DNA from: a virus
Direction: 5' to 3' (one strand)
Length of the DNA: 64,000 nucleotides
IMG/VR virus record: IMGVR_UViG_3300020411_000003
The position numbers and the translations under genes were made by a program. The notes beneath the pieces were generated by a model that was given only the letters and a program-made list of their open reading frames with translations, made no database searches and was not told the DNA's origin. How positions within the stretch are numbered: position 1 is the stretch's first letter; the number at the start of each line of letters is the position of its first letter. This document shows positions 1 through 64,000 of this stretch, in pieces.

Positions 1-3000
1 GTCTTGGATAAGCATGCTCAGTAGCATTATTATCCATGTCACATGTAAATGTGAGAGATCCATCAGCAATCTTAATTCTGTCACCATCAGTGAATCCATG
101 ACCAGCAACTACCAGTGTTAATTCACCTGTTGCAGGATCATAAGAAGCATTAGTTGAACTATGATAGGTAGAACCAACATCCTTAACAACTAGAGAACTA
201 GTACCAGCAGGATCAGTAGGTCTAGGATATGCATGTTCTGTTGCATTGTTATCCTTATTACAGGTAAACTTAATAGAATTACCAATAATCTTAACGTCTT
301 GACCTGGCTCTAAATTATGCTGACCAACTGTTAATGTAAGATCACCAGTTGAAGGATTATATGCTGCATCACTTACATCAAGATTACCTTGAGATGTCTT
401 ACCAATATTAACAGTAATTTGATTAGTAGATGCTGCTAAGACTGGTAGATCCTCTTGGTATGCAGGGTCACTGATACGTGGATATGCATGAGAACTACCA
501 TGATTATCCATATCACAGGTAAATGTCAAAGCACCATAATCAATTCTTATACGATCATTAGCTTTCTTGATACCATTAGGATTAGCATCAATGAATGAAT
601 GAGTGTAGTTACCGCCAGTTGTAATTGCATTAGGTATAGCACTGACGAATGTATGTGCAGTTGTATTAGATGATGTACCAACATCTAAGGTTACTGTGTC
701 ATTGTATCTTGTTAATCCATTGGCAACAGCACCAACAAATGTATGTGCATAGTTACCACCAGAAATTAGAGCACCACTTGTAGCAGATACAAATGTGTGT
801 AGATAATTACCACCAGTCTTAACAGCACCTGCATCAGCAGACTTGAATGTGTGGACGTATCCACCACCAGACTTAACAGCACCTGCTAGTGCAGATACGA
901 AAGTATGTACATCTGTAGTCTTGCTTGAAGGTCCAACATTAATTGTGATAGTGTCAGCAGTAACACCAGTGATTTCTATTGCTTGATCATATGATCTGTC
1001 AACCTTAGAAGTAATACCGTTGGTGCTACCAGTTACGAACAAGTGAGCAGTGGTATTAGTAGAAGGAATAACATCCAATACTTGTACTTCAAATGTAGTT
1101 GAAGTTACATTAGAAACCTTCAACCACTTACTACTTACTGGATCAGTTACACGAGGATATGTGTGCTGAGTAGCATTATTATCCTCCATACATGTGAAGG
1201 TAAATGCACCAGTAGCAAACTGAACATAGTCACCGTTCTTGATGTTATGAGCAGCAGTTGTTACACTTAATATACCTGTAGCTGGATCATATGTTGTACC
1301 AGCAGCAGCTGTATGTGTTTCAGTAGCAGATCTAGGATAAGACTTAGCACTTTGACTACCAACAGAGAATCCAACGAATACTGTCATTGTTGTACCAGTG
1401 ACAGAATCTAGACCCAATGTTTCATTACGGAATGGGTCAGTAGCACGTGGATATGTGTGTTGTGTAGCATTATTGTCAGCATCACAAGTGAATGTCAATG
1501 CATCCTGTGCAAATGTAATTGTACTATTTGCTTTCTTAAGACCACTAGCAGTAGCTGATACAAATGTGTGTGCATAGTTTCCACCAGATGTAACACAATT
1601 AGCGGTTGCAGAAACAAATGTATGTGCTGTAGTATTAGTAGATGGGATTGTACTCAATACCTGAACACTAATTGTTGTAGCAGTTACATCTGTAATAGCA
1701 AATGCTTTATCAGAGAATGGATCAGTTGCACGTGGATATGTATGAGTTGTTGCGTGATTATCTTCAGCACAAGTGAATGTTAGAGAGTTATCAGCAATCT
1801 TAACAGCAGTACCAACAGTCAGACTATGAGCACCAATGGTAAGTTCCATTATACCAGTGGTAGGATCATAATTTGCACCTGTAGGTGTATGCTGTATTAA
1901 TGGAGATGAACCAACATCAACTGAGAATGAATCTTGAGTTACATTAGAAATTTGTAACCACTTACCGAATGTAGGATCAGATCTGCGTGGGTATGTCTTA
2001 GTAGAAACATTACCGTCCATAGCACAGTTAAGTGATATAGAACCTTCAGCAAATTTAACTCTATCACCATTACTAAATCCATGATTAGCAATAGTAACAA
2101 CCATAGCACCAGTTGCAGCATTATATGTTGCGTCTGTTACTGTATGTGTAGAAGCAGCATTTAAAGAGTGTGCTCCAACTTCAAGAACCAATTCACCTGT
2201 TATAGGATCGTAAGTTGTTCCAGAAGCTGCTGTCCAATTATTGCCACCACCATCGGTGATACCATTATTAGCACCAGTGATAAAGGTGTGTGGAACATTA
2301 CCATATGTACAACTGAATGTTACACCACCATCAGCAATCTTGATTGACTCACCAACAGTTAGACTGTGGTTTCCAATCTTCAATGTCATCTCACCTGTTG
2401 CAGGGTCGTATGAACCATCATCAACATTGTGACTTACTATTGGAGATTGACCAACATCAATAGTAATAGTTGTAGCTGTTACTGCTGTAATCTCAATAGA
2501 AGTATCATGTACAGGATCAGTTGAACGAGGATAAGACTTGACACTATAGTTTCCATCCATCTCACAAGTAAACTTGAGAGCATCATCATCGATCTTGATA
2601 CTTGTGCCAGCAGTTAAACTGTGACTACCTATAGTTAATTCCATCAATCCTGTGTTAGGATCATAGGTAGCATTAGTTGGTGTAAATTCTACAATAGGAG
2701 ACTTACCAACATTAACTGTAATATCACCACCTCTCTTAGAGATAGCGTGACTAGTTGCTCTCTTAAATGTATGAGCAGACTGTGGTAAATTCTTAATTGA
2801 ATTTGTTAATGCAGATACGAATGTATGTGCTGACTGAGGCTTATATTCAACAGCATCGGTAAGAGCAGATACAAATGTGTGAGCATATCTGTTAGCAGGA
2901 TCAGCATCAAAACCAACATTAATTGTTAATGTTCCGTCTTGCTTTAAGATACCGTTAGCAGAAGCAGAAACAAATGTGTGTACTGAGTTATCAGTAGAAG

Positions 3001-6000
3001 AACCAACATTAATTGTAAATGTATCAGTGGTTGCTGATAGAATAGGAACCCATCTGTTGCTTAGTGAATCAAAGTTAGTACGTGGATATGTTTTCTGACT
3101 TACATTACCATCAAGATCACATGTCAATGTAATAGAGTTATCTGCTACCTGAATGTAATCTCCTGGTGAGAATCCATGACTAGCAACAGTAACAACCATA
3201 GCACCAGTTGAAGGTGTGTAGTCAACATTAGTTGCTGTATGTTGTGTAGAACCAACTGCTGTAACAGCGATTGACTTACCAGCAAAAGGATCAGTACCAG
3301 GACGAGGATATGAATGCTGAGTAGCACCACCATCCTTATCACAAGTAAATGCTAATGAGTTATCTTTTAATACAATGTCAGTACCAACACGTAATCCATG
3401 TTGACCAACAGTAAGAACCATGTCACCATTGTTCTCATTATATGTTGCACCAGTAGGAGTTAGGAACTTATTAGAACCAGCAGCACCTACATTAAGTGTA
3501 AACTTACCTGTATCAATTGCTGTAATTGGAAGAGATCTTCCAGAAGCTTTATCTAAGTTTGCACGTGGATATGACTGAGCAACTTGGTTGCCATCCATTG
3601 TACATGTAAATGATAGAGCACCGTCATCCATGACGATTCCATCACCAACAGATAAATTATGAGGACCAACAGTAAGTTCTAAGTCACCTGTTGCAGGATC
3701 ATAAGAAGCATTAGTTGGAGTAAATTCTACGTTAGAACCAGCATCTGCAATCTGAACTTTGAATGTATTTTGTGCTACATCATAAACAGGTAACCAATCA
3801 CCAGAATAAGGATCAGTTGCACGTGGATACTTATGCTCGGAAGCATTGTTATCCATACCACATGTGAATGTCAAAGATTCCTTAGCAATCTTAATAAGTT
3901 CACCATTTGCTATTCCATGATTAGGAACAGTAAATTCAAGTACACCTGTAGATGGATTATAGTTAGCGTTAGAGATATCAAAGTCACCACCAACACCAAT
4001 AACTTCTAGTCCAGTATTATATGCAGGATCAGTTACACGAGGATAAGTATGGTTAGAACTATTTCCATCCATACCACATGTAAATGTTAATGCATCAGTA
4101 GCAAATCTGATATTCTCACCAACATCAATGTCATGATTTCCATCAACACTAACTGTTAACTGACCACTTGCAGGATCATAGTTAGCATTAGTAATATCAT
4201 ATGTTACTGCACCAGTAGTTCCAACATGTGCTTCAAAAGTATTATTGGTTGTGTTTGTAATAGTAACCCACTTACCACTGATAGGATCACTCTTACGTGG
4301 ATATGAATGCTCAGTAGCATTAGCATCCATTGCACAAGTAAAGATTAGAGAATCATCATCAAGTCTAATCTTATCTCCATCAGAGAATCCATGATTAGCA
4401 AGAGTAAATTCTATTGTACCTTTGTCAGGATTATATCCAGCACCAGTAACTGTATGCTTAGAACCATCTGCTACAATCTTAACAGAACTTTGATATGCTG
4501 GATCAGTAGAACGAGGATATACATGCTGTGTAGCATGATTATCTTGAGCACATGTAAATGTAAATGCAGAGTCTTCAACTCTTACATTCTGACCTTCACT
4601 TAACTGATGGTTTGGAATAGTTACAGTCAACAAACCAGTAGCAGGAGCAAATGAAGCAGCAGTTACATCATGTCCAACTAATAAAGACTTACCTACATCA
4701 ACACTGAATGTATTTGTATCTGCCTCAACAACCTCAATCCACTTATCACTAATAGGATCTGTAGAACGTGGGTATGTATGAACAGAAGCATTTCCATCCA
4801 TTGAACATGTCAATGTTAATGAATCATCTTCAATCTTAATCTTACTACCAGCAGCTAAACCATGAGCATTAGATGTAATAGTTAACCAACCAGTTTCAGG
4901 ATTATAAGTTGCATCTGAAGCAGTGATTGAAGTAGGACCAATTAGACCATGACTAGCAATGTCAAGAGTCAAATCACCTGTTGCTGGATCATACTCAGCA
5001 TCAGATGGTGTATACTCAGCAGTAGAAGAACGAATCAACATTCTCTCTACAGATTCAGCAGCAATCAGTTGCTTGTTAGCAAGAATCAAATTACGTGCAT
5101 CACCATTTCTGTCATTAACCACTTCAGGTGGTTCATAAGTGACAGTATTATCATATGTTTGAGTTAGACCATGACTACCAAACACAAATGCTTGCTCGTT
5201 ACGCATGATCTGGATAGACATATCCCTTGCATATTCAATAGCACGGATAGTCTCATTTTTCTTCTGTGAAATATACTGAACTGCACCACTATCATAGTGA
5301 TAAGCAGCATCCCATACTTCATCGTTACCACCATAAGCAGTGTTCTCAGCAATTGCTTCAACGATGTCAACTAAGTCATCTCTACAATCCTGTGGACCAT
5401 ATCCTTGAGGTGAAGTGTAGGATGGATAATCCAACACCATTCTGTCAAATGCTTCAGCAGCAATGAATAATTTGTTTGAAAGTAATAGGTTTCTAGCATC
5501 ACCATTACGATCAGAGATTACCTTCTTCGTAGAGAAAGTTGCTTTTTGTCCAAGTTCGATCTCTGTTGATGAGACAACTCTCTTAACGTATGTGTTATCT
5601 GGAATAACAGGAGATGCAGGACGTGTAGCACCAGTATTAAGTTTATTATCTGTAAACTCACTAGGATCATAGTCAGCAACTGTCATACCCTGTACAACAC
5701 CACTGGTATCACCAATATCAACAATGGCAGATCCACCAGTAGTTTCTACACCAGTACGTAAGTATGAGAAATTACGTATAGATGCAATAGCAAGATCTCT
5801 AGCGTAGTCGTAACCCTCTAGAGTTTCAGTAAGTTCTGATGTAATATATGATAAGTTATTACCAACATAATATGATTCAGCAGCCTGAATAGTATTAATG
5901 TTACCACCAAGTCTTAAATCTTGAATAGTAGCATCAAGTAGATATCCAATGTCACGACGACACTTAACAATATCAATACCTTCTCTGTCTAAGAGGTATG

Positions 6001-8020
6001 GATACTTATTAGTAATGAATCCGTATGCCTCGTAAGCAATAAATTCTTTATTTGCTTCGATAAGGTCAGCAGCATCAAGATCCTTATTATTAATTGTAAT
6101 TCCAGTAGGATTAAGAATACTTGCAGTTGCATTGAATTTCTTAAATCCATTAGGAGATAAGGTTGCACTGAAAATATTGCTACTTCCAGCAGTTCTAGGA
6201 ATTAATTTTACATATAACTTTTCATCTGACCTAGCACCTATACGGAATCCATCAATAGATGCAGCGAGACGTGTCTCAGGATTATATCCTTCATCGTCTC
6301 CAAGATAGATCTTAGTCTGGTCTGATGCAGTGTTAAGATTTTTGGTAGCTGGAATATCAATAGTATAATAAGCATTCTTCTTGATATTTCCAGTAGTTGT
6401 ATCCACCACTTTAGGTGGAACAATGTCAGTAATATATCCACCCTTATCCTGTGCAAAGGCATATCCTTTATGACCGATAGCATGTAAGGATGTATTACCA
6501 AAGTTGGAGTTAGAGTTGGTGATACTCATATCACCACCACTTTCCATTAAGAAGTGATCAGCGAAACCAACAGCGAAGATACTAACACACTGAATGAATG
6601 CGTCTTCAGATGCACGAACGTGGAAGTTTCTCCAGTCATCCTTCCAGAATGCATCACCCTTAGTATGATAAGGTACTGTTGCAAATGCGTCTGTTAGAGA
6701 TGCTTGGTTAAATGTGTTTGTAAACTCATCATATCTGATGAATGCTCTATCGTCTTTCTGTAGAGATACACCAGTGTACTGAGCGATAACCATTGATTTG
6801 AAACCAGTGGCTTTCAAACCATTTGCCCAGATACCACAAATACCCCATGTAGATCTGATGGAGCAGTTGAATACGTATGGAGATGCAGATTCAACAGAGT
6901 CAACTTCTGCTTTAACAACTGCGTTTGAATCTAAACCATTTGCAGCAGTATATGTTGTGCCACTTATTAAAGATGTACTAGTTCCAAGAGCAGCAACAGT
7001 TCCTGGTATATTATAGGAGAACTTACGTTGATCAACTAAATCAATCTCAGAGATTGTGAATACACCATCAAGTTGTTCATCTAGACCATTGTTTTCAATA
7101 GCAACGAACTGGTTCTTGAAGTAACCATGATTAACTTTAGATGTTACTTCAACATTAATTGTTCCTGCTGGTGCAGAATCTGTAAGTTTAATACTCTCAA
7201 TAGAACGAATATCTGAGAGAGGTCCAACAATTCTAGTCTCTTGAATTCTATCACTGAATTCACCTGGATCATCAATTGTTGGTTGATATTGTGAAAATGC
7301 TTTAGCAACTTTCTGATAATACAGACCTAATTCTTCTTTGTCTGCATACTCAAAAACAGTCAGTTTATGGTGAGAGAAGTTTGGTACAGCTTTTGCAGTC
7401 CAATCACCATTTTGATAATAAACTTTACCAATTCCGTCAGAATTGTCAAACAATGGTGACGCAGGTTCTAAATCACCATCTCTGATAGTGAACTGCCAGA
7501 AGTAACAACCACCAGTAACATTGAATATAGCAGAGCGAGCTTCTAAGCGATCAGCAGGATCGGGAACAAACAGTGGATGAACTGATGTTCTACGTAGGTC
7601 ATAACCAATAATAGAAGAACCACGAGGGATAATAGCACCACCCTCAGTGTTGTTAAATTTGTAGAGACAGTTGTTAGGATCACCAATATCTAAGTTAGAA
7701 TTGTCAACCCATTCGTTGAGTGCTTGATCAAATTGGAACGGATCGATTCCATCAGCAGTAGCAAGACCAGGTCTGTTATCAACGTAATGCTTACCTGGCA
7801 TCACCATGACAGTAAACTGGTCAAACCTATCGTTATCAGGACCTGGTTGGTAAGAGAATCGTGAAATCTCTAAAAATGCCCTCTGAATAGATTTAAACGG
7901 TCTAATAGGGGAGTTACCTCTATTATTAATCTCATCCGTTGCGTTAAAATCGTCAGGAGAAACATACAAATACTTACCAGTTTTAGAACTAATAAGATTG
8001 TCAAGTCTTGTCAAAGCCAT
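1..8020 (-). CDS. Giant virion structural/fibre-like protein, 3'-truncated by the window edge (>2670 aa)
   Basis: Not in the ORF track. ATG at 8020 reads MALTRLDNLISSKTGKYLYVSPDDFNATDEINNRGNSPIRPFKSIQRAF, an N-terminus typical of giant cyanomyovirus structural proteins. The frame was spot-checked at 4774 and 229, not base by base. Late promoter upstream. Confidence 0.88.
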   Translation of the reverse strand, partial: MALTRLDNLISSKTGKYLYVSPDDFNATDEINNRGNSPIRPFKSIQRAFLEISRFSYQPGPDNDRFDQFTVMVMPGKHYVDNRPGLATADGIDPFQFDQALNEWVDNSNLDIGDPNNCLYKFNNTEGGAIIPRGSSIIGYDLRRTSVHPLFVPDPADRLEARSAIFNVTGGCYFWQFTIRDGDLEPASPLFDNSDGIGKVYYQNGDWTAKAVPNFSHHKLTVFEYADKEELGLYYQKVAKAFSQYQPTIDDPGEFSDRIQETRIVGPLSDIRSIESIKLTDSAPAGTINVEVTSKVNHGYFKNQFVAIENNGLDEQLDGVFTISEIDLVDQRKFSYNIPGTVAALGTSTSLISGTTYTAANGLDSNAVVKAEVDSVESASPYVFNCSIRSTWGICGIWANGLKATGFKSMVIAQYTGVSLQKDDRAFIRYDEFTNTFNQASLTDAFATVPYHTKGDAFWKDDWRNFHVRASEDAFIQCVSIFAVGFADHFLMESGGDMSITNSNSNFGNTSLHAIGHKGYAFAQDKGGYITDIVPPKVVDTTTGNIKKNAYYTIDIPATKNLNTASDQTKIYLGDDEGYNPETRLAASIDGFRIGARSDEKLYVKLIPRTAGSSNIFSATLSPNGFKKFNATASILNPTGITINNKDLDAADLIEANKEFIAYEAYGFITNKYPYLLDREGIDIVKCRRDIGYLLDATIQDLRLGGNINTIQAAESYYVGNNLSYITSELTETLEGYDYARDLAIASIRNFSYLRTGVETTGGSAIVDIGDTSGVVQGMTVADYDPSEFTDNKLNTGATRPASPVIPDNTYVKRVVSSTEIELGQKATFSTKKVISDRNGDARNLLLSNKLFIAAEAFDRMVLDYPSYTSPQGYGPQDCRDDLVDIVEAIAENTAYGGNDEVWDAAYHYDSGAVQYISQKKNETIRAIEYARDMSIQIMRNEQAFVFGSHGLTQTYDNTVTYEPPEVVNDRNGDARNLILANKQLIAAESVERMLIRSSTAEYTPSDAEYDPATGDLTLDIASHGLIGPTSITASDATYNPETGWLTITSNAHGLAAGSKIKIEDDSLTLTCSMDGNASVHTYPRSTDPISDKWIEVVEADTNTFSVDVGKSLLVGHDVTAASFAPATGLLTVTIPNHQLSEGQNVRVEDSAFTFTCAQDNHATQHVYPRSTDPAYQSSVKIVADGSKHTVTGAGYNPDKGTIEFTLANHGFSDGDKIRLDDDSLIFTCAMDANATEHSYPRKSDPISGKWVTITNTTNNTFEAHVGTTGAVTYDITNANYDPASGQLTVSVDGNHDIDVGENIRFATDALTFTCGMDGNSSNHTYPRVTDPAYNTGLEVIGVGGDFDISNANYNPSTGVLEFTVPNHGIANGELIKIAKESLTFTCGMDNNASEHKYPRATDPYSGDWLPVYDVAQNTFKVQIADAGSNVEFTPTNASYDPATGDLELTVGPHNLSVGDGIVMDDGALSFTCTMDGNQVAQSYPRANLDKASGRSLPITAIDTGKFTLNVGAAGSNKFLTPTGATYNENNGDMVLTVGQHGLRVGTDIVLKDNSLAFTCDKDGGATQHSYPRPGTDPFAGKSIAVTAVGSTQHTATNVDYTPSTGAMVVTVASHGFSPGDYIQVADNSITLTCDLDGNVSQKTYPRTNFDSLSNRWVPILSATTDTFTINVGSSTDNSVHTFVSASANGILKQDGTLTINVGFDADPANRYAHTFVSALTDAVEYKPQSAHTFVSALTNSIKNLPQSAHTFKRATSHAISKRGGDITVNVGKSPIVEFTPTNATYDPNTGLMELTIGSHSLTAGTSIKIDDDALKFTCEMDGNYSVKSYPRSTDPVHDTSIEITAVTATTITIDVGQSPIVSHNVDDGSYDPATGEMTLKIGNHSLTVGESIKIADGGVTFSCTYGNVPHTFITGANNGITDGGGNNWTAASGTTYDPITGELVLEVGAHSLNAASTHTVTDATYNAATGAMVVTIANHGFSNGDRVKFAEGSISLNCAMDGNVSTKTYPRRSDPTFGKWLQISNVTQDSFSVDVGSSPLIQHTPTGANYDPTTGIMELTIGAHSLTVGTAVKIADNSLTFTCAEDNHATTHTYPRATDPFSDKAFAITDVTATTISVQVLSTIPSTNTTAHTFVSATANCVTSGGNYAHTFVSATASGLKKANSTITFAQDALTFTCDADNNATQHTYPRATDPFRNETLGLDSVTGTTMTVFVGFSVGSQSAKSYPRSATETHTAAAGTTYDPATGILSVTTAAHNIKNGDYVQFATGAFTFTCMEDNNATQHTYPRVTDPVSSKWLKVSNVTSTTFEVQVLDVIPSTNTTAHLFVTGSTNGITSKVDRSYDQAIEITGVTADTITINVGPSSKTTDVHTFVSALAGAVKSGGGYVHTFKSADAGAVKTGGNYLHTFVSATSGALISGGNYAHTFVGAVANGLTRYNDTVTLDVGTSSNTTAHTFVSAIPNAITTGGNYTHSFIDANPNGIKKANDRIRIDYGALTFTCDMDNHGSSHAYPRISDPAYQEDLPVLAASTNQITVNIGKTSQGNLDVSDAAYNPSTGDLTLTVGQHNLEPGQDVKIIGNSIKFTCNKDNNATEHAYPRPTDPAGTSSLVVKDVGSTYHSSTNASYDPATGELTLVVAGHGFTDGDRIKIADGSLTFTCDMDNNATEHAYPR
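200..4950 (-). repeat. Coding tandem repeats (~75-95 aa) within the giant protein
   Basis: About 16 copies of the motif YxPxTG...HGL...TCxxD...HxYPRxxDP, with YPR near 222, 477, 1152, 1332, 1444, 1729, 1985, 2525, 3081, 3302, 3562, 3820, 4037, 4295, 4512 and 4766, interspersed with HTFVSA segments. Confidence 0.85.
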
Positions 8021-8055
8021 ATCTGATCCAGCTTAATGTTAGTTGGTGCTCAGAT

Positions 8056-8063
8056 TATTTATA
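8056..8063 (-). promoter_or_regulatory. T4-type late promoter TATAAATA
   Basis: Exact consensus about 35 nt upstream of the giant protein start. Confidence 0.75.
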
Positions 8064-8135
8064 CAAGAAAATCCTTGATTTCGCTTAGGTTCTAGAGAAA
8101 TTACATCGATGTGATTTTAACCCAGTTCGAAAAAG

Positions 8136-8209
8136 TAGGAGTGGTGGGATTCGAACCCACACTGGAAAGATTTTAAGTCTTCTATCTCTGCCGATTGGAT
8201 TACACTCCC
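8136..8209 (-). tRNA. tRNA-Leu(UAA), short variable loop
   Basis: Acceptor GGGAGTG/CACTCCT, anticodon loop CT-TAA-AA, T-arm GTGGG TTCGAAT CCCAC, discriminator A, no encoded CCA. Confidence 0.88.
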
Positions 8210-8212
8210 AAA

Positions 8213-8286
8213 CGACTCAGGTAGGATTCGAACCTACGACCGACTGCTTAGAAGGCAGTTGCTCTTGTCCACTGAGCTACTGAGTC
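8213..8286 (-). tRNA. tRNA-Arg(UCU)
   Basis: GACTCAG/CTGAGTC acceptor, ACTGC CT-TCT-AA GCAGT anticodon arm, canonical T-arm. Confidence 0.95.
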
Positions 8287-8288
8287 AA

Positions 8289-8361
8289 TAGGGGTTACGG
8301 GGATCGAACCCGTCTCCTATCAATTATGAGTTGATTGCATTCACCAGATTGCTAAACCCCT
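8289..8361 (-). tRNA. tRNA with CAU anticodon (elongator Met or Ile2)
   Basis: AGGGGTT/AACCCCT acceptor, ATCAA CT-CAT-AA TTGAT. It has no initiator features; Met versus Ile2 cannot be decided by eye. Confidence 0.85.
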
Positions 8362-8708
8362 GGTATTAAAACTAAATCTGGTAATTCCCTTAAACCTGCA
8401 TGAACTAATCTATGACAATTAGCACATAATGGAACACACTTGTCAACCTCCTCTTTCAGTGATGCGTACGGACCTGTTCTGACTAAACCTGTTATACTTA
8501 CTGTTTTTTCTGAATTGTCTGCATGATGGAGATCCATCACACATACAGGGTATTGTATATTGCAGATGACACAAGGATTTGACTTGGCATCATCTACCAA
8601 TTTCTGCCTATTTTTCGGACCTCTTTGATTTGCTCGTTTGGTTTTACCATTTTTACGAGCCCATTCTCTTTGGTACTCTCTATTCTTCTGTTTGTCCTTT
8701 ATTGGCAT
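8352..8708 (-). CDS. HNH endonuclease (putative free-standing homing endonuclease)
   Basis: CxxC...DLHH...CVPLCANCHRLVH motif with a basic N-terminus. Confidence 0.88.
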   Translation of the reverse strand: MPIKDKQKNREYQREWARKNGKTKRANQRGPKNRQKLVDDAKSNPCVICNIQYPVCVMDLHHADNSEKTVSITGLVRTGPYASLKEEVDKCVPLCANCHRLVHAGLRELPDLVLIPGV

Positions 8709-8823
8709 GTAATTTGTCTAATGCTTTCTTTACTTCAGGAGTCTCTTCCCATTCCCATATATTAGTATGCTTAGGGTTCTTTTTTTCTTGCTTGAAGGTT
8801 TTTTTCACAGTTCTTAATTTCAT
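8680..8823 (-). CDS. Small basic hypothetical protein (47 aa)
   Basis: Read by hand: MKLRTVKKTFKQEKKNPKHTNMWEWEETPEVKKALDKLHANKGQTEE. The start overlaps the upstream stop. Confidence 0.6.
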   Translation of the reverse strand: MKLRTVKKTFKQEKKNPKHTNIWEWEETPEVKKALDKLHANKGQTEE

Positions 8824-9368
8824 TGTTTCTCGAAGAAGTTAAAGTTTACCACACACTTGAACCGATTGTCAAGTTGACTCACACCTCTATGTTTTAAATT
8901 TGCTGGAAATTTTACTAGACGATTAGCAACTGCTTCTGTTACTGTACCATCCTCAAACTCAGTAAATCCATCACATGTGTTAACATAATATATGGCGGTT
9001 GTCATTGTGTTGCTTGGAATTGGGTTTCCATTTTCCATTTCTGCCCAATCATAATGAAAATCACTATAAAATCTCTTACTTTTTAGTGGTTCTAGATTTG
9101 CTTTAACTTTATGTAATGCAATAAAGTCTAGTCTATTCACTAAAGGTAATATAGATTGAAAATCTGGAGATATTTCATATCTAAAATTGCCACCGAATGC
9201 TTCTTGAAAATAAAATGGGTGAGTAAACTGATAATTGTCAATATCCTGTTCATTTGGACCACATGTAACTTTATGTTGCTGATATGTCCATAAGAGAACT
9301 CCTCCCATGAAATATTGTTCAAGATGTACGAATTCTTCTTGTGGTAAAAAATTATCTAATATTTCCAT
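8820..9368 (-). CDS. 2OG-Fe(II) oxygenase
   Basis: FHYD (HxD) ... LKHRG ... RFKCVVNFN motifs. Start refined to ATG 9368 because the track start lies within a hairpin. Confidence 0.85.
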   Translation of the reverse strand: MEILDNFLPQEEFVHLEQYFMGGVLLWTYQQHKVTCGPNEQDIDNYQFTHPFYFQEAFGGNFRYEISPDFQSILPLVNRLDFIALHKVKANLEPLKSKRFYSDFHYDWAEMENGNPIPSNTMTTAIYYVNTCDGFTEFEDGTVTEAVANRLVKFPANLKHRGVSQLDNRFKCVVNFNFFEKQ

Positions 9369-9376
9369 TGTATGAA

Positions 9377-9393
9377 GGGGGTATTCCACCCCC
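9377..9393 (-). terminator. Hairpin at the 3' end of the tmRNA coding piece
   Basis: GGGGGT-GGAAT-ACCCCC; the U-tail is weak. Confidence 0.5.
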
Positions 9394-9394
9394 G

Positions 9395-9667
9395 ATAGGT
9401 TATTTGGGTTAGAAGGCTAACCTAACCCCCATCTCACCTTATGGTCTAAACAGCCACGAGGTCACGAGTTGCAACCTTGCTGAATGGACGTGAGAATGCT
9501 ACGATGTTATTCGCAGCAGGTGTATCTGTTTTAGCAGATGTTGTTTGCTTATCCAAGCAGGTTTCAGTCCCGATCCTTATACCCTGTCGAAGCCATGGCA
9601 TCCCCTCGAATGGAGATGACGGGAATCGAACCCGTGTCCAGAATGTAGGTGTCGTCACCTATTCCCC
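9395..9667 (-). ncRNA. ssrA: Circularly permuted (two-piece) tmRNA, marine cyanobacterial type
   Basis: The 3' T-arm/acceptor part (GGACACGGGTTCGATTCCCGTCATCTCCA, ending 9611) precedes a 5-nt spacer and the 5' part GGGGATGCCATGGCTTCGAC (from 9605). The acceptor stem has G3:U70 and A73. The tag frame 9514-9446 reads ANNIVAFSRPFSKVATRDLVAV*, resembling the marine cyanobacterial ANxIVxFSR tag. Confidence 0.88.
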
Positions 9668-9677
9668 AGAAGGGGAA

Positions 9678-9749
9678 AGCCAACAGTCGGATTTGAACCA
9701 ACGACCTTCGCTTTACAAAAGCGTTGCTCTACCACTGAGCTATGCTGGC
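9678..9749 (-). tRNA. tRNA-Thr(UGU)
   Basis: GCCAGCA/TGTTGGC acceptor, ACGCT TT-TGT-AA AGCGA, canonical D and T arms. Confidence 0.95.
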
Positions 9750-10171
9750 AGTTTATCGAATTTAAAGTGACCCCATTGAGAACCCCAAGTGTCACCTAAG
9801 TCTAGCACATGATAGATCTCATCGGTGAGGATTGCATCAATACTGTAATGTACGTTATCATCTGATTTACCATGCCAATGATCGTCTTGCCACTCGAATA
9901 TTGTATCACGTCCTTCCAGATATGTCCAACCTGAAGAGTCAAAATTTTGTACGAGAAATTTTTCCCCAATCGGGGTAACACGCATCCGAAATTCCCTGTA
10001 TGGTTTAGGGTTGTGGTGGTATGCTTGAAACCCTTTGATCCAACCATCACCAACTTCCTCATGACATATGAGGATCCTAGCAAACCTACTCGGATATTGC
10101 AAGGCTTGTTTATGATTGTCAAATTTTCCAATTAAACATTCACGAAAAGGTTTCATCAGGTAAACTTCCAA
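9740..10171 (-). CDS. cpeT: CpeT/CpcT-family (T-type) phycobilin lyase, copy 2
   Basis: GKFDNHKQA..YPSRFARI...QAY..NPKPYRE...DxGxxWGS motif pattern. Confidence 0.75.
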   Translation of the reverse strand: MEVYLMKPFRECLIGKFDNHKQALQYPSRFARILICHEEVGDGWIKGFQAYHHNPKPYREFRMRVTPIGEKFLVQNFDSSGWTYLEGRDTIFEWQDDHWHGKSDDNVHYSIDAILTDEIYHVLDLGDTWGSQWGHFKFDKLPA

Positions 10172-10451
10172 CTAAAGGTACTTCAAATAGGAGAGGGTGC
10201 ATCTCTTCCTCCATCAAATAACTAGAGACCTTTTCAACTTGTTCTAGTGTAAATTCTGGGTTGACTGCTGCTTCACCTCGAACCCATACATCTTCTAACT
10301 CTTCTTTATCCAAAGAGTCAAATGTAAAGGGCATTTTGTTGATAAACCACATTCTCACAATGGATGAGTGGTTATCATCAAAGTAACAATACACGTATTT
10401 CGACGACAATTTGTATCCTTTGAACGCCATGATAAAACAATCTTCATACAA
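10140..10451 (-). CDS. Conserved cyanophage hypothetical protein
   Basis: Acidic 103-aa ORF tightly packed between the two cpeT genes. Confidence 0.65.
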   Translation of the reverse strand: MYEDCFIMAFKGYKLSSKYVYCYFDDNHSSIVRMWFINKMPFTFDSLDKEELEDVWVRGEAAVNPEFTLEQVEKVSSYLMEEEMHPLLFEVPLVGSLPDETFS

Positions 10452-10455
10452 CTAT

Positions 10456-10908
10456 TTATCCAACTTTATCAAATTTGTAGACTACATCACTGCCCCAGAC
10501 TACTTTGTCATCTTTCCATCCTTGATCTCTGCTCTTATAGTATACACCATTAAACTTGACTAATGACACCACTTTACCACCGTTAACAATGCATTTATCT
10601 GTCTTAACCTGTCCAGAGTAGTAGTCCTCAATCTTATTGAATATCATATCACAACACTCGTTATGATCTGACCAATCAGGCAACCAGTTTTCAACTAGAA
10701 TAGTACCTTCTTGCTGAAATACCTTATGCCACTTATGTCTGTATGCTTTCTCCTCACCGAGATATTCATACCACTGCTTAGATTCAAATTCATGATCACC
10801 GATACGTTCCCAACGCAATTTGACGTGAGACCACACAGCAGGATTTCTGCATGCCTGATTCCAGTTATCATAGAATCCTTCTAATTTATCGCAAAATTCT
10901 TCTAACAT
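10456..10908 (-). CDS. cpeT: CpeT/CpcT-family phycobilin lyase, copy 1
   Basis: GFYDNWNQACRNPAVWSHV...QWYEY...AYR...C...DQG...VWGS. Start refined to 10908. Confidence 0.8.
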   Translation of the reverse strand: MLEEFCDKLEGFYDNWNQACRNPAVWSHVKLRWERIGDHEFESKQWYEYLGEEKAYRHKWHKVFQQEGTILVENWLPDWSDHNECCDMIFNKIEDYYSGQVKTDKCIVNGGKVVSLVKFNGVYYKSRDQGWKDDKVVWGSDVVYKFDKVG

Positions 10909-10933
10909 AAAAAAAGGAGGGGTTTCCCCCTCC
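10909..10933 (-). terminator. Rho-independent terminator
   Basis: GGAGGGGG-AAA-CCCCTCC followed by T7, downstream of the OMP-like gene. Confidence 0.8.
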
Positions 10934-10961
10934 ATTATAGCATATTCTATTGACTAGTCAA

Positions 10962-11357
10962 TTAGAATGTGAACTTAGCACCTAACTTAGCACCCCAATC
11001 AATGATTGTGTCGCCATCGCTATCTTCGCCATTAGAAGCACCAGAAACCTCACCGTAGAGAGCAAGATCTTCGTTTACAGGAACAGAAGCACCTACCTTA
11101 CCAGATAGTTCTGTCTCTGTGTCATCTGTTGATTCAGTATGGTTCAATGAAGGACCACCTTGTACGTAGTATGCAATGTTACCGTTAGCACCTGTTACGC
11201 CCTCATAACCGATATGGATATCAGTAGCAGCAGATGAATAATCTCCATCAGGATAAGAAAGGTTACTTTCTACGTTCACGTATGGACCAGCAAAAGCTGC
11301 ACCAGCGAGAAGGAATGGAGATGCTGCAACAGCAGCGATTGTTGATTTAATAGACAT
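10962..11357 (-). CDS. Outer-membrane beta-barrel-like protein
   Basis: Signal peptide (AGAAFA), alternating beta-strand pattern, and C-terminal GAKFTF ending in Phe (BAM-type signal). Confidence 0.7.
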   Translation of the reverse strand: MSIKSTIAAVAASPFLLAGAAFAGPYVNVESNLSYPDGDYSSAATDIHIGYEGVTGANGNIAYYVQGGPSLNHTESTDDTETELSGKVGASVPVNEDLALYGEVSGASNGEDSDGDTIIDWGAKLGAKFTF

Positions 11358-11548
11358 GTTTGTATTTTAAGTGTCTCGTAGAGTTTAACCTACGGATGGA
11401 AGGAAGACCGACAATCTTCCGTTTTGTACGGGACACCTACCTAGCGAGAGTAATTGAGTCATTCGGGAGGTTGATCAAATACTTATATAAGGAAAACTAA
11501 TACCTTCTATAAGTATAATTAACTAGTAGTAATGCATTTACTTCAAGT

Positions 11549-11556
11549 TATTTATA
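11549..11556 (-). promoter_or_regulatory. Late promoter TATAAATA
   Basis: Exact consensus upstream of the OMP-like gene leader. Confidence 0.65.
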
Positions 11557-11616
11557 AGGATAACATTTTCTTCGGGATCGGTCAACCGTCCTTGTGACAG
11601 TTGTGCAACTGGCACA

Positions 11617-12744
11617 CTAATTTAGGAATATTTTGAGACCAGCATCTATATCGACGTTACCTGCCTCTGCCTCTATCTTGATGTCTTTTGTCTCAGTTGT
11701 CAACGAAATGCCAGTTTTTGCTGACACATCAACGTTAGCACTAGAATTAATTTCTGTAACACCAGTATCAATCTTAACTTTTCCTAGTGCTGGACTTGTA
11801 GATTTAAGATTCAGTCCTAGTAATGAGTTCATATTGATTGTTCCTGGTTTGATACCATCAAAACTAGGACATGCAAGAGCACCAGTAGCCATGATATGCA
11901 TACTACCAAGATTAGTTCCAAGTTTAAAATCTCCTGACTTTGTATTGATAGCAATACCAGTCTTCTTGTCAATAATGAAAGGACTTGTTGAAATACCAGC
12001 AACATCTAATCTATAAGCACCCATAACCTGATGCTTAACATCACCCATATACTTGATACTCTGGTGACCTGGTGAGATTAATGCTTTAGTTCCTCTAGGA
12101 TCATAGTTGACTTCTGTATTCTCAGATGCTACAGTCATCTTCTGTCCTATAATATATTCTTCTTTATTAGAAGCAACCTGTGTTATAGTACCTGCTTGCA
12201 TTGTAATAGGACCGCCACCATTGGGTCCTGCTTGCAGTATAATACCATTATGACCAATAAGAGTTAATAAATCTGTTGCCTCAATAACAACATTAAGAGC
12301 ACTGATTCTCTTATCACCTTCAACCTCTTCTTTGTCATCACCATATAATACTGTTGATCTTGCTAGTCCATCAGTACTATTTTCTTCACCTGTCTCAACA
12401 GCATTAGTTTTATTTGCTATCGCTTCCTGAATAATAGGACCGCCATGCTTCTCTAACTTACCACCAGTGGTGTTTATCATAAACCTACCACCACAGGGGT
12501 TGTCTTTACCACCTGGACCAGAAACATAGATAAAATCACCAGACTGTGTGATAGTAAACCCGTGACCTGTTAGTTTGTTACGGGCATCTAAATCACCACC
12601 ATCAGTTCTCAGAACATATTCTTTGTTCTGAAATATAACTGTGACTTGTCGAGTAATCTGGACATCTTCCTTCTCATCAGCCCTAGATGCTTCGATCTGT
12701 TTTTTTCTCAGTTGTTCGTTTCTGTTTATTTCTGATAAAGCCAT
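11617..12744 (-). CDS. Putative gp5 C-terminal/spike-like beta-rich baseplate protein
   Basis: Coupled to gp5 by a TAATG overlap at 12742-12746; Gly/Thr/Ile-rich short beta repeats at the C-terminus. Confidence 0.5.
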   Translation of the reverse strand: MALSEINRNEQLRKKQIEASRADEKEDVQITRQVTVIFQNKEYVLRTDGGDLDARNKLTGHGFTITQSGDFIYVSGPGGKDNPCGGRFMINTTGGKLEKHGGPIIQEAIANKTNAVETGEENSTDGLARSTVLYGDDKEEVEGDKRISALNVVIEATDLLTLIGHNGIILQAGPNGGGPITMQAGTITQVASNKEEYIIGQKMTVASENTEVNYDPRGTKALISPGHQSIKYMGDVKHQVMGAYRLDVAGISTSPFIIDKKTGIAINTKSGDFKLGTNLGSMHIMATGALACPSFDGIKPGTINMNSLLGLNLKSTSPALGKVKIDTGVTEINSSANVDVSAKTGISLTTETKDIKIEAEAGNVDIDAGLKIFLN

Positions 12745-15593
12745 TAGGGACAATCAATATAAGAACCAGTACCAATCTTAGCAGATCCAACCTTAACAAG
12801 AGCCTCAGCACTAAGACAACTAAAGGATGGGATCCATCTTGCTCCATATCCACCACCACCTATAATTTGGACTCGTGGATACTCAGTGAATGTTTTCTGT
12901 CTATCTTTAATTCTAACACTAACCACAAATCCATTCTCCACGATAGCTTCTGCTGCGTATGGATCACCATCAACATATACTTTAGGAGCAGATTTATAAC
13001 CTGTACCAGGAGATAACATAGTAAAACTATCAATGATACAACGTTTCTGTTCTGTTTGTGGTATGTTAAGTTTATATCCAAATCCAGGATTTGTTACTCT
13101 AACTTCAGTAACCTGATTGTTATTATCAAGTAAAGCAATTCCAACAGCACCATAACCCTGACCTGTAATAAGAACAGCAGGTGGTTCTGTATAAGGAGTA
13201 CCAGGTGTTTCGATAGGAACTTCTATGATACCTCCTTTAGAATCTGTAATTGGTTTACCTGCAACTGGTCTCGTAGAAGGTGTATAAACATTATCCTTAT
13301 TAATGAGTTGTGATTCATCTAACTCATCTAATAAGTCCTCTCTACCAAAATTCTGTAATTGTGATTCAATATACACAGAGCAACTAGCATTAGTACCAAG
13401 TATACCAAGTATCAATGTTTCTCTATCCTCTAATGAAGCATCATCCTCAATACCAACAACAATTAATGCTTTGTTATCCTCAATGACAAATTGACCTAAT
13501 AGGTTACCACCAACAATATCAGCATTTGTTATACCTTCACCAAATAATTGGTACTGGAATAGAGTACCATTTCTAACATTAGTTGTCTCTACATTATATG
13601 TTATAAACTCACCCTCCTTAACAGATGCCCTGTCTGGTGTAACTTTATAAGTTGGAAATGTTGTTACAGGTACTTCAGTATCACTATCATTATCATTTGC
13701 TAGTGTATCAAAGACCTCTCCAAACTCAAAATTATTAGGATTATTTGGATTTACAAATGGTGGAGTTACTTGATCTGTCTCTATATCTTCACCATCTGGA
13801 CTAGATCCTAGAGGAGATTTATTAATAACAACTCTAGCAATACTATCAGTAAATGTTCTTGCTACTGTGCCAGGAGTTCCTGGTCTTGCTACCACAAAGA
13901 AATCTTCTTGGTTTTCTATTTCATCTGAATATATTGTTTGTACTTCAATAGTCTTTTCTGTTTCTCCTGGTGAGAATCCTAACGTACCATTTGTCTCTAG
14001 AAAATCATCAACAAAATCTGCTGTACCTGCAATAGTTCTATAGAATATACTAGAAGCAATATCAGTCTTACCTTTTCTAGTAACTCTAATCTTAGCTTTT
14101 TCTCCTTCTACTACTTCATCATCAAATACTTGATATATTATTCTATCTTCAAGTCCATCAGTAGATGGTTTACCACCCACGAATGTAACTTCAGTATTCT
14201 CTAAGGTAACACCTTCGTATGCTTCTTCACATGTATAGGTTGCCCAATCTTCACCAGCACCGTCCCATGGATCTTGTAAACTTTCTAATAATTTATCTAA
14301 GAAATCTTCTCTCTTGTCTGTTTTACATTTAGTAGATACAGATGTAACTTTATTACAACTGTTGTCAGGTCCATTACATTGAATACCTAAGAGATTCAAT
14401 ACATAATTGATTGCTTCTCCGATCATATTCAACGGACCTGCTATAGCACCAAGTATAGATTGTAGAGGACCAAGAATACTGGATAGTAAATCCTCCATTA
14501 AAGATTGAATCTTATTAAGAATTCCACTAACCATCTTGTCTACTTGACATGCAGCAGCTTTGTAAATGTCAAAGAGATAACCAAATATTAAATCTTCAAG
14601 AAACTTTTCTAAACGTAATCCCAGATCTGCCATAGAACATCCAAGATCTGCTAACATATTATTAAACCACTTAGTCACTGGTGTGAGAGCATTACCATTC
14701 TCATCAGGACGTAGAATTGCTTTAACAATATCATCAACAGCTCGTTTGATCTTTTCTAATACAAATCCTTTGACTTTAGCAACAAATTTTCTGACGATAT
14801 AGATCGCTTTATTAACATATTTTCTACCAATATCAACATAGTCATAGATCTGACCTGTCCATTGGTTGACAACATATGTTCCTAACTGACCATTACTTTG
14901 TTGTGCATCACGTAACATCTCACTCAAGAGACGTTTGAATGTAGAATTCATGTCAGATTCTTTACCGCATGAATCAGCAACTTCAACTGTCCAGTTAATA
15001 CCTGCTCTATTAGATTCGGATGCATCTGCAAACTTTGCTATAGTCAGGTTATTGATACCATTAGTAATTCCATCAGAGGGATTACCATCCAAAGCATGTC
15101 CTGCCTCAACAGGATCAAACTCAACTGGTTTATTTGGATCTTGATCTACTTGTTTGACATCTTCAGAAATGAAAGTTGTAAAGTTCTTACAACCTTCTCC
15201 AGGATTAGGATCTTCTCCTGGTGGTGTTCCAGAATTAGCGACCTGTCCAATAGATCCCATGATAACAGGTTGCTGTTGTTCTTTATCTAAAAAGAACCCG
15301 ATAACCCAATCACCTGGTTCCAACTGTGGCGTTGCAGAACGCACAGCACCAGATGAATATGGAGTAGTCACAGGCATCATAGTGATTGCCCATGGAAGAT
15401 CCTCACTCTTTACAGCACTGCAAGATCTAGGATGATGTCCTATGATCCTGACTTTATATCTCCCAGAACGTTTCTGATCTTTATTTTCTTCACCATCCTG
15501 AGAATGTGTAGGCGACTCAACCTGTCCGATCCACCAGGCGAACCCGTCGGATCCAATTTGGTGGATTGGATATAATTGATTAAGTCCTTCCAT
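12744..15593 (-). CDS. gp5: Baseplate hub gp5-like protein (OB-fold plus Calx-beta-like domains)
   Basis: DGFAWWIGQVE..GRYKVRIIGHH..DLPWA gp5 N-terminal motif; Calx-beta-like GTLGFSPGETEKTIEV; C-terminal GxGYGA repeats. Confidence 0.85.
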   Translation of the reverse strand: MEGLNQLYPIHQIGSDGFAWWIGQVESPTHSQDGEENKDQKRSGRYKVRIIGHHPRSCSAVKSEDLPWAITMMPVTTPYSSGAVRSATPQLEPGDWVIGFFLDKEQQQPVIMGSIGQVANSGTPPGEDPNPGEGCKNFTTFISEDVKQVDQDPNKPVEFDPVEAGHALDGNPSDGITNGINNLTIAKFADASESNRAGINWTVEVADSCGKESDMNSTFKRLLSEMLRDAQQSNGQLGTYVVNQWTGQIYDYVDIGRKYVNKAIYIVRKFVAKVKGFVLEKIKRAVDDIVKAILRPDENGNALTPVTKWFNNMLADLGCSMADLGLRLEKFLEDLIFGYLFDIYKAAACQVDKMVSGILNKIQSLMEDLLSSILGPLQSILGAIAGPLNMIGEAINYVLNLLGIQCNGPDNSCNKVTSVSTKCKTDKREDFLDKLLESLQDPWDGAGEDWATYTCEEAYEGVTLENTEVTFVGGKPSTDGLEDRIIYQVFDDEVVEGEKAKIRVTRKGKTDIASSIFYRTIAGTADFVDDFLETNGTLGFSPGETEKTIEVQTIYSDEIENQEDFFVVARPGTPGTVARTFTDSIARVVINKSPLGSSPDGEDIETDQVTPPFVNPNNPNNFEFGEVFDTLANDNDSDTEVPVTTFPTYKVTPDRASVKEGEFITYNVETTNVRNGTLFQYQLFGEGITNADIVGGNLLGQFVIEDNKALIVVGIEDDASLEDRETLILGILGTNASCSVYIESQLQNFGREDLLDELDESQLINKDNVYTPSTRPVAGKPITDSKGGIIEVPIETPGTPYTEPPAVLITGQGYGAVGIALLDNNNQVTEVRVTNPGFGYKLNIPQTEQKRCIIDSFTMLSPGTGYKSAPKVYVDGDPYAAEAIVENGFVVSVRIKDRQKTFTEYPRVQIIGGGGYGARWIPSFSCLSAEALVKVGSAKIGTGSYIDCP

Positions 15594-15595
15594 AA

Positions 15596-15823
15596 TTAGT
15601 CGTCATAAATCAAGCACTCAGGCTCGTCTGGATGGGTCTCACAGAAGAGTTCGATACAGTTGGGATCATGGTGATCTCCTGCTTCAATCTCCTTCTTGTG
15701 GTGGTCTGCGTATACCTCTAGATCGTGTAACTCCTCCTTATAGTGCCTACGAGCAGCAGGACTAGTGGTAGGATCTTCCAAGATCTCTTGGTCTTTCTTA
15801 ATGTGTTCTTCTATAGTATTCAT
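15596..15823 (-). CDS. cp12: CP12 Calvin-cycle inhibitor
   Basis: C-terminal ELFCETHPDEPECLIYDD CP12 motif. Confidence 0.9.
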   Translation of the reverse strand: MNTIEEHIKKDQEILEDPTTSPAARRHYKEELHDLEVYADHHKKEIEAGDHHDPNCIELFCETHPDEPECLIYDD

Positions 15824-15832
15824 ATCTTTAAG

Positions 15833-17278
15833 TTATGCGTCTGATTTTGTGTCTTCGTAACCCCAAGAGTCACGAATCAATTCCAATACAGTATAGACAC
15901 TCATGGAAGGTCTGTCAAATTGATGATTGAGTTTCCTGATCAAGTAGATACCACTGTGTTCTGGATCAACCGATCCTAGGTCTTCCTTGCTTTCTAAAGG
16001 AACTTGGTTGGGTATCTGTACTTCAATCTTCTGACCCACTCTCAAATCTAGGTTCCCTGTCACAGATATAGCTAATTGCTGATTGAACAATGTACCCACA
16101 CGTGAGATAGATTGTACCAAATACTGCTTTTGAGAATCATAGAATTCAGATGGTTCGTCACTTTCATCAGAAGCATCGTTCGATGCTACTTCAGTACCAT
16201 TGTACCAATTTTCATGATTAATCACAGAAGATAAGCGTCTAGTTGGATACTGAGATAATTGTTCTTGCCCCTTTGGTAGTTTAGTTTGTGGTCCCAAATG
16301 AGCCATCTCATCCCAGCTTTCACTTAATTTATATGTGTACTCCGTGTAAACACCAGTATTTATGTCAAAAAACGCACACTCAGTAGAATACGCACCCTCT
16401 CTGAGTTTCTTCATCATGTCAATCTCAGATCTAAAGACAACTTCTTGAATTTTTCTGTGATCTTTAAATTCTGTCTGATCTACATTTGCTGGTTCATAAG
16501 AATACACAGCAACTTTACCAGAACCACCAAATTTACTTGGATCTGGTGATACAACAGAATCTACACTCTTGAAATTAAATCCATCACGATCTTCCCAGAA
16601 GAAATATCCAGCAGTACCTTTAAGTTTTTTAGAATCCTTGACATTATCTGATTTTGTATCTACATTAGTGTCACCACTATTACTGATAATATCAGATGAT
16701 GTTCCACCTCCACCTGCTGTGAATGTTTCTTTGGATATTGCTTTAGCTTGTAAGTCTCTAATTACTGCAAACGGTGATTTACCAGCAGGAATTATCTTGA
16801 ATGTATTAAGAGACTCTTCAACTTTTATCTTAGCAGAAGGTACATTAAGATAATCTATAAGAAGACTATTGACAATTCCACTAGCAGTATTTGTGAGAAC
16901 CTTATTTACTTTAACACCTTCATTAGTTAATCCTTGATCACCAATCAATCCTAAAGTATATGCTTGACCCTTCTCAGTACTAACTCTGTTACCAATCTTC
17001 CATACACGAAAATCAAATTGATGATCATCACCTTTATTATCTGAAACAGCAATAACAACCTTCTCGAAACCTGTGATAGGCATATCAGCAGGTAGATTAA
17101 GTGCTTTGTCAAGAATTACCAGAGTACCAGATATCGATGGTGATAATAAATCCTCAACATACTGGAAACTAGAAAACGCATCAGTAAGATATGCGTATGG
17201 TTCACCCATCTCTTGACCTACTTTCCAAATAGCGACAAATTTTATATTATATTGTTCTGCTCTAACTATTTCTGACAT
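15833..17278 (-). CDS. Putative baseplate hub protein (gp27-like)
   Basis: Lies between the tape-measure-like genes and gp5; has YFFWEDRDGFNFKS and GNLDLRVGQKIEV..SGIYLI hub-type motifs. Confidence 0.6.
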   Translation of the reverse strand: MSEIVRAEQYNIKFVAIWKVGQEMGEPYAYLTDAFSSFQYVEDLLSPSISGTLVILDKALNLPADMPITGFEKVVIAVSDNKGDDHQFDFRVWKIGNRVSTEKGQAYTLGLIGDQGLTNEGVKVNKVLTNTASGIVNSLLIDYLNVPSAKIKVEESLNTFKIIPAGKSPFAVIRDLQAKAISKETFTAGGGGTSSDIISNSGDTNVDTKSDNVKDSKKLKGTAGYFFWEDRDGFNFKSVDSVVSPDPSKFGGSGKVAVYSYEPANVDQTEFKDHRKIQEVVFRSEIDMMKKLREGAYSTECAFFDINTGVYTEYTYKLSESWDEMAHLGPQTKLPKGQEQLSQYPTRRLSSVINHENWYNGTEVASNDASDESDEPSEFYDSQKQYLVQSISRVGTLFNQQLAISVTGNLDLRVGQKIEVQIPNQVPLESKEDLGSVDPEHSGIYLIRKLNHQFDRPSMSVYTVLELIRDSWGYEDTKSDA

Positions 17279-19680
17279 TATTTGAATGCTGAGTATACAA
17301 ATTGATATTGATCGACCTGCGTTTCTGCTGAATTATCAATATGAGACAATGGTTCATCATGAGATTCAGTATTATGAGTAATAACGTTCTGACTATTAAG
17401 GGTTAAACTATCTAAATCAACCTCATTCTTAACCAGTCTATTAAGAGACTGTTCCTTTGAATTCAAATCAACAATTTCTGCTTTACCATTAGCTAATGGT
17501 TCTGCCCATGATGGTCTCTCACCAGTATATCCAGGATGATTGTAGTATGCATTTGGACCATGCATATCTTGATACTGACCAACAGGATCTGGGAATATAA
17601 AATCGGTAAGGAAACTTGCAATACCAAGTGCTTTTGATCCAAACTTAAGGAATGGTTTTGCCATACCCATAAGTCCCAAACCTTTATTTGCTGGTGATGT
17701 CATCAACCCTCTAGCAATATTTGCTTGAGCACTGTTAGGATATGCACCACCCAGTAATCTCTGAGCTAGATTCAATCCCTTAGTTGCTTGTTTAGGTTTA
17801 ACAGCAACTTCTGATGACATACCAAAATTCTTCAACCAACCAGGCAATCTAAGACCAGAACCTTTCGGTTGTAGTACATTTAATACCTTACCTCTTCCAG
17901 CACCAAGATTACTAGCACCAGTTCCTGGAAGACCCTTAACACTGAAAGGATTTAAACCAGTAGCACCAGGTCTAGCATACTGAGCAGAATTCCAGAAGTC
18001 TGGTGTTAAGAATGTCTTACCTTTACCAGCCCAACTCATAGCATTGCTAGGTTTGAATCCACCTGAGAATATACTGGCTGCTCTAGCATTACTGGTTCCA
18101 TGATATAAGTTTTGTAGACTACTTGAACCACTTAAACCTGGACCACCTATACCACCATATCCATGATCCCCTCCATCACCACTTTCTCTGTCACCTCTGA
18201 ATAATCCAAATATATCCCACCACGCACGTCTATTCTGACTCTGTTCTTTCCTGAAGATCTCCTGATTTCTTTGTTCTGACTGGTATGCTTTAGTCTCTAA
18301 TAAATTATTGACCTTACCACTAATTGTATCTTTAACACTAAATGCTTGAGCAACAGGATCAATAACAGATCCTATAGTATTTTTCATACCACTGAATCCT
18401 GGTGTTGCTCTAACAGCATTACCAGTAGCAGCCATGATTCCTAATGAAGCAACCTCAAATGGTAACTTCATTGCTTTCATCAAATTCTCTTCACTGAACT
18501 TGTCTCTCTTAACATCATTCACTGGAGACTTCATTATATTACCAGAAGTCTCAGATGGTCTCTGAGCAAAGAAGTTCATTGCTGGTATTTGTGGAGTAGG
18601 AGCAGGTATATCTGTTCCAGTCTCATACTGTTTACGAGTTACACCATCAACAGCACTCGGTTGTCCTTGTGTATAATTATTATCTAATGGTGTGATCATC
18701 TCATCACCATGTAACCTGACTAGGTATCCACTATCAGGACCAGAAACTATACCACCCTGTTCAAAGTTAGGAACATCAACTCCACCAAAATCTAACTCCT
18801 CATTATCAACATCTAAAGCATTCTCAAGTTCATTCTCTTGTCTTATCTGATTAGGATCCTCATCAAGATCAGTAAATCTCTCAGTACCAGAAAGATCATC
18901 CTCTTGGTCTAATTTTTTCTTTACCTCAGTAGTTTCTGCTTGATCAGCTTGTTGTTTAGCAAGTGCAAGTTGCTCATTTAATATACCAGCAATAGCATCT
19001 AACCTATCACCTATGCCATCATTGCTAACTTCAAGACCCTTAGCAATAGCAAGGTTGGACTGATTTGCAGCAGTAATCTCAGACTCTAGAGTACCCTGTT
19101 TCTGATTAATAGAAGCAACAGTTCTATTAAGTGACTCTGCTATAGCAGCAAAGAATATACCAAGTTTTTCATCCTTGACATTTACAGGGTTATTCTTCTC
19201 CGAAACACTACTTTCATACCTCCTAGTACCAGAAGATCCGACCATTGGAGTATTTGATTGTACATTCTTAGTGATTGCTCCAGGAGTAATATTAAGCATA
19301 TTACCAAGAATAGTATCATTTGGTACTATTTCAGGATCTATACCACCACCCCCACGAGGACCACCACCAGATGCTGTAGGTTGAGGATTTATAGGACTTG
19401 CAAACGGTGTACTCTGACCTCTATTAAAATAATCAGGATACTTAAATTTACTACCAAAATTCCTTCTCCTAACAAAACCAGGAGTCATCTGATACTTCAG
19501 TGCTTCACCAAAAAATTCTCCTCTACGAAGTCCTAGAATATCTCTGTCTACTTTAAGTTTATCAGCAGCAGCATGAGCACGTGCCTTCTCAGACTTAGCC
19601 ATACTGGCAGCATCAAACAACGCACCAATTATCATTGGTGCAATACTTCCGTCAGCTACAGCTTGATATCTAACAGTCAT
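17278..19680 (-). CDS. Long tape-measure-like virion protein with an ADP-ribosyltransferase-like domain
   Basis: Coiled-coil/low-complexity scaffold in the tail module; the segment LYHGTS..GKGKTFLTPD..SAQYA..SSEVAV resembles PARP-type ARTs. Confidence 0.6.
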   Translation of the reverse strand: MTVRYQAVADGSIAPMIIGALFDAASMAKSEKARAHAAADKLKVDRDILGLRRGEFFGEALKYQMTPGFVRRRNFGSKFKYPDYFNRGQSTPFASPINPQPTASGGGPRGGGGIDPEIVPNDTILGNMLNITPGAITKNVQSNTPMVGSSGTRRYESSVSEKNNPVNVKDEKLGIFFAAIAESLNRTVASINQKQGTLESEITAANQSNLAIAKGLEVSNDGIGDRLDAIAGILNEQLALAKQQADQAETTEVKKKLDQEDDLSGTERFTDLDEDPNQIRQENELENALDVDNEELDFGGVDVPNFEQGGIVSGPDSGYLVRLHGDEMITPLDNNYTQGQPSAVDGVTRKQYETGTDIPAPTPQIPAMNFFAQRPSETSGNIMKSPVNDVKRDKFSEENLMKAMKLPFEVASLGIMAATGNAVRATPGFSGMKNTIGSVIDPVAQAFSVKDTISGKVNNLLETKAYQSEQRNQEIFRKEQSQNRRAWWDIFGLFRGDRESGDGGDHGYGGIGGPGLSGSSSLQNLYHGTSNARAASIFSGGFKPSNAMSWAGKGKTFLTPDFWNSAQYARPGATGLNPFSVKGLPGTGASNLGAGRGKVLNVLQPKGSGLRLPGWLKNFGMSSEVAVKPKQATKGLNLAQRLLGGAYPNSAQANIARGLMTSPANKGLGLMGMAKPFLKFGSKALGIASFLTDFIFPDPVGQYQDMHGPNAYYNHPGYTGERPSWAEPLANGKAEIVDLNSKEQSLNRLVKNEVDLDSLTLNSQNVITHNTESHDEPLSHIDNSAETQVDQYQFVYSAFK

Positions 19681-19681
19681 T

Positions 19682-22600
19682 CTATCCTACTAACTTTGCC
19701 AACTTAAACATCTCAAGAGAATTATTGTTACTAGCAATAACATTATTCTTCCTCTTGACAGTCTGGTTGTTAACTATAGTGTTATTTAACATAACAATCT
19801 GTAAAGTATTAGAATCTTCCTCTATTTGACTAAACAATTTACTATCATCAAGAAGTCTATTATCATTCATTAAATTAATTGCTGATAAAATTTCAGTTTG
19901 AAGATTATTATTCACTTGTAAATCTTTAATATCATTGTGATGTGGTGATTCATCATAATCAATAGGGTTATCTCGCAACAGATTTAAAATAGGACTACTT
20001 CTTCTTTCTCCTACATCATTCATCCACTTAGATTCTACTCCAGGTCTGTTAACTGGATCTGCAAACTGAAGTTGTCTTGCTGCTTCTTCAAAATCACCAT
20101 TTTTCAATGCTTCTTCCATTGATGGAAATGCATCTAAGAAATAAGGACCCATATTAAAGACCAAATCAATCAATGCTGCTCTCTGTCTTTCAGAAGCTTC
20201 TGCCCAACCAGGAAGATTCATTGCTGCTTCTAAATGATGTTTGAAATCCATCTCAAATAATTCATTAGCTTTCTCTTGAGTAATAACATCACCTTCCTTC
20301 AAACCATATACAGGAGAATCTTCATCAATTAAGTGTCCATAACCAATTGTCAGATTGTCGTTGTTATCATAATATGCGTCAAGTCTAAGTCCTTCATGCT
20401 CTTTGATCATCTCTTTCTCAAAAGTATAATCTTTCTGTTCAATACCTCCTAATAGGTCATTCCTCTTTGGAGATAGACCTTCAGATTTAATAATCAAGTT
20501 AGTTAAGAAACTTGCATTAGAATAGGTTGCCGTACTATCAGGTTCATAGAAATCAACACTGGTATGATATCCAGACATCCTACCAGCACCATTAGGTTGA
20601 AGTTCTGGTTCACCTGATGGAGCAGATACAAAACCAACTTGTCCTAGATATTGTCCTCTTCTAACCTTTTTTCCTTCTTTGACTTTAATACCACCATCAG
20701 GAAAGTGTGCGTACAAAGCATCAAATTCCTTACCATTGGTAGGATCAGTACTTCTAATAATTACAACGTTACCATAATTGGTACTTTGATGTCCTGTCTT
20801 AACAACTGTACCATCAAACAATGAATAATTCTTAGTATAATCACCATAACTAAAATCAACACCAGGTTCTCCTGAACGGTCTAGACCTTGCTTACCTGTA
20901 AAAGTTATAGTAGTCGGATTAGGATGATCACCATCTCCTCCAAATGATTGCAACCATTTTCCAAACATCTTTATAGGTTGAAATCCACCTTCACCATTAT
21001 TTTCTTCTGGTTCTACTTCTTCTTTCTTACGATTTTTATCAAATTGTTCCTTAGCCCACGCTGACAAACTATCTGTTCTTTCTAAGTAAGTTTCAGTAGT
21101 TGCCCTTGATTTAACTGGTGCAGTTTTAATACCAGTATTATATCTAATATTTCTAACTGCAAATGGTAAGGAAGAAACTGTATTAGAGATATCTCTATCA
21201 ACTCTGAGATCTCTTGCCATTGCAACACTAGTAGATACTAAAGTATCACCAATATTTTTAATATGGCTTGTGGTCATACCACTCTTAGGATCTACTGCTT
21301 GAATCAACTCTGTACCGTGCATCATACTATCTCCTCTCCTGGTCAATCCATATGGATTACCTTGTTCAAACTGGTCTATTCTACCACCACTAGCGGTATA
21401 ATTCAAACGATCATTAGCGTCAGGAGGAGGTGGTAACCCAAGTGGGTTAAACCCAAGATCCCTACCAATATCAACTGCGGTGACACCCCATCCTAGTATA
21501 GGTACAGCAGAAAGTAAGGATAATATACCACCAGTCGTATCACCCTGAGAGAATCTATATCCTGCTTCACCTAATGCTATAAACGTACCTACACCTGGTA
21601 TGAATTTAGAACTCTTACCAAGTGCTTTAGCACCTGCTTTAGTAGCTACCTTTTTCGTTGCTTTTTTGCCTGCACTACTAGCAAATTTCTTCTGTATAAC
21701 TCTACTACCAACATCTGATCCAAGATAAGGAACTTTTCTTGAAATGGAAGGTGGTAACCCCATTTGAGGTGCAATATCAGCACTCACACCTTTCATACCT
21801 TTGACCAGTTCAGGAGAGATCAACCCCTTATTGATCATCTGTTGGACTCCACTCTTCTGTCCAGCTCTTGCTGCACGTGCTGCTCTATCTTTTAGAATTT
21901 TAGCATCCCCAAAATCTCCTAACAATTCTTCAGGTATACCAGATTTGAGGGTGGCATCCAGACGGGCTAAACCCTTTGGCGATAAAATTGTCTTCTGGTG
22001 TTTTCTAATTGAAGTTCTTCCTAAACCAGTTTCAAGATATTTTTTAAATCTGGGTTTTCCAAGTTGTCTAGTCAGATAAGCACCTGCATATTCAGGTCCA
22101 AATCTCATTAAAATCTTCCTGAAATTCTTACCCCCTATAATTTCACCAGTAGCTGTAGCAAGTCTTCTTCTACCAAAACCTCTTACACCTAATCGAGACT
22201 TTATTGCATTAGCTGCTTTCTTTAAACCAAGTTTATCAAAAACTGCATTAGCAATTTTTCTACCAACAATATCGGATAGAGCTCCAAATATCCATTGACC
22301 TGTTTCAGTTCCAGTACCAAATCCAGTATATCTCCTAGTTCTTGAAAGATCTCTTGTTAGTTCTAATTGATTCTCTGCTCGAGCTACCTGTGATTTGTCC
22401 TTAAGAATATTTTGAAATTCAAACTGTTGTTGATATAAATTTAAAACCTTATCTAATTTACCTGCAATCAACTCATTATGATCGATCATCAAATCGATAC
22501 TATGCTGATGAGATGTTCTTATGTCAGATAAAAGATTCAGACTCTTAGATACTCTTTGATCTACCAGTGCTAACTTAGCATCTATACCACCACCAAAAAC

Positions 22601-23026
22601 ACGAGCAACATACTCTCTAAGTTTCTCGTCTTTTACTGGTATATGATCATCATTTGCCAAAAGATCGTCAACAGCACGATCAACGTCTTCATTAGACTTT
22701 TTTACTTCTTCTTCAGCCTCCTCAGTCTGTTTCTTTGTTCTAGGAAAATTTGCAGCAAATCTACTTGCTTTACTAGCTGCTCTATCAGTTTTCCTGGCAT
22801 CAGAATTTGGATTAAGAGTGCCTATTGTTCTGGCAAAGAAGTCTCCACCAAATTCACTTACTAATGCCTTACCAAATAAATTACCACTATTAGCAACATT
22901 CAGACCAGCTTGTCTATCCCTCTCCTGTGACTCTGCCTCGTCTCTAGCCATGCCAGCAGCAGACATTACCTTACCTGCTATCCACTGGGAAGTATCACCT
23001 CTAACTGTTGACTGATATCTAGCCAT
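19682..23026 (-). CDS. Long tape-measure-like virion protein with M23-like and GH24 lysozyme domains
   Basis: Helical, basic N-terminal half; M23-like region (GVDF..YGNVVII..YAHF..GQYLG); lysozyme EGLRLDAYYDNNDNLTIGYGH. Confidence 0.8.
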   Translation of the reverse strand: MARYQSTVRGDTSQWIAGKVMSAAGMARDEAESQERDRQAGLNVANSGNLFGKALVSEFGGDFFARTIGTLNPNSDARKTDRAASKASRFAANFPRTKKQTEEAEEEVKKSNEDVDRAVDDLLANDDHIPVKDEKLREYVARVFGGGIDAKLALVDQRVSKSLNLLSDIRTSHQHSIDLMIDHNELIAGKLDKVLNLYQQQFEFQNILKDKSQVARAENQLELTRDLSRTRRYTGFGTGTETGQWIFGALSDIVGRKIANAVFDKLGLKKAANAIKSRLGVRGFGRRRLATATGEIIGGKNFRKILMRFGPEYAGAYLTRQLGKPRFKKYLETGLGRTSIRKHQKTILSPKGLARLDATLKSGIPEELLGDFGDAKILKDRAARAARAGQKSGVQQMINKGLISPELVKGMKGVSADIAPQMGLPPSISRKVPYLGSDVGSRVIQKKFASSAGKKATKKVATKAGAKALGKSSKFIPGVGTFIALGEAGYRFSQGDTTGGILSLLSAVPILGWGVTAVDIGRDLGFNPLGLPPPPDANDRLNYTASGGRIDQFEQGNPYGLTRRGDSMMHGTELIQAVDPKSGMTTSHIKNIGDTLVSTSVAMARDLRVDRDISNTVSSLPFAVRNIRYNTGIKTAPVKSRATTETYLERTDSLSAWAKEQFDKNRKKEEVEPEENNGEGGFQPIKMFGKWLQSFGGDGDHPNPTTITFTGKQGLDRSGEPGVDFSYGDYTKNYSLFDGTVVKTGHQSTNYGNVVIIRSTDPTNGKEFDALYAHFPDGGIKVKEGKKVRRGQYLGQVGFVSAPSGEPELQPNGAGRMSGYHTSVDFYEPDSTATYSNASFLTNLIIKSEGLSPKRNDLLGGIEQKDYTFEKEMIKEHEGLRLDAYYDNNDNLTIGYGHLIDEDSPVYGLKEGDVITQEKANELFEMDFKHHLEAAMNLPGWAEASERQRAALIDLVFNMGPYFLDAFPSMEEALKNGDFEEAARQLQFADPVNRPGVESKWMNDVGERRSSPILNLLRDNPIDYDESPHHNDIKDLQVNNNLQTEILSAINLMNDNRLLDDSKLFSQIEEDSNTLQIVMLNNTIVNNQTVKRKNNVIASNNNSLEMFKLAKLVG

Positions 23027-23162
23027 TCTGTGCCTGTTGCTTTTGTTTGACTTCTTCTAGATATTGCATCAAGAACGCTACATAAACTTCACGTTCCCAT
23101 GGCATCCAATTCTCTACTTCGGTCAAACTATATTTATGGTACTGCATCAGAGCAAAATTCAT
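23019..23162 (-). CDS. gp51: gp51-like baseplate hub assembly protein (47 aa; possibly made as a gp26 fusion)
   Basis: Read by hand: MNFALMQYHKYSLTEVENWMPWEREVYVAFLMQYLEEVKQKQQAQNG. Confidence 0.8.
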   Translation of the reverse strand: MNFALMQYHKYSLTEVENWMPWEREVYVAFLMQYLEEVKQKQQAQNG

Positions 23163-23197
23163 TCTATAGTACCCCTCCAGGTTATTATGGAAGAGTG

Positions 23198-23911
23198 CTA
23201 TACGAAAAAACTCTGTAATCCCTCCAAAGTATACTCAGATTCAACTCCAGTCTTGGGATTAGTCACTTTAAACGTATGACGCAATTTTGGAGATGTTTCA
23301 TAGAATTGTTGAATTGACTCAAATTGCTTAGTAGTCAATCCTTCGACAAATTGCCGAAATTCCTTCTTTGTAGTAGTTGTAGAGTCAAATACCTCTTCAG
23401 AGTCATATATCTGATCTATGCTTTCAGCAATTAAATCAAAAACTTGCTCAGTATCCAATTCTTTCTGTAAAAAGTCTAATTCGATGAATCTCTGCATACT
23501 TGGATATTTCATCACAATACCCATTTCATCAGTCAACTCAATTTTGTTAGTATGACCTTCTGGTTTGAAAACATTGATATCATCAATATTAATGACTGTT
23601 TCTGCTTTTGTCTCATTATCATCAAGACAAGTTACAGTCAAAGTGATGCTTTCTCCAATAGAAGCACCTCTAATCTTCAAAAAGAGATATTCCAAATCAA
23701 ACAAAGGTAGCGTATCCACCTTAATTCTCGAAATAACGCAATTTTTGATTAAATCCTTAACAGCAGATGTAATCTGTTTTTCGTCTTCTGCCTCTAATGC
23801 TAGTAAAAGTACTTTTTCCTCTTTTACTAAAAATGGTCGATATTTAACAGTTTTGCCTGTAGAAGGCAATTCTAATTCATAGGTAGGATAACCAACTTTC
23901 GGTAATGCCAT
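23198..23911 (-). CDS. gp26: Baseplate hub assembly protein gp26-like
   Basis: MALPKVGYPTYELELPSTGKTVKYRPFLVKEEK signature. Confidence 0.9.
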   Translation of the reverse strand: MALPKVGYPTYELELPSTGKTVKYRPFLVKEEKVLLLALEAEDEKQITSAVKDLIKNCVISRIKVDTLPLFDLEYLFLKIRGASIGESITLTVTCLDDNETKAETVINIDDINVFKPEGHTNKIELTDEMGIVMKYPSMQRFIELDFLQKELDTEQVFDLIAESIDQIYDSEEVFDSTTTTKKEFRQFVEGLTTKQFESIQQFYETSPKLRHTFKVTNPKTGVESEYTLEGLQSFFV

Positions 23912-23931
23912 AAAAACTAATTCAAGTCGTA

Positions 23932-23939
23932 TATTTATA
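23932..23939 (-). promoter_or_regulatory. Late promoter TATAAATA
   Basis: Exact consensus about 20 nt upstream of gp26. Confidence 0.8.
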
Positions 23940-24012
23940 TATAGCGACTTTTTCAGAGAAAAATGTGCGGAGATTTTTTTCCCGATTTTATGGAATCGAA
24001 AATCCGAATTTG

Positions 24013-24720
24013 CTAGCCTGGTGGGAGTCTTCCTGTTCTATCAAAAAATTCGGTGGCAGTTTCTTCTTTCTTTGCTTGAGCCATATTTTTATTTTGATTC
24101 ACTTCAGAGAAAATTACCGAATGTCTTACGTAATGAAAGTTAACAGTGACTCTGGTGACCTGAGAGGATCCATAAGACAAAGGAACAGCATCTATAGCAT
24201 AAGGATAAGAACCTTCCAACATATATGTAATTGAAGGTCTATCACCATACCCAACATAATTTGACGCATTTGTAGTACCTAATTCAACCTTAGTAATCCT
24301 AGTTGTACAGGTATAAGTTTCAGGATAAGAAAGTCTAGTCTTTCTCTCTCTTGTCCTAGTTCCTTGAGACATCATATTTTCAACGTCAGCAGCCTCAAGA
24401 ATTTGTTGATTATCAAGAAAAATTTGATCATACCACTGCTGAAAAAACTTTAACTGAGTCAAGTTTGCATCACAAAGGAATCCCAGAGACACATCAGTGA
24501 ACAATCTGGTATGCGGATATTGATAAGGACCTTCACCTAAAAATCGTCCTGTCATCTGTGCGGTAGCAGCCTGTACGTTAGGCAACTGTGCTTCATCACA
24601 GAACAAAGTTAGGTCTTCACCATCCCCACCTGGCCTATCAAATTTTACGAGATAGGTAGTCGTACGGGATATTCCCCCACGAGCTCCTATTTTTCCCATT
24701 AAGTTCTCTATGCTTGACAC
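24013..24720 (-). CDS. Tail tube-like/baseplate tail tube initiator (gp54-like)
   Basis: gp19/gp54-type features (CDEAQLP...FFQQW...YP..I..V.LSYG...VTVNFHY) and synteny. Confidence 0.7.
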   Translation of the reverse strand: MSSIENLMGKIGARGGISRTTTYLVKFDRPGGDGEDLTLFCDEAQLPNVQAATAQMTGRFLGEGPYQYPHTRLFTDVSLGFLCDANLTQLKFFQQWYDQIFLDNQQILEAADVENMMSQGTRTRERKTRLSYPETYTCTTRITKVELGTTNASNYVGYGDRPSITYMLEGSYPYAIDAVPLSYGSSQVTRVTVNFHYVRHSVIFSEVNQNKNMAQAKKEETATEFFDRTGRLPPG

Positions 24721-24751
24721 ACTAAATAAAAACGTGGAATCTATATTATAT

Positions 24752-25189
24752 ATGGCAAAGACAGGACTCTATAAGCCCAATAACCCTAAAAAGTATAAAG
24801 GTAATCCTACCACTATCATTTATAGGTCATCTTGGGAACAAAAATTCATGAGGTTCTGTGATAGAACAAACTCTATCATAGAGTGGGGAAGCGAAGAGTA
24901 TATTATACCTTACAGGTGTCCTACAGATAACAAAGTCCATCGGTACTATCCTGACTTTTATATTAAAGTTCGTAAAAAGGATGGAACGTACGCTAAGTAC
25001 ATAATCGAAATCAAACCGAAGAAACAAACGAAACCACCGTATGATCATAAAGATAAAAGAACATCTGCTTACAAAAAAGCTTGTCTAACGTTCGCTAAAA
25101 ACCGTGCCAAATGGGATGCTGCCGAAGACTACTGTGAGGATAGGCAGATGGGTTTCCTTATATTAACTGAAGAAAACCTAGGAGTGTAG
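24752..25189 (+). CDS. gp4: Head completion nuclease gp4
   Basis: YKPNNPKKYKG..IIYRSSWE..WGSEE..YYPDF..IEIKP. Start refined. Confidence 0.92.
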   Translation: MAKTGLYKPNNPKKYKGNPTTIIYRSSWEQKFMRFCDRTNSIIEWGSEEYIIPYRCPTDNKVHRYYPDFYIKVRKKDGTYAKYIIEIKPKKQTKPPYDHKDKRTSAYKKACLTFAKNRAKWDAAEDYCEDRQMGFLILTEENLGV

Positions 25190-25200
25190 GAGTATGAAAA

Positions 25201-25887
25201 ATGGCACAAGGATTTGGAGAGATACAGCGATCTGCTGTAAAAGAATCTACTGGTTATGAAACAATCTTTGAGAAAGTATCTCAAAAGACTGGAGGTGAGA
25301 AGAAATCCCTTACATGGTACAGAAATACTGTAAGGGAAGAAGTAATTAGATTTAAAAAGGATCATAAAAAATTCATTCGTGATGAGAGATATGATTCTTT
25401 TGACCCCGAAGATGAGCAAGACGCAAATGTATTGAGAAGATATGCAGTGCAAGGTCACATGTACCTCTTCGAATACAAAGCACAATCTAAATATCTACCA
25501 TATTGGGACAAGTTTCCGCTTGTTTATTGTATTAAGTCTGAACCAAATGAATTCTTTGGAGCTAACTTACATTACATGACACCTAAGAAAAGGATACTTG
25601 CTATAAGAGATCTAATGAATGGAAGGATCAACCTACCTAAGGCTTGCTTCCATAAATACCTTAAGTCTAATGTGGACGGTCTTTTATTAGATCTATCTGC
25701 TGAAGAATGGGATACGGCAATCCTCCTCCCAGTTGAAGATTTTGTTATAACTAGAAAAGGTTCAGAGTATAACTTCTCTAAAGAAGATGTCTGGAGTGAT
25801 ACCAATGAAAACTTCTACGACAAAATCAAAGCACGTAGAATGATCAGAGGATATGGAACAGAAAAATCAGTATCTATGGCAAAATGA
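25201..25887 (+). CDS. gp2: DNA end protector gp2
   Basis: YLFEYKA..LPYWDKFPLV..GANLHY motif. Confidence 0.88.
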   Translation: MAQGFGEIQRSAVKESTGYETIFEKVSQKTGGEKKSLTWYRNTVREEVIRFKKDHKKFIRDERYDSFDPEDEQDANVLRRYAVQGHMYLFEYKAQSKYLPYWDKFPLVYCIKSEPNEFFGANLHYMTPKKRILAIRDLMNGRINLPKACFHKYLKSNVDGLLLDLSAEEWDTAILLPVEDFVITRKGSEYNFSKEDVWSDTNENFYDKIKARRMIRGYGTEKSVSMAK

Positions 25888-27245
25888 GAATAAAGATAGA
25901 TAAAATTCCTGAAACAGCTGAATATCTTGGTAATGATGCGAAAGACAATATCAATATCAGTGGTGGGACACGAAGGGATTACTATTATGATCCAGCAACT
26001 GAAACATACTATGTCAAAGAGTTTGATGGTAGTCTACCATGGAAGCATTATATAGCAGGTGATTCTGATATTGCAACAGTTAAAGAAGATTTTGCTGCTG
26101 ATTTAATAAGAATAACTGATGCATATAACGATAGAGATACTACTATTGAAACAGATGATACTTCTGGTGATGAACTAGTCCAAGAATTTAATCTAACAAA
26201 TGATAGTGCATACTTACAACTAGCACAAGCAACAAGAAAGGACGGGAAAGATAGAACTATAGTACCTATTCCAAAAGGTAATCATGATGGTGATGCTGGT
26301 ACTAGTTTAAGATATCCTAACTCAGATTATTTTGAAAAAGATTCAGACTATATGATGTTTGAATTTGGTAAATATATACCACCATTTTTACCAGAAAATG
26401 TTCAAGATAGATTAGGAAGTGGTACAGCAGGAAGAAACGAAGACATATCTAGTAGATATATTGGATACAATCAGTCAGCAACAAACTTCAAACCAATAAC
26501 AGATAGTAAAAGATATAGACCAGTCATTCTATACATGCCTCAAGATATATCAACTGAGGTAAAAACATCATGGAATGCTAAAGCATTCAGTAGTATGGGT
26601 AGAGGTCTTGTTGCTGCTGCTAATGGTGACTTTAGTAAACTAGGAGATTACAATGTTCCTAACGGTTTAAAGAGTACGTTTGCAAGTTTGTTTACTCAAG
26701 GTATTAACTCAATTCCTGGTGTTGCTGGAAACTTATCATTAAATGACGTTACTGGATCAACCAGAGGTGTGATATTAAACCCAAACGTAGAAGTATTATT
26801 TGACCAACCAGATCTAAGAGAGTTTGGATTAAAGTTTAAGATGACTCCTCATAATGCAGAAGAAGCAAAGATTATCAGATCAATCTGTAGAACATTTCAA
26901 AGAGCATCACTACCAGGTTTTGGTGATGAGAACGCAGGTTCTTGGTTAGATAAAGACGGTGGCAATGATGCTAAAGGATCTGATAAAGTTTCTATTGGTG
27001 GAGGAAACATGATCACAGTACCACACATGTGTAGAGTATCTTTCATGAAAGGTTCAGGTTTACACCCATACTTGACACAATATAAAACATGTGCAATCAC
27101 TAGAGTACAAGTAAACTATACACCTGACGGAAACTATGCAACCTATGCAGATGGTGCTCCAGTTGCAACAGAGATATCACTAGACTTTCTAGAGACAAAA
27201 CTCATCTTCGACCAAGAAATATCAAATAATTCATCGAGTCTATAA
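25884..27245 (+). CDS. gp48: Baseplate tail tube cap gp48
   Basis: LYMPQDI..NPNVEVLF...LREF..F..TP.N..EA..I..I..F motif. Confidence 0.85.
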   Translation: MRIKIDKIPETAEYLGNDAKDNINISGGTRRDYYYDPATETYYVKEFDGSLPWKHYIAGDSDIATVKEDFAADLIRITDAYNDRDTTIETDDTSGDELVQEFNLTNDSAYLQLAQATRKDGKDRTIVPIPKGNHDGDAGTSLRYPNSDYFEKDSDYMMFEFGKYIPPFLPENVQDRLGSGTAGRNEDISSRYIGYNQSATNFKPITDSKRYRPVILYMPQDISTEVKTSWNAKAFSSMGRGLVAAANGDFSKLGDYNVPNGLKSTFASLFTQGINSIPGVAGNLSLNDVTGSTRGVILNPNVEVLFDQPDLREFGLKFKMTPHNAEEAKIIRSICRTFQRASLPGFGDENAGSWLDKDGGNDAKGSDKVSIGGGNMITVPHMCRVSFMKGSGLHPYLTQYKTCAITRVQVNYTPDGNYATYADGAPVATEISLDFLETKLIFDQEISNNSSSL

Positions 27246-27898
27246 TGTTTTTCAGATTATTACCAAGTATAGAATACACCAAGTCTCCCATCAGTTATCC
27301 GTTCTCGGAATCTGATTATGTTGTTGCGACAAACTTCTTCAAGAAGTATACAATCGATGAAAACATATTTGAATACGCAGTATACTTTGACAAGTATGTC
27401 ATACAGACTGGTGAAAGATTAGATACTATTGCAATGAAGTTCTATAAAAATCCTTTCTATGATTGGGTGATAGCAATAACAAATAACATGGTGAATCCTG
27501 GATATGATTTACCAATGGATGATAATGCTATCAGAATATATGCTGAAGACAAATATGATGATCCTTACTCTGGCACACATCACTATGAAACAATTGAATA
27601 TAAAAGCGTACAAGATGTAGTACTACAACCTGCTGGTCTCTATGTTGATGAGAACTTCTATACAAGTAGTCATACCTTCAACAACGGAGCAAGTCTAGTT
27701 ACTATACCTGGTTCTACATTATCAAGACCAGTGAACAACTATGAGTATGAGATACAGAAGAACGAAAAGAACAGAGAGATCTATCTCTTACAACCAGCAC
27801 TGGTAGGTGCATTTGTTAGTAGTTTCAAAAAATCTAACAAATACACAGAGTCTAGTGACTATATTAATAAGAACTTAAAGAAAACAAATCGTATATGA
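27245..27898 (+). CDS. gp53: Baseplate wedge gp53
   Basis: LysM-like YVIQTGERLDTIA..FY..DWVI..N, then HHYET. Confidence 0.88.
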   Translation: MFFRLLPSIEYTKSPISYPFSESDYVVATNFFKKYTIDENIFEYAVYFDKYVIQTGERLDTIAMKFYKNPFYDWVIAITNNMVNPGYDLPMDDNAIRIYAEDKYDDPYSGTHHYETIEYKSVQDVVLQPAGLYVDENFYTSSHTFNNGASLVTIPGSTLSRPVNNYEYEIQKNEKNREIYLLQPALVGAFVSSFKKSNKYTESSDYINKNLKKTNRI

Positions 27899-28176
27899 TA
27901 TTTTGGATTGGTTTCACTCTCATGTTTCTTAATGAGGGTTTCGTCATGATGAGACATGTATCACCACTCTTTGCACAGATCAGAGAGGAACTCATCAAAG
28001 ACTTAGGTGATACTTGGCAGAAGATTCATTCAACCTTAGACTGGTTGTGGATCTTCTTTGTTGTGTTAGGATTAATATTCACACAGCACAGAGCACTTGA
28101 TGTGTTTGCACTCGTAACATTCTGGAGTGCAGCACTGTGTTTAATTTACATACCTAAATGGTTGAAAGACTTTTAG
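27895..28176 (+). CDS. Small membrane protein
   Basis: Several hydrophobic segments; coupled to gp53. Confidence 0.65.
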   Translation: MIFWIGFTLMFLNEGFVMMRHVSPLFAQIREELIKDLGDTWQKIHSTLDWLWIFFVVLGLIFTQHRALDVFALVTFWSAALCLIYIPKWLKDF

Positions 28177-28212
28177 ACAAAAAAATACCCCGAAAAAATT
28201 TTCGGGGTTTTA
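28177..28212. terminator. Hairpin terminator between convergent genes
   Basis: ACCCCGAAAA-AA-TTTTCGGGGT flanked by A and T runs. Confidence 0.75.
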
Positions 28213-28236
28213 TGTAATTGAAATATCAATTTTGGA

Positions 28237-28632
28237 TTAAGGTGCTGGTTGTTGTGGAACAGGTTGTAAAGTTACCATACCTTCGTACACTACTGGTGGT
28301 TCTGGATCAGGACAGCATGGCATGTCTTGATGTGCATGCTCCATCAAATGCTCAACCTTTTGGTTAAGTTCTTCAAGTAATTGAATGACATAATCTACAC
28401 GAGGATCTTCAACAGGTGCATCTGATGGTGCTGTGAAAGTTCCATCTGGTCCTGTTGTAATGACCACGTTAGGATCATCTGCAACAGCAGTTGGATCTGG
28501 GTAAGGTACATTCACAACGCCATCAGGAGTATCAGGTGCGATGTTCTCTGGATACAAACCAGGTTGCTCTGTTACTTCAGTGCCTGGAATTGGTTCGTTG
28601 TTGTACTCAGGTGTAAAGTTTGAATTAGTCAT
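28237..28632 (-). CDS. Pro/acidic-rich hypothetical protein
   Basis: 131-aa ORF, low complexity. Confidence 0.65.
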   Translation of the reverse strand: MTNSNFTPEYNNEPIPGTEVTEQPGLYPENIAPDTPDGVVNVPYPDPTAVADDPNVVITTGPDGTFTAPSDAPVEDPRVDYVIQLLEELNQKVEHLMEHAHQDMPCCPDPEPPVVYEGMVTLQPVPQQPAP

Positions 28633-28637
28633 TGATT

Positions 28638-28853
28638 TTACTTAGAGATTAGTTCGGTTAGTTCTTCCTCCCTATGCTTTGTAGCACGGTCAGGATAGAT
28701 TCTTTTATCATCATGTTCATACAAAGATGTCAATGATGTAAGGTCAGGTGGTGCTGCACCACTCAAGACAGCAGAACCAGTGGCAACTACACCTATCGTC
28801 AGTGTAGTGGCAACCATGGTCGCTTCCATGAGTTGCAATAGTTCGACTAGCAT
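28638..28853 (-). CDS. Small hypothetical membrane-associated protein
   Basis: Hydrophobic N-terminus; operon-like spacing. Confidence 0.55.
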   Translation of the reverse strand: MLVELLQLMEATMVATTLTIGVVATGSAVLSGAAPPDLTSLTSLYEHDDKRIYPDRATKHREEELTELISK

Positions 28854-28887
28854 TTCTTTATTTAGTTTCTATAGGCATATTATACAG

Positions 28888-28914
28888 AAAAAAAGGAGTG
28901 TTTGACCACTCCTT
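28888..28914 (-). terminator. Rho-independent terminator
   Basis: AAGGAGTG-GTCAAA-CACTCCTT followed by a T-run. Confidence 0.75.
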
Positions 28915-28921
28915 GTGACAG

Positions 28922-29158
28922 TTATTCATCTGTCTTAAACTCTTCACTCCAAGCATCTATAAACTGTCTCCTCTGTTCCCATGTCTGACCACTAGTAGAT
29001 CCTTTACAGGGATTGATGCATGTTTCATCACCAAATTGATTACATACTAAACCTGCTAGATCATGTGGACATCCTACCTTACCTGTTGACCAATAAAGTT
29101 CTCCTCCATACCATTTTGCTTCACACTTTGGACACGTTGCGTTGCTGTAAGAATCCAT
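28922..29158 (-). CDS. Small Cys-rich hypothetical protein
   Basis: CPKC...CPHDL..C...CINPC. Confidence 0.65.
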   Translation of the reverse strand: MDSYSNATCPKCEAKWYGGELYWSTGKVGCPHDLAGLVCNQFGDETCINPCKGSTSGQTWEQRRQFIDAWSEEFKTDE

Positions 29159-29337
29159 TCTCCACTCCTGTCTTTATTCCAATGACGAATTACGCCTGCC
29201 ATAATAAAACCATTAGTAATGAGATAACAAAAGAGTATAGAAGTACGTACCAGAACAACGTAGTTGTCGTAGCGTTTAGTTTTTTCGTCAGAGAAAGAAC
29301 CCAATGCATACTTCCATATCCTCCATAATTTCTTCAC
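29074..29337 (-). CDS. Small conserved cyanophage membrane protein
   Basis: GTG start; WRIWKYALGSFSD followed by a hydrophobic helix. Confidence 0.6.
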   Translation of the reverse strand: MKKLWRIWKYALGSFSDEKTKRYDNYVVLVRTSILFCYLITNGFIMAGVIRHWNKDRSGEWILTATQRVQSVKQNGMEENFIGQQVR

Positions 29338-29516
29338 TAATAATCGTCCTCTTTACTTTCAATATATTCTTTGTTTCGTTTACATACACCATGTACATCA
29401 ATCTCTTGATGCCAATGGGCTGTAGTATGTATACCTTCTATTAATAGTAGTATCATTAATAGCATGACTGGTAGCATCCATAATGGATGACCAATAACCT
29501 CTTCAGTTGTTCTCAT
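29337..29516 (-). CDS. Small membrane protein (59 aa)
   Basis: Read by hand: MRTTEEVIGHPLWMLPVMLLMILLLIEGIHTTAHWHQEIDVHG...; overlaps its neighbours at both ends. Confidence 0.55.
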   Translation of the reverse strand: MRTTEEVIGHPLWMLPVMLLMILLLIEGIHTTAHWHQEIDVHGVCKRNKEYIESKEDDY

Positions 29517-30151
29517 TCTGCATACGAGAAGAAAAATTCATCCATCATTCGGTCAGCTTTTTCCTTACCAAAACGATGTGTCATGTATCCTAAAATAGGA
29601 TCCAATTTCTTCATGTATATATCAAAGTCTTTGTAAAATGTTGTGTCTTCTCCTGTTGGTAATGCTTCATCAATCATACTACGATAGACCTCAAGATACT
29701 TTCTGAACTCAGGTAGATATGTATCAACCTCATCAAAGGTACAGTACCTTACAAAAATGTTCTCTGAAAAATGGTTGCCCATCTCAAAGAACCTGTAGTC
29801 TCTGTCTGCTTTAGGTAAATTGGGTAAAGAAAACAAAAACTTTTCAACTGGATGTTGGAAGTCAAATACTATGATGACTTTCTTTTGATGAAAACCCATG
29901 AGATCCATCCCAAAACAGGGAAGATAACTCCCTGTCTTAGGATAGATTACATTGTTATAGATATCTGACTTTTCATTGTAGATATCTACTCGTCTTGACT
30001 TTATAAAATGAGGAGCAGTATAGATGTCTGCCGTTAAGGTCAGATCACCTTTACCTTTCCACTCACACCACCGTGAATCAAATTTAAACTCAGGGAAAAC
30101 ATCATCAAGAACTTTTTTATAGTTGACCCAGAGGTCAACTGTGTTAGTCAT
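29513..30151 (-). CDS. pebS: Phycoerythrobilin synthase (ferredoxin-dependent bilin reductase)
   Basis: IYPKTG..LPCFGMDLM..KKVIIVFDFQHP..YRFFEMGNHFS, matching phage PebS as recalled. Confidence 0.9.
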   Translation of the reverse strand: MTNTVDLWVNYKKVLDDVFPEFKFDSRWCEWKGKGDLTLTADIYTAPHFIKSRRVDIYNEKSDIYNNVIYPKTGSYLPCFGMDLMGFHQKKVIIVFDFQHPVEKFLFSLPNLPKADRDYRFFEMGNHFSENIFVRYCTFDEVDTYLPEFRKYLEVYRSMIDEALPTGEDTTFYKDFDIYMKKLDPILGYMTHRFGKEKADRMMDEFFFSYAE

Positions 30152-31046
30152 CGGATGCTAGTGATGCAAAGTATGATAGTGCATCGTCATCCTCAACGAC
30201 TGCTTCCTTCTTAACAGGACTCGTAGCAGCACCTACCTTCTCTCTAAAAGATGCAGTAGGAGGTGCAGCAATAGGAGTCTCAAGTTCCTCAACAACAGCA
30301 CGTGCTGGAGCACGTTTACCTGTACCTAGAACAAGGTTCAATCTTGCTTCGAGGTCGTCGTAGGATTTGAAGTTGTCCTTTGCTGTAAATGCTTCGAGGG
30401 AGTGCTCCAACTTCCATGTTGCTTCCAGTTCAGAATCATCTGCACTAAGAGCACTAACACTATCAAACTCACTGCTGTCATAGTTCCAATATCCTGCTAC
30501 CTTTTTGATCTTCAACTTAAAGTTAGCACCTTCCCAAAGATCAAACACATTGATAGGTGTCTCATCTTGGAACTCAGGTTGCATTGCTGCAAGGATCTTG
30601 TCATGGATCTTCTTGCCATACTTGTACAAGAATACTTTACCCTCGTTCTCAGGGTTCTTTGGATCCTTTACAACATAGATGTTACTGTAGTAAGAAAGCT
30701 TACGCTTCTGCTTACGTGCAGTATCTTTGTCTTCTTCTGCTCCACTATTCCAAAGGCGACGATTAACTTCACCAACTGGATCTTTCTCACCTAGTGTGGT
30801 AAGACTGTTCTCAATGTACCAACCACCTGGTCCTTGGAATGCATGGGAATAAACCTTTGCCCAAGGTACTGTTTCTCCATCAGGTGCTGGAAGAAATCTG
30901 ATGACTGCATAACCGTTACCGCTTGCGTCAACTTCTGGTTTCCAGAAACGATCATCTGCATTATTATTTGAAGATGATTTCTCTAGTTCCTTTTGAAGGA
31001 ATTGAAAATTACTACTTGATTTTTTCTTTAATTCTGCGAAAGACAT
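30144..31046 (-). CDS. gp32: Single-stranded DNA-binding protein gp32
   Basis: DDRFWKP..GNGYAVIRFLP..GANFKLK..NYD.SEF; acidic tail. Confidence 0.96.
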   Translation of the reverse strand: MSFAELKKKSSSNFQFLQKELEKSSSNNNADDRFWKPEVDASGNGYAVIRFLPAPDGETVPWAKVYSHAFQGPGGWYIENSLTTLGEKDPVGEVNRRLWNSGAEEDKDTARKQKRKLSYYSNIYVVKDPKNPENEGKVFLYKYGKKIHDKILAAMQPEFQDETPINVFDLWEGANFKLKIKKVAGYWNYDSSEFDSVSALSADDSELEATWKLEHSLEAFTAKDNFKSYDDLEARLNLVLGTGKRAPARAVVEELETPIAAPPTASFREKVGAATSPVKKEAVVEDDDALSYFASLASDD

Positions 31047-31070
31047 ATTAGTTTAGATTCTATTGGATTT

Positions 31071-31274
31071 GGGGTGGGAGGTAGGAATTATGTGTACCTA
31101 CAAGTACAGGGCATTTCTACATAAGTAAATTTTTACTGTACTGCATGAGTCCTGTCTGGTTGGACAGTTCTGTTGTTGCCAACAGCGAGCACCACCTCTG
31201 ACTCATCACCTTAACTAGACCATTGCCAGCAAGTTTAATTCAGTCACTCCCGTGTCAGGTAGCTAACCCGACAT
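31071..31274 (-). ncRNA. Structured ~200-nt leader RNA, probably the manA motif
   Basis: GGGAG/CTCCC and GGTGG/CCACC long-range pairs, TGAGTC/GACTCA, and CTGTC/GACAG hairpins. The motif name is from recollection and needs an Rfam check. Confidence 0.6.
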
Positions 31275-31277
31275 TTA

Positions 31278-31308
31278 TATTTATAGCACGGTCAGGAACC
31301 TTTGTCAA
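31278..31308 (-). promoter_or_regulatory. Overlapping sigma70-type (TTGACA-N17-TATAAA) and late (TATAAATA) promoters
   Basis: Both consensus elements lie just upstream of the leader RNA and gp32. Confidence 0.75.
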
Positions 31309-31639
31309 GCTTTTCAACATGGTTTCTGTAAGATGTTACTTTCTTTAATAGATCGTCAAACATGTCTATAACATTCATGTTTGGATCTCCACCAAGCAAC
31401 AGTGCTGCTTGCTTCATGTTCTCTTTGATAGACTCTGCATCTGGATCATCAGACAATCTAACACGGGTATAAAAGATCTTCTGTTTTTCTATCAACTGAG
31501 TTAGTGCATCGAAATATTCTAGTTGTTGTTCCTTCTTCAAGAGTGGAAGGTTCATAGCAGATTTGAAACAGAACTCTTGGAGAACTGTCATCTCTTGGAT
31601 CGTACCACGTACTAGTTCGGACTGAAAGAATTTACCCAT
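31292..31639 (-). CDS. Conserved cyanophage hypothetical protein (DUF1825-like)
   Basis: FFQSELVR...L.EKQKIFYTR..LSDDP.A pattern. Confidence 0.7.
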   Translation of the reverse strand: MGKFFQSELVRGTIQEMTVLQEFCFKSAMNLPLLKKEQQLEYFDALTQLIEKQKIFYTRVRLSDDPDAESIKENMKQAALLLGGDPNMNVIDMFDDLLKKVTSYRNHVEKLDKGS

Positions 31640-31893
31640 TAGACTAAAAGTAATTTTGCTCTTGATGTTTTCTTGATAAAGTTTAACTTCTGTGCTTCAT
31701 ATTTAATCTTTTCTTTCAATGGTTTGGACAGTAGTTTCGGTACGGATTCTACTTCAATTTCATTCACTTCACAGAAATGTAGAACTGCATCAATGTAGTT
31801 CATATCTACATTGTGGACAGCAATCTTCTCAACTTCCTGCGAAAATTTTGCAGGTGTCATAAATTTATCCTCTAGTAATTTTGATTTATCCAT
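31639..31893 (-). CDS. gp33: Late transcription coactivator gp33
   Basis: FSQEVEKI..NYIDAVLHFCE..LSKPLKEKIKYEAQKLNF. Confidence 0.88.
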   Translation of the reverse strand: MDKSKLLEDKFMTPAKFSQEVEKIAVHNVDMNYIDAVLHFCEVNEIEVESVPKLLSKPLKEKIKYEAQKLNFIKKTSRAKLLLV

Positions 31894-32560
31894 ACTTGTC
31901 TTGGTACTCGCTTCGGTATTGTATTAGTTTTAAGAGAAACTCCTTCTTCGGTGGAAGCACCTTGACTTGGGTCTCACCGTTTTCACATGCAACAATAGTC
32001 ACGAGTTGTTTAACAGTTATACCATAAATCTCCTGTAAACAGCAAGCATATGCTGTCTCTTGGACATAATAATCGTAAAGATATTGTTCTCTCTTTGGTT
32101 CAGCAGCAGTTTTAAAGTCTATGATAGATAGTACTCCATCAAAATCAGCGATACAATCTACACGACCAGCTATTTCTAAATGATCTGAGTATAATGCTGC
32201 TTCTTGTAAGAATATATTATTTATTCTATCTAGTACATGCTTACTATGCTGAAACATAACCACAGGTAGTGGAGATTCTTTGTATGAATCTATATCTAAT
32301 CTATTATTAAAGTAGTCTTCAACAATAGAATGATACGTAGTACCTCTAGTAGTTGAACGCTTACAGATAGCATCTGCTTTAGCGTTACCTATCTTTGCTC
32401 TCCACTTAGCAATGCCTGCTTTCTTAGCAGCGTTGTTGCTAATGACTGTAGTGATAGAAGGATAGTTCCTCCCATAGGGAGTGGAGTATAACCTCCTACC
32501 ATCTATCATCTTAGCTTCCATATGGATGGGACTAATGCCATCCCTGTGGTTAAAAATCAT
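31886..32560 (-). CDS. PD-(D/E)XK (Cas4-like) exonuclease
   Basis: YPSITTV..RGT..H..AGRVDCIA..IIDFKT..Q..AY. Confidence 0.88.
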   Translation of the reverse strand: MIFNHRDGISPIHMEAKMIDGRRLYSTPYGRNYPSITTVISNNAAKKAGIAKWRAKIGNAKADAICKRSTTRGTTYHSIVEDYFNNRLDIDSYKESPLPVVMFQHSKHVLDRINNIFLQEAALYSDHLEIAGRVDCIADFDGVLSIIDFKTAAEPKREQYLYDYYVQETAYACCLQEIYGITVKQLVTIVACENGETQVKVLPPKKEFLLKLIQYRSEYQDKYG

Positions 32561-33306
32561 AATCCTAATGACATTTTACTAATGAGATAGGACTTGATTA
32601 ATCCAGAACGAACGATATCATTCACTCCGAATTCTATCATAGAAAACTCTTCCATGTTCTCAAGGATACGTTGGAAGTCTATGATACCATTCCTTTCTTT
32701 GTCTCTAGTTAAGTCTGTCTGATTTACATCACCACAGAACATAATCTTAGAGTCTTGACCAACACGAGTCATAATAGAATCTAACTCGTGGAAGTTAAGG
32801 TTCTGGCACTCATCCACTATGATAATAGAATTATCTAATGTTGTACCACGTAGGAAAGATGTAGACCAAAATGATATGGTCTCTTGATGTTTAAGATTCT
32901 CATAAAGCATCTCGAATGATGCATCATCAGGCATTTCAAACATCGACTGAACCATATTCTTATATGGTATCTGATAAAGAAGAGACTTGTCTTCATGATC
33001 TCCTGGTAAGAAACCAATCTCTCTTGTTGCTACAAGAGACCTAACAATATAAACTTTATCAAATGGTGTGAAGTCACTTAGTACATCCTTAAGTGCAAGG
33101 TACAATGCAATGAATGTTTTACCTGTACCTGCTGCACCATAAGCAAAGATGTTTTTATCTTCACTCCATTCTTTAAAGAACCCCTGTTGATTCTCAGTAA
33201 GGGGTTGGATGTCTGTCATGTAAGATGAATCAATAGGTTTCCTACGTCTCATCTGTCGCTTAGACATACCACTAGGTACTGGAACCTTTGGTTTACGTCC
33301 TGCCAT
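32557..33306 (-). CDS. phoH: PhoH-like ATPase
   Basis: GAAGTGKT Walker A, IGFLPG, FLRG.T, DECQN. Start refined. Confidence 0.95.
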   Translation of the reverse strand: MAGRKPKVPVPSGMSKRQMRRRKPIDSSYMTDIQPLTENQQGFFKEWSEDKNIFAYGAAGTGKTFIALYLALKDVLSDFTPFDKVYIVRSLVATREIGFLPGDHEDKSLLYQIPYKNMVQSMFEMPDDASFEMLYENLKHQETISFWSTSFLRGTTLDNSIIIVDECQNLNFHELDSIMTRVGQDSKIMFCGDVNQTDLTRDKERNGIIDFQRILENMEEFSMIEFGVNDIVRSGLIKSYLISKMSLGL

Positions 33307-33307
33307 A

Positions 33308-33568
33308 TTACTTACCCCACTGATAACCACGACGGTCGAAACCTTTATCGACCTTACCTACTCTTCCAATAACATCTTTCCAACCTGGATGAGTCTTGCT
33401 CATTTTATCACGCCAGTCACCCACCTCTGCAATATCAGCAGCACAACCTGCTTGCCAATCTTTATCCCAATCAGGATTCTCCTTCCTCCATTCATCGTAG
33501 GCTTTCATTGTCATAGAGAGTTCTTTCTTCTCTCCAGTTTTTAGATTTTTTACTGGATATGTTGGCAT
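33308..33568 (-). CDS. Conserved T4-like hypothetical protein
   Basis: MPTYPVKN..TGE N-terminus. Confidence 0.7.
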   Translation of the reverse strand: MPTYPVKNLKTGEKKELSMTMKAYDEWRKENPDWDKDWQAGCAADIAEVGDWRDKMSKTHPGWKDVIGRVGKVDKGFDRRGYQWGK

Positions 33569-33569
33569 A

Positions 33570-34208
33570 TTATTTCCACTCCAATGCTTCAGATACTATA
33601 GGGAACTGTTCAACAAAGATAGATCTAACCATCTCTGCTATCTCCATGTGTTCCTTCTGGGTTCCATGTGCAGACCGTAGATCTATGTAGTGTACCCATG
33701 AACGAACACTACCTGTCATATATAACCGAGTCGGTGTAGCGAGAGGTAGTACAAACCGAGCACATTCTTTTGCAATTCCTGCATGCAACATCTTCTTATA
33801 GAGATCAATACTAGCATCAAATTGCTTTCGCATCTCTATATTAAATGTCTCCACCACTTTAGGATCAACATCATCAACAGAGTTCTGTCTGTTCTTTAGA
33901 TCTTGACTGCGTAATGCTGGCAATGGAATATCTTCTCTAATATGAGAGACATCTGCATACCGTTGTGAAAATTCTTGATATGTGAACGACCTATGACGAA
34001 GGATTTGAGCTGCCAGTCCTCTGGTAGTCTCGATCTCCACTGTCATGTGTGCCTGTTCGAAAACGGACCAGTGACCATGCTTTATGCAATACTTTAGCAA
34101 TCCACTCACGTTTGGATTGTCTTGGTTGTTTGGGTTGCTGACTCTCGCCACGTAACCCATCGTTTCCTCCGCTTTGGGAGTCACTGTTATTAGTCTCACT
34201 TGTTGCAT
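33570..34208 (-). CDS. thyX: Flavin-dependent thymidylate synthase
   Basis: GHWSVFE..QILRHRSFTYQEFSQRY (RHRx7S). Confidence 0.96.
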   Translation of the reverse strand: MQQVRLITVTPKAEETMGYVARVSNPNNQDNPNVSGLLKYCIKHGHWSVFEQAHMTVEIETTRGLAAQILRHRSFTYQEFSQRYADVSHIREDIPLPALRSQDLKNRQNSVDDVDPKVVETFNIEMRKQFDASIDLYKKMLHAGIAKECARFVLPLATPTRLYMTGSVRSWVHYIDLRSAHGTQKEHMEIAEMVRSIFVEQFPIVSEALEWK

Positions 34209-34347
34209 AATTTTTTTTCTTCAGTGATTTTCTTATAAGTTTTGCGTACTGCACTTCGTAGTCAGTATACCACGTCGGATGCTTCTTTGCAAGCTTTATA
34301 ATTTTCTTTGCTGTTTTCCTTGTATCTTTTCGTTCTTCTTCTTTCAT
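33991..34347 (-). CDS. Small basic hypothetical protein; 3' part overlaps thyX
   Basis: The N-terminal ~50 aa fill the intergenic gap. Confidence 0.5.
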   Translation of the reverse strand: MKEEERKDTRKTAKKIIKLAKKHPTWYTDYEVQYAKLIRKSLKKKNYATSETNNSDSQSGGNDGLRGESQQPKQPRQSKREWIAKVLHKAWSLVRFRTGTHDSGDRDYQRTGSSNPSS

Positions 34348-34350
34348 CTA

Positions 34351-34512
34351 CTAGTCTGGATATCCATCGTCGTCATCAATTGATGTCAATCCTACCTTAA
34401 GGAAATCAGAATCTTTCATATAAGACTGAGGATCTGAATAAACCTCAGCTTCCAAGCAGTCCACTAGACTCTTCATGTTTTTGACAATCAATTTAAGTTT
34501 TTCTTTATCCAT
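34351..34512 (-). CDS. Small conserved hypothetical protein (53 aa)
   Basis: Read by hand: MDKEKLKLIVKNMKSLVDCLEAEVYSDP...DDDDGYPD. Confidence 0.65.
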   Translation of the reverse strand: MDKEKLKLIVKNMKSLVDCLEAEVYSDPQSYMKDSDFLKVGLTSIDDDDGYPD

Positions 34513-34562
34513 ATAGGTTCTCCTTTAATATATTTATCGTAGCATAAAGAAGAGACTTTTTC

Positions 34563-34600
34563 AACAAAAAAATCCAGGAAAAAATTTTCCTGGATTCATT
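34563..34600 (-). terminator. Hairpin terminator
   Basis: AATCCAGGAAAA-AA-TTTTCCTGGATT with a minus-strand T-run. Confidence 0.7.
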
Positions 34601-34626
34601 GAAATCAAAACTGATTTTTGATTTTA

Positions 34627-34767
34627 CTATGCTGTTACTAACTTTTTAGCAACTTTGATACCACGATACATTAGTTCGTAGTTTCTTTCCTTTTGAGCTT
34701 CGTCAAGGATTAACTTGCGATACTCTTCAGTGTCGTACTTGACACCACGGTAAGTGACTTGTGCCAT
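34627..34767 (-). CDS. DUF4278-like small protein
   Basis: MAQVTYRGVKYDT..LMYRGIK; start refined. Confidence 0.75.
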   Translation of the reverse strand: MAQVTYRGVKYDTEEYRKLILDEAQKERNYELMYRGIKVAKKLVTA

Positions 34768-34798
34768 TGGCTTTTCCTCAGTAGTAGGGTGGATGAGA

Positions 34799-34870
34799 CC
34801 CGTTCCTTCAGTCGGCATTTGCGTCCCAGCAACCTAGATGATATGTCTCCTCGATCACGACCTGAACAAT
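34799..34870 (-). ncRNA. Second glutamine-riboswitch (glnA motif)-like element
   Basis: The 3' half GACGCAAATGCCGACTGAAGGAACGGG is clear; the 5' half (TGTTCA) is tentative. Confidence 0.55.
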
Positions 34871-34978
34871 CTCAGCTCGTAACTCTTCCCTCATCTCATA
34901 ATTGTTCTGAACATTATCGACTAAGCGATAAGCATCAGCACATGAGAGAGTGGCAGCAATAACAGCTAGGTGAAACAT
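34808..34978 (-). CDS. Small ORF nested between/within tandem glnA-like elements (56 aa)
   Basis: Read by hand: MFHLAVIAATLSCADAYRLVDNV...GCWDANAD. Confidence 0.55.
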   Translation of the reverse strand: MFHLAVIAATLSCADAYRLVDNVQNNYEMREELRAEIVQVVIEETYHLGCWDANAD

Positions 34979-34990
34979 AGGATGAACGAT

Positions 34991-35037
34991 CCGTTCCGTG
35001 TCGGCTTACTTGCGCTCTGTGTAACAGAGTGAACGTA
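34991..35037 (-). ncRNA. Glutamine riboswitch (glnA motif)
   Basis: TACGTTCA-CTCTGT TAC ACAGAG-CGCAAGTAAGCCGACACGGAACGG; P1 is CGTTC/GAACG. Confidence 0.75.
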
Positions 35038-35107
35038 ATGTCATGATAACATGACAAAATTATTTAGTCAAGTGTATCTGTGTATTCTGATACATTTTAA
35101 GGATGTT

Positions 35108-35317
35108 TTAACAATCTCTGTCTTCTATAAAATCTGGACATAACATAGCACCTGCAAGTTCTCTTGCTTTAGGGTTGTTGTCACACAATTTATTCATCCA
35201 GATCCTCTCGTCGAGAGAGACCTCACCATCAGTGGACATCATTCTACAACAAATATCAGTGAGTTGCAACTGGTATTTGTTGCTTAACTTGTTGGATGGC
35301 TGCAGGAAGGAGAGCAT
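35108..35317 (-). CDS. Small hypothetical protein
   Basis: ORF downstream of purN; start uncertain. Confidence 0.55.
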   Translation of the reverse strand: MLSFLQPSNKLSNKYQLQLTDICCRMMSTDGEVSLDERIWMNKLCDNNPKARELAGAMLCPDFIEDRDC

Positions 35318-35804
35318 ATTCTTTACGTTGAATTTTAGGGGTTAATGTTTCGACTGTATCATCTGGTTCAATAGGTACTTCATATTGAAGGATGACTTCA
35401 CCTGCGTCTAACTCTTCATTAACATAATGAACAGTACAACCAGTGACTTTATCACCTGCTTCCAATGCTTGTTCGACAGCATGGAGTCCTTTATATTTTG
35501 GAAGCAGTGATGGGTGTAGATTAATTATTCTATTGGGAAATGCTTTGATAAAATCAGGTGATACCACCCTCATATATCCAGCAAGAACAATAAGATCTAC
35601 TCTCCATGCTTTCATTAACTGAATGATCTGGTCTTCATTCTTATGAGAAATATAACAATGAGGAACACCAAACTTCTCTGCTTTCTTAGCAGCACCACAC
35701 TCTTTCTTGTTGTGTATCATCAACACAACTTCATCTTCCCAACATGACCTTAGAATATTCTCGAAGTTAGTTCCGTTGCCAGAACACAATACTCCTAGTC
35801 TCAT
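35256..35804 (-). CDS. purN: Phosphoribosylglycinamide formyltransferase
   Basis: SGNGTNF..LIVLAGYMR..INLHPSLLPKY.G..GCTVHYV..LDAG. Confidence 0.95.
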   Translation of the reverse strand: MRLGVLCSGNGTNFENILRSCWEDEVVLMIHNKKECGAAKKAEKFGVPHCYISHKNEDQIIQLMKAWRVDLIVLAGYMRVVSPDFIKAFPNRIINLHPSLLPKYKGLHAVEQALEAGDKVTGCTVHYVNEELDAGEVILQYEVPIEPDDTVETLTPKIQRKEYALLPAAIQQVKQQIPVATH

Positions 35805-35848
35805 AATAGTAATGCATCTAATTTATCTATGGTAGTATCTAATGATAC

Positions 35849-36463
35849 TTAATGATACTCAACAACTATGTTACCAGATAAAGTTGTTCCAGTATTTCCA
35901 GGTAACACTTCGTGTCCTAGAAATGATGGAAAAAGTATCATAGATCCTGGTTCTAAGTTAGGTCGGTAGTCCATCGGGAATACCTTTGAGTTATCTCCCA
36001 TGTGGTTCTGAACCAATGGCATAATAGGATTTATGAATGCAGTCTTGGATGTTACATCTTCATAGATGATAAAACTCCACTGCGAATTCGGATGGATATG
36101 ATATCCTTGATAGGATCGAGGATCATATTTGTTCCTCCACATACCCATGAACTCAATTGACTTAGGGGTATCTGGTAACGATTCTAGCAGAGGTTGGACT
36201 ACTTTCAACAAGTAGGTCCATGTACTGTCATAAACCTTAAGACCACTATTAAAAGTGGTGAGCACACCACTCTCCCAAGTAGGTGCAAACTCACCAACGC
36301 CAGTCTTTATTTTTTTGAGGTTGATCTTCTCCTCGAAGATAGGAATAGCAAAAATACTTTTCTGCACTTTAAGATCTACCACCCCATTGAATAGCAGGGA
36401 ATGCTTCAGACACACATGCCTTAGTAATCTTCCATCTCTTACCAAGTTTCTTATCCTTAGCAA
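35849..36463 (-). CDS. 2OG-Fe(II) oxygenase-like protein (start uncertain)
   Basis: QGYHIHP..WSFIIY..GSMILFPSFLGHEV..LSGNI. Confidence 0.8.
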   Translation of the reverse strand: MLRIRNLVRDGRLLRHVCLKHSLLFNGVVDLKVQKSIFAIPIFEEKINLKKIKTGVGEFAPTWESGVLTTFNSGLKVYDSTWTYLLKVVQPLLESLPDTPKSIEFMGMWRNKYDPRSYQGYHIHPNSQWSFIIYEDVTSKTAFINPIMPLVQNHMGDNSKVFPMDYRPNLEPGSMILFPSFLGHEVLPGNTGTTLSGNIVVEYH

Positions 36464-36800
36464 GGATTAAAACTTCTGCTTCACCTTGACTAAGACCTTC
36501 AAGCATTTGAATAAACATCTGCTCACGCTTAGCTTGTTTAACATTAGAACCACCCTTAAAGAAGTGATGAAGCAATCTTGCTTCCTTCTCTAGCATAGTG
36601 TGTTCAGTCCCTTCGGGTGCTGTATTAGGTGTGTAAGGTACATCACCTGGTGGTAACATACTTACCACAGATTCATCAAAATTAATAATGAATAAAGATC
36701 TCAGTGCTTGAGTGTTAAACTTATGCAGCAGTGCGATCTTTTCTTTTTTAGTTTTTGCGTTAGATACTTTCTGTAGTACCTCATGCATCAGAAGTTTCAT
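36369..36800 (-). CDS. Conserved T4-like hypothetical protein
   Basis: HEVLQKVS..LPPGDVPY..FFKGG..REQMFIQMLEGL. Confidence 0.75.
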   Translation of the reverse strand: MKLLMHEVLQKVSNAKTKKEKIALLHKFNTQALRSLFIINFDESVVSMLPPGDVPYTPNTAPEGTEHTMLEKEARLLHHFFKGGSNVKQAKREQMFIQMLEGLSQGEAEVLILAKDKKLGKRWKITKACVSEAFPAIQWGGRS

Positions 36801-37017
36801 CGTCTTTTTCATCCTCATTAATAAATTTTACTGATAACAATTCTTCATTGATCATCATACCATTATCATCATACATTTCAGGGTGGTAGGAGACCTCATC
36901 ACGAGACCACATATAATCGTGGACAAAATCTTTTGCTGTCCAACCTGCTACAATCCCCAAGCACAAAAATAAAAATGATGATGTTGCTGAGAAAAAAAGG
37001 ATCATTGAGTCCGTCAT
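36781..37017 (-). CDS. Small membrane protein
   Basis: N-terminal TM helix; HPEMYDDNG motif. Confidence 0.65.
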   Translation of the reverse strand: MTDSMILFFSATSSFLFLCLGIVAGWTAKDFVHDYMWSRDEVSYHPEMYDDNGMMINEELLSVKFINEDEKDDETSDA

Positions 37018-37194
37018 TGTACATCTCCTTACTATATTTTATTACTCTCCCATCGTAGTTCGATATTAAAATACCAGTTCCTACGAAAAATAGAGAACGC
37101 CTTCTTGAAACCTATACCTTTTGGTGGTATGGAGTTTTGTTTTTCCCTCCTAAGCATGAGTTCTATGCCTTTATTTATGGAGAGTTCAGGACTC

Positions 37195-37482
37195 TTATTT
37201 TGCTTTGGCACTTATCAATCCTTCCTTAAGTAAAACTTTAGCAGTCTCAACAAGACCACCAATCTCTTTACCATCAATGATAACGTACGGATATCCCACC
37301 GCTTTAGGATACTTTTCCAAGAAAGCATCTGATTCATCTTTCGTAACTTTAATCTCAGTGTAATCGAGACTAGCTCTTTCCATAAGAAGTTTCATCTGAT
37401 CACAATAGAAACATCCCTCAGTTGAATAGAATGTTATGTTCCTACCAAAGACGTTCTCTTCTGGTTCCAAATTTCCGTGCAT
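37195..37482 (-). CDS. nrdC: Glutaredoxin
   Basis: CFYC active site; YPYVIIDG..IGG. Confidence 0.88.
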   Translation of the reverse strand: MHGNLEPEENVFGRNITFYSTEGCFYCDQMKLLMERASLDYTEIKVTKDESDAFLEKYPKAVGYPYVIIDGKEIGGLVETAKVLLKEGLISAKAK

Positions 37483-37506
37483 AAAAAAAGTGGGTATTAA
37501 CCCACC
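37483..37506 (-). terminator. Rho-independent terminator
   Basis: GTGGGT-TAAT-ACCCAC followed by T7. Confidence 0.7.
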
Positions 37507-37527
37507 TATAATAACAGATACTTATTC

Positions 37528-38028
37528 CTATGTCAACCAACTAGGTTTCCGAGATGGATCACGTAGATAGTTTGATGCAACCCATGACTTACTAGCAATG
37601 TATTTTTTGTATGCAGTGATAGTATCTATGCTTGTATCATTCTTTAACTCATCAGGCATAGCACGTGTGAATGGAGTAGGACATTCAATGGATGGAAATA
37701 TAATGTCTGCATACTCTAGAGTAAACTGACATGCATGTGTCTTATTATACCTGTGTGTGTACTCAGCACACAAAGCAAGACCATGACTGATTAACCAACG
37801 AAAGTTTTCTTGTGCCCAGATAGTGCAAGGATGATTACGAAACGCACCCTTATCTGTGTTGTAAAAACCCCAGTCTTTCTTAGGTAACTCACCGTAACCA
37901 TGACCCCACTGAGCAGACCCCACAATAGCAAGCATCTGACATGTTTCTAATGGCATCTTAACCACATGCTTATCAGGAAGACACTGTGCTGATACTACAG
38001 GGTCAGGGTCGGTCACAAAAATGTTCAT
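37528..38028 (-). CDS. Pyrimidine dimer DNA glycosylase (DenV-like family)
   Basis: MNIF..DP..SAQ.L.DKHVVKM.LE..QML..NHPCTIW. Confidence 0.75.
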   Translation of the reverse strand: MNIFVTDPDPVVSAQCLPDKHVVKMPLETCQMLAIVGSAQWGHGYGELPKKDWGFYNTDKGAFRNHPCTIWAQENFRWLISHGLALCAEYTHRYNKTHACQFTLEYADIIFPSIECPTPFTRAMPDELKNDTSIDTITAYKKYIASKSWVASNYLRDPSRKPSWLT

Positions 38029-38055
38029 AAAAAAAGAGGGTCGCTAGACCCTCTT
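38029..38055 (-). terminator. psbA terminator
   Basis: AAGAGGGTC-TAGC-GACCCTCTT followed by a T-run. Confidence 0.82.
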
Positions 38056-38079
38056 ATTATATCATGCATTGATTGTGTG

Positions 38080-39162
38080 TCAACCAACAGTAGGAGCAGT
38101 AAGTGCAACCTCAGTAGTCTCAGCAGTTGCCAAGTCTAGAGGGAAGTTATGAGCATTACGCTCGTGCATAACTTCCATACCTAAGTTTGCTCTGTTAAGA
38201 ACATCACCCCAAGTAGGAATCACTTTACCATTTGTGTCAAGCACAGACTGGTTGAAGTTAAATCCATTGAGGTTGAATGCCATAGTACAGATACCCATAC
38301 TAGTCAACCATACACAGACCACAGGGAATGTAGCAAGGAAGAAGTGAAGACTTCTAGAGTTGTTGAAGGATGCATACTGGAAGATTAATCTACCGAAGTA
38401 TCCATGAGCAGCAACAATGTTATAGGTCTCTTCTTCTTGACCAAACTTGTAACCGTAGTTCTGAGATTCATTCTCGGTTGTCTCCCTGATCAGAGAAGAT
38501 GTAACGAGTGAACCATGCATAGCAGAGAACAAAGCACCACCAAACATACCTGCGACACCTGCCATGTGGAAGGGGTGCATAAGAATGTTGTGCTCTGCTT
38601 GGAATACGAACATGAAGTTGAACGTACCAGAAATACCGAGTGGCATTCCATCAGAGAAAGATCCCTGACCAAAAGGATACACTAAGAAGACTGCGAATGC
38701 AGCAGATACTGGTGCAGAATATGCAACACAGATCCATGGACGCATACCTAGACGGTAAGAAAGTTCCCACTGACGACCCATGTAGGCACTGATGCCGATG
38801 AGGAAGTGGAAGATCACCAACTGGTATGGACCACCGTTGTACAACCACTCATCTAGTGTGGCAGCTTCCCAAATAGGATAGAAGTGTAGTCCGATAGCGT
38901 TGCTAGATGGAACAACAGCACCAGAGATGATGTTGTTACCGAACATAAGTGAACCAGCAACGGGTTCACGGATGCCGTCGATATCGACGGGAGGAGCAGC
39001 AATGAATGCAACAATGAAACAAGTGGCTGCAGCAAGAAGGCAAGGGATCATAAGAACACCGAACCAACCAACATACAAGCGATTGTTAGTGGAAGTTACC
39101 CACTGACAAAACTCGTCCCAATTTTGCAAAGGACTGGTGCTCTTACGTTGAAGAACTGTCAT
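38080..39162 (-). CDS. psbA: Photosystem II D1 protein
   Basis: Full-length 360-aa D1 without an intron. Confidence 0.99.
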
Positions 39163-39169
39163 TTGTTTA

Positions 39170-39258
39170 ATAGAACGTTATGTGTAGGGTAAGATTAGGA
39201 CTGATATCTCCGTTTAGTCCTGGTCAGGAGTAAGATGATGAGCATATGCTCACCGATT
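39170..39258 (-). ncRNA. psbA leader RNA, probably the PhotoRC-II motif
   Basis: GAGCA-TA-TGCTC hairpin, then ATCTTACTCCTGACCAGGACTAAACGGAGATATCAGTCC with GGACT/AGTCC and CTCC/GGAG pairings. The name is from recollection. Confidence 0.65.
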
Positions 39259-39293
39259 TATTTATAGTACACCTTCATCTAACAACCTGTCAA
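39259..39293 (-). promoter_or_regulatory. psbA dual promoter: TTGACA-N18-TACTAT and late TATAAATA
   Basis: Both elements are visible upstream of the leader. Confidence 0.7.
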
Positions 39294-40003
39294 GGGGTAT
39301 TACGAAATCTTTTAGATACTATAAGTTCTCCTAATATGTCTTGAATATAACTCCATAGAAGTTTCAAGAACGACTGGGATGCCTTGCCTTGTATCTCGTC
39401 GAACATATACATGTTCAATCTGAACGCATAGTTTGCTTCAGTAATCAAAGCATTGATCTGATGCTCGTCACAACCTAGATTGTCTAGTACCATCCTGTAG
39501 TTGGTCTTAAACTCTTTAGCATTAGGAATGCTAGGAAAGTCATAGAAGTTTAGTCCTTCTCCCTCTGGAGGTGTAAGGACACGTTTAGTAATCTCTTTAA
39601 GGATCTGCCCACCAGATAGGTCACCGATGTACCTTGTATAATGGTGTGCTATTAATAGGTATGGATCTTCTTCTGCAACTTTTTTAATCCTATTTACATA
39701 GGTGTCACATGCTTGACTGGATTGGATAGTTTTTTCCCAGTTGTATCCATAATAATATTCTAGATCCTTTGCCAATGATTCTTTACGCTCAAGAGATTCA
39801 GATCTAATTTGCTGAACCATTGGATCTTCTGTAGAAGATATAGCTTCTTCCATAGCAGAGTACACATAATAAAAGTTCGCAAGTAGTTTGCGATACTCTT
39901 CTGGGTTTAGAACTCCACGAAGAAATGCAGCAACGAACTTAGTGTTCTCTGCTGCGGAGTGAGACTCTTTGGTCCCCTCCTTCAACTCTAATGATAATGT
40001 CAT
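39290..40003 (-). CDS. ho1: Heme oxygenase
   Basis: LKEGTKESHSAAENT..AHHYTRYIGDLSGGQIL. Confidence 0.95.
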   Translation of the reverse strand: MTLSLELKEGTKESHSAAENTKFVAAFLRGVLNPEEYRKLLANFYYVYSAMEEAISSTEDPMVQQIRSESLERKESLAKDLEYYYGYNWEKTIQSSQACDTYVNRIKKVAEEDPYLLIAHHYTRYIGDLSGGQILKEITKRVLTPPEGEGLNFYDFPSIPNAKEFKTNYRMVLDNLGCDEHQINALITEANYAFRLNMYMFDEIQGKASQSFLKLLWSYIQDILGELIVSKRFRNTP

Positions 40004-40215
40004 GCTTTAAAGTATTTGTTTATAACATCAATTTGTTCTTCTGCTTTGCAGATCTTATCTATCTCTCCAAGCATAGCATCAAGAACATCAGGATGTTCTC
40101 CGATACCAACAGGACTTTCAAGATAAATTTCTACATTCATCTTTGCTTTTTCTAAGTTACCCTGAGCATTCATGAGTAACGCTGTAAGCATTTGTTCTCT
40201 CATTCTTACCGCCAT
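40000..40215 (-). CDS. Small conserved hypothetical protein
   Basis: VEIYLESPVGIGEHPDV motif. Confidence 0.7.
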   Translation of the reverse strand: MAVRMREQMLTALLMNAQGNLEKAKMNVEIYLESPVGIGEHPDVLDAMLGEIDKICKAEEQIDVINKYFKA

Positions 40216-40509
40216 TTAGTATAAGTTCTCCTCTTGACCTAGTTCTATTGTAACGTCGCTTGAAGGTTTTGCAACACATGTTAACACATATCCTGCTTCA
40301 AGCTGTTCATCATCCAAGAAGGACTGATCCTCTTGGTCTACTGTACCCTCAACAATTTTACCTGCACAAGTTGAACAAGCACCAGCACGACAAGAATAAG
40401 GTGCGTCAACACCCTCTTCTTCTGCACGATCTAGAATCAACTCGTCATCTTCACACTCAAAGGAAGTGGTTTCCCCATCGTGGATAAGCGTCACTGTATA
40501 AGAAGCCAT
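40216..40509 (-). CDS. petF: 2Fe-2S ferredoxin
   Basis: [12 protein letters not shown]...VLTC; start refined. Confidence 0.96.
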
Positions 40510-40587
40510 AAAAAATCTCAACATTTGATACTATTATATAGCACATTTGTTGAGAAAAATCAACCCCTTATTGAGAATGAAACTCAG

Positions 40588-40701
40588 TTACACCAGTCCA
40601 AGTGAACCTGCGGTGATACCTACACCCACAAAAAAACCAAACTCTAGGAGATCCCTAGAGCCTGGTGGAATTGAATTTAAAAAGACTGCTAATGAAAGCA
40701 T
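40588..40701 (-). CDS. Small membrane peptide (37 aa)
   Basis: Read by hand: MLSLAVFLNSIPPGSRDLLEFGFFVGVGITAGSLGLV. Confidence 0.5.
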   Translation of the reverse strand: MLSLAVFLNSIPPGSRDLLEFGFFVGVGITAGSLGLV

Positions 40702-40703
40702 TT

Positions 40704-41027
40704 TTATTTGACGTGAATAACTCCTTTCATACCTGCACCTGCATGTGGATCACACTGAAAATTATAATCTCCTGGATCAGGAAATGTAATTTCAAATGAT
40801 TCTCCAGGAGAGAATGCTAGGTCTCCATGTGAGAGTTCTTCGTGACCTTCAACCATCACATTGTGTGGAGGAAGTTCACCATTCACAAATTTAATAGTGT
40901 CACCAGCATCGATGGTGACTTCATTAGGTTCGAAGATTAGATTACCTCCAGAACCCATAGTAATATCAACAGCCCATGCTGGTAATGCAAAGAAGAGTGT
41001 AGCGAGAAGAGTAAAAATATATTTCAT
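40704..41027 (-). CDS. petE: Plastocyanin
   Basis: Signal peptide; PHNV..CDPHAGAGM copper ligands. Confidence 0.96.
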   Translation of the reverse strand: MKYIFTLLATLFFALPAWAVDITMGSGGNLIFEPNEVTIDAGDTIKFVNGELPPHNVMVEGHEELSHGDLAFSPGESFEITFPDPGDYNFQCDPHAGAGMKGVIHVK

Positions 41028-41170
41028 AGATATGCAAAATTATATAAGTTGAACAAGGACAGGAACATAATGCTCCAGATAAAAGCACGTATAGCCCAGT
41101 ATTGAAACACGATAGTGTAGCGAACTACACATGTAATTATATATCCGACTAGGTAGATGTGCTTAGTTTG

Positions 41171-41452
41171 TTATCCTTCCCAGATCATGTCAGGCATTGC
41201 TGAAGGATCAGGTCTCATCACGAATAGTAGTATTGCATATCCTATAAACCAGATGATGTTAAACAACCATGCTTGTCTATAGAGATACTTTCTTACACCC
41301 ATTGAAAGCATTACGTTACGTACTGCTTTAGGATCATCTTCGTTACCAGTTGATCTAAAAATTTGTTCGATGATGACTGCAATGATTGTACCTATCACAA
41401 GAGGATAGAAAACAAAGTTAGCAAAGGACATCACCGCAATCAAAAATGTCAT
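41171..41452 (-). CDS. Small membrane protein
   Basis: Two hydrophobic helices. Confidence 0.6.
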   Translation of the reverse strand: MTFLIAVMSFANFVFYPLVIGTIIAVIIEQIFRSTGNEDDPKAVRNVMLSMGVRKYLYRQAWLFNIIWFIGYAILLFVMRPDPSAMPDMIWEG

Positions 41453-41580
41453 TAGAATGAGTATGCGAATGAGGTGACGTTACTTAAAGCAACAACACCA
41501 AGAACTGCTATAAAAATTGATTGGTACATGACTGAGTAGAAATACTTAACACATAGTATATAGGTATTTCTACCACAGTG

Positions 41581-41766
41581 TCAAGCACCAGAGGGTACAG
41601 GGACGGTTTGCATCTGCTGTACCCTGATACCTTTTCCACCATCTTGGTCATCGTCATCGTCATCGAAACCACGTAAGAGTAGTTCGAGGACAACTAGAAC
41701 TGTCATTGGATAGAAGCACCATAGTATAGCCTTCCATGCAGGAAACGATTCTGCTGCGAGTTCCAT
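41581..41766 (-). CDS. Small membrane protein with acidic tail
   Basis: TM helix followed by DDDDDDQDGGKG. Confidence 0.65.
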   Translation of the reverse strand: MELAAESFPAWKAILWCFYPMTVLVVLELLLRGFDDDDDDQDGGKGIRVQQMQTVPVPSGA

Positions 41767-41812
41767 GAGTAGGTGAAAAAAGTTACGAGTAATTATTTAG
41801 TTTTGTTAACAA

Positions 41813-41926
41813 CTAGACTATTCCGTAAGGAGTTCCAGTGAATGAATAGACAGCGATGATTGCCCAGAAACCAATCATTGCAGCACGTCCTTGTGCTCTC
41901 TGCCAGATTTTAAAGTTATCATTCAT
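41813..41926 (-). CDS. hli: High-light-inducible protein (divergent motif)
   Basis: Read by hand: MNDNFKIWQRAQGRAAMIGFWAIIAVYSFTGTPYGIV. Confidence 0.75.
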   Translation of the reverse strand: MNDNFKIWQRAQGRAAMIGFWAIIAVYSFTGTPYGIV

Positions 41927-42033
41927 TAGAATATACCAGGAATGATGTTGCCTGTAACTGCATAGGAACCAAGAGCAGCAATAATGCCGATCATTGCCCA
42001 GCGTCCGTTTTGTAATTCTGCGTTTTCGTTCAT
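41926..42033 (-). CDS. hli: High-light-inducible protein
   Basis: Read by hand: MNENAELQNGRWAMIGIIAALGSYAVTGNIIPGIF. Confidence 0.92.
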   Translation of the reverse strand: MNENAELQNGRWAMIGIIAALGSYAVTGNIIPGIF

Positions 42034-42086
42034 TGTCTTAGATTAGATAGGGTTAGAATTGAGCGATAGAAAGAGACCTTATGATC

Positions 42087-42290
42087 TCAAAATATGCCAG
42101 GGATAACTGCACCAAAGATGATGTAGTTGTGTACTAGTGCAAAGAATCCAATCATCGCTAGGCGACCATTAGTTTGCTCTGCTGTTGTCCAGTGATTGTA
42201 ATCTTCCATTACCTCTATAGGAGGCTCGGAAGCAAAGATGTTTTGCTTACCGTATTCGGTAGTTACAAATCGCTTTGTTGATGAGGTCAT
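42087..42290 (-). CDS. hli: High-light-inducible protein
   Basis: AEQTNGRLAMIG..IPGIF; start refined. Confidence 0.92.
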   Translation of the reverse strand: MTSSTKRFVTTEYGKQNIFASEPPIEVMEDYNHWTTAEQTNGRLAMIGFFALVHNYIIFGAVIPGIF

Positions 42291-42315
42291 TTCGTTTGTT
42301 AAGAAACGTAACATA

Positions 42316-42345
42316 ATTATATAGTAAACCTTTAAGTTTTGTCAA
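42316..42345 (-). promoter_or_regulatory. sigma70-type promoter for the hli cluster
   Basis: TTGACA-N18-TATAAT. Confidence 0.75.
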
Positions 42346-42444
42346 GCACTTTAAGTCTGGTTATCCCAACCTCTATAAAAGATGCTCATAGGGTACATAA
42401 GAAACGTTTATCTAAACGGTATCAAAGAGAACAATTCCATTGTG

Positions 42445-42452
42445 TATAAATA
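42445..42452 (+). promoter_or_regulatory. Late promoter TATAAATA
   Basis: Exact consensus upstream of the plus-strand exported-protein genes. Confidence 0.75.
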
Positions 42453-42475
42453 CTTGCGGAGATATTGTGAGTAAT

Positions 42476-42973
42476 ATGAAAAAAATTATTCCTTTAATCA
42501 TGATTGCTAGTGTAGGTACTCTAGCAACACCAGTGAAAGCAGATTTAACATCAAGATTTACTTCCAGTGTTCAACTACAAGTTAATGCGGCTGCAACACA
42601 GATGCAGAGAGTAGGAAATTCCTACAGCATATCTGGTACTAACGTTGACACAACGGATGGAACCACAGCTAACACAGTGAGTGCTGGTACTATAGCAAAT
42701 GGTATCTATGGTCCAGGAACTATATCTGTAACCCAAGACGATCCAGGTGAGGCGTTCAGCTTCTCAACTGCGTTCACTCAAGGTGATGCTCTAGTAACAT
42801 CTGCTCCTTCAGTAGGTGCTGTTAGTGCATTAAGTAACCAATTGTCTACTGCTTCTGGAACCGCAGGAGACTTGGCTGGAACTGTAAATTCACAAGGTGC
42901 TTTGACCGTAACAGCTGGTGGGGCAGGTACTGTGGCCACTGGACAGTTCGTTACAGAATTACAAATAGACTAA
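42476..42973 (+). CDS. Exported beta-rich hypothetical protein
   Basis: Signal peptide MKKIIP..PVKA; Thr/Ser/Gly-rich. Confidence 0.75.
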   Translation: MKKIIPLIMIASVGTLATPVKADLTSRFTSSVQLQVNAAATQMQRVGNSYSISGTNVDTTDGTTANTVSAGTIANGIYGPGTISVTQDDPGEAFSFSTAFTQGDALVTSAPSVGAVSALSNQLSTASGTAGDLAGTVNSQGALTVTAGGAGTVATGQFVTELQID

Positions 42974-42978
42974 GAAAA

Positions 42979-43446
42979 ATGAGACAAGTTGTAGTACTAC
43001 TACTGCTTAGTTTCGGGGGTGCTGCTGCAAACGCAGTGCCCGTGGTCCCCAATTTTCAGCAAGGCTCTATGACGAGCCACACAGAGACTGAAAGTACAGT
43101 GACCGAGACAATAAACTCGATTGATTATAGGACAGGATGGGAATATTCAGTGACAGGGGTAGGGGTTTCAAACAATGGAGAAAAACTCAATCCCAATGTG
43201 AACACATCAACAGTAACAATATCTCCAAGCGTGGGAACAGGAGACGGAGCGATCACAGGAAACGTGACTTCTTCTCACGATGCATTGGACTTCTCCAGCC
43301 AAAGCAACTTCACAATAACTACTCCAGGAGCAGCGTTTCAATTTACCCAGAGTTATCAAGGACCAGGGATCACGAACCAAACTCTCATACAGAGAGTCAC
43401 CGAAATCCAGTCGGTCACAGACACAACAAGCGTGTTTACGCAGTAA
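42979..43446 (+). CDS. Exported beta-rich hypothetical protein
   Basis: Signal peptide ending AANA; Thr-rich. Confidence 0.75.
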   Translation: MRQVVVLLLLSFGGAAANAVPVVPNFQQGSMTSHTETESTVTETINSIDYRTGWEYSVTGVGVSNNGEKLNPNVNTSTVTISPSVGTGDGAITGNVTSSHDALDFSSQSNFTITTPGAAFQFTQSYQGPGITNQTLIQRVTEIQSVTDTTSVFTQ

Positions 43447-44471
43447 TTGCGACTGTTCTAGGGTTTAATAGTTTTATACTTCCTGTGAGAGTTAACGCAG
43501 AGGTTGGTGGTGTATCTGCTACTGCCAATCCAATCGCCAACTCGTCGGGCTCAGTGACCAACCAGGCAATTCAGGTTTTACAAGGTCCATATGTAACTAA
43601 CACCTATGGTGGTGGAGTGTCGTGTCAAGGTACGACTCTCAACATGACACCGTACATTCAGTTTGCTGATTCAAGAAAGGATCCTTGGGAAGATTTTTAT
43701 AATGAACCACAATATAATACCACTGATGCCACAGGTAAGATGGTTCCGACATATGTTACTGTCAAGAACTATCCTTGGGAAGAATGGTATGATGATAGAA
43801 CTAAAGATGATGGCACTAGATGGTTTGAAGATGGTGCAGACATCACAATCATTCAAGATGTAGACAGTCCTAATGGTGTACCAGATGTAGTTGATGCTGG
43901 TGGTAAGATGACACCATCATGGTACAAACCTATACGTACAGACATGAGAGCAAACCAGTCCTTTAACCTAGGACTCTCTGCTACTCTGTCCATACCATTG
44001 AATAGAGGTATGCAACGTAAGTGTTCTGAAGCTGCGAACGCACAGATAGCAGCAGTTACACAAGCAACTGCTAATAAAAGATTAGATTTTGAGATAGCTC
44101 GTCTCAAAAATTGTGGTGAACTCCTCAAGGCTGGTATTATGTTCCATCCTAAGTCACCTTATGCATCTATATGTGCTGACGTTGTGGTAACAAATCCAGG
44201 TGGTACTATCAAACCACACACTCATGACTTCCCACAACCAGAGTTCAAGAATCCTTCTACTTCTTCTTCAAAGGAAGGAGACCTCTCTTCTCTCGGTAAC
44301 GATCCGCAAGCATTTCGGATCGGGTCGGACGGCGGGGGTTCTTCCCAAGTATCTTCTGAACTTTCGCAATCGCCTTCTTCACAACAGGCTTCACAACTTT
44401 CAGGAGCAGATCTGCTAGGGGTTTGGCAAGTAGGGCACTCGCTGTCGCCACAGTCGCAATCGTCGCAGTAG
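43137..44471 (+). CDS. Exported hypothetical protein (true start probably near 43430-43450)
   Basis: Signal-like VIATVLG..VNA, beta-rich region, then a Cys-containing helical part. Confidence 0.7.
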   Translation: MGIFSDRGRGFKQWRKTQSQCEHINSNNISKRGNRRRSDHRKRDFFSRCIGLLQPKQLHNNYSRSSVSIYPELSRTRDHEPNSHTESHRNPVGHRHNKRVYAVIATVLGFNSFILPVRVNAEVGGVSATANPIANSSGSVTNQAIQVLQGPYVTNTYGGGVSCQGTTLNMTPYIQFADSRKDPWEDFYNEPQYNTTDATGKMVPTYVTVKNYPWEEWYDDRTKDDGTRWFEDGADITIIQDVDSPNGVPDVVDAGGKMTPSWYKPIRTDMRANQSFNLGLSATLSIPLNRGMQRKCSEAANAQIAAVTQATANKRLDFEIARLKNCGELLKAGIMFHPKSPYASICADVVVTNPGGTIKPHTHDFPQPEFKNPSTSSSKEGDLSSLGNDPQAFRIGSDGGGSSQVSSELSQSPSSQQASQLSGADLLGVWQVGHSLSPQSQSSQ

Positions 44472-45153
44472 TACTGACTGTAGCAACAGATGGTAGATAT
44501 TGCTCTATTACTGGAACAGGTTCCCATATGGTTTCACATATCTTACCATCAACTGTCAGTTTATATTCTTTAATCTTCTCTGTACCTGCCTGATTCAGGT
44601 CTCCAATACGTCTTGCATTCTTAGGAGGACATTCTACCTCACTAGCAGTCTCAGGTGGTATCTCAGGGGGTTGTGGTGTATCAAACTCAGGTGCAGGTGG
44701 GTCTCCAGTCTCAACACCTTCATCAACCTCATCCTGTGGTTGGTAAACTGTCTGCCAAGATAATTCTCTGTAATCATAATCAGGTGGTTGGTAGTAAGGC
44801 ATACCAGCATCACACAAAGTAGTCTGACCTTTAGGGTCATCGTTAACTAGATTCTTATTTCTAGATGGATCTCTCTTAGCGTTCTCTTTGTGTACTGTTA
44901 CACAACCAGGCATATAAACAACAGGTGTACCAGCATTAACTGTTACAGGTACTGTTGTAGGTATTGCTTTAGGTGGTTCAATAACCCAAGCACGTACCTC
45001 ATCTATATTAACATTCCTTATGTCTGCAACCCTAGCACCATTAATACCTACGTTATTGATACTACTACCCTGAATCAATGGTATCCCTGTACCATCGACC
45101 TGAATTTGTTGAATGCCTTGATTACTATTAGTTGGAATGAATGGGATGCTCAT
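44257..45153 (-). CDS. Hypothetical protein with C-terminal membrane anchor
   Basis: Pro-rich, with paired Cys, a hydrophobic helix and a basic tail. Confidence 0.7.
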   Translation of the reverse strand: MSIPFIPTNSNQGIQQIQVDGTGIPLIQGSSINNVGINGARVADIRNVNIDEVRAWVIEPPKAIPTTVPVTVNAGTPVVYMPGCVTVHKENAKRDPSRNKNLVNDDPKGQTTLCDAGMPYYQPPDYDYRELSWQTVYQPQDEVDEGVETGDPPAPEFDTPQPPEIPPETASEVECPPKNARRIGDLNQAGTEKIKEYKLTVDGKICETIWEPVPVIEQYLPSVATVSTTATIATVATASALLAKPLADLLLKVVKPVVKKAIAKVQKILGKNPRRPTRSEMLADRYREKRGLLPLKKK

Positions 45154-45395
45154 TTTTCAGCAGCATATAAAGCAAAGGTAGATGTAGTAATAACTGTCAT
45201 CATATTTGCTATGTGTTGTTTGGTTTCTGTATCACATGTTTTGCCAGGCATGAGACAACCATGTATAGTTGCAGCAACAATAAGTAATTGAGTAACAACT
45301 ACAACTTGAATTAAATTAATGATCCTACCTTTGAGACATGGAGTACCATCTCTATTCAAAGGAGGATCATTTTTATTGCCTTGCTTGCGGAACAT
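45150..45395 (-). CDS. Small two-TM membrane protein
   Basis: Two hydrophobic helices. Confidence 0.6.
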   Translation of the reverse strand: MFRKQGNKNDPPLNRDGTPCLKGRIINLIQVVVVTQLLIVAATIHGCLMPGKTCDTETKQHIANMMTVITTSTFALYAAEK

Positions 45396-45642
45396 TTTGC
45401 CTGTAATTTAAAGGAGGTGCATCTGCTTTACCAGTAACACCACCAGTCTTAGGTGGGAATGCATCTTTAAGTTGTAAGTACAACTCTTCTGCAACCACCT
45501 GTCTGATTTGTTCTATCTGTGCTTCCTGTCGCTTCTGTGGACCACCAGTTTGTTGGTCGATGACATGATTGCCACCGACAAACGCACCAGTCCCTATAAC
45601 TGTCACTGCTGTGCCAGTTGTAGCGATCTTCTGGAGATCCAT
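45373..45642 (-). CDS. Small membrane-anchored protein
   Basis: N-terminal hydrophobic segment. Confidence 0.6.
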   Translation of the reverse strand: MDLQKIATTGTAVTVIGTGAFVGGNHVIDQQTGGPQKRQEAQIEQIRQVVAEELYLQLKDAFPPKTGGVTGKADAPPLNYRQNVPQARQ

Positions 45643-45965
45643 TACAAAGGATTGCTAGGAATAGGAAGCATAGGACCTGAAGGTGCTGATGCTTGATCTG
45701 GAGCTGGAGAAGGTGAAAGGTCAGGAGCACCTAAGTTTCCAAAGTCAGGATCCTTTGGTACTGCCTTACCACCGAATCCACCGCCACCTATAGATCCTAA
45801 GCTGCCACCTAAGACTGCTTCGACTGCTTCTTCTTTAATGTCATCAATGATTGCATCTTTATTTACAAAGACGTATGTACCAACTCCGATAATACCTGCG
45901 AGTGTTACACCAGATGCGATGCTAATTGCATTAGCAATGTCATTAAAATTAAATTTGAATTTCAT
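45642..45965 (-). CDS. Small membrane-anchored protein
   Basis: N-terminal TM helix; Gly/Pro-rich tail. Confidence 0.65.
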   Translation of the reverse strand: MKFKFNFNDIANAISIASGVTLAGIIGVGTYVFVNKDAIIDDIKEEAVEAVLGGSLGSIGGGGFGGKAVPKDPDFGNLGAPDLSPSPAPDQASAPSGPMLPIPSNPL

Positions 45966-45977
45966 AATGTTTCTCCA

Positions 45978-46442
45978 TTACAGTTTATATTTTTCATCAG
46001 TAGTAATTTTAATTGGAGCTTGTTCAATCCTAATAGTTTGAACAGGACCAGATGAACCTGCCTTTGCTAATAAAGATTCCATCTCCTGTTTGGTAATACC
46101 ACCACTACCATTTACAGGTTGACCATTCTTGTCCATCTTCATAGTTCCATCACCCTTCTTACTAGCTGTCTGAATTCCGAAGCTAGCTAAAACTCCAGTA
46201 AAAACTGAAGCTATAAATGTCGGATCTATTTTCTGTTGAGGGACACCAGGTATGGCAACATAGTTTAAAGTTAATATGCCACCAGACCAGGCCAGCACTG
46301 TGATTCTGACCATTGTAGAAATGATCGCTGCTTGTTCTTCTGGGTCAGGAAGAATAGCATCCTTTGCCTTAGCAAAGAGACCTTTCTTTTGTTCTTTAGG
46401 TTCTTCAGTTACAACTGAATCCTCTTTCTTTGGTGTAGCCAT
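45978..46442 (-). CDS. Conserved cyanophage membrane protein
   Basis: Two TM helices; IDPTFIAS motif; late promoter at 46462-46469. Confidence 0.7.
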   Translation of the reverse strand: MATPKKEDSVVTEEPKEQKKGLFAKAKDAILPDPEEQAAIISTMVRITVLAWSGGILTLNYVAIPGVPQQKIDPTFIASVFTGVLASFGIQTASKKGDGTMKMDKNGQPVNGSGGITKQEMESLLAKAGSSGPVQTIRIEQAPIKITTDEKYKL

Positions 46443-46473
46443 AATATTAAACTTAGTGTCTTATTTATACACC

Positions 46474-49050
46474 TTATGGAGGCGTTGGACCAAAGTATGT
46501 ATTTGTTCTGGGGAAGTTCTGTACTCCACCTAAATCTGTGATGTGATCAGGTTGATGCCATCTCTTACCTTTGTTAGTTTGTTTATTCCATCCTGCAATG
46601 TATCCATCAATGTCTCTAGGATTAGTAGCAGTTAACATAAGGTTCTTAGGTACATCAGGCCAAGTGAGGTAAGTACCACTGTGAGTAGCATCATCCCACC
46701 CACCTGGTTTATTGATATTAGCATTACCTATGATATTAATCGCACCATACATTCCTTGATGAGCACCACACTGGTAATATATTGTTGTATTGTTTTGACT
46801 CCATGGAGTTCTAAAGAAGATGTATTTACTGTAACCTTCTGCCTGACCATGTGATTCACCTTGATTCTCTACTGCACCAGCAACAGCATCTGGATCATCA
46901 TTGCCAGTCCATAGATCACCACTACCAGAACTATTACCAACAGTTTTAATATACATTGGATGATTGTAGATAGATCCTTTTGATACTATATTAATCTGTC
47001 CACCAACTCCATTAGTATTCGATGAACAATAATAGTATGTTCCTACACCTGCATCCTTAGTATCCCAGATGACTACACTACCTTGATTACTAGCACCTTG
47101 ATTAGTTACACCCTGTTGAACTGTGTTTCCAACTCCATTAGTAAATGCAGTCTTAATATAAACTGGTTCTGCACTTGCATTAGCATAAGCAATCTCAATC
47201 TGAACCATGTCACCCTTCTCGACTGTCAACGTTGGTGCTGCTGTATTATATGTCGTACCAGTATCTCTATCATAGTGATGTCCATAGTACTGTCCGTTCC
47301 CATCTAATTGAGTCATGTAAAAATATGCACCACCAGAAGGTTGCTTAATGAATAACCAGTCACCAGCATTAACAGTGATTGTTGGGTTTGCTCCACTGAT
47401 AGCACCACTAGCATCAGTTCCACTGATAACATATCCACTTCCAGTTCCACTAGATGAGTTGACATCTACGAACCAGAATGAACCTGAACCTGAACCAGTA
47501 TCAAATGTCATAAAGTCATACTTACCTGCATACTCTATGAATCCAATGACATCACGGTTAGTAAATCTATGTTTATTAGTTGCTAAACATGCTGCAACAC
47601 CACAAACTTGTGGAGATGCCATGCTAGTACCACTTATTGCTTTAAAGAAGTTTGGTGATCCATACTTAGTATCAAGAGCACCAGTAGAATTATTATAAGC
47701 ACTAAGAATCATACTTCCAGGAGCCCATACTGTTATACCTGGACCATAGTTAGATGAAGTAGCCTTATGATATTCTGGTTCTGTACCTAAATTTCCAACA
47801 GCAATAACCTCATCAACACCAGTCAAACTAGCAGGAGATGATCCTCTCCATGCATAGATGTATGTACCATTACTCAACTTCAAATAATTATTCCAGAAAT
47901 CATCCTGACGATTAGGATGATAACAATTAGAGTTACCAGAAGCAGCAATAACTACAACACCATCTTGAATACAATCTTCAACGTCTGCATTAATAGAAGC
48001 ATAGTGTAGAGCCCATGAATACTCATACTCACCCATACCAAAGTCTGCATTCAACCCTGACATGTTCCAACCAGATGGATTAGGATTACTAGCACTGTAC
48101 AGAGTACCATTCCAATAAACTTCTTGATAATCTGATGGAGTCAATGGTAAGTCATACCCATTATCATACATGTCATAAGAATATCCCCAACTATGATTAG
48201 TGACAGTTGGATTGCGATGACCTGTCTCTGGATTGACTGGTTTATATAAATGGAATGCTCTTAAATAATCAAAGCATAAGAATGTACTTGGACCTGCAAA
48301 GGTAGCACCACCACCTCCACTAAGGATACCCATACTATAAATGTTTGCTTCTCTAGCCCATCCATACCACTGGCCAGCAACAGTACCTGCTACATGGATA
48401 CCATGAGAAGACATGTTATCTTGATTTAATGGATAGTTTGGAAGATAACTACCAGTTGGTATTGTCATACCATCATCATCTATACTACTAACATAGCTAC
48501 TTAACTCATTATACCATTCATACTGTACAAATCTACTCTGTCCAGTAGTAGGACTGTTCCATTCTGCACAGTCTCTTGACACTGGTTGATCAACAATAAC
48601 TACATCAACATGTCTACCATTGTTAAACATCTCATAGTTATCAGTAACTACTTCAGTAGAACCTCCAGATCCCCAACCTTGTCCAGAGACTAAACTCTTT
48701 CTTCTTTGTACATCAGTACCTGCTGTAGATAACTTACCCCAGTCTTTATGATTAGGTTGGTGACCTGTACTTCCTCTTTTAAAATCTCCTGAGTCTCCAT
48801 AAGGTTCAAAATTAATCTGACCAAATGGTCTAGGGAATATACCTAACTGTTCTGGATGCCTTTCACATGCAATAACTCTAGAGTCCTTTCGAATCTCTAC
48901 AGCATCCTCCTCTTCCATATAGTAGTGTGTGTTCCTACTGATAGGTCTCTTAGCACTCAATTTATATCCATCGGATGCCATGTCTGCATAGAATCCTTCC
49001 AAGTCCTCACGCTTACGAAGAGTGACTATGTAAATCTTATCAGTAGCCAT
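46474..49050 (-). CDS. Subtilisin-like S8 serine protease with C-terminal cupredoxin-like domains
   Basis: VVIVD, HGIHVAGTVAG and GTSMASPQV catalytic motifs; AASGN oxyanion motif. Confidence 0.88.
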   Translation of the reverse strand: MATDKIYIVTLRKREDLEGFYADMASDGYKLSAKRPISRNTHYYMEEEDAVEIRKDSRVIACERHPEQLGIFPRPFGQINFEPYGDSGDFKRGSTGHQPNHKDWGKLSTAGTDVQRRKSLVSGQGWGSGGSTEVVTDNYEMFNNGRHVDVVIVDQPVSRDCAEWNSPTTGQSRFVQYEWYNELSSYVSSIDDDGMTIPTGSYLPNYPLNQDNMSSHGIHVAGTVAGQWYGWAREANIYSMGILSGGGGATFAGPSTFLCFDYLRAFHLYKPVNPETGHRNPTVTNHSWGYSYDMYDNGYDLPLTPSDYQEVYWNGTLYSASNPNPSGWNMSGLNADFGMGEYEYSWALHYASINADVEDCIQDGVVVIAASGNSNCYHPNRQDDFWNNYLKLSNGTYIYAWRGSSPASLTGVDEVIAVGNLGTEPEYHKATSSNYGPGITVWAPGSMILSAYNNSTGALDTKYGSPNFFKAISGTSMASPQVCGVAACLATNKHRFTNRDVIGFIEYAGKYDFMTFDTGSGSGSFWFVDVNSSSGTGSGYVISGTDASGAISGANPTITVNAGDWLFIKQPSGGAYFYMTQLDGNGQYYGHHYDRDTGTTYNTAAPTLTVEKGDMVQIEIAYANASAEPVYIKTAFTNGVGNTVQQGVTNQGASNQGSVVIWDTKDAGVGTYYYCSSNTNGVGGQINIVSKGSIYNHPMYIKTVGNSSGSGDLWTGNDDPDAVAGAVENQGESHGQAEGYSKYIFFRTPWSQNNTTIYYQCGAHQGMYGAINIIGNANINKPGGWDDATHSGTYLTWPDVPKNLMLTATNPRDIDGYIAGWNKQTNKGKRWHQPDHITDLGGVQNFPRTNTYFGPTPP

Positions 49051-49051
49051 A

Positions 49052-51043
49052 TTACTTCTCTGTAACTACAAATGTAGCAGTGATTGTTAAGTTTGCTGTG
49101 TTACCACTTTTATTAACAACTTTCAAATAACAAGTAGTTCCAGGTGTACTATCATTATTCCAACCCACAACGCCTGGCGTTATGTTTTGTATAGTATCTC
49201 CAGTCGTAACAATCTCAGCAACTATACCTGCACCTGGTAGAGGGTCAGTCTCAATGTTTCTGTTCTGATCATTAGTTCTAGATGCAGCATCAATATACAT
49301 TGTTACCCATGCAGCATGACTAGTTTCAACTTTCAACAATTGATATGTTTTTCCAAGTGCTAGAGTACCAGTAGCAGTAGCACCATCAGCAAGAGAATTA
49401 AATGTTACTGAGTCAGTTGTTCTTTGATTCAATCCAGATCCAGAACTAGCAGATGTAACTCTACCCTTTGCATCTACTGTGATAGATGCATTGTCATATG
49501 ATCCAGCAGTAACACCTGACGTATCAAGCAACCAAGTCTGTCCACTGGCTGATACAACTACATCACCCTTGTCTCCATCAGTAACACCAGCACCGCCACC
49601 ACCTGTGGCATCTGCTTGGTTAGTCCATGTAGTTCCATTATATTTTAATACTTCATTTGTTTGTGGATTGGATAGAGAAACATCAGTTAGTCCATCTAAA
49701 TCTGTTGCTCCACCTCCACCACCAGATGCAGAAAGAACACCACTACCATTTATTGATAGACCCGATCCAACCTTAATACCACCAAGAACATTTGCTGTTG
49801 CAATAGGTAGTGCTTCATTCCATCCAGCACCAACACTTCTTGTAGGTGTAGAAGCATATACTATAAGAACACCTTTAAATATAGAAGGTGCTAAGTCAGA
49901 TCCATCATTATTAGTCCACTTTGTTGTAAATCCTGTGGTTGTTTTACTAAGTACCTCTATATTATGAGTAGCAAAATGTTCTCTGTTAGTATGAACATAA
50001 TAGTTTGTATCTGGTTGAGCAGTATCAAATGTGAAAACTATTTGATAATTAGAAGTATTATAAGCACCCCAACTCATACCAATACCAGTACCAGCAGAGT
50101 TACTTCCAACAACAGCATACGCTACAGGAGAAATTATAGTTTCACTAGTACCTGAGTCAACAAACTCAAGAGCATTACCAGCAGCATTAACTACTACATT
50201 TTTATTAGCAGCACCAGTAAAGTTAGCAGGTGTATCAGTTAAACCTGCAAATGTACTGGATCCACCTCCACCTCCTCCACCAGAGTTATCATCATCAGCA
50301 GGAGACCATCTATTATTTGAAGCATCCCACTTCAATACCTGACCATCAGTAACACCAGTGGTGTATACATCAGCAAGAGCACCAATAGATTTGTTTACAT
50401 CTAATAGTTCAACCCATGCTCCAGCATGTGCAAAGTATCCACTACCAGTAGAATGAACATGAGCAAACATACCATGATATGTACTAGGACTAACCGCATT
50501 GAGGTCGGTCATCGTAGCATACACATTAGAGTATGTAATCTTATATGAACCGAAGTTAATATCCTGAGCACCAACACCAAAATCACCCAGTCCCGTAGGG
50601 ATACTAGGTCTTCCTGTTAAATCTGTGTACGCACCAGTAGTAGCAACAGGTGCTAGGTTTGGTTTGTTTTTAATAAACGCAACATCATTTGGTGTACCTA
50701 CATTCCAGTCTGCTTGTTGTTGAGCAGGAGGTATGGTTGGTTTGTTAATCAGATCTGTGTAGTTACCACTCAATGCAACTGCCGACAGTGCTGGTTTGTT
50801 TTTAATATAATCTACTTCACTAGAAACAACCTCATTCCAATCAACTTGTACCTGTGCAGCAGGGATAGTAGGAAGTGTTGTCCATTGCAATGACGTACCA
50901 TCAGTAGTCAGGTACTGACCTGCACTACCAACGATACCATTTAACTGTAACGGTTTACCTGTAGGAAGGTTCAGACCTTCTTTCGCTTCTACAGGTCCGT
51001 TATCATTGTAATTGGCGATTTGATTCGCTAAGAGTTTTGACAT
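49052..51043 (-). CDS. Tail fibre-like structural protein
   Basis: QxDW..IKNKP repeats, LTDV..GQVLKW segments, GVTAGSY..ITVDAKGRVT. Confidence 0.78.
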   Translation of the reverse strand: MSKLLANQIANYNDNGPVEAKEGLNLPTGKPLQLNGIVGSAGQYLTTDGTSLQWTTLPTIPAAQVQVDWNEVVSSEVDYIKNKPALSAVALSGNYTDLINKPTIPPAQQQADWNVGTPNDVAFIKNKPNLAPVATTGAYTDLTGRPSIPTGLGDFGVGAQDINFGSYKITYSNVYATMTDLNAVSPSTYHGMFAHVHSTGSGYFAHAGAWVELLDVNKSIGALADVYTTGVTDGQVLKWDASNNRWSPADDDNSGGGGGGGSSTFAGLTDTPANFTGAANKNVVVNAAGNALEFVDSGTSETIISPVAYAVVGSNSAGTGIGMSWGAYNTSNYQIVFTFDTAQPDTNYYVHTNREHFATHNIEVLSKTTTGFTTKWTNNDGSDLAPSIFKGVLIVYASTPTRSVGAGWNEALPIATANVLGGIKVGSGLSINGSGVLSASGGGGGATDLDGLTDVSLSNPQTNEVLKYNGTTWTNQADATGGGGAGVTDGDKGDVVVSASGQTWLLDTSGVTAGSYDNASITVDAKGRVTSASSGSGLNQRTTDSVTFNSLADGATATGTLALGKTYQLLKVETSHAAWVTMYIDAASRTNDQNRNIETDPLPGAGIVAEIVTTGDTIQNITPGVVGWNNDSTPGTTCYLKVVNKSGNTANLTITATFVVTEK

Positions 51044-51088
51044 ACTTCTAGTCCTGAAGACACTTTTTCTAAGCTAGAAGTATTTAGG

Positions 51089-51703
51089 TCATGTCATGTT
51101 CAACGATATGATAGTCCTAGACTTCTCGCTTCTGTTAACTGGTGACTCATGAAATACCTGTGACGGAAAGATAATTATGTCACCCTCTCTCACTCCTGGT
51201 TGGAAGTGCATGATCTCTCCATTACATGTGAACATAGACGAATAAAACTTCGTTGCTTCGTGTACTTCTTCATCATAATCTGCATAGAATACAGCAGACC
51301 ATCCATTAGCTCCATGATTGTGAAGCGAATGGAACTCACCTTCTTCTTGTACTTGGAACCAGATCCTAGTAATATTATCAATAGGTTTCCTATAGAAACC
51401 TTTACCCATTGCTTCAGTACTTAGTCGTTGTAGATAGGGACCAAGTAGATCAATGAATGGTTTAAATTCTGAGTAGTCTGTATCCTCATAGTAACTGGTA
51501 TGACATGTGTCATTAATCTCAGCAGGATCTTTAAGGATTACTTCATCATGAAACGTAGAAAGATCGGAAAGAATTTCTTCCTTCCGATCTTGCCATTCTT
51601 CCACATGATACCTAAAGTAAGGCATCATGAACATACAGTTGTCAGGAAGAGGGTATGAACTTTCGTATCCGTCAGGAGGGATTCTCATTATCTTTGCCAC
51701 CAA
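51089..51703 (-). CDS. 2OG-Fe(II) oxygenase-like protein
   Basis: FHSLHNH..WSAVFY..IIFPSQVFHES..RTIISLN. Confidence 0.85.
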   Translation of the reverse strand: MVAKIMRIPPDGYESSYPLPDNCMFMMPYFRYHVEEWQDRKEEILSDLSTFHDEVILKDPAEINDTCHTSYYEDTDYSEFKPFIDLLGPYLQRLSTEAMGKGFYRKPIDNITRIWFQVQEEGEFHSLHNHGANGWSAVFYADYDEEVHEATKFYSSMFTCNGEIMHFQPGVREGDIIIFPSQVFHESPVNRSEKSRTIISLNMT

Positions 51704-52061
51704 GAGTAACTACATTATCAGGATGATTTGATGTATCAATACTGATGTCACCAGTAATTGTATCATCAATAAAATATGGATTGTCCATAGGTTTTGGTTC
51801 TTTCCATAACCCAGTATTCAAATCAACATTACTCTCAAGATTAAAATTGTACTGAGTAGGTACATCATATAGATGACCACCAAACTCAACTACATCATCA
51901 TTACCAAAATCTGCACGTACTACCTTCAACTTCTCTGTTAGATCAGCATACATCGCAGCTAGTTGTGGAACCAACTCAGAATACTGTTCTTCTAACGCAC
52001 CAATCAAACCTAGTCTAACTTCTTCCTTTGCTCTAAGCAAGTGTGTTCTAACGTCTGCCAT
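51672..52061 (-). CDS. Hypothetical protein
   Basis: 129-aa ORF in operon context. Confidence 0.65.
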   Translation of the reverse strand: MADVRTHLLRAKEEVRLGLIGALEEQYSELVPQLAAMYADLTEKLKVVRADFGNDDVVEFGGHLYDVPTQYNFNLESNVDLNTGLWKEPKPMDNPYFIDDTITGDISIDTSNHPDNVVTLGGKDNENPS

Positions 52062-52078
52062 AGTATATCTCCTGTAGT

Positions 52079-52237
52079 TTATATGTCACAGAAACCTGTA
52101 AGGTCTCCTGGATCTTGTGGAACCATCAGTATTGTAGCACCATTTGGTTTTTTTATCAAGACCACTTCACCATCTTCAGCTTTCTGTTGCCATTTGTCAA
52201 CATCTTTCTGAAATTCTGCTTCATCTAGTTCAATCAT
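52079..52237 (-). CDS. Small hypothetical protein (52 aa)
   Basis: Read by hand: MIELDEAEFQKDVDKWQQKAEDGEVVLIKKPNG... Confidence 0.6.
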   Translation of the reverse strand: MIELDEAEFQKDVDKWQQKAEDGEVVLIKKPNGATILMVPQDPGDLTGFCDI

Positions 52238-52241
52238 AGCT

Positions 52242-52499
52242 TCATACCACACAGCATATATTCTCTTTTTGCATGTACTTTAACGATTCTTGACAACCAC
52301 CGAGTCGTAGTCTCTCACCGCTAATGTCTAGCACGACCTGTGGATAAGTGGCATCATCACCAAACTCATCATAGAATTGTTGTTTGGTAAAGTTTTTATC
52401 CAACTCATACACAACGTGCTTTAGTTCTTCGAGTTCACAAACTGCCTTAAACTTTTCACAGAAAGGACAGCCAGGTTTAGAATAGATTGTAAAGATCAT
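52242..52499 (-). CDS. Glutaredoxin
   Basis: YSKPGCPFC..TYPQV..LGG. Confidence 0.9.
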   Translation of the reverse strand: MIFTIYSKPGCPFCEKFKAVCELEELKHVVYELDKNFTKQQFYDEFGDDATYPQVVLDISGERLRLGGCQESLKYMQKENICCVV

Positions 52500-52508
52500 A
52501 GACTTGTA

Positions 52509-53162
52509 TTAGGATTTACAAGCAGCAGCGTAATCTTTATCAAATTGAGCTAGACCAGCATCAGTTAATACATGGTCATACATTTTATCAAACACTTTCA
52601 CAGGTAAAGTACATACGTTAGCACCGTATTCAAATGCTCTACCTACATCTCTTACATTTCTAATTGAAGCAGCAAGAATTTGTGTCTCTACGCCGTGCAT
52701 CTTATATGTATTAGCGATATCTTTTACAAGACACAGACCACCAAATGAATTATCATCCACTCTTCCTACGAATGGTGAAACATATGATGCACCTGCCTTT
52801 GCAGCAAGAATTGCCTGTGATACAGAGAAGACTAGAGTTACATTAGTAAGAACATCATCATTACTTAATTCATAACATGCTTTCAATCCTTCACGTGTAC
52901 ATGGTACTTTAATAGTAACATTACTACTAAGATCAATGTATGGTTGTGCTTGTTCTACCATCTCTTCAGCAGTATCTGCTACTACTTCAGCAGAAATAGA
53001 CTCAAGGTTAGGACATGCTTGATAGATCTCTTCTATCACATCACTCTGTTGCCTTCCTGACCTGAGTATGAGAGTAGGGTTAGTGGTAACACCATCAACC
53101 AGACCAGTCTTATACCCATCAATAATTTGATCCACCTCTGCGGTGTCTAGAAATATTTTCAT
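52509..53162 (-). CDS. talC: Transaldolase (TalC/FSA family)
   Basis: MKIFLDTA..GVTTNPTL..IKVP..NVTLVFS..YVSPFVGR. Confidence 0.96.
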   Translation of the reverse strand: MKIFLDTAEVDQIIDGYKTGLVDGVTTNPTLILRSGRQQSDVIEEIYQACPNLESISAEVVADTAEEMVEQAQPYIDLSSNVTIKVPCTREGLKACYELSNDDVLTNVTLVFSVSQAILAAKAGASYVSPFVGRVDDNSFGGLCLVKDIANTYKMHGVETQILAASIRNVRDVGRAFEYGANVCTLPVKVFDKMYDHVLTDAGLAQFDKDYAAACKS

Positions 53163-53365
53163 TCGTTTAATGCTTCCATACGAAGGAACTGTTCATTCAT
53201 ATTATAATACAACTTGTAGTTGGTTGTCGTCACATAGTACCCTACTATGTCGGAACCATCACAATGATACCCATAACCTTTAAGTGGTTCATTGACACCA
53301 TCTATCCTAAAACATTTACCACCTTTCTCAAGGTAGTTGTGAAACTTTTCATCAAGGTTGATCAT
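53159..53365 (-). CDS. Small hypothetical protein
   Basis: Coupled ORF. Confidence 0.6.
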   Translation of the reverse strand: MINLDEKFHNYLEKGGKCFRIDGVNEPLKGYGYHCDGSDIVGYYVTTTNYKLYYNMNEQFLRMEALNE

Positions 53366-53613
53366 CTCTCCTCAAAAACTAATTTTCGCACCTTACGGTG
53401 GCGACGTGCCTCTTGATATTCTAACTCTTGTGGAGAGAAAAGTGATGCTTTCTTGACATTCTTATTGTACTGTAACAATTCCACTTTACCCATGTCATTT
53501 GCAGACACAGTATCTCCATGTAGTGATGTCATGTTAGGACAACCACAACAAACAAATTTATCTGATTGAACTACCATCTCCTTGCCACAGGCAAGGCATT
53601 TAACACCTTTCAT
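53362..53613 (-). CDS. Small Zn-finger-like protein
   Basis: CxxC...CCGCPN. Confidence 0.7.
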   Translation of the reverse strand: MKGVKCLACGKEMVVQSDKFVCCGCPNMTSLHGDTVSANDMGKVELLQYNKNVKKASLFSPQELEYQEARRHRKVRKLVFEER

Positions 53614-54071
53614 TTTTCTTTAAAATAGTCTTTCCTGTAGTAACGTCCTAAGATGTTACTATTATAATATGCTGGAGTGCCGTCTTCTAATGCTTCTGTC
53701 AGCACATCATTTATAAAGAGTTCTCTGGTCTCAGCGTAGTTTGTCCTGCCTTTGGTGGTGTGGAGACTGATGATCTCTCTCTTGAATAACTCGTTCCCAA
53801 GTAACTTTCTATCTGCTTTAAGTTCGTCAGAGCTTCCATAGTATTTTTTCCATGCACTCTCAGACGTAACCCTTCTCTTACCACCTCTAGGTTTACGGGA
53901 CTGATAGAAGTATTTTCTTCCGATGTATTGCTTGCCAGTTTGTAAATTAGTAATCCTGTAGACGAAACCGACGAAAGAGTCAATGTCGTTAGAAGTAAAA
54001 GTTGTACCTTTATAGGTCCAGGGGTTCTCATAATCTCCTTCACCCACTGCGGTCTTTGCGGTGGTTTCCAT
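53610..54071 (-). CDS. GIY-YIG-like protein conserved in T4-like phages
   Basis: GFVYRITN..KQYIGRK..YYGSS. Confidence 0.8.
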   Translation of the reverse strand: METTAKTAVGEGDYENPWTYKGTTFTSNDIDSFVGFVYRITNLQTGKQYIGRKYFYQSRKPRGGKRRVTSESAWKKYYGSSDELKADRKLLGNELFKREIISLHTTKGRTNYAETRELFINDVLTEALEDGTPAYYNSNILGRYYRKDYFKEK

Positions 54072-54086
54072 CCTAAAATATTCATT

Positions 54087-54278
54087 TTATTCCTCAGTAT
54101 TTATGTCCTCTTGTGAATGTATGGGAGGACCCATAGTTTTATACTCAAGTTGTTCCTTCAAGAAAACAACCTCAGCTTTGAGATTCTTATTCTCTTTTTC
54201 TAGTACCTCGATATGTTCTTCGTAAACAATAATCATATCTTGTAGTCGTTGATTTTCTAGTTCAAGATCCCAATCCAT
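54087..54278 (-). CDS. Small coiled-coil protein
   Basis: Heptad pattern. Confidence 0.6.
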   Translation of the reverse strand: MDWDLELENQRLQDMIIVYEEHIEVLEKENKNLKAEVVFLKEQLEYKTMGPPIHSQEDINTEE

Positions 54279-54350
54279 TGGGTATGTTGTAACCCTTGCA
54301 CTAAAAGGCTACGCATATTATATATGGGACTTTATATTAATTTTATATTG

Positions 54351-54731
54351 TCAAACCCACCGTGTAACCGTAACTTCTATACTGTTATCATCCATTTCCC
54401 ACTCTTCAGCAACCTGCCATCCATCTTCTTTAACTGTGTTGTGAACAGTCATCCGAGCATACTGCTGAGTTACCTTATCAATGAATCTTTCTGGTGGAAT
54501 AGGTTGTTTCCAAGTTTGAAGATCTGTAACGAGTTCGTAAACACCTTCCTTGTTACGTCTGAATCCAATGTCATCACCAACAGCAACATCAACGTTCCAT
54601 TGTCTGTGCTCGTGGTCAAGAGGATTCTCTAACTTAACATCAACCTCTACGTTATATTGTAGCAGTTCCAATGCTTCAATCAGTTGGGGCTTGTGCTTGA
54701 TCTTGGTTTTGATTGTGCTGAAGTGTGACAT
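54351..54731 (-). CDS. DUF1257/Ycf35-like protein
   Basis: MSHFSTIKTKI..DIGF..YELV.D..QQYA. Confidence 0.85.
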   Translation of the reverse strand: MSHFSTIKTKIKHKPQLIEALELLQYNVEVDVKLENPLDHEHRQWNVDVAVGDDIGFRRNKEGVYELVTDLQTWKQPIPPERFIDKVTQQYARMTVHNTVKEDGWQVAEEWEMDDNSIEVTVTRWV

Positions 54732-54891
54732 TGTTATAGTATTCTGGTTTAAGTTCTCTGGTTACTACTGTACCTAGTGCTTCTTCAATAGATTTGGTAA
54801 GTTTTAAACACTCACCACCCTGTTCTCCTATAACCTCTTCGGTTACAGTACCATCTTGATTAATTATAAATTTTAACATCTGTTGTTTCAT
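54676..54891 (-). CDS. DUF2997-like protein
   Basis: FII..DGTVTEEVIG..G..C...T..IEEALG. Confidence 0.82.
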   Translation of the reverse strand: MKQQMLKFIINQDGTVTEEVIGEQGGECLKLTKSIEEALGTVVTRELKPEYYNNVTLQHNQNQDQAQAPTD

Positions 54892-55664
54892 AAAGGTATT
54901 AGTACAGATCCTGGATCAGATAATGTAGTTAAGTCCCAAGCAAGTGTGATTCTAGGAGTGTCAGTATTATGCACTGAAGTAAAGTGTGGTACTGTTCCTG
55001 GAAATAAAGTTAATGTGCCTGGTTTGTTATTACTATAGAATTTATAACCATCTTCCAGTTGATATAATGGATGACAGTATATAGTTTGTGATTCGTCACA
55101 AGTTATAACCATATTACCTGCAAGATATGAATGAGGATGTGTCGAATGGATATGGTTTCCAATCTTCTCACCTCTTCTCAACACATTAAACCAAGCACGT
55201 ATAAGTATCTTACCTTCATGCCTGTAATTATTGTGTAATACTTTTCTATTATATTCTTTATGGAATTTCTTAATAACCTTACGTAACTTAGTTAGTTCAG
55301 AACACTCATCTTCCCATTGGAATATATTATACTTTCGCAACCTTTGTGTTAAGGTTGGTGCTTGAGGAGCGACATCAGGTTCTGGTTCACATCCATCAAG
55401 TATAGACTCCTCTTTGGATAGAAAGAAATCTCTCAGTACATCCAAATCTAAGTCCCAACCTATACTTTCAAAGACACACCAACGCATTTCCTTTGGTGCA
55501 TAAGGTGTTTGTGGTGGTGGACAATCAAAGATCATCATGTTTCTATCACCAACACCATCTTCAGTTTCAAAGTTATTATTAGTGATGTACATATTTACAT
55601 CAGCAATATCATTGTTCATATTTTTTAATGCTCTGTTCCCATTCCTGTAGGGATGATGAAACAT
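54888..55664 (-). CDS. 2OG-Fe(II) oxygenase-like protein
   Basis: WFNV..HIHS..LTLFP..VPH..RITLAWD. Confidence 0.85.
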   Translation of the reverse strand: MFHHPYRNGNRALKNMNNDIADVNMYITNNNFETEDGVGDRNMMIFDCPPPQTPYAPKEMRWCVFESIGWDLDLDVLRDFFLSKEESILDGCEPEPDVAPQAPTLTQRLRKYNIFQWEDECSELTKLRKVIKKFHKEYNRKVLHNNYRHEGKILIRAWFNVLRRGEKIGNHIHSTHPHSYLAGNMVITCDESQTIYCHPLYQLEDGYKFYSNNKPGTLTLFPGTVPHFTSVHNTDTPRITLAWDLTTLSDPGSVLIPL

Positions 55665-55971
55665 CAGGAGGTTCGGGATCCTTGATCCCTTTGATCTTCT
55701 TCCATTTATTATGAAGTGCTTGCATCATCCATGACTGAGAAAGACTATGTGGACCTTCTTCTAGCAGACCTAACTCATACTTACTAGAAGTATATCCTTT
55801 CATTTCCTCACGCCAATCAGGGACATCACATTCCTTAAGCTCTTCGACACATGCGTCTTCGCATTCTTTATCGTTGACATCACACTCACTAGTACATTCA
55901 AAGTATTGATCGGTGCAATCTTTTTGCTCTTCGGAAGGATCTCCTTGAATCTGTTTGTCATTGTTTTCCAT
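55609..55971 (-). CDS. Hypothetical protein with periodic Cys-rich acidic N-terminus
   Basis: CTDQYFECTSECDVNDKECEDACVEELKEC. Confidence 0.6.
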   Translation of the reverse strand: MENNDKQIQGDPSEEQKDCTDQYFECTSECDVNDKECEDACVEELKECDVPDWREEMKGYTSSKYELGLLEEGPHSLSQSWMMQALHNKWKKIKGIKDPEPPDVSSSLQEWEQSIKKYEQ

Positions 55972-56116
55972 TAAGTATCTCTATTTCTATTGGTTTATCC
56001 AGTCTTTGCAACACACTCTGTACCGAGTATGCAGTAAAGATCTGTGGGATTATAAACGCTACCATTGCTATGACCCAGAAGACATAGTAATAGTTCTCTT
56101 TATTTTGTGTTCTCAT
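55958..56116 (-). CDS. Small membrane protein (52 aa)
   Basis: Read by hand: MRTQNKENYYYVFWVIAMVAFIIPQIFTAY... Confidence 0.6.
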   Translation of the reverse strand: MRTQNKENYYYVFWVIAMVAFIIPQIFTAYSVQSVLQRLDKPIEIEILNGKQ

Positions 56117-56892
56117 AGTATTGGCAGTTGTTTAGCATCAGTGTCAAATTGGACTACGTTATTCAACAAGGTAATATCAAATGCCATAGTTATTCTAGGT
56201 TCATCTGTCTTATGCCTTGTTGTATAATGTGGTATGTAATTCGGAAACAAAGTTATAGAACCTGCTTCGTTTTTTAATTCAAATGGTTTGTCATGTTCAA
56301 ATGGACAGACATATATCGTAGAACTATCACCACACTTAACAGTGAAGTGACCTCCAATATATGTGTATCCATGTGCAGAATGATAATGTTTTTGAATCTT
56401 CTCACCCTTCCTCATGACGTTAAACCAACATCTAATACGAGTACGAGGTACTATATGATCATCTCCAAAGATACTTTTCACATATTGTTTGTGAAACTTT
56501 TTAATCTCCTTACGGAGTTTATGTATGATATCATAATCCCATGTCTCTTTATCCATGACATTAAAATATTGGAACCTAGAAGTAACACTCTTTGGTCCCA
56601 ACATAGTACTGCCATCACTGGCAGCAGGATACTTATCGACAAGTTCTTTCTCTTTCTTTAATAGAAGTTCTGTTAATACATCAAGATCTAAATCAATTTT
56701 CTTTTTACCTATAGTATACTTCCACTCAGGTGCAAACTCTGAAAAGATAGGTGGATTCTCAAAGTCATAACCAACCCAGTCAACTCCATTTCTGAGTTTC
56801 AACATTCTTACATCTTCACCTTGTTGAAACTCTGGTTGCTCCTGTCCAGGACGAGATCTATCTCGTGTAACAACGATACTAGGATCAATCAT
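56113..56892 (-). CDS. 2OG-Fe(II) oxygenase-like protein
   Basis: WFNV..HYHS..ITLFP..IPH..RITMAFD. Confidence 0.85.
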   Translation of the reverse strand: MIDPSIVVTRDRSRPGQEQPEFQQGEDVRMLKLRNGVDWVGYDFENPPIFSEFAPEWKYTIGKKKIDLDLDVLTELLLKKEKELVDKYPAASDGSTMLGPKSVTSRFQYFNVMDKETWDYDIIHKLRKEIKKFHKQYVKSIFGDDHIVPRTRIRCWFNVMRKGEKIQKHYHSAHGYTYIGGHFTVKCGDSSTIYVCPFEHDKPFELKNEAGSITLFPNYIPHYTTRHKTDEPRITMAFDITLLNNVVQFDTDAKQLPIL

Positions 56893-58046
56893 AATTTAAA
56901 GCCAGCAAATGTATCCTTCTTAACGTCTTGCTTGATGCTACCCACAACATAGCTCTCGACCTCTGTCTCTTGTGGTGCAACCTGCATACCCTTAGAGGAT
57001 AACCAGTGTGCAGTCCATGGTAATGGATTGTTTGCCATAGGTGTATCAAAGATTGCTTTGAGACCCATAGATTTTAACCTACGATTAGCAGTCCATTCAA
57101 CATAGTTCTGTAGAAGTTTGTCATTCAATCCAATGATTGATCCATCCTTAAACAAATACTCTGCCCACTCCTTCTCTTCTTGAACACAATCCTTAAACAT
57201 TTGATAGACATGTTCCTCTTCTTCCTTAGCAATCTCAATCATCTCTGGATCATCTCCCTCCTTCCATTTATTAAGAATGTTCTGCGTGACGGCCATGTGT
57301 TGTGATTCATCTCTGGCGATGAGTGATATGATTTTTGCAGATCCCTCCAAGAGCTTGAGTTCCCCAAAAGCAAAACTACAAGCGAAAGATACATAAAACC
57401 GAACACCTTCCAGTATATACACATTTGCTACTGCCCTATAAAGTTTACGTTTTAGATCTTTAAGTGTCCATTCAGCATTGATGTGATCTCTCCATCCATC
57501 TTTCCACATGTTACTTTGATCATACTCATGTGCATAGTTAATGAACTCATCGTATGCCTTAGTGACTGACTCTGCACGTGCAATGATCTTATCATCATCC
57601 AAGATAGTATCAAAGACCTCCGATGGATCTGAGTATACATTCTTAATGATGTGAGTATAAGACCTACTATGAATCATCTCCATAGTCTGCCAGATATTCA
57701 TACAACCTTCTAGTTCTGGTAGAGAACAGTAAGGTGCAAATGCCATACCAGGAGCACGACCTTGTACACTGTCCAATAGGATCTGGTACTTAAGGTTTGC
57801 TGTGAAGATATGTTTTTGTGCTTCATTCAATGTAGGGTAGTCTGCCCTATCCTTCTGCAACGAAACTTCCTCTGGTCTCCAGAAGAAGCCTAGTTGTGTT
57901 TGTGTTAACTTATCGAAAATAGGATACTTAAACTTATCGTATCGTTGAACTCCTAATGGAGGTCCAAAGAACATTTGTCCTTTGGTGGTATCAGTCTTCT
58001 GTAGATTGAAGACTGTCATACCAGTAATATCAGATGGCACAGGCAT
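56889..58046 (-). CDS. nrdB: Ribonucleotide reductase class Ia beta subunit
   Basis: FFWRPEEVSL..LDSVQ..EMIHSRSY..LEG.RFY..RDESQH. Confidence 0.97.
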   Translation of the reverse strand: MPVPSDITGMTVFNLQKTDTTKGQMFFGPPLGVQRYDKFKYPIFDKLTQTQLGFFWRPEEVSLQKDRADYPTLNEAQKHIFTANLKYQILLDSVQGRAPGMAFAPYCSLPELEGCMNIWQTMEMIHSRSYTHIIKNVYSDPSEVFDTILDDDKIIARAESVTKAYDEFINYAHEYDQSNMWKDGWRDHINAEWTLKDLKRKLYRAVANVYILEGVRFYVSFACSFAFGELKLLEGSAKIISLIARDESQHMAVTQNILNKWKEGDDPEMIEIAKEEEEHVYQMFKDCVQEEKEWAEYLFKDGSIIGLNDKLLQNYVEWTANRRLKSMGLKAIFDTPMANNPLPWTAHWLSSKGMQVAPQETEVESYVVGSIKQDVKKDTFAGFKL

Positions 58047-60369
58047 CGCAGTCACTCTCCTCTGTAGCAAAAATGTCGTCTAGTAGATTAGAAATGGTTT
58101 GTTTTTCTTCAGGCAAGTCATCCTTCCAACCAATAGGATGTGCAGGGTCATCAATATCCTTCTTAGAATCATAAGTATTTTGATAGTAAGAAGTCTTCCA
58201 ACCATATTTGTATGTGGTAAGAAGATCCTGTGCCATTACTGAAGTAGGAACTTCAGCGTTGTCGAAATGCTCTGGATTATAGGACCAGTTTCCAGAAATC
58301 GCTTGATCAAAGAACTTCTGCATAACTGCAACAATATTAATATACCCAGTATTGCTAGGCATATCCCACAGCAACGTATAGTTGTTCTTAAGAGATCCAA
58401 TTTGGGGGACAACTTGTTTAAGAGGTCCCTTCTTAGATTTCTTGACCGAGAGATAATCTCTGGGTGGTTCAATGCCATTTGTAGCATTGGAAACAACTGA
58501 GGAGGATTCGGATGGCATCTGTGCAGATAACGTACTATGTCTGAGTCCATGCATAAGGATACTTCCTCGCAGTCCTTCCCAGTCACAGTTAAGTTTGTTC
58601 TCAACCAGTTCATCTACATCCTTTTTGTAAGTATCTATAGGTAGAACACCATCAGCATACTTAGTACGTTCAAAGTAATCACATGGACCTTTGTCCTTAG
58701 CAATTCGATTAGATGACTTGAGTAGATAGTATTGGAATGACTCTGTAAGATCATGTACCAACTGCCATGCTTTTGGATCCTCATACTTAACACCTTGCTT
58801 GGCAAGATAGTGTGCGAGTCCAATAAATCCGATGCCTAAAGAACGCCTTGCAAGGGTGCTCTTTCGTGCTGCATCTACTGGATATGCTTGATAGTCAATC
58901 AACTCCTCCAGACCTCGCACAGCAAGGTCACAGAGTTCTTCCATCTCTTCAAGGTTCCTCAACTTACCTACATTAATAGCACTAAGAATACATAATGCAA
59001 TCTCACCTTCACCATCAATGTGTTGGATAGGTGTAGTAGGTAGAGTGATCTCCTGACATAGGTTACTCATGTTAACCTTGTCCTTAAAGGATGAGTGCTC
59101 ATTGCAGTGGTCGATATTCATGATGTAAATACGACCAGTCTCTGCTCTCTCCTTTAATAGATCCAAGATGAGTTCTTGTGCTGAGACGGTAGTTCTTGGA
59201 ATTGATAGATCTTGCTCGTATGAAGTATATAAATCGTCAAATGCATCAGTGCCAAAAGCATCATACAGACCTGGAACGTCGTGCGGGCTAAAGAGACTGA
59301 TCTCCTGACTGCTGATGAATCTTTCATAAAACAGTTTGGATAATTGAATACTGTAATCTAACTTTCTGACTCGGTTGTCTTCGGTTCCTTTGTTGTTTTT
59401 GAGGACGAGGATGTCTTGGATTTCCTGATGCCAGATCGGAAAGTGGACAGTTGCCGACCCACCTCTGATCCCGTTTTGAGTACAACATCTGACAGTAGAC
59501 TCAAATTTCTTAAGGAAGGGTACAACACCTGTGTGCTGAACCTCTCCACCTCTGATTCTAGAGTTGATTCCTCTGATTCGTCCTGCGTTAATGCCGATAC
59601 CAGCCCTTTGTGCAACGTATTTCCCAATAGCCATATCAGAGCTAAAGATACTATCGAGGGTATCGTCAGAATCAACCAGAACACAAGATGCAAATTGACG
59701 TATGGGTGTTCTGACACCTGCCATAATGGGCGTTGGGATGTTGATTTTGTGTTTGGAGATTGCGTCGTAGTAGTTTTTGACATAGTTAAGTCTCACATCT
59801 GAAGAATAGTTTGCGAACAGTGTGGCAGCAATCATCATGTACATGTACTGTGGACTCTCATAAACCTCACCAGTACTCCTATCCTGTACAAGATACTTGT
59901 CTACAACTTGTCTTAGACCAGCATATGTAAACAACAAATCACGGTCGTGATCGATCCATGAATTAATCTGCTCCCACTCTTCGTCTGAATATTTAGATTC
60001 AATCTCTCCATCATATACACCTTTAGTAACACATGATTTAATCTGTGTTTTGATATGTGGATGTGATTCAGTCCACAAAGGACCATGAACCTGCTTATAC
60101 AATGAGTACAGGAGCAGTCTTGCTGCTACAAACTGATAATTGTAATGTTCCATATCAATTAGATCACTCGCTGACCTAATAAGAATCTCTTGAATGTCCG
60201 AAGTTTTAATACCATCATAAAACTGTAGACCAGAGTTCATCTCAACTTGTGATGCACTAACACCACTACCGAGACCTTCACAGGCATCCTCTACCACCTT
60301 ATGAATTTTATCAAGGTCAAGTGCGGTGACCTCACCGTCTCGTTTTACTACGTTGATTCCGTTGCTCAT
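58030..60369 (-). CDS. nrdA: Ribonucleotide reductase class Ia alpha subunit
   Basis: ATP cone, FASCVL, SNLCQE; C-terminal CDAC; no intein. Confidence 0.98.
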   Translation of the reverse strand: MSNGINVVKRDGEVTALDLDKIHKVVEDACEGLGSGVSASQVEMNSGLQFYDGIKTSDIQEILIRSASDLIDMEHYNYQFVAARLLLYSLYKQVHGPLWTESHPHIKTQIKSCVTKGVYDGEIESKYSDEEWEQINSWIDHDRDLLFTYAGLRQVVDKYLVQDRSTGEVYESPQYMYMMIAATLFANYSSDVRLNYVKNYYDAISKHKINIPTPIMAGVRTPIRQFASCVLVDSDDTLDSIFSSDMAIGKYVAQRAGIGINAGRIRGINSRIRGGEVQHTGVVPFLKKFESTVRCCTQNGIRGGSATVHFPIWHQEIQDILVLKNNKGTEDNRVRKLDYSIQLSKLFYERFISSQEISLFSPHDVPGLYDAFGTDAFDDLYTSYEQDLSIPRTTVSAQELILDLLKERAETGRIYIMNIDHCNEHSSFKDKVNMSNLCQEITLPTTPIQHIDGEGEIALCILSAINVGKLRNLEEMEELCDLAVRGLEELIDYQAYPVDAARKSTLARRSLGIGFIGLAHYLAKQGVKYEDPKAWQLVHDLTESFQYYLLKSSNRIAKDKGPCDYFERTKYADGVLPIDTYKKDVDELVENKLNCDWEGLRGSILMHGLRHSTLSAQMPSESSSVVSNATNGIEPPRDYLSVKKSKKGPLKQVVPQIGSLKNNYTLLWDMPSNTGYINIVAVMQKFFDQAISGNWSYNPEHFDNAEVPTSVMAQDLLTTYKYGWKTSYYQNTYDSKKDIDDPAHPIGWKDDLPEEKQTISNLLDDIFATEESDCDACAI

Positions 60370-61355
60370 ATTTTCTTCCAGTCGTTTAGTTTAAGAGTTG
60401 CTTCTAATCCAGAATATGAATTAGATTCTACCACGCTTTGCACGTTATGTCCAGAAAGATACATATCGTTTATGTCCTTCTGCTGAATATTCTTTGGCCA
60501 AATTACTACCTTACCTCCTCCATCGATGGTCTTTGCGATTCGCTTGACGATTTCTCTATTGCGTGGTTCGTTATCATAAACGTAAATATAATCGCTCCAA
60601 CCAAACGTCCGACAGTCAATATCGGAACCAGCCATAGCAACCGAGTTTTTGATAAACGTAGCATCGAATGGTCCCTCAGTAATGTAAATGGGTTTTGTTT
60701 CATCTATTCTGTCTAGTCCATAGATTTTTGGTTTGTCCTCATCAAGCATGACCGTGATGTACCGTAACTTAGCCGTCTTGGCTAGGGATCTCCCTTGATA
60801 TCCGAACAACCTTCCATCTTTATCCCTGAATGGAATGATGATCCTGTCATCATCACCCCTAAGACTGTCAAAAGTCCTCTTCTGTTCGTTAGTCCAAGCC
60901 TTAAACTTAGGACAGTAATAGAACAGATCAAGGACTTTGATTCCTCTATCTTCGAGATATTTTCGTGCAGGGTGTGATGTATTTAGATCAGAAATTTTAT
61001 CTAAATCAATATCATTTTTCTTAAAGACAGGTGCTTTAAAATTGAACTTTGGATTGGGTGTAGTAGTAGCCTTACCAGTCGTTCCCTGCCTAAATTTCTC
61101 CATGACAAATTGGTCATGAAGTAATGTGTCTTGATCCTTTAAAAAATTAGATAATGTTCTGCCTACACCACAATTGTGGCACTTATAAACAAAGTCATTC
61201 TTCTTCTTGAACAAGTATCCACGTGCTTTGTTCTTCCTTTTCTGTGAGTCACCACAGTAAGGACACCTAAAATTAAAAAGGTCTGCCTTCTTTCTAGTGA
61301 AGAGGGTCAGACGAGGCGAGACAAGTTGTATGTATTTTACGTCGATATACGACAT
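60366..61355 (-). CDS. gp61: DNA primase gp61
   Basis: CPYCGDS..CHNC zinc finger; TEGPFDA and DNEPRN TOPRIM motifs. Confidence 0.96.
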   Translation of the reverse strand: MSYIDVKYIQLVSPRLTLFTRKKADLFNFRCPYCGDSQKRKNKARGYLFKKKNDFVYKCHNCGVGRTLSNFLKDQDTLLHDQFVMEKFRQGTTGKATTTPNPKFNFKAPVFKKNDIDLDKISDLNTSHPARKYLEDRGIKVLDLFYYCPKFKAWTNEQKRTFDSLRGDDDRIIIPFRDKDGRLFGYQGRSLAKTAKLRYITVMLDEDKPKIYGLDRIDETKPIYITEGPFDATFIKNSVAMAGSDIDCRTFGWSDYIYVYDNEPRNREIVKRIAKTIDGGGKVVIWPKNIQQKDINDMYLSGHNVQSVVESNSYSGLEATLKLNDWKKI

Positions 61356-61359
61356 TCCA

Positions 61360-61767
61360 TCAAGCTGTATCTGATGGATATATTGTAGGGCTTGATACTG
61401 GTTTTGTCAACTGTCCTTGTGACGGTTGTAAAATTGGTTTGATGAGTGCTTGTCCGACTGGACTAACGAGGAAAGATATAACACTAAGAGCACCAAAAAT
61501 AGTCCACATCTTCTTTTCCATGATCCTAAGACGCTCATCGACTTTTCGGATGTCTCTTTCACAACCTTTCTTGATTTCCTCTGCTCTGCGGTTTACCTCA
61601 CGGTGGACTGACTCCACCTTCTCAAAGAGTACTGCATCTATTCTATCCTGCTTGTCAAGTTTTTCATTATGGACAGCAAGCAACTCCCCCATCTTGGTGG
61701 AGTTGTCAGACAGTTTATCTACGACCTTTTCCAGTCGCTCTAATATCGCAGCGTTTATCTCAGACAT
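61360..61767 (-). CDS. Coiled-coil protein with C-terminal TM helix
   Basis: Start refined to MSEINAAIL. Confidence 0.7.
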   Translation of the reverse strand: MSEINAAILERLEKVVDKLSDNSTKMGELLAVHNEKLDKQDRIDAVLFEKVESVHREVNRRAEEIKKGCERDIRKVDERLRIMEKKMWTIFGALSVISFLVSPVGQALIKPILQPSQGQLTKPVSSPTIYPSDTA

Positions 61768-62497
61768 TTCGGATTGCAAAATCCAGTGCAGACTGGAACG
61801 TTGCAGCATCCTTATTAACCATGAACCTGAACTGATCCTTATGGGTATCATCCAGTGATCCATAACATGCTGCGATCTTCTTAGCAGAAAAATTATCTAG
61901 ATTCTGTACAGATCCATCAGCGAACTGTACTTTTGCCATGTCATGCTCACCAAATCCAGGAACCTCTTTAGTTGCAACTGCTACTGCTACTTCGAGAGCA
62001 TCCTTCTGGTCAATCACGGTTTCTTTAATCATGTTATCACCTTCTAATTCTTTAGAGTTATTCAATGTTTTCAATTTTTTAGTTTGTGAACCTGCCTTCT
62101 TCTTGAAGTCAGATAACCTTGCCTTCATCAGAACATCCATCTCTTTGGTTTTGTTCTGCATCTTTTGCTTGGCTTCACCACGCTTTTTCTGTAACTCCTT
62201 TCTACGATTGAGTTTTTTCATTTGCCCAATCTGTTTCTGAGCACGTTCTGTTTCGTTAGGAACGGATTCAGCAATAGGAGTTTCTAATTCTTCTTTCTTC
62301 ATCTTTCTACGTTGGATACGTGACATCAGATCTTTAGCATCTTTAGAGCGGCCATCAATTTTGGAGTTACCCTTCTTATATTTACGTGCCGACTTAGTAT
62401 TAACAAAGACAAAAGCAGGTGGCAGTGCAAGACCGCTACCATCTCCAGCCATCATTTCGGAAAGTCGTTTCATATCAGGTTTAGTTCCTTCAGACAC
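61760..62497 (-). CDS. Conserved hypothetical protein
   Basis: Lys-rich middle; LDNFSAKKI motif. Confidence 0.7.
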   Translation of the reverse strand: MSEGTKPDMKRLSEMMAGDGSGLALPPAFVFVNTKSARKYKKGNSKIDGRSKDAKDLMSRIQRRKMKKEELETPIAESVPNETERAQKQIGQMKKLNRRKELQKKRGEAKQKMQNKTKEMDVLMKARLSDFKKKAGSQTKKLKTLNNSKELEGDNMIKETVIDQKDALEVAVAVATKEVPGFGEHDMAKVQFADGSVQNLDNFSAKKIAACYGSLDDTHKDQFRFMVNKDAATFQSALDFAIRNV

Positions 62498-62826
62498 GTT
62501 TTATCTATGTCTTTATTTAGTGATTCAGGCAACCTGTCTAGAAAAACCATAAAGGATTTAATAACAGGCCAGTAATTGTTCTCAATTTTATAGAACAACA
62601 ACGGTGTTGCTGCATCACCAAAGACATTATACAATAATATAATATGATTCAATATTAAATGTTTACGAAACTCCCCAGTAGTTTCATACCTTCTGAGGAG
62701 TCGTTTAATATATTTGAATCTTTTCAAATCCTCCTCGAAGTCAGCATATGTGACTGATTGAGGATTATTATAATTTTTAATAGCGAATAGGATCCAGTTA
62801 TCCTGTGTCAATTCATCGAATTTCAT
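62470..62826 (-). CDS. Conserved T4-like hypothetical protein
   Basis: FAIKNYNNP..F.EDLKRFKYIKRL..LNH.I..YNVFG. Confidence 0.78.
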   Translation of the reverse strand: MKFDELTQDNWILFAIKNYNNPQSVTYADFEEDLKRFKYIKRLLRRYETTGEFRKHLILNHIILLYNVFGDAATPLLFYKIENNYWPVIKSFMVFLDRLPESLNKDIDKTCLKELNLI

Positions 62827-62834
62827 TTACATAA

Positions 62835-63419
62835 TTATGTAACTGTTAGAGTGGCAGCAGTTGAAACAACCTCGACAGCACCAGCAGATGTGTTAACCAC
62901 AACTCTGTACTGATTACCGTTGTCTCCAGCGACTACAGCAGCAGTCTCATAAGAAGCAGCAGTTGCACTGTCGATGTCAGCGAATGTTACGCCACTATCT
63001 GTGCTGAGTTGCCACTGATATGTTGCTGAACCAGCTCCAGTTACTGTAGCAGCAACTGTAAATGTTGCTGTGTTTGAACCATTGGCTGCAACACTAGCAT
63101 TTGCTGGTTGTGTACCAATTGCGATAGAAGATGCTGCATCTCCTGCAATTGTATCATCACTCTGAGTCTCGTTTGCATTTGCATCTGCATTCGCAAGAGT
63201 GATTAAATGCTCTGCTTTATGGCGAGTATTGCCAGCAGCATCATCATAGGTGAAATAAGACCACCAACCAGGAGCATTAATACCACGAGACTTATTCTGT
63301 GGAAGTGCTGCTTCGGTTTCGTCAACGAAGACTATAGTTTTTGCTTGACTTGATGCAGCGACACCAATACCTGCTTTGGTCTTGTTGGCATTGCTATCAG
63401 TCCTACCGTAAAGAGACAT
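62835..63419 (-). CDS. Structural protein with Ig-like domain
   Basis: QP..ATF.V.A..TYQWQ.S..G..YRVVV; late promoter at 63453-63460. Confidence 0.75.
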   Translation of the reverse strand: MSLYGRTDSNANKTKAGIGVAASSQAKTIVFVDETEAALPQNKSRGINAPGWWSYFTYDDAAGNTRHKAEHLITLANADANANETQSDDTIAGDAASSIAIGTQPANASVAANGSNTATFTVAATVTGAGSATYQWQLSTDSGVTFADIDSATAASYETAAVVAGDNGNQYRVVVNTSAGAVEVVSTAATLTVT

Positions 63420-63455
63420 TGATACGCTCCAAATAATTTATTTGACTAAAGATAT

Positions 63456-63638
63456 TTATACAGCACCCAATCTCATTGCTTTCTTGACCCTTGCTACCAA
63501 TTGATCATCCACGTCGTTATCAGTGGACTGAGCAAAATCCTCAAGCATCTCAACAGCAAAAACCTTCATCTGTTTTTTAAATACCTTCCTTACCATTAAG
63601 AATAGTAAGGGTTTGAATAACAAAAATAAAAAGGTCAT
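63456..63638 (-). CDS. Small hypothetical protein
   Basis: STDNDVDDQLV motif. Confidence 0.6.
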   Translation of the reverse strand: MTFLFLLFKPLLFLMVRKVFKKQMKVFAVEMLEDFAQSTDNDVDDQLVARVKKAMRLGAV

Positions 63639-64000
63639 CCGTAATATTTCACCGCAGCGTCATAGTATGACCCCATGTTGTGATCAGCAACACCATCAAA
63701 TTTAGTGTCCTTCTCATCTTTCAACTTAATAACTGGATGAGTATGTACATATCCAGCAAGCCAAGGGGGTGTGCCAGGTACTATATCATCTCCATGAACA
63801 AAACGCAAGTGCTCAAGATCCTTGATCCTCCTGCGTAGTCTGCGTCCACCTGGTCTAGGTGATCCAGCAGTCACTAGGGCTACATTCTTATTGCCTGACT
63901 CCCATAACAAGTCTGCAATTAAGGTAGCGGTTGCTCCACCAAGAGAGTGACCTGCAATAACAAGTTTCCTCTCTGGATTCAATCCCTCATATGCTACCAC
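63635..64000 (-). CDS. Class 3 lipase-like alpha/beta hydrolase (5'-truncated)
   Basis: IAGHSLGG (GxSxG), GSPRPG, DIVP..P, DH. Confidence 0.85.
   Translation of the reverse strand: MVAYEGLNPERKLVIAGHSLGGATATLIADLLWESGNKNVALVTAGSPRPGGRRLRRRIKDLEHLRFVHGDDIVPGTPPWLAGYVHTHPVIKLKDEKDTKFDGVADHNMGSYYDAAVKYYG

Follow-up and report, generated by a model that had tools for sequence, protein, structure and literature searches.

In animal mitochondria, mRNAs abut tRNAs without any spacer, and excision of the tRNAs sets the 3′ ends of the mRNAs and removes or truncates their stop codons. In Escherichia coli, the arfA mRNA is cleaved by RNase III into a non-stop message that is repressed by tmRNA. In bacteria, the maturation of tRNAs and tmRNAs, or t(m)RNAs, has been proposed to make non-stop mRNAs from coding sequences (CDSs) that overlap the t(m)RNA gene, and the cases include smpB-ssrA of Carsonella and others in Helicobacter (Hudson et al., 2014; PMC4131195). 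Such overlaps with an upstream CDS are rare, with 250 found per 115,660 t(m)RNA genes (PMC4131195). Among phages, tmRNA genes are listed for the Bxz1 group of mycobacteriophages and for Bacillus phage G (PMC4131195). In phage T4, the segB gene for a GIY-YIG homing endonuclease is flanked by tRNA-Ile and tRNA-Arg, with 5 nt between its end and tRNA-Arg (T4 map; PMC2330249).

Here, we describe two junctions of a related kind in a stretch of 64,000 nt of viral DNA (IMG/VR record IMGVR_UViG_3300020411_000003; hereafter the window). At both, a same-strand CDS lies upstream of a valid tRNA gene and overlaps it, with the stop codon located 3′ of the RNase P site at tRNA position 1. As in the bacterial overlaps (PMC4131195), a non-stop message is therefore expected. 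Most bacterial and phage cases alike trace to few evolutionary events that were inherited within a clade. However, the overlap is rare in bacteria, whereas in these phages it is the rule for cpeT across the family and recurrent for a putatively mobile HNH gene, and the phage case has no feedback loop on a trans-translation factor. In our assessment, the two shared stops are probably a structural by-product or tolerated side effect of the gene arrangement, with no dedicated circuit behind them.

The window belongs to a T4-like cyanomyovirus (Kyanoviridae). At the DNA level, it best matches Synechococcus phages Sf-FS3, S-PM2, S-CAM1, and S-CAM4, and the nearest complete relative is a 202.5-kb IMG/VR genome (G001). 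Every gene in the tRNA/cpeT/tmRNA/HNH cluster is on the minus strand (Table 1). In the direction of that strand, the order is a CpeT-like paralogue, the phrog_4134 ORF, cpeT, tRNA-Thr, a permuted tmRNA, a 189-aa ORF, a 47-aa ORF, the HNH gene, tRNA-CAU, tRNA-Arg, a short-arm tRNA with a UAA anticodon, and a tail-fibre-like gene. A promoter-like site is predicted at 10961-10934 and a hairpin at 10933-10916. The promoter scan returned 11 sigma-70-like sites compared with 10.8 expected from shuffles and is silent on separate tRNA promoters. No terminator was predicted between either ORF and its tRNA, and there is no room for one.

Table 1. Features of the tRNA/cpeT/tmRNA/HNH cluster and its flanks, in coordinates of the window.
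Feature	Position	Strand	Basis or remark
Second CpeT-like paralogue, likely start ATG 10909	10459-10935	-	Upstream, same likely transcription unit
103-aa phrog_4134 ORF	10140-10451	-	Upstream of cpeT, same likely transcription unit
cpeT, CpeT-like bilin lyase, 138 aa	9740..10156	-	ORF, PF06206, phrog_488, PDB 5HI8
Common TAG: cpeT stop and U8-A9-G10 of tRNA-Thr	9740..9742	-	Sequence, coordinates
tRNA-Thr (UGU)	9678..9749	-	ARAGORN; follows cpeT in relatives too
Permuted two-piece tmRNA gene, begins right after tRNA-Thr	9378..9694	-	RF01851, RF04321, ARAGORN tmRNA*
tmRNA tag frame, ANNIVAFSRPFSKVATRDLVAV and stop	9446..9514	-	Sequence, Rfam consensus tag region, ARAGORN tag
189-aa ORF, phrog_274, directly after last tmRNA hairpin; likely ATG near 9368	8820..9389	-	
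47-aa ORF, phrog_558; overlaps HNH gene start	8680..8823	-	
Free-standing HNH endonuclease gene, 118 aa	8352..8708	-	ORF, phrog_3106
Common TAG: HNH stop and U8-A9-G10 of tRNA-CAU	8352..8354	-	ARAGORN, ORF, sequence
tRNA-CAU (Met or Ile2 type)	8289..8361	-	ARAGORN, Rfam tRNA 58.1 bits over full model
tRNA-Arg(UCU)	8212-8287	-	Completes cluster
Short-arm tRNA, UAA anticodon	8135-8209	-	Completes cluster

An earlier note on this DNA had claimed that both ORF stops coincide with tRNA positions 8-10 and that a tmRNA is encoded in the same cluster. Both points hold, the first by ARAGORN, ORF coordinates, and sequence, and the second by a full-length match to RF01851 that sits between the two junctions. 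The 5′ end of tRNA-CAU reads AGGGGTT-TAG-CAATC and that of tRNA-Thr reads GCCAGCA-TAG-CTCAG, with TAG at positions 8-10 in each case, and each ORF has its final two or three codons in the 5′ acceptor strand. For cpeT, the final codons cTG-CCA-GCA and the stop TAG correspond to tRNA-Thr positions 1-10; for HNH, the final codons CCA-GGG-GTT and the stop TAG overlap tRNA-CAU positions 1-10. Compared with its relatives, tRNA-CAU has an unusual A1-U72 acceptor stem (AGGGGTT/AACCCCT).

It is extremely improbable that the junctions are annotation artefacts, with one or both ORFs unexpressed, or with the tRNAs being pseudogenes, such that nothing is cut. The HNH ORF was not recognized as such by Pfam alone, which gave a weak zinc-ribbon match only and would suit this explanation, but the PHROGs did recognize it (phrog_3106, E 1e-26). 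Moreover, both ORFs match PHROG families and recur in many contigs at 76-94% identity, and the cloverleaf is intact in both tRNAs, with compensated stems. CpeT matches phrog_488 over its full length and PF06206 over its N-terminal half only (27 bits; cut-off, 21). Its match to the solved phage CpeT structure PDB 5HI8 (E 8e-7) reaches the FxFxK end motif.

Two of two stops at position 8 in one window are unremarkable within this phage family, based on the following two sets of counts. First, a stop triplet occupies positions 8-10 in 129 of the 191 distinct tRNA 5′ halves from related phage loci (68%; TAG 117, TAA 7, and TGA 5), so that an ORF abutting such a tRNA in that frame must end there. 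The earlier note had added the caveat that U8-A9-G10 is near-universal and stops any ORF entering in that frame, and these counts bear it out. Second, of 90 distinct CDS-to-tRNA junctions (open frame, 80 codons or more), the stop falls within the tRNA in 48, and in 35 of these at position 8. An ORF that enters in one of the other two frames meets no stop within 39 nt in about half of the tRNAs from related phages; position 8 is thus the shortest possible end for an ORF that abuts a tRNA. The rate of in-tRNA stops in these phages is far above the bacterial rate. A non-cyanophage control of five junctions, all with own stops, was too small to serve for comparison. We also considered whether the spike at position 8 reflects a frame preference beyond chance, and rejected this. 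Outside cpeT and HNH, position 8 accounts for four of the nine in-tRNA stops, in keeping with one frame in three together with selection against long tails. The cpeT/tRNA overlap can be seen in GenBank feature tables.

For cpeT, we compared 80 loci from IMG/VR and four isolates. The stop lies inside the next tRNA in 34 of the 38 distinct cpeT-to-tRNA junctions, which come from T4-like cyanophages. It is found at tRNA position 8 in 26 junctions, at position 4 in one (S-PM2, with TGA), at position 5 in one, at position 21 in three, and at position 36 in three; in the last group, A37-A38 and the anticodon base before them form the UAA. All these junctions are homologous: after the conserved end motif FxFx[KR] come the bases "at" and then G1 of the tRNA. 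The resulting protein end is [M/L/S]-P-x-stop, in which C2-C3 specify P and the variable acceptor stem determines x; these tail residues vary with the acceptor stem and show no conservation. A 1-nt insertion can explain the variant at position 4, a small deletion those at position 21, and a deletion in the D-loop those at position 36. The same geometry is found before tRNA-Thr(UGU), Thr(AGU), Asp, and Ile(GAU), and all three entry frames are represented. The overlap persists even though CpeT has diverged to about 30% identity and the tRNA has been replaced, and the deep overlaps to positions 21 and 36 persist across whole clades. All cpeT homologues that lack a downstream tRNA have ordinary stops.

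PDB 5HI8 ends two residues past the FxFx[KR] motif, and the tRNA therefore starts where the CpeT fold ends. The folded domain would be complete at FxFx[KR]; cpeT abuts tRNA-Thr at zero spacer, and the tail and the stop are provided by tRNA positions 1-10. The junction is probably old and was probably inherited through most T4-like cyanophages. Separating the two genes again by point mutation is difficult, since each side is under constraint: G1 is the last base of the Met/Leu codon, C2-C3-N4 makes up the Pro codon, and the K/R before them is conserved.

Tight packing of genes against tRNAs is not universal in these phages. In 35 of 44 junctions of other gene families, the CDS ends at a stop of its own, with a spacer of up to 57 nt before the tRNA. 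The cpeT overlap is conspicuous by comparison (overlaps to own stops, 34/4 against 14/39; p = 1e-9), with the caveat that the counts lack phylogenetic independence.

The HNH gene has a different pattern. The junctions compared (n = 16) comprise the window and 15 relatives at 80-94% identity; all of them are within tRNA/tmRNA clusters, and a tmRNA was called near several. In all 16, the gene is directly 5′ of tRNA-CAU, Leu, Ile, or Thr, of a tmRNA, or of a decayed tRNA remnant, which consists of a 5′ acceptor strand and TAG fused to a GGTTCAAATC T-arm. An intact tRNA provides the HNH stop in five junctions and a tmRNA in two. In the other nine, the gene has a stop of its own, which lies 3-9 nt before the tRNA or within the remnant. 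The HNH overlap is therefore not conserved among relatives, a point on which the earlier note had proposed that its idea be judged.

Judged by position and presence pattern, the HNH gene is a predicted mobile, free-standing homing-endonuclease gene. In one relative (L030), it is found between tRNA-Leu and tRNA-Thr, a site at which Sf-FS3 has a 4-nt spacer. This insertion and the variable partners point to homing-endonuclease behaviour similar to that of T4 segB, which is also free-standing, wedged between tRNA genes, and variable among relatives (PMC2330249). In contrast to SegB, the nuclease here is of the HNH and not the GIY-YIG type, and 7 of the 16 HNH junctions have a negative spacer and a borrowed stop. 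The shared stop of HNH would follow from the landing of the gene in a spacer of a few bases 5′ of a tRNA or tmRNA, where it may use the UAG/UAA of the tRNA, the fossil of one, or its own stop.

An alternative is that selection favours the overlap as a means of coupling for which no phage tmRNA is required. Translation to the end of the ORF and maturation of the tRNA or tmRNA precursor would exclude each other, and RNase P would act as a decay switch that limits CpeT and HNH output. We regard this as unlikely. In its favour, the cpeT overlap is far commoner than in other families of the same phages, the geometry is retained where the tRNA has been exchanged for Asp, Ile, or Thr(AGU), the overlaps to positions 21 and 36 last in whole clades, HNH shares its stops with four tRNA types and the tmRNA, and selection could also account for persistence at such low CpeT identity. 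However, cpeT has ordinary stops where no tRNA, or a tmRNA, is downstream, and HNH works with its own stop in most junctions. All three entry frames occur and the tail residues are unconstrained. Furthermore, the difficulty of splitting the junction by mutation means that persistence needs no benefit. A more elaborate form, in which selection keeps the cpeT/tRNA-Thr and HNH/tRNA junctions as an RNA-processing switch that turns the upstream message into a non-stop mRNA whenever RNase P matures tRNA-Thr and the tmRNA precursor next to it, with CpeT and nuclease output inversely coupled to tRNA/tmRNA maturation and with a phage-specific tag that gives a different fate in tmRNA-bearing phages, seems to us quite improbable.

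The phage tmRNA itself is well supported, with a match to the cyano_tmRNA model RF01851 of 134.8 bits (threshold, 70; E 8.5e-38) that covers model positions 1-288 of 288, and a match to RF04321 of 76.1 bits. The gene is permuted, with the acceptor piece first and the coding piece after it, and the tag starts with ANNIV. The tmRNA genes of the Bxz1 group and phage G likewise provide ssrA without smpB and are located among tRNAs (PMC4131195), but the tmRNA found here is of the permuted two-piece cyanobacterial type. SmpB was not found in the three complete phage genomes searched. The phage tmRNA sits in the tRNA cluster as any tRNA-like gene does, and its most likely role is to boost general ribosome rescue during infection, together with host SmpB. 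In the GenBank records of S-CAM1 and Sf-FS3, the tmRNA has no annotation, and phage tmRNAs are at present either unannotated or overlain by spurious "hypothetical protein" calls. We found no published description of a cyanophage tmRNA or of the cpeT/tRNA overlap in a literature whose coverage was incomplete.

The earlier note had proposed a programmed circuit, in which tRNA maturation converts the HNH and cpeT messages into non-stop mRNAs and the phage tmRNA tags the products for degradation in a manner like arfA control. The real geometry, the functional-looking tmRNA between both junctions, the contiguity of cpeT, tRNA-Thr, and tmRNA in several clades, and the location of the HNH stop within the tmRNA gene in some relatives would all fit such a circuit. 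Nevertheless, the comparison across phages with and without a tmRNA disfavours a tmRNA-linked design, and we consider the circuit very unlikely. The cpeT overlap is conserved in relatives, as the note would have it, but it does not depend on ssrA. It is present in S-PM2 and Sf-FR1, whose complete genomes have no RF01851 match, and in S-CAM1, where the tmRNA is about 160 kb away. The overlap is not associated with a tmRNA at the same locus (overlaps to own stops, 13/2 against 21/2; Fisher p = 1.0), and the proposed tie between the circuit and the phage tmRNA finds no support in co-occurrence or in the variable HNH stop. In the loci where the tmRNA directly follows cpeT (L083-L086 and L094), cpeT ends at a TGA of its own, located about 40 nt upstream of the GGUGAC helix strand of the tmRNA. 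A cpeT stop inside a directly following tmRNA was considered for these loci and is ruled out by that upstream TGA. In addition, the host has its own tmRNA, so that the phage copy is unneeded for tagging, and the phages searched do not encode SmpB.

The by-product explanation, which we prefer, would have consequences for translation. If cpeT or HNH is co-transcribed with its tRNA, cleavage by RNase P at position -1/+1 would remove the ORF stop; given the established action of RNase P at that position, a matured co-transcript would lose the upstream stop. Ribosomes that reach the new 3′ end would need rescue by the host or phage tmRNA with host SmpB, and a ribosome that terminates at positions 8-10 would have to unfold the acceptor and D arms. 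One transcript could thus yield either a complete message or a mature tRNA or tRNA precursor. The loss of messages to maturation would be a tolerated cost of packing and of homing-endonuclease insertion.

Both classical systems share part of this scheme. For arfA, an endonuclease likewise cuts upstream of the stop and produces a substrate for trans-translation. However, the stop-less state of arfA is a conserved functional design, whereas phage homologues with ordinary stops are common and have no rescue-factor function. The arfA-like design suggested in the earlier note is hence not borne out by the nine own stops of HNH or by the ordinary cpeT stops found before a tmRNA or without a downstream tRNA. 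The geometry is also similar to the tRNA punctuation of mitochondria, but there the stop is completed by polyadenylation. We know of no stop repair by polyadenylation in cyanobacteria, and ribosome rescue is the expected fate.

These findings have practical implications for the study of this phage family. Gene callers that forbid overlaps between CDSs and tRNAs will truncate or miss such genes. Among cultured phages, S-PM2 and Sf-FR1 carry the overlap without a tmRNA, whereas S-CAM1 carries both; such cultured pairs would suit a comparison of how much non-stop mRNA arises from tRNA maturation in vivo. The attractive idea of a circuit is turned into a testable and probably ordinary feature, namely, an inherited cpeT trait and a side effect of the landing site of a nuclease gene.

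Gene ends lying within structured RNA genes recur among the related phages. In two relatives (loci L022 and L024), the HNH stop TGA falls within the GGTGAC that opens a tmRNA helix strand, which places the end of the nuclease gene within the tmRNA gene itself. In four other loci, namely, L027 (from G001, the closest complete relative), L019, L020, and L021, the HNH gene is directly followed by a decayed tRNA, in which a GGTTCAAATC T-arm is fused directly to a 5′ acceptor strand plus TAG. None of these loci has the tRNA-CAU/Arg/Leu cluster seen in the window, an absence that suggests that deletions have occurred repeatedly where the HNH gene meets the tRNA. The tRNA-CAU of the window has an acceptor stem with A1-U72 (AGGGGTT/AACCCCT), whereas all CAU tRNAs of related phages have GCT... 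stems. Its 5′ strand is similar to the HNH tail (CCAGGAGTT-TAG) in close relatives that lack a following tRNA-CAU. Another tRNA in this cluster has a UAA anticodon, yet a short variable arm; in relatives, such a short-arm tRNA is found alongside a normal long-arm tRNA-Leu(UAA) of 85-87 nt.

The two CpeT-like paralogues of the window belong to a single operon-like row. In the relative L071, the upstream paralogue likewise ends inside a tRNA, with its TGA at positions 8-10 of tRNA-Leu. Separately, a promoter-like site in the window lies immediately before a hairpin that is rich in GC and carries a T-run, and the first CpeT-like gene comes next.

Features of the window and of related phage loci
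Feature	Sequence	Coordinates	Strand	Remark
CpeT-like paralogue	window	10459-10935	-	phrog_488
CpeT-like paralogue	window	9743-10156	-	phrog_488
Extended -10 promoter-like site with the hairpin after it	window	10961-10916	-	near-consensus, TTGACT-16-TATAAT
tRNA-CAU	window	8289-8361	-	
Short-arm UAA tRNA	window	8135-8209	-	75 nt
GGTGAC with HNH stop	L022	4349-4354		
GGTGAC with HNH stop	L024	1431-1436		
Decayed tRNA	L027 (G001)	4340-4400		
Full-length cyano_tmRNA	S-CAM1 KU686192 (L139)	182352-182620		128 bits; unannotated in GenBank
Full-length cyano_tmRNA	Sf-FS3 PV340856 (L001/L056)	20809-21098		143 bits; unannotated in GenBank
Permuted tmRNA	L073 (IMGVR_UViG_3300017742_000990)	3506-3880		
tRNA-Tyr(GUA)	L073	3591-3673		

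Permuted tmRNA genes were called by ARAGORN in 52 of the 139 sequences scanned (related-phage loci and the window), several of which derive from the same contig. The isolates S-CAM1 and Sf-FS3 carry full-length cyano_tmRNA genes, and in the S-CAM1 record a 'hypothetical protein' (N330309_215) was placed across the tmRNA. Our literature search, which had incomplete coverage and does not prove absence, found no description of a cyanophage tmRNA. ANNIVAFSR is common to the phage tmRNA tags (window 9446-9514, minus strand, and relatives). Tag length varies, and so does the ending (...STVAA, ...QAAAVA, ...TRELATA/V, ...PVSPVRTRELALA, and ...PFSKVATRDLVAV), which suggests that the degradation signal has diversified.

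A tRNA-Tyr(GUA) gene lies between the acceptor and coding pieces of the permuted tmRNA gene in the related locus L073, and the same arrangement is present in L072 and L074-L082. In the Rfam alignment, the L073 spacer has an insert of 87 nt, compared with 10 in the model. Given this placement, excision of the spacer tRNA-Tyr would free both pieces of the tmRNA.
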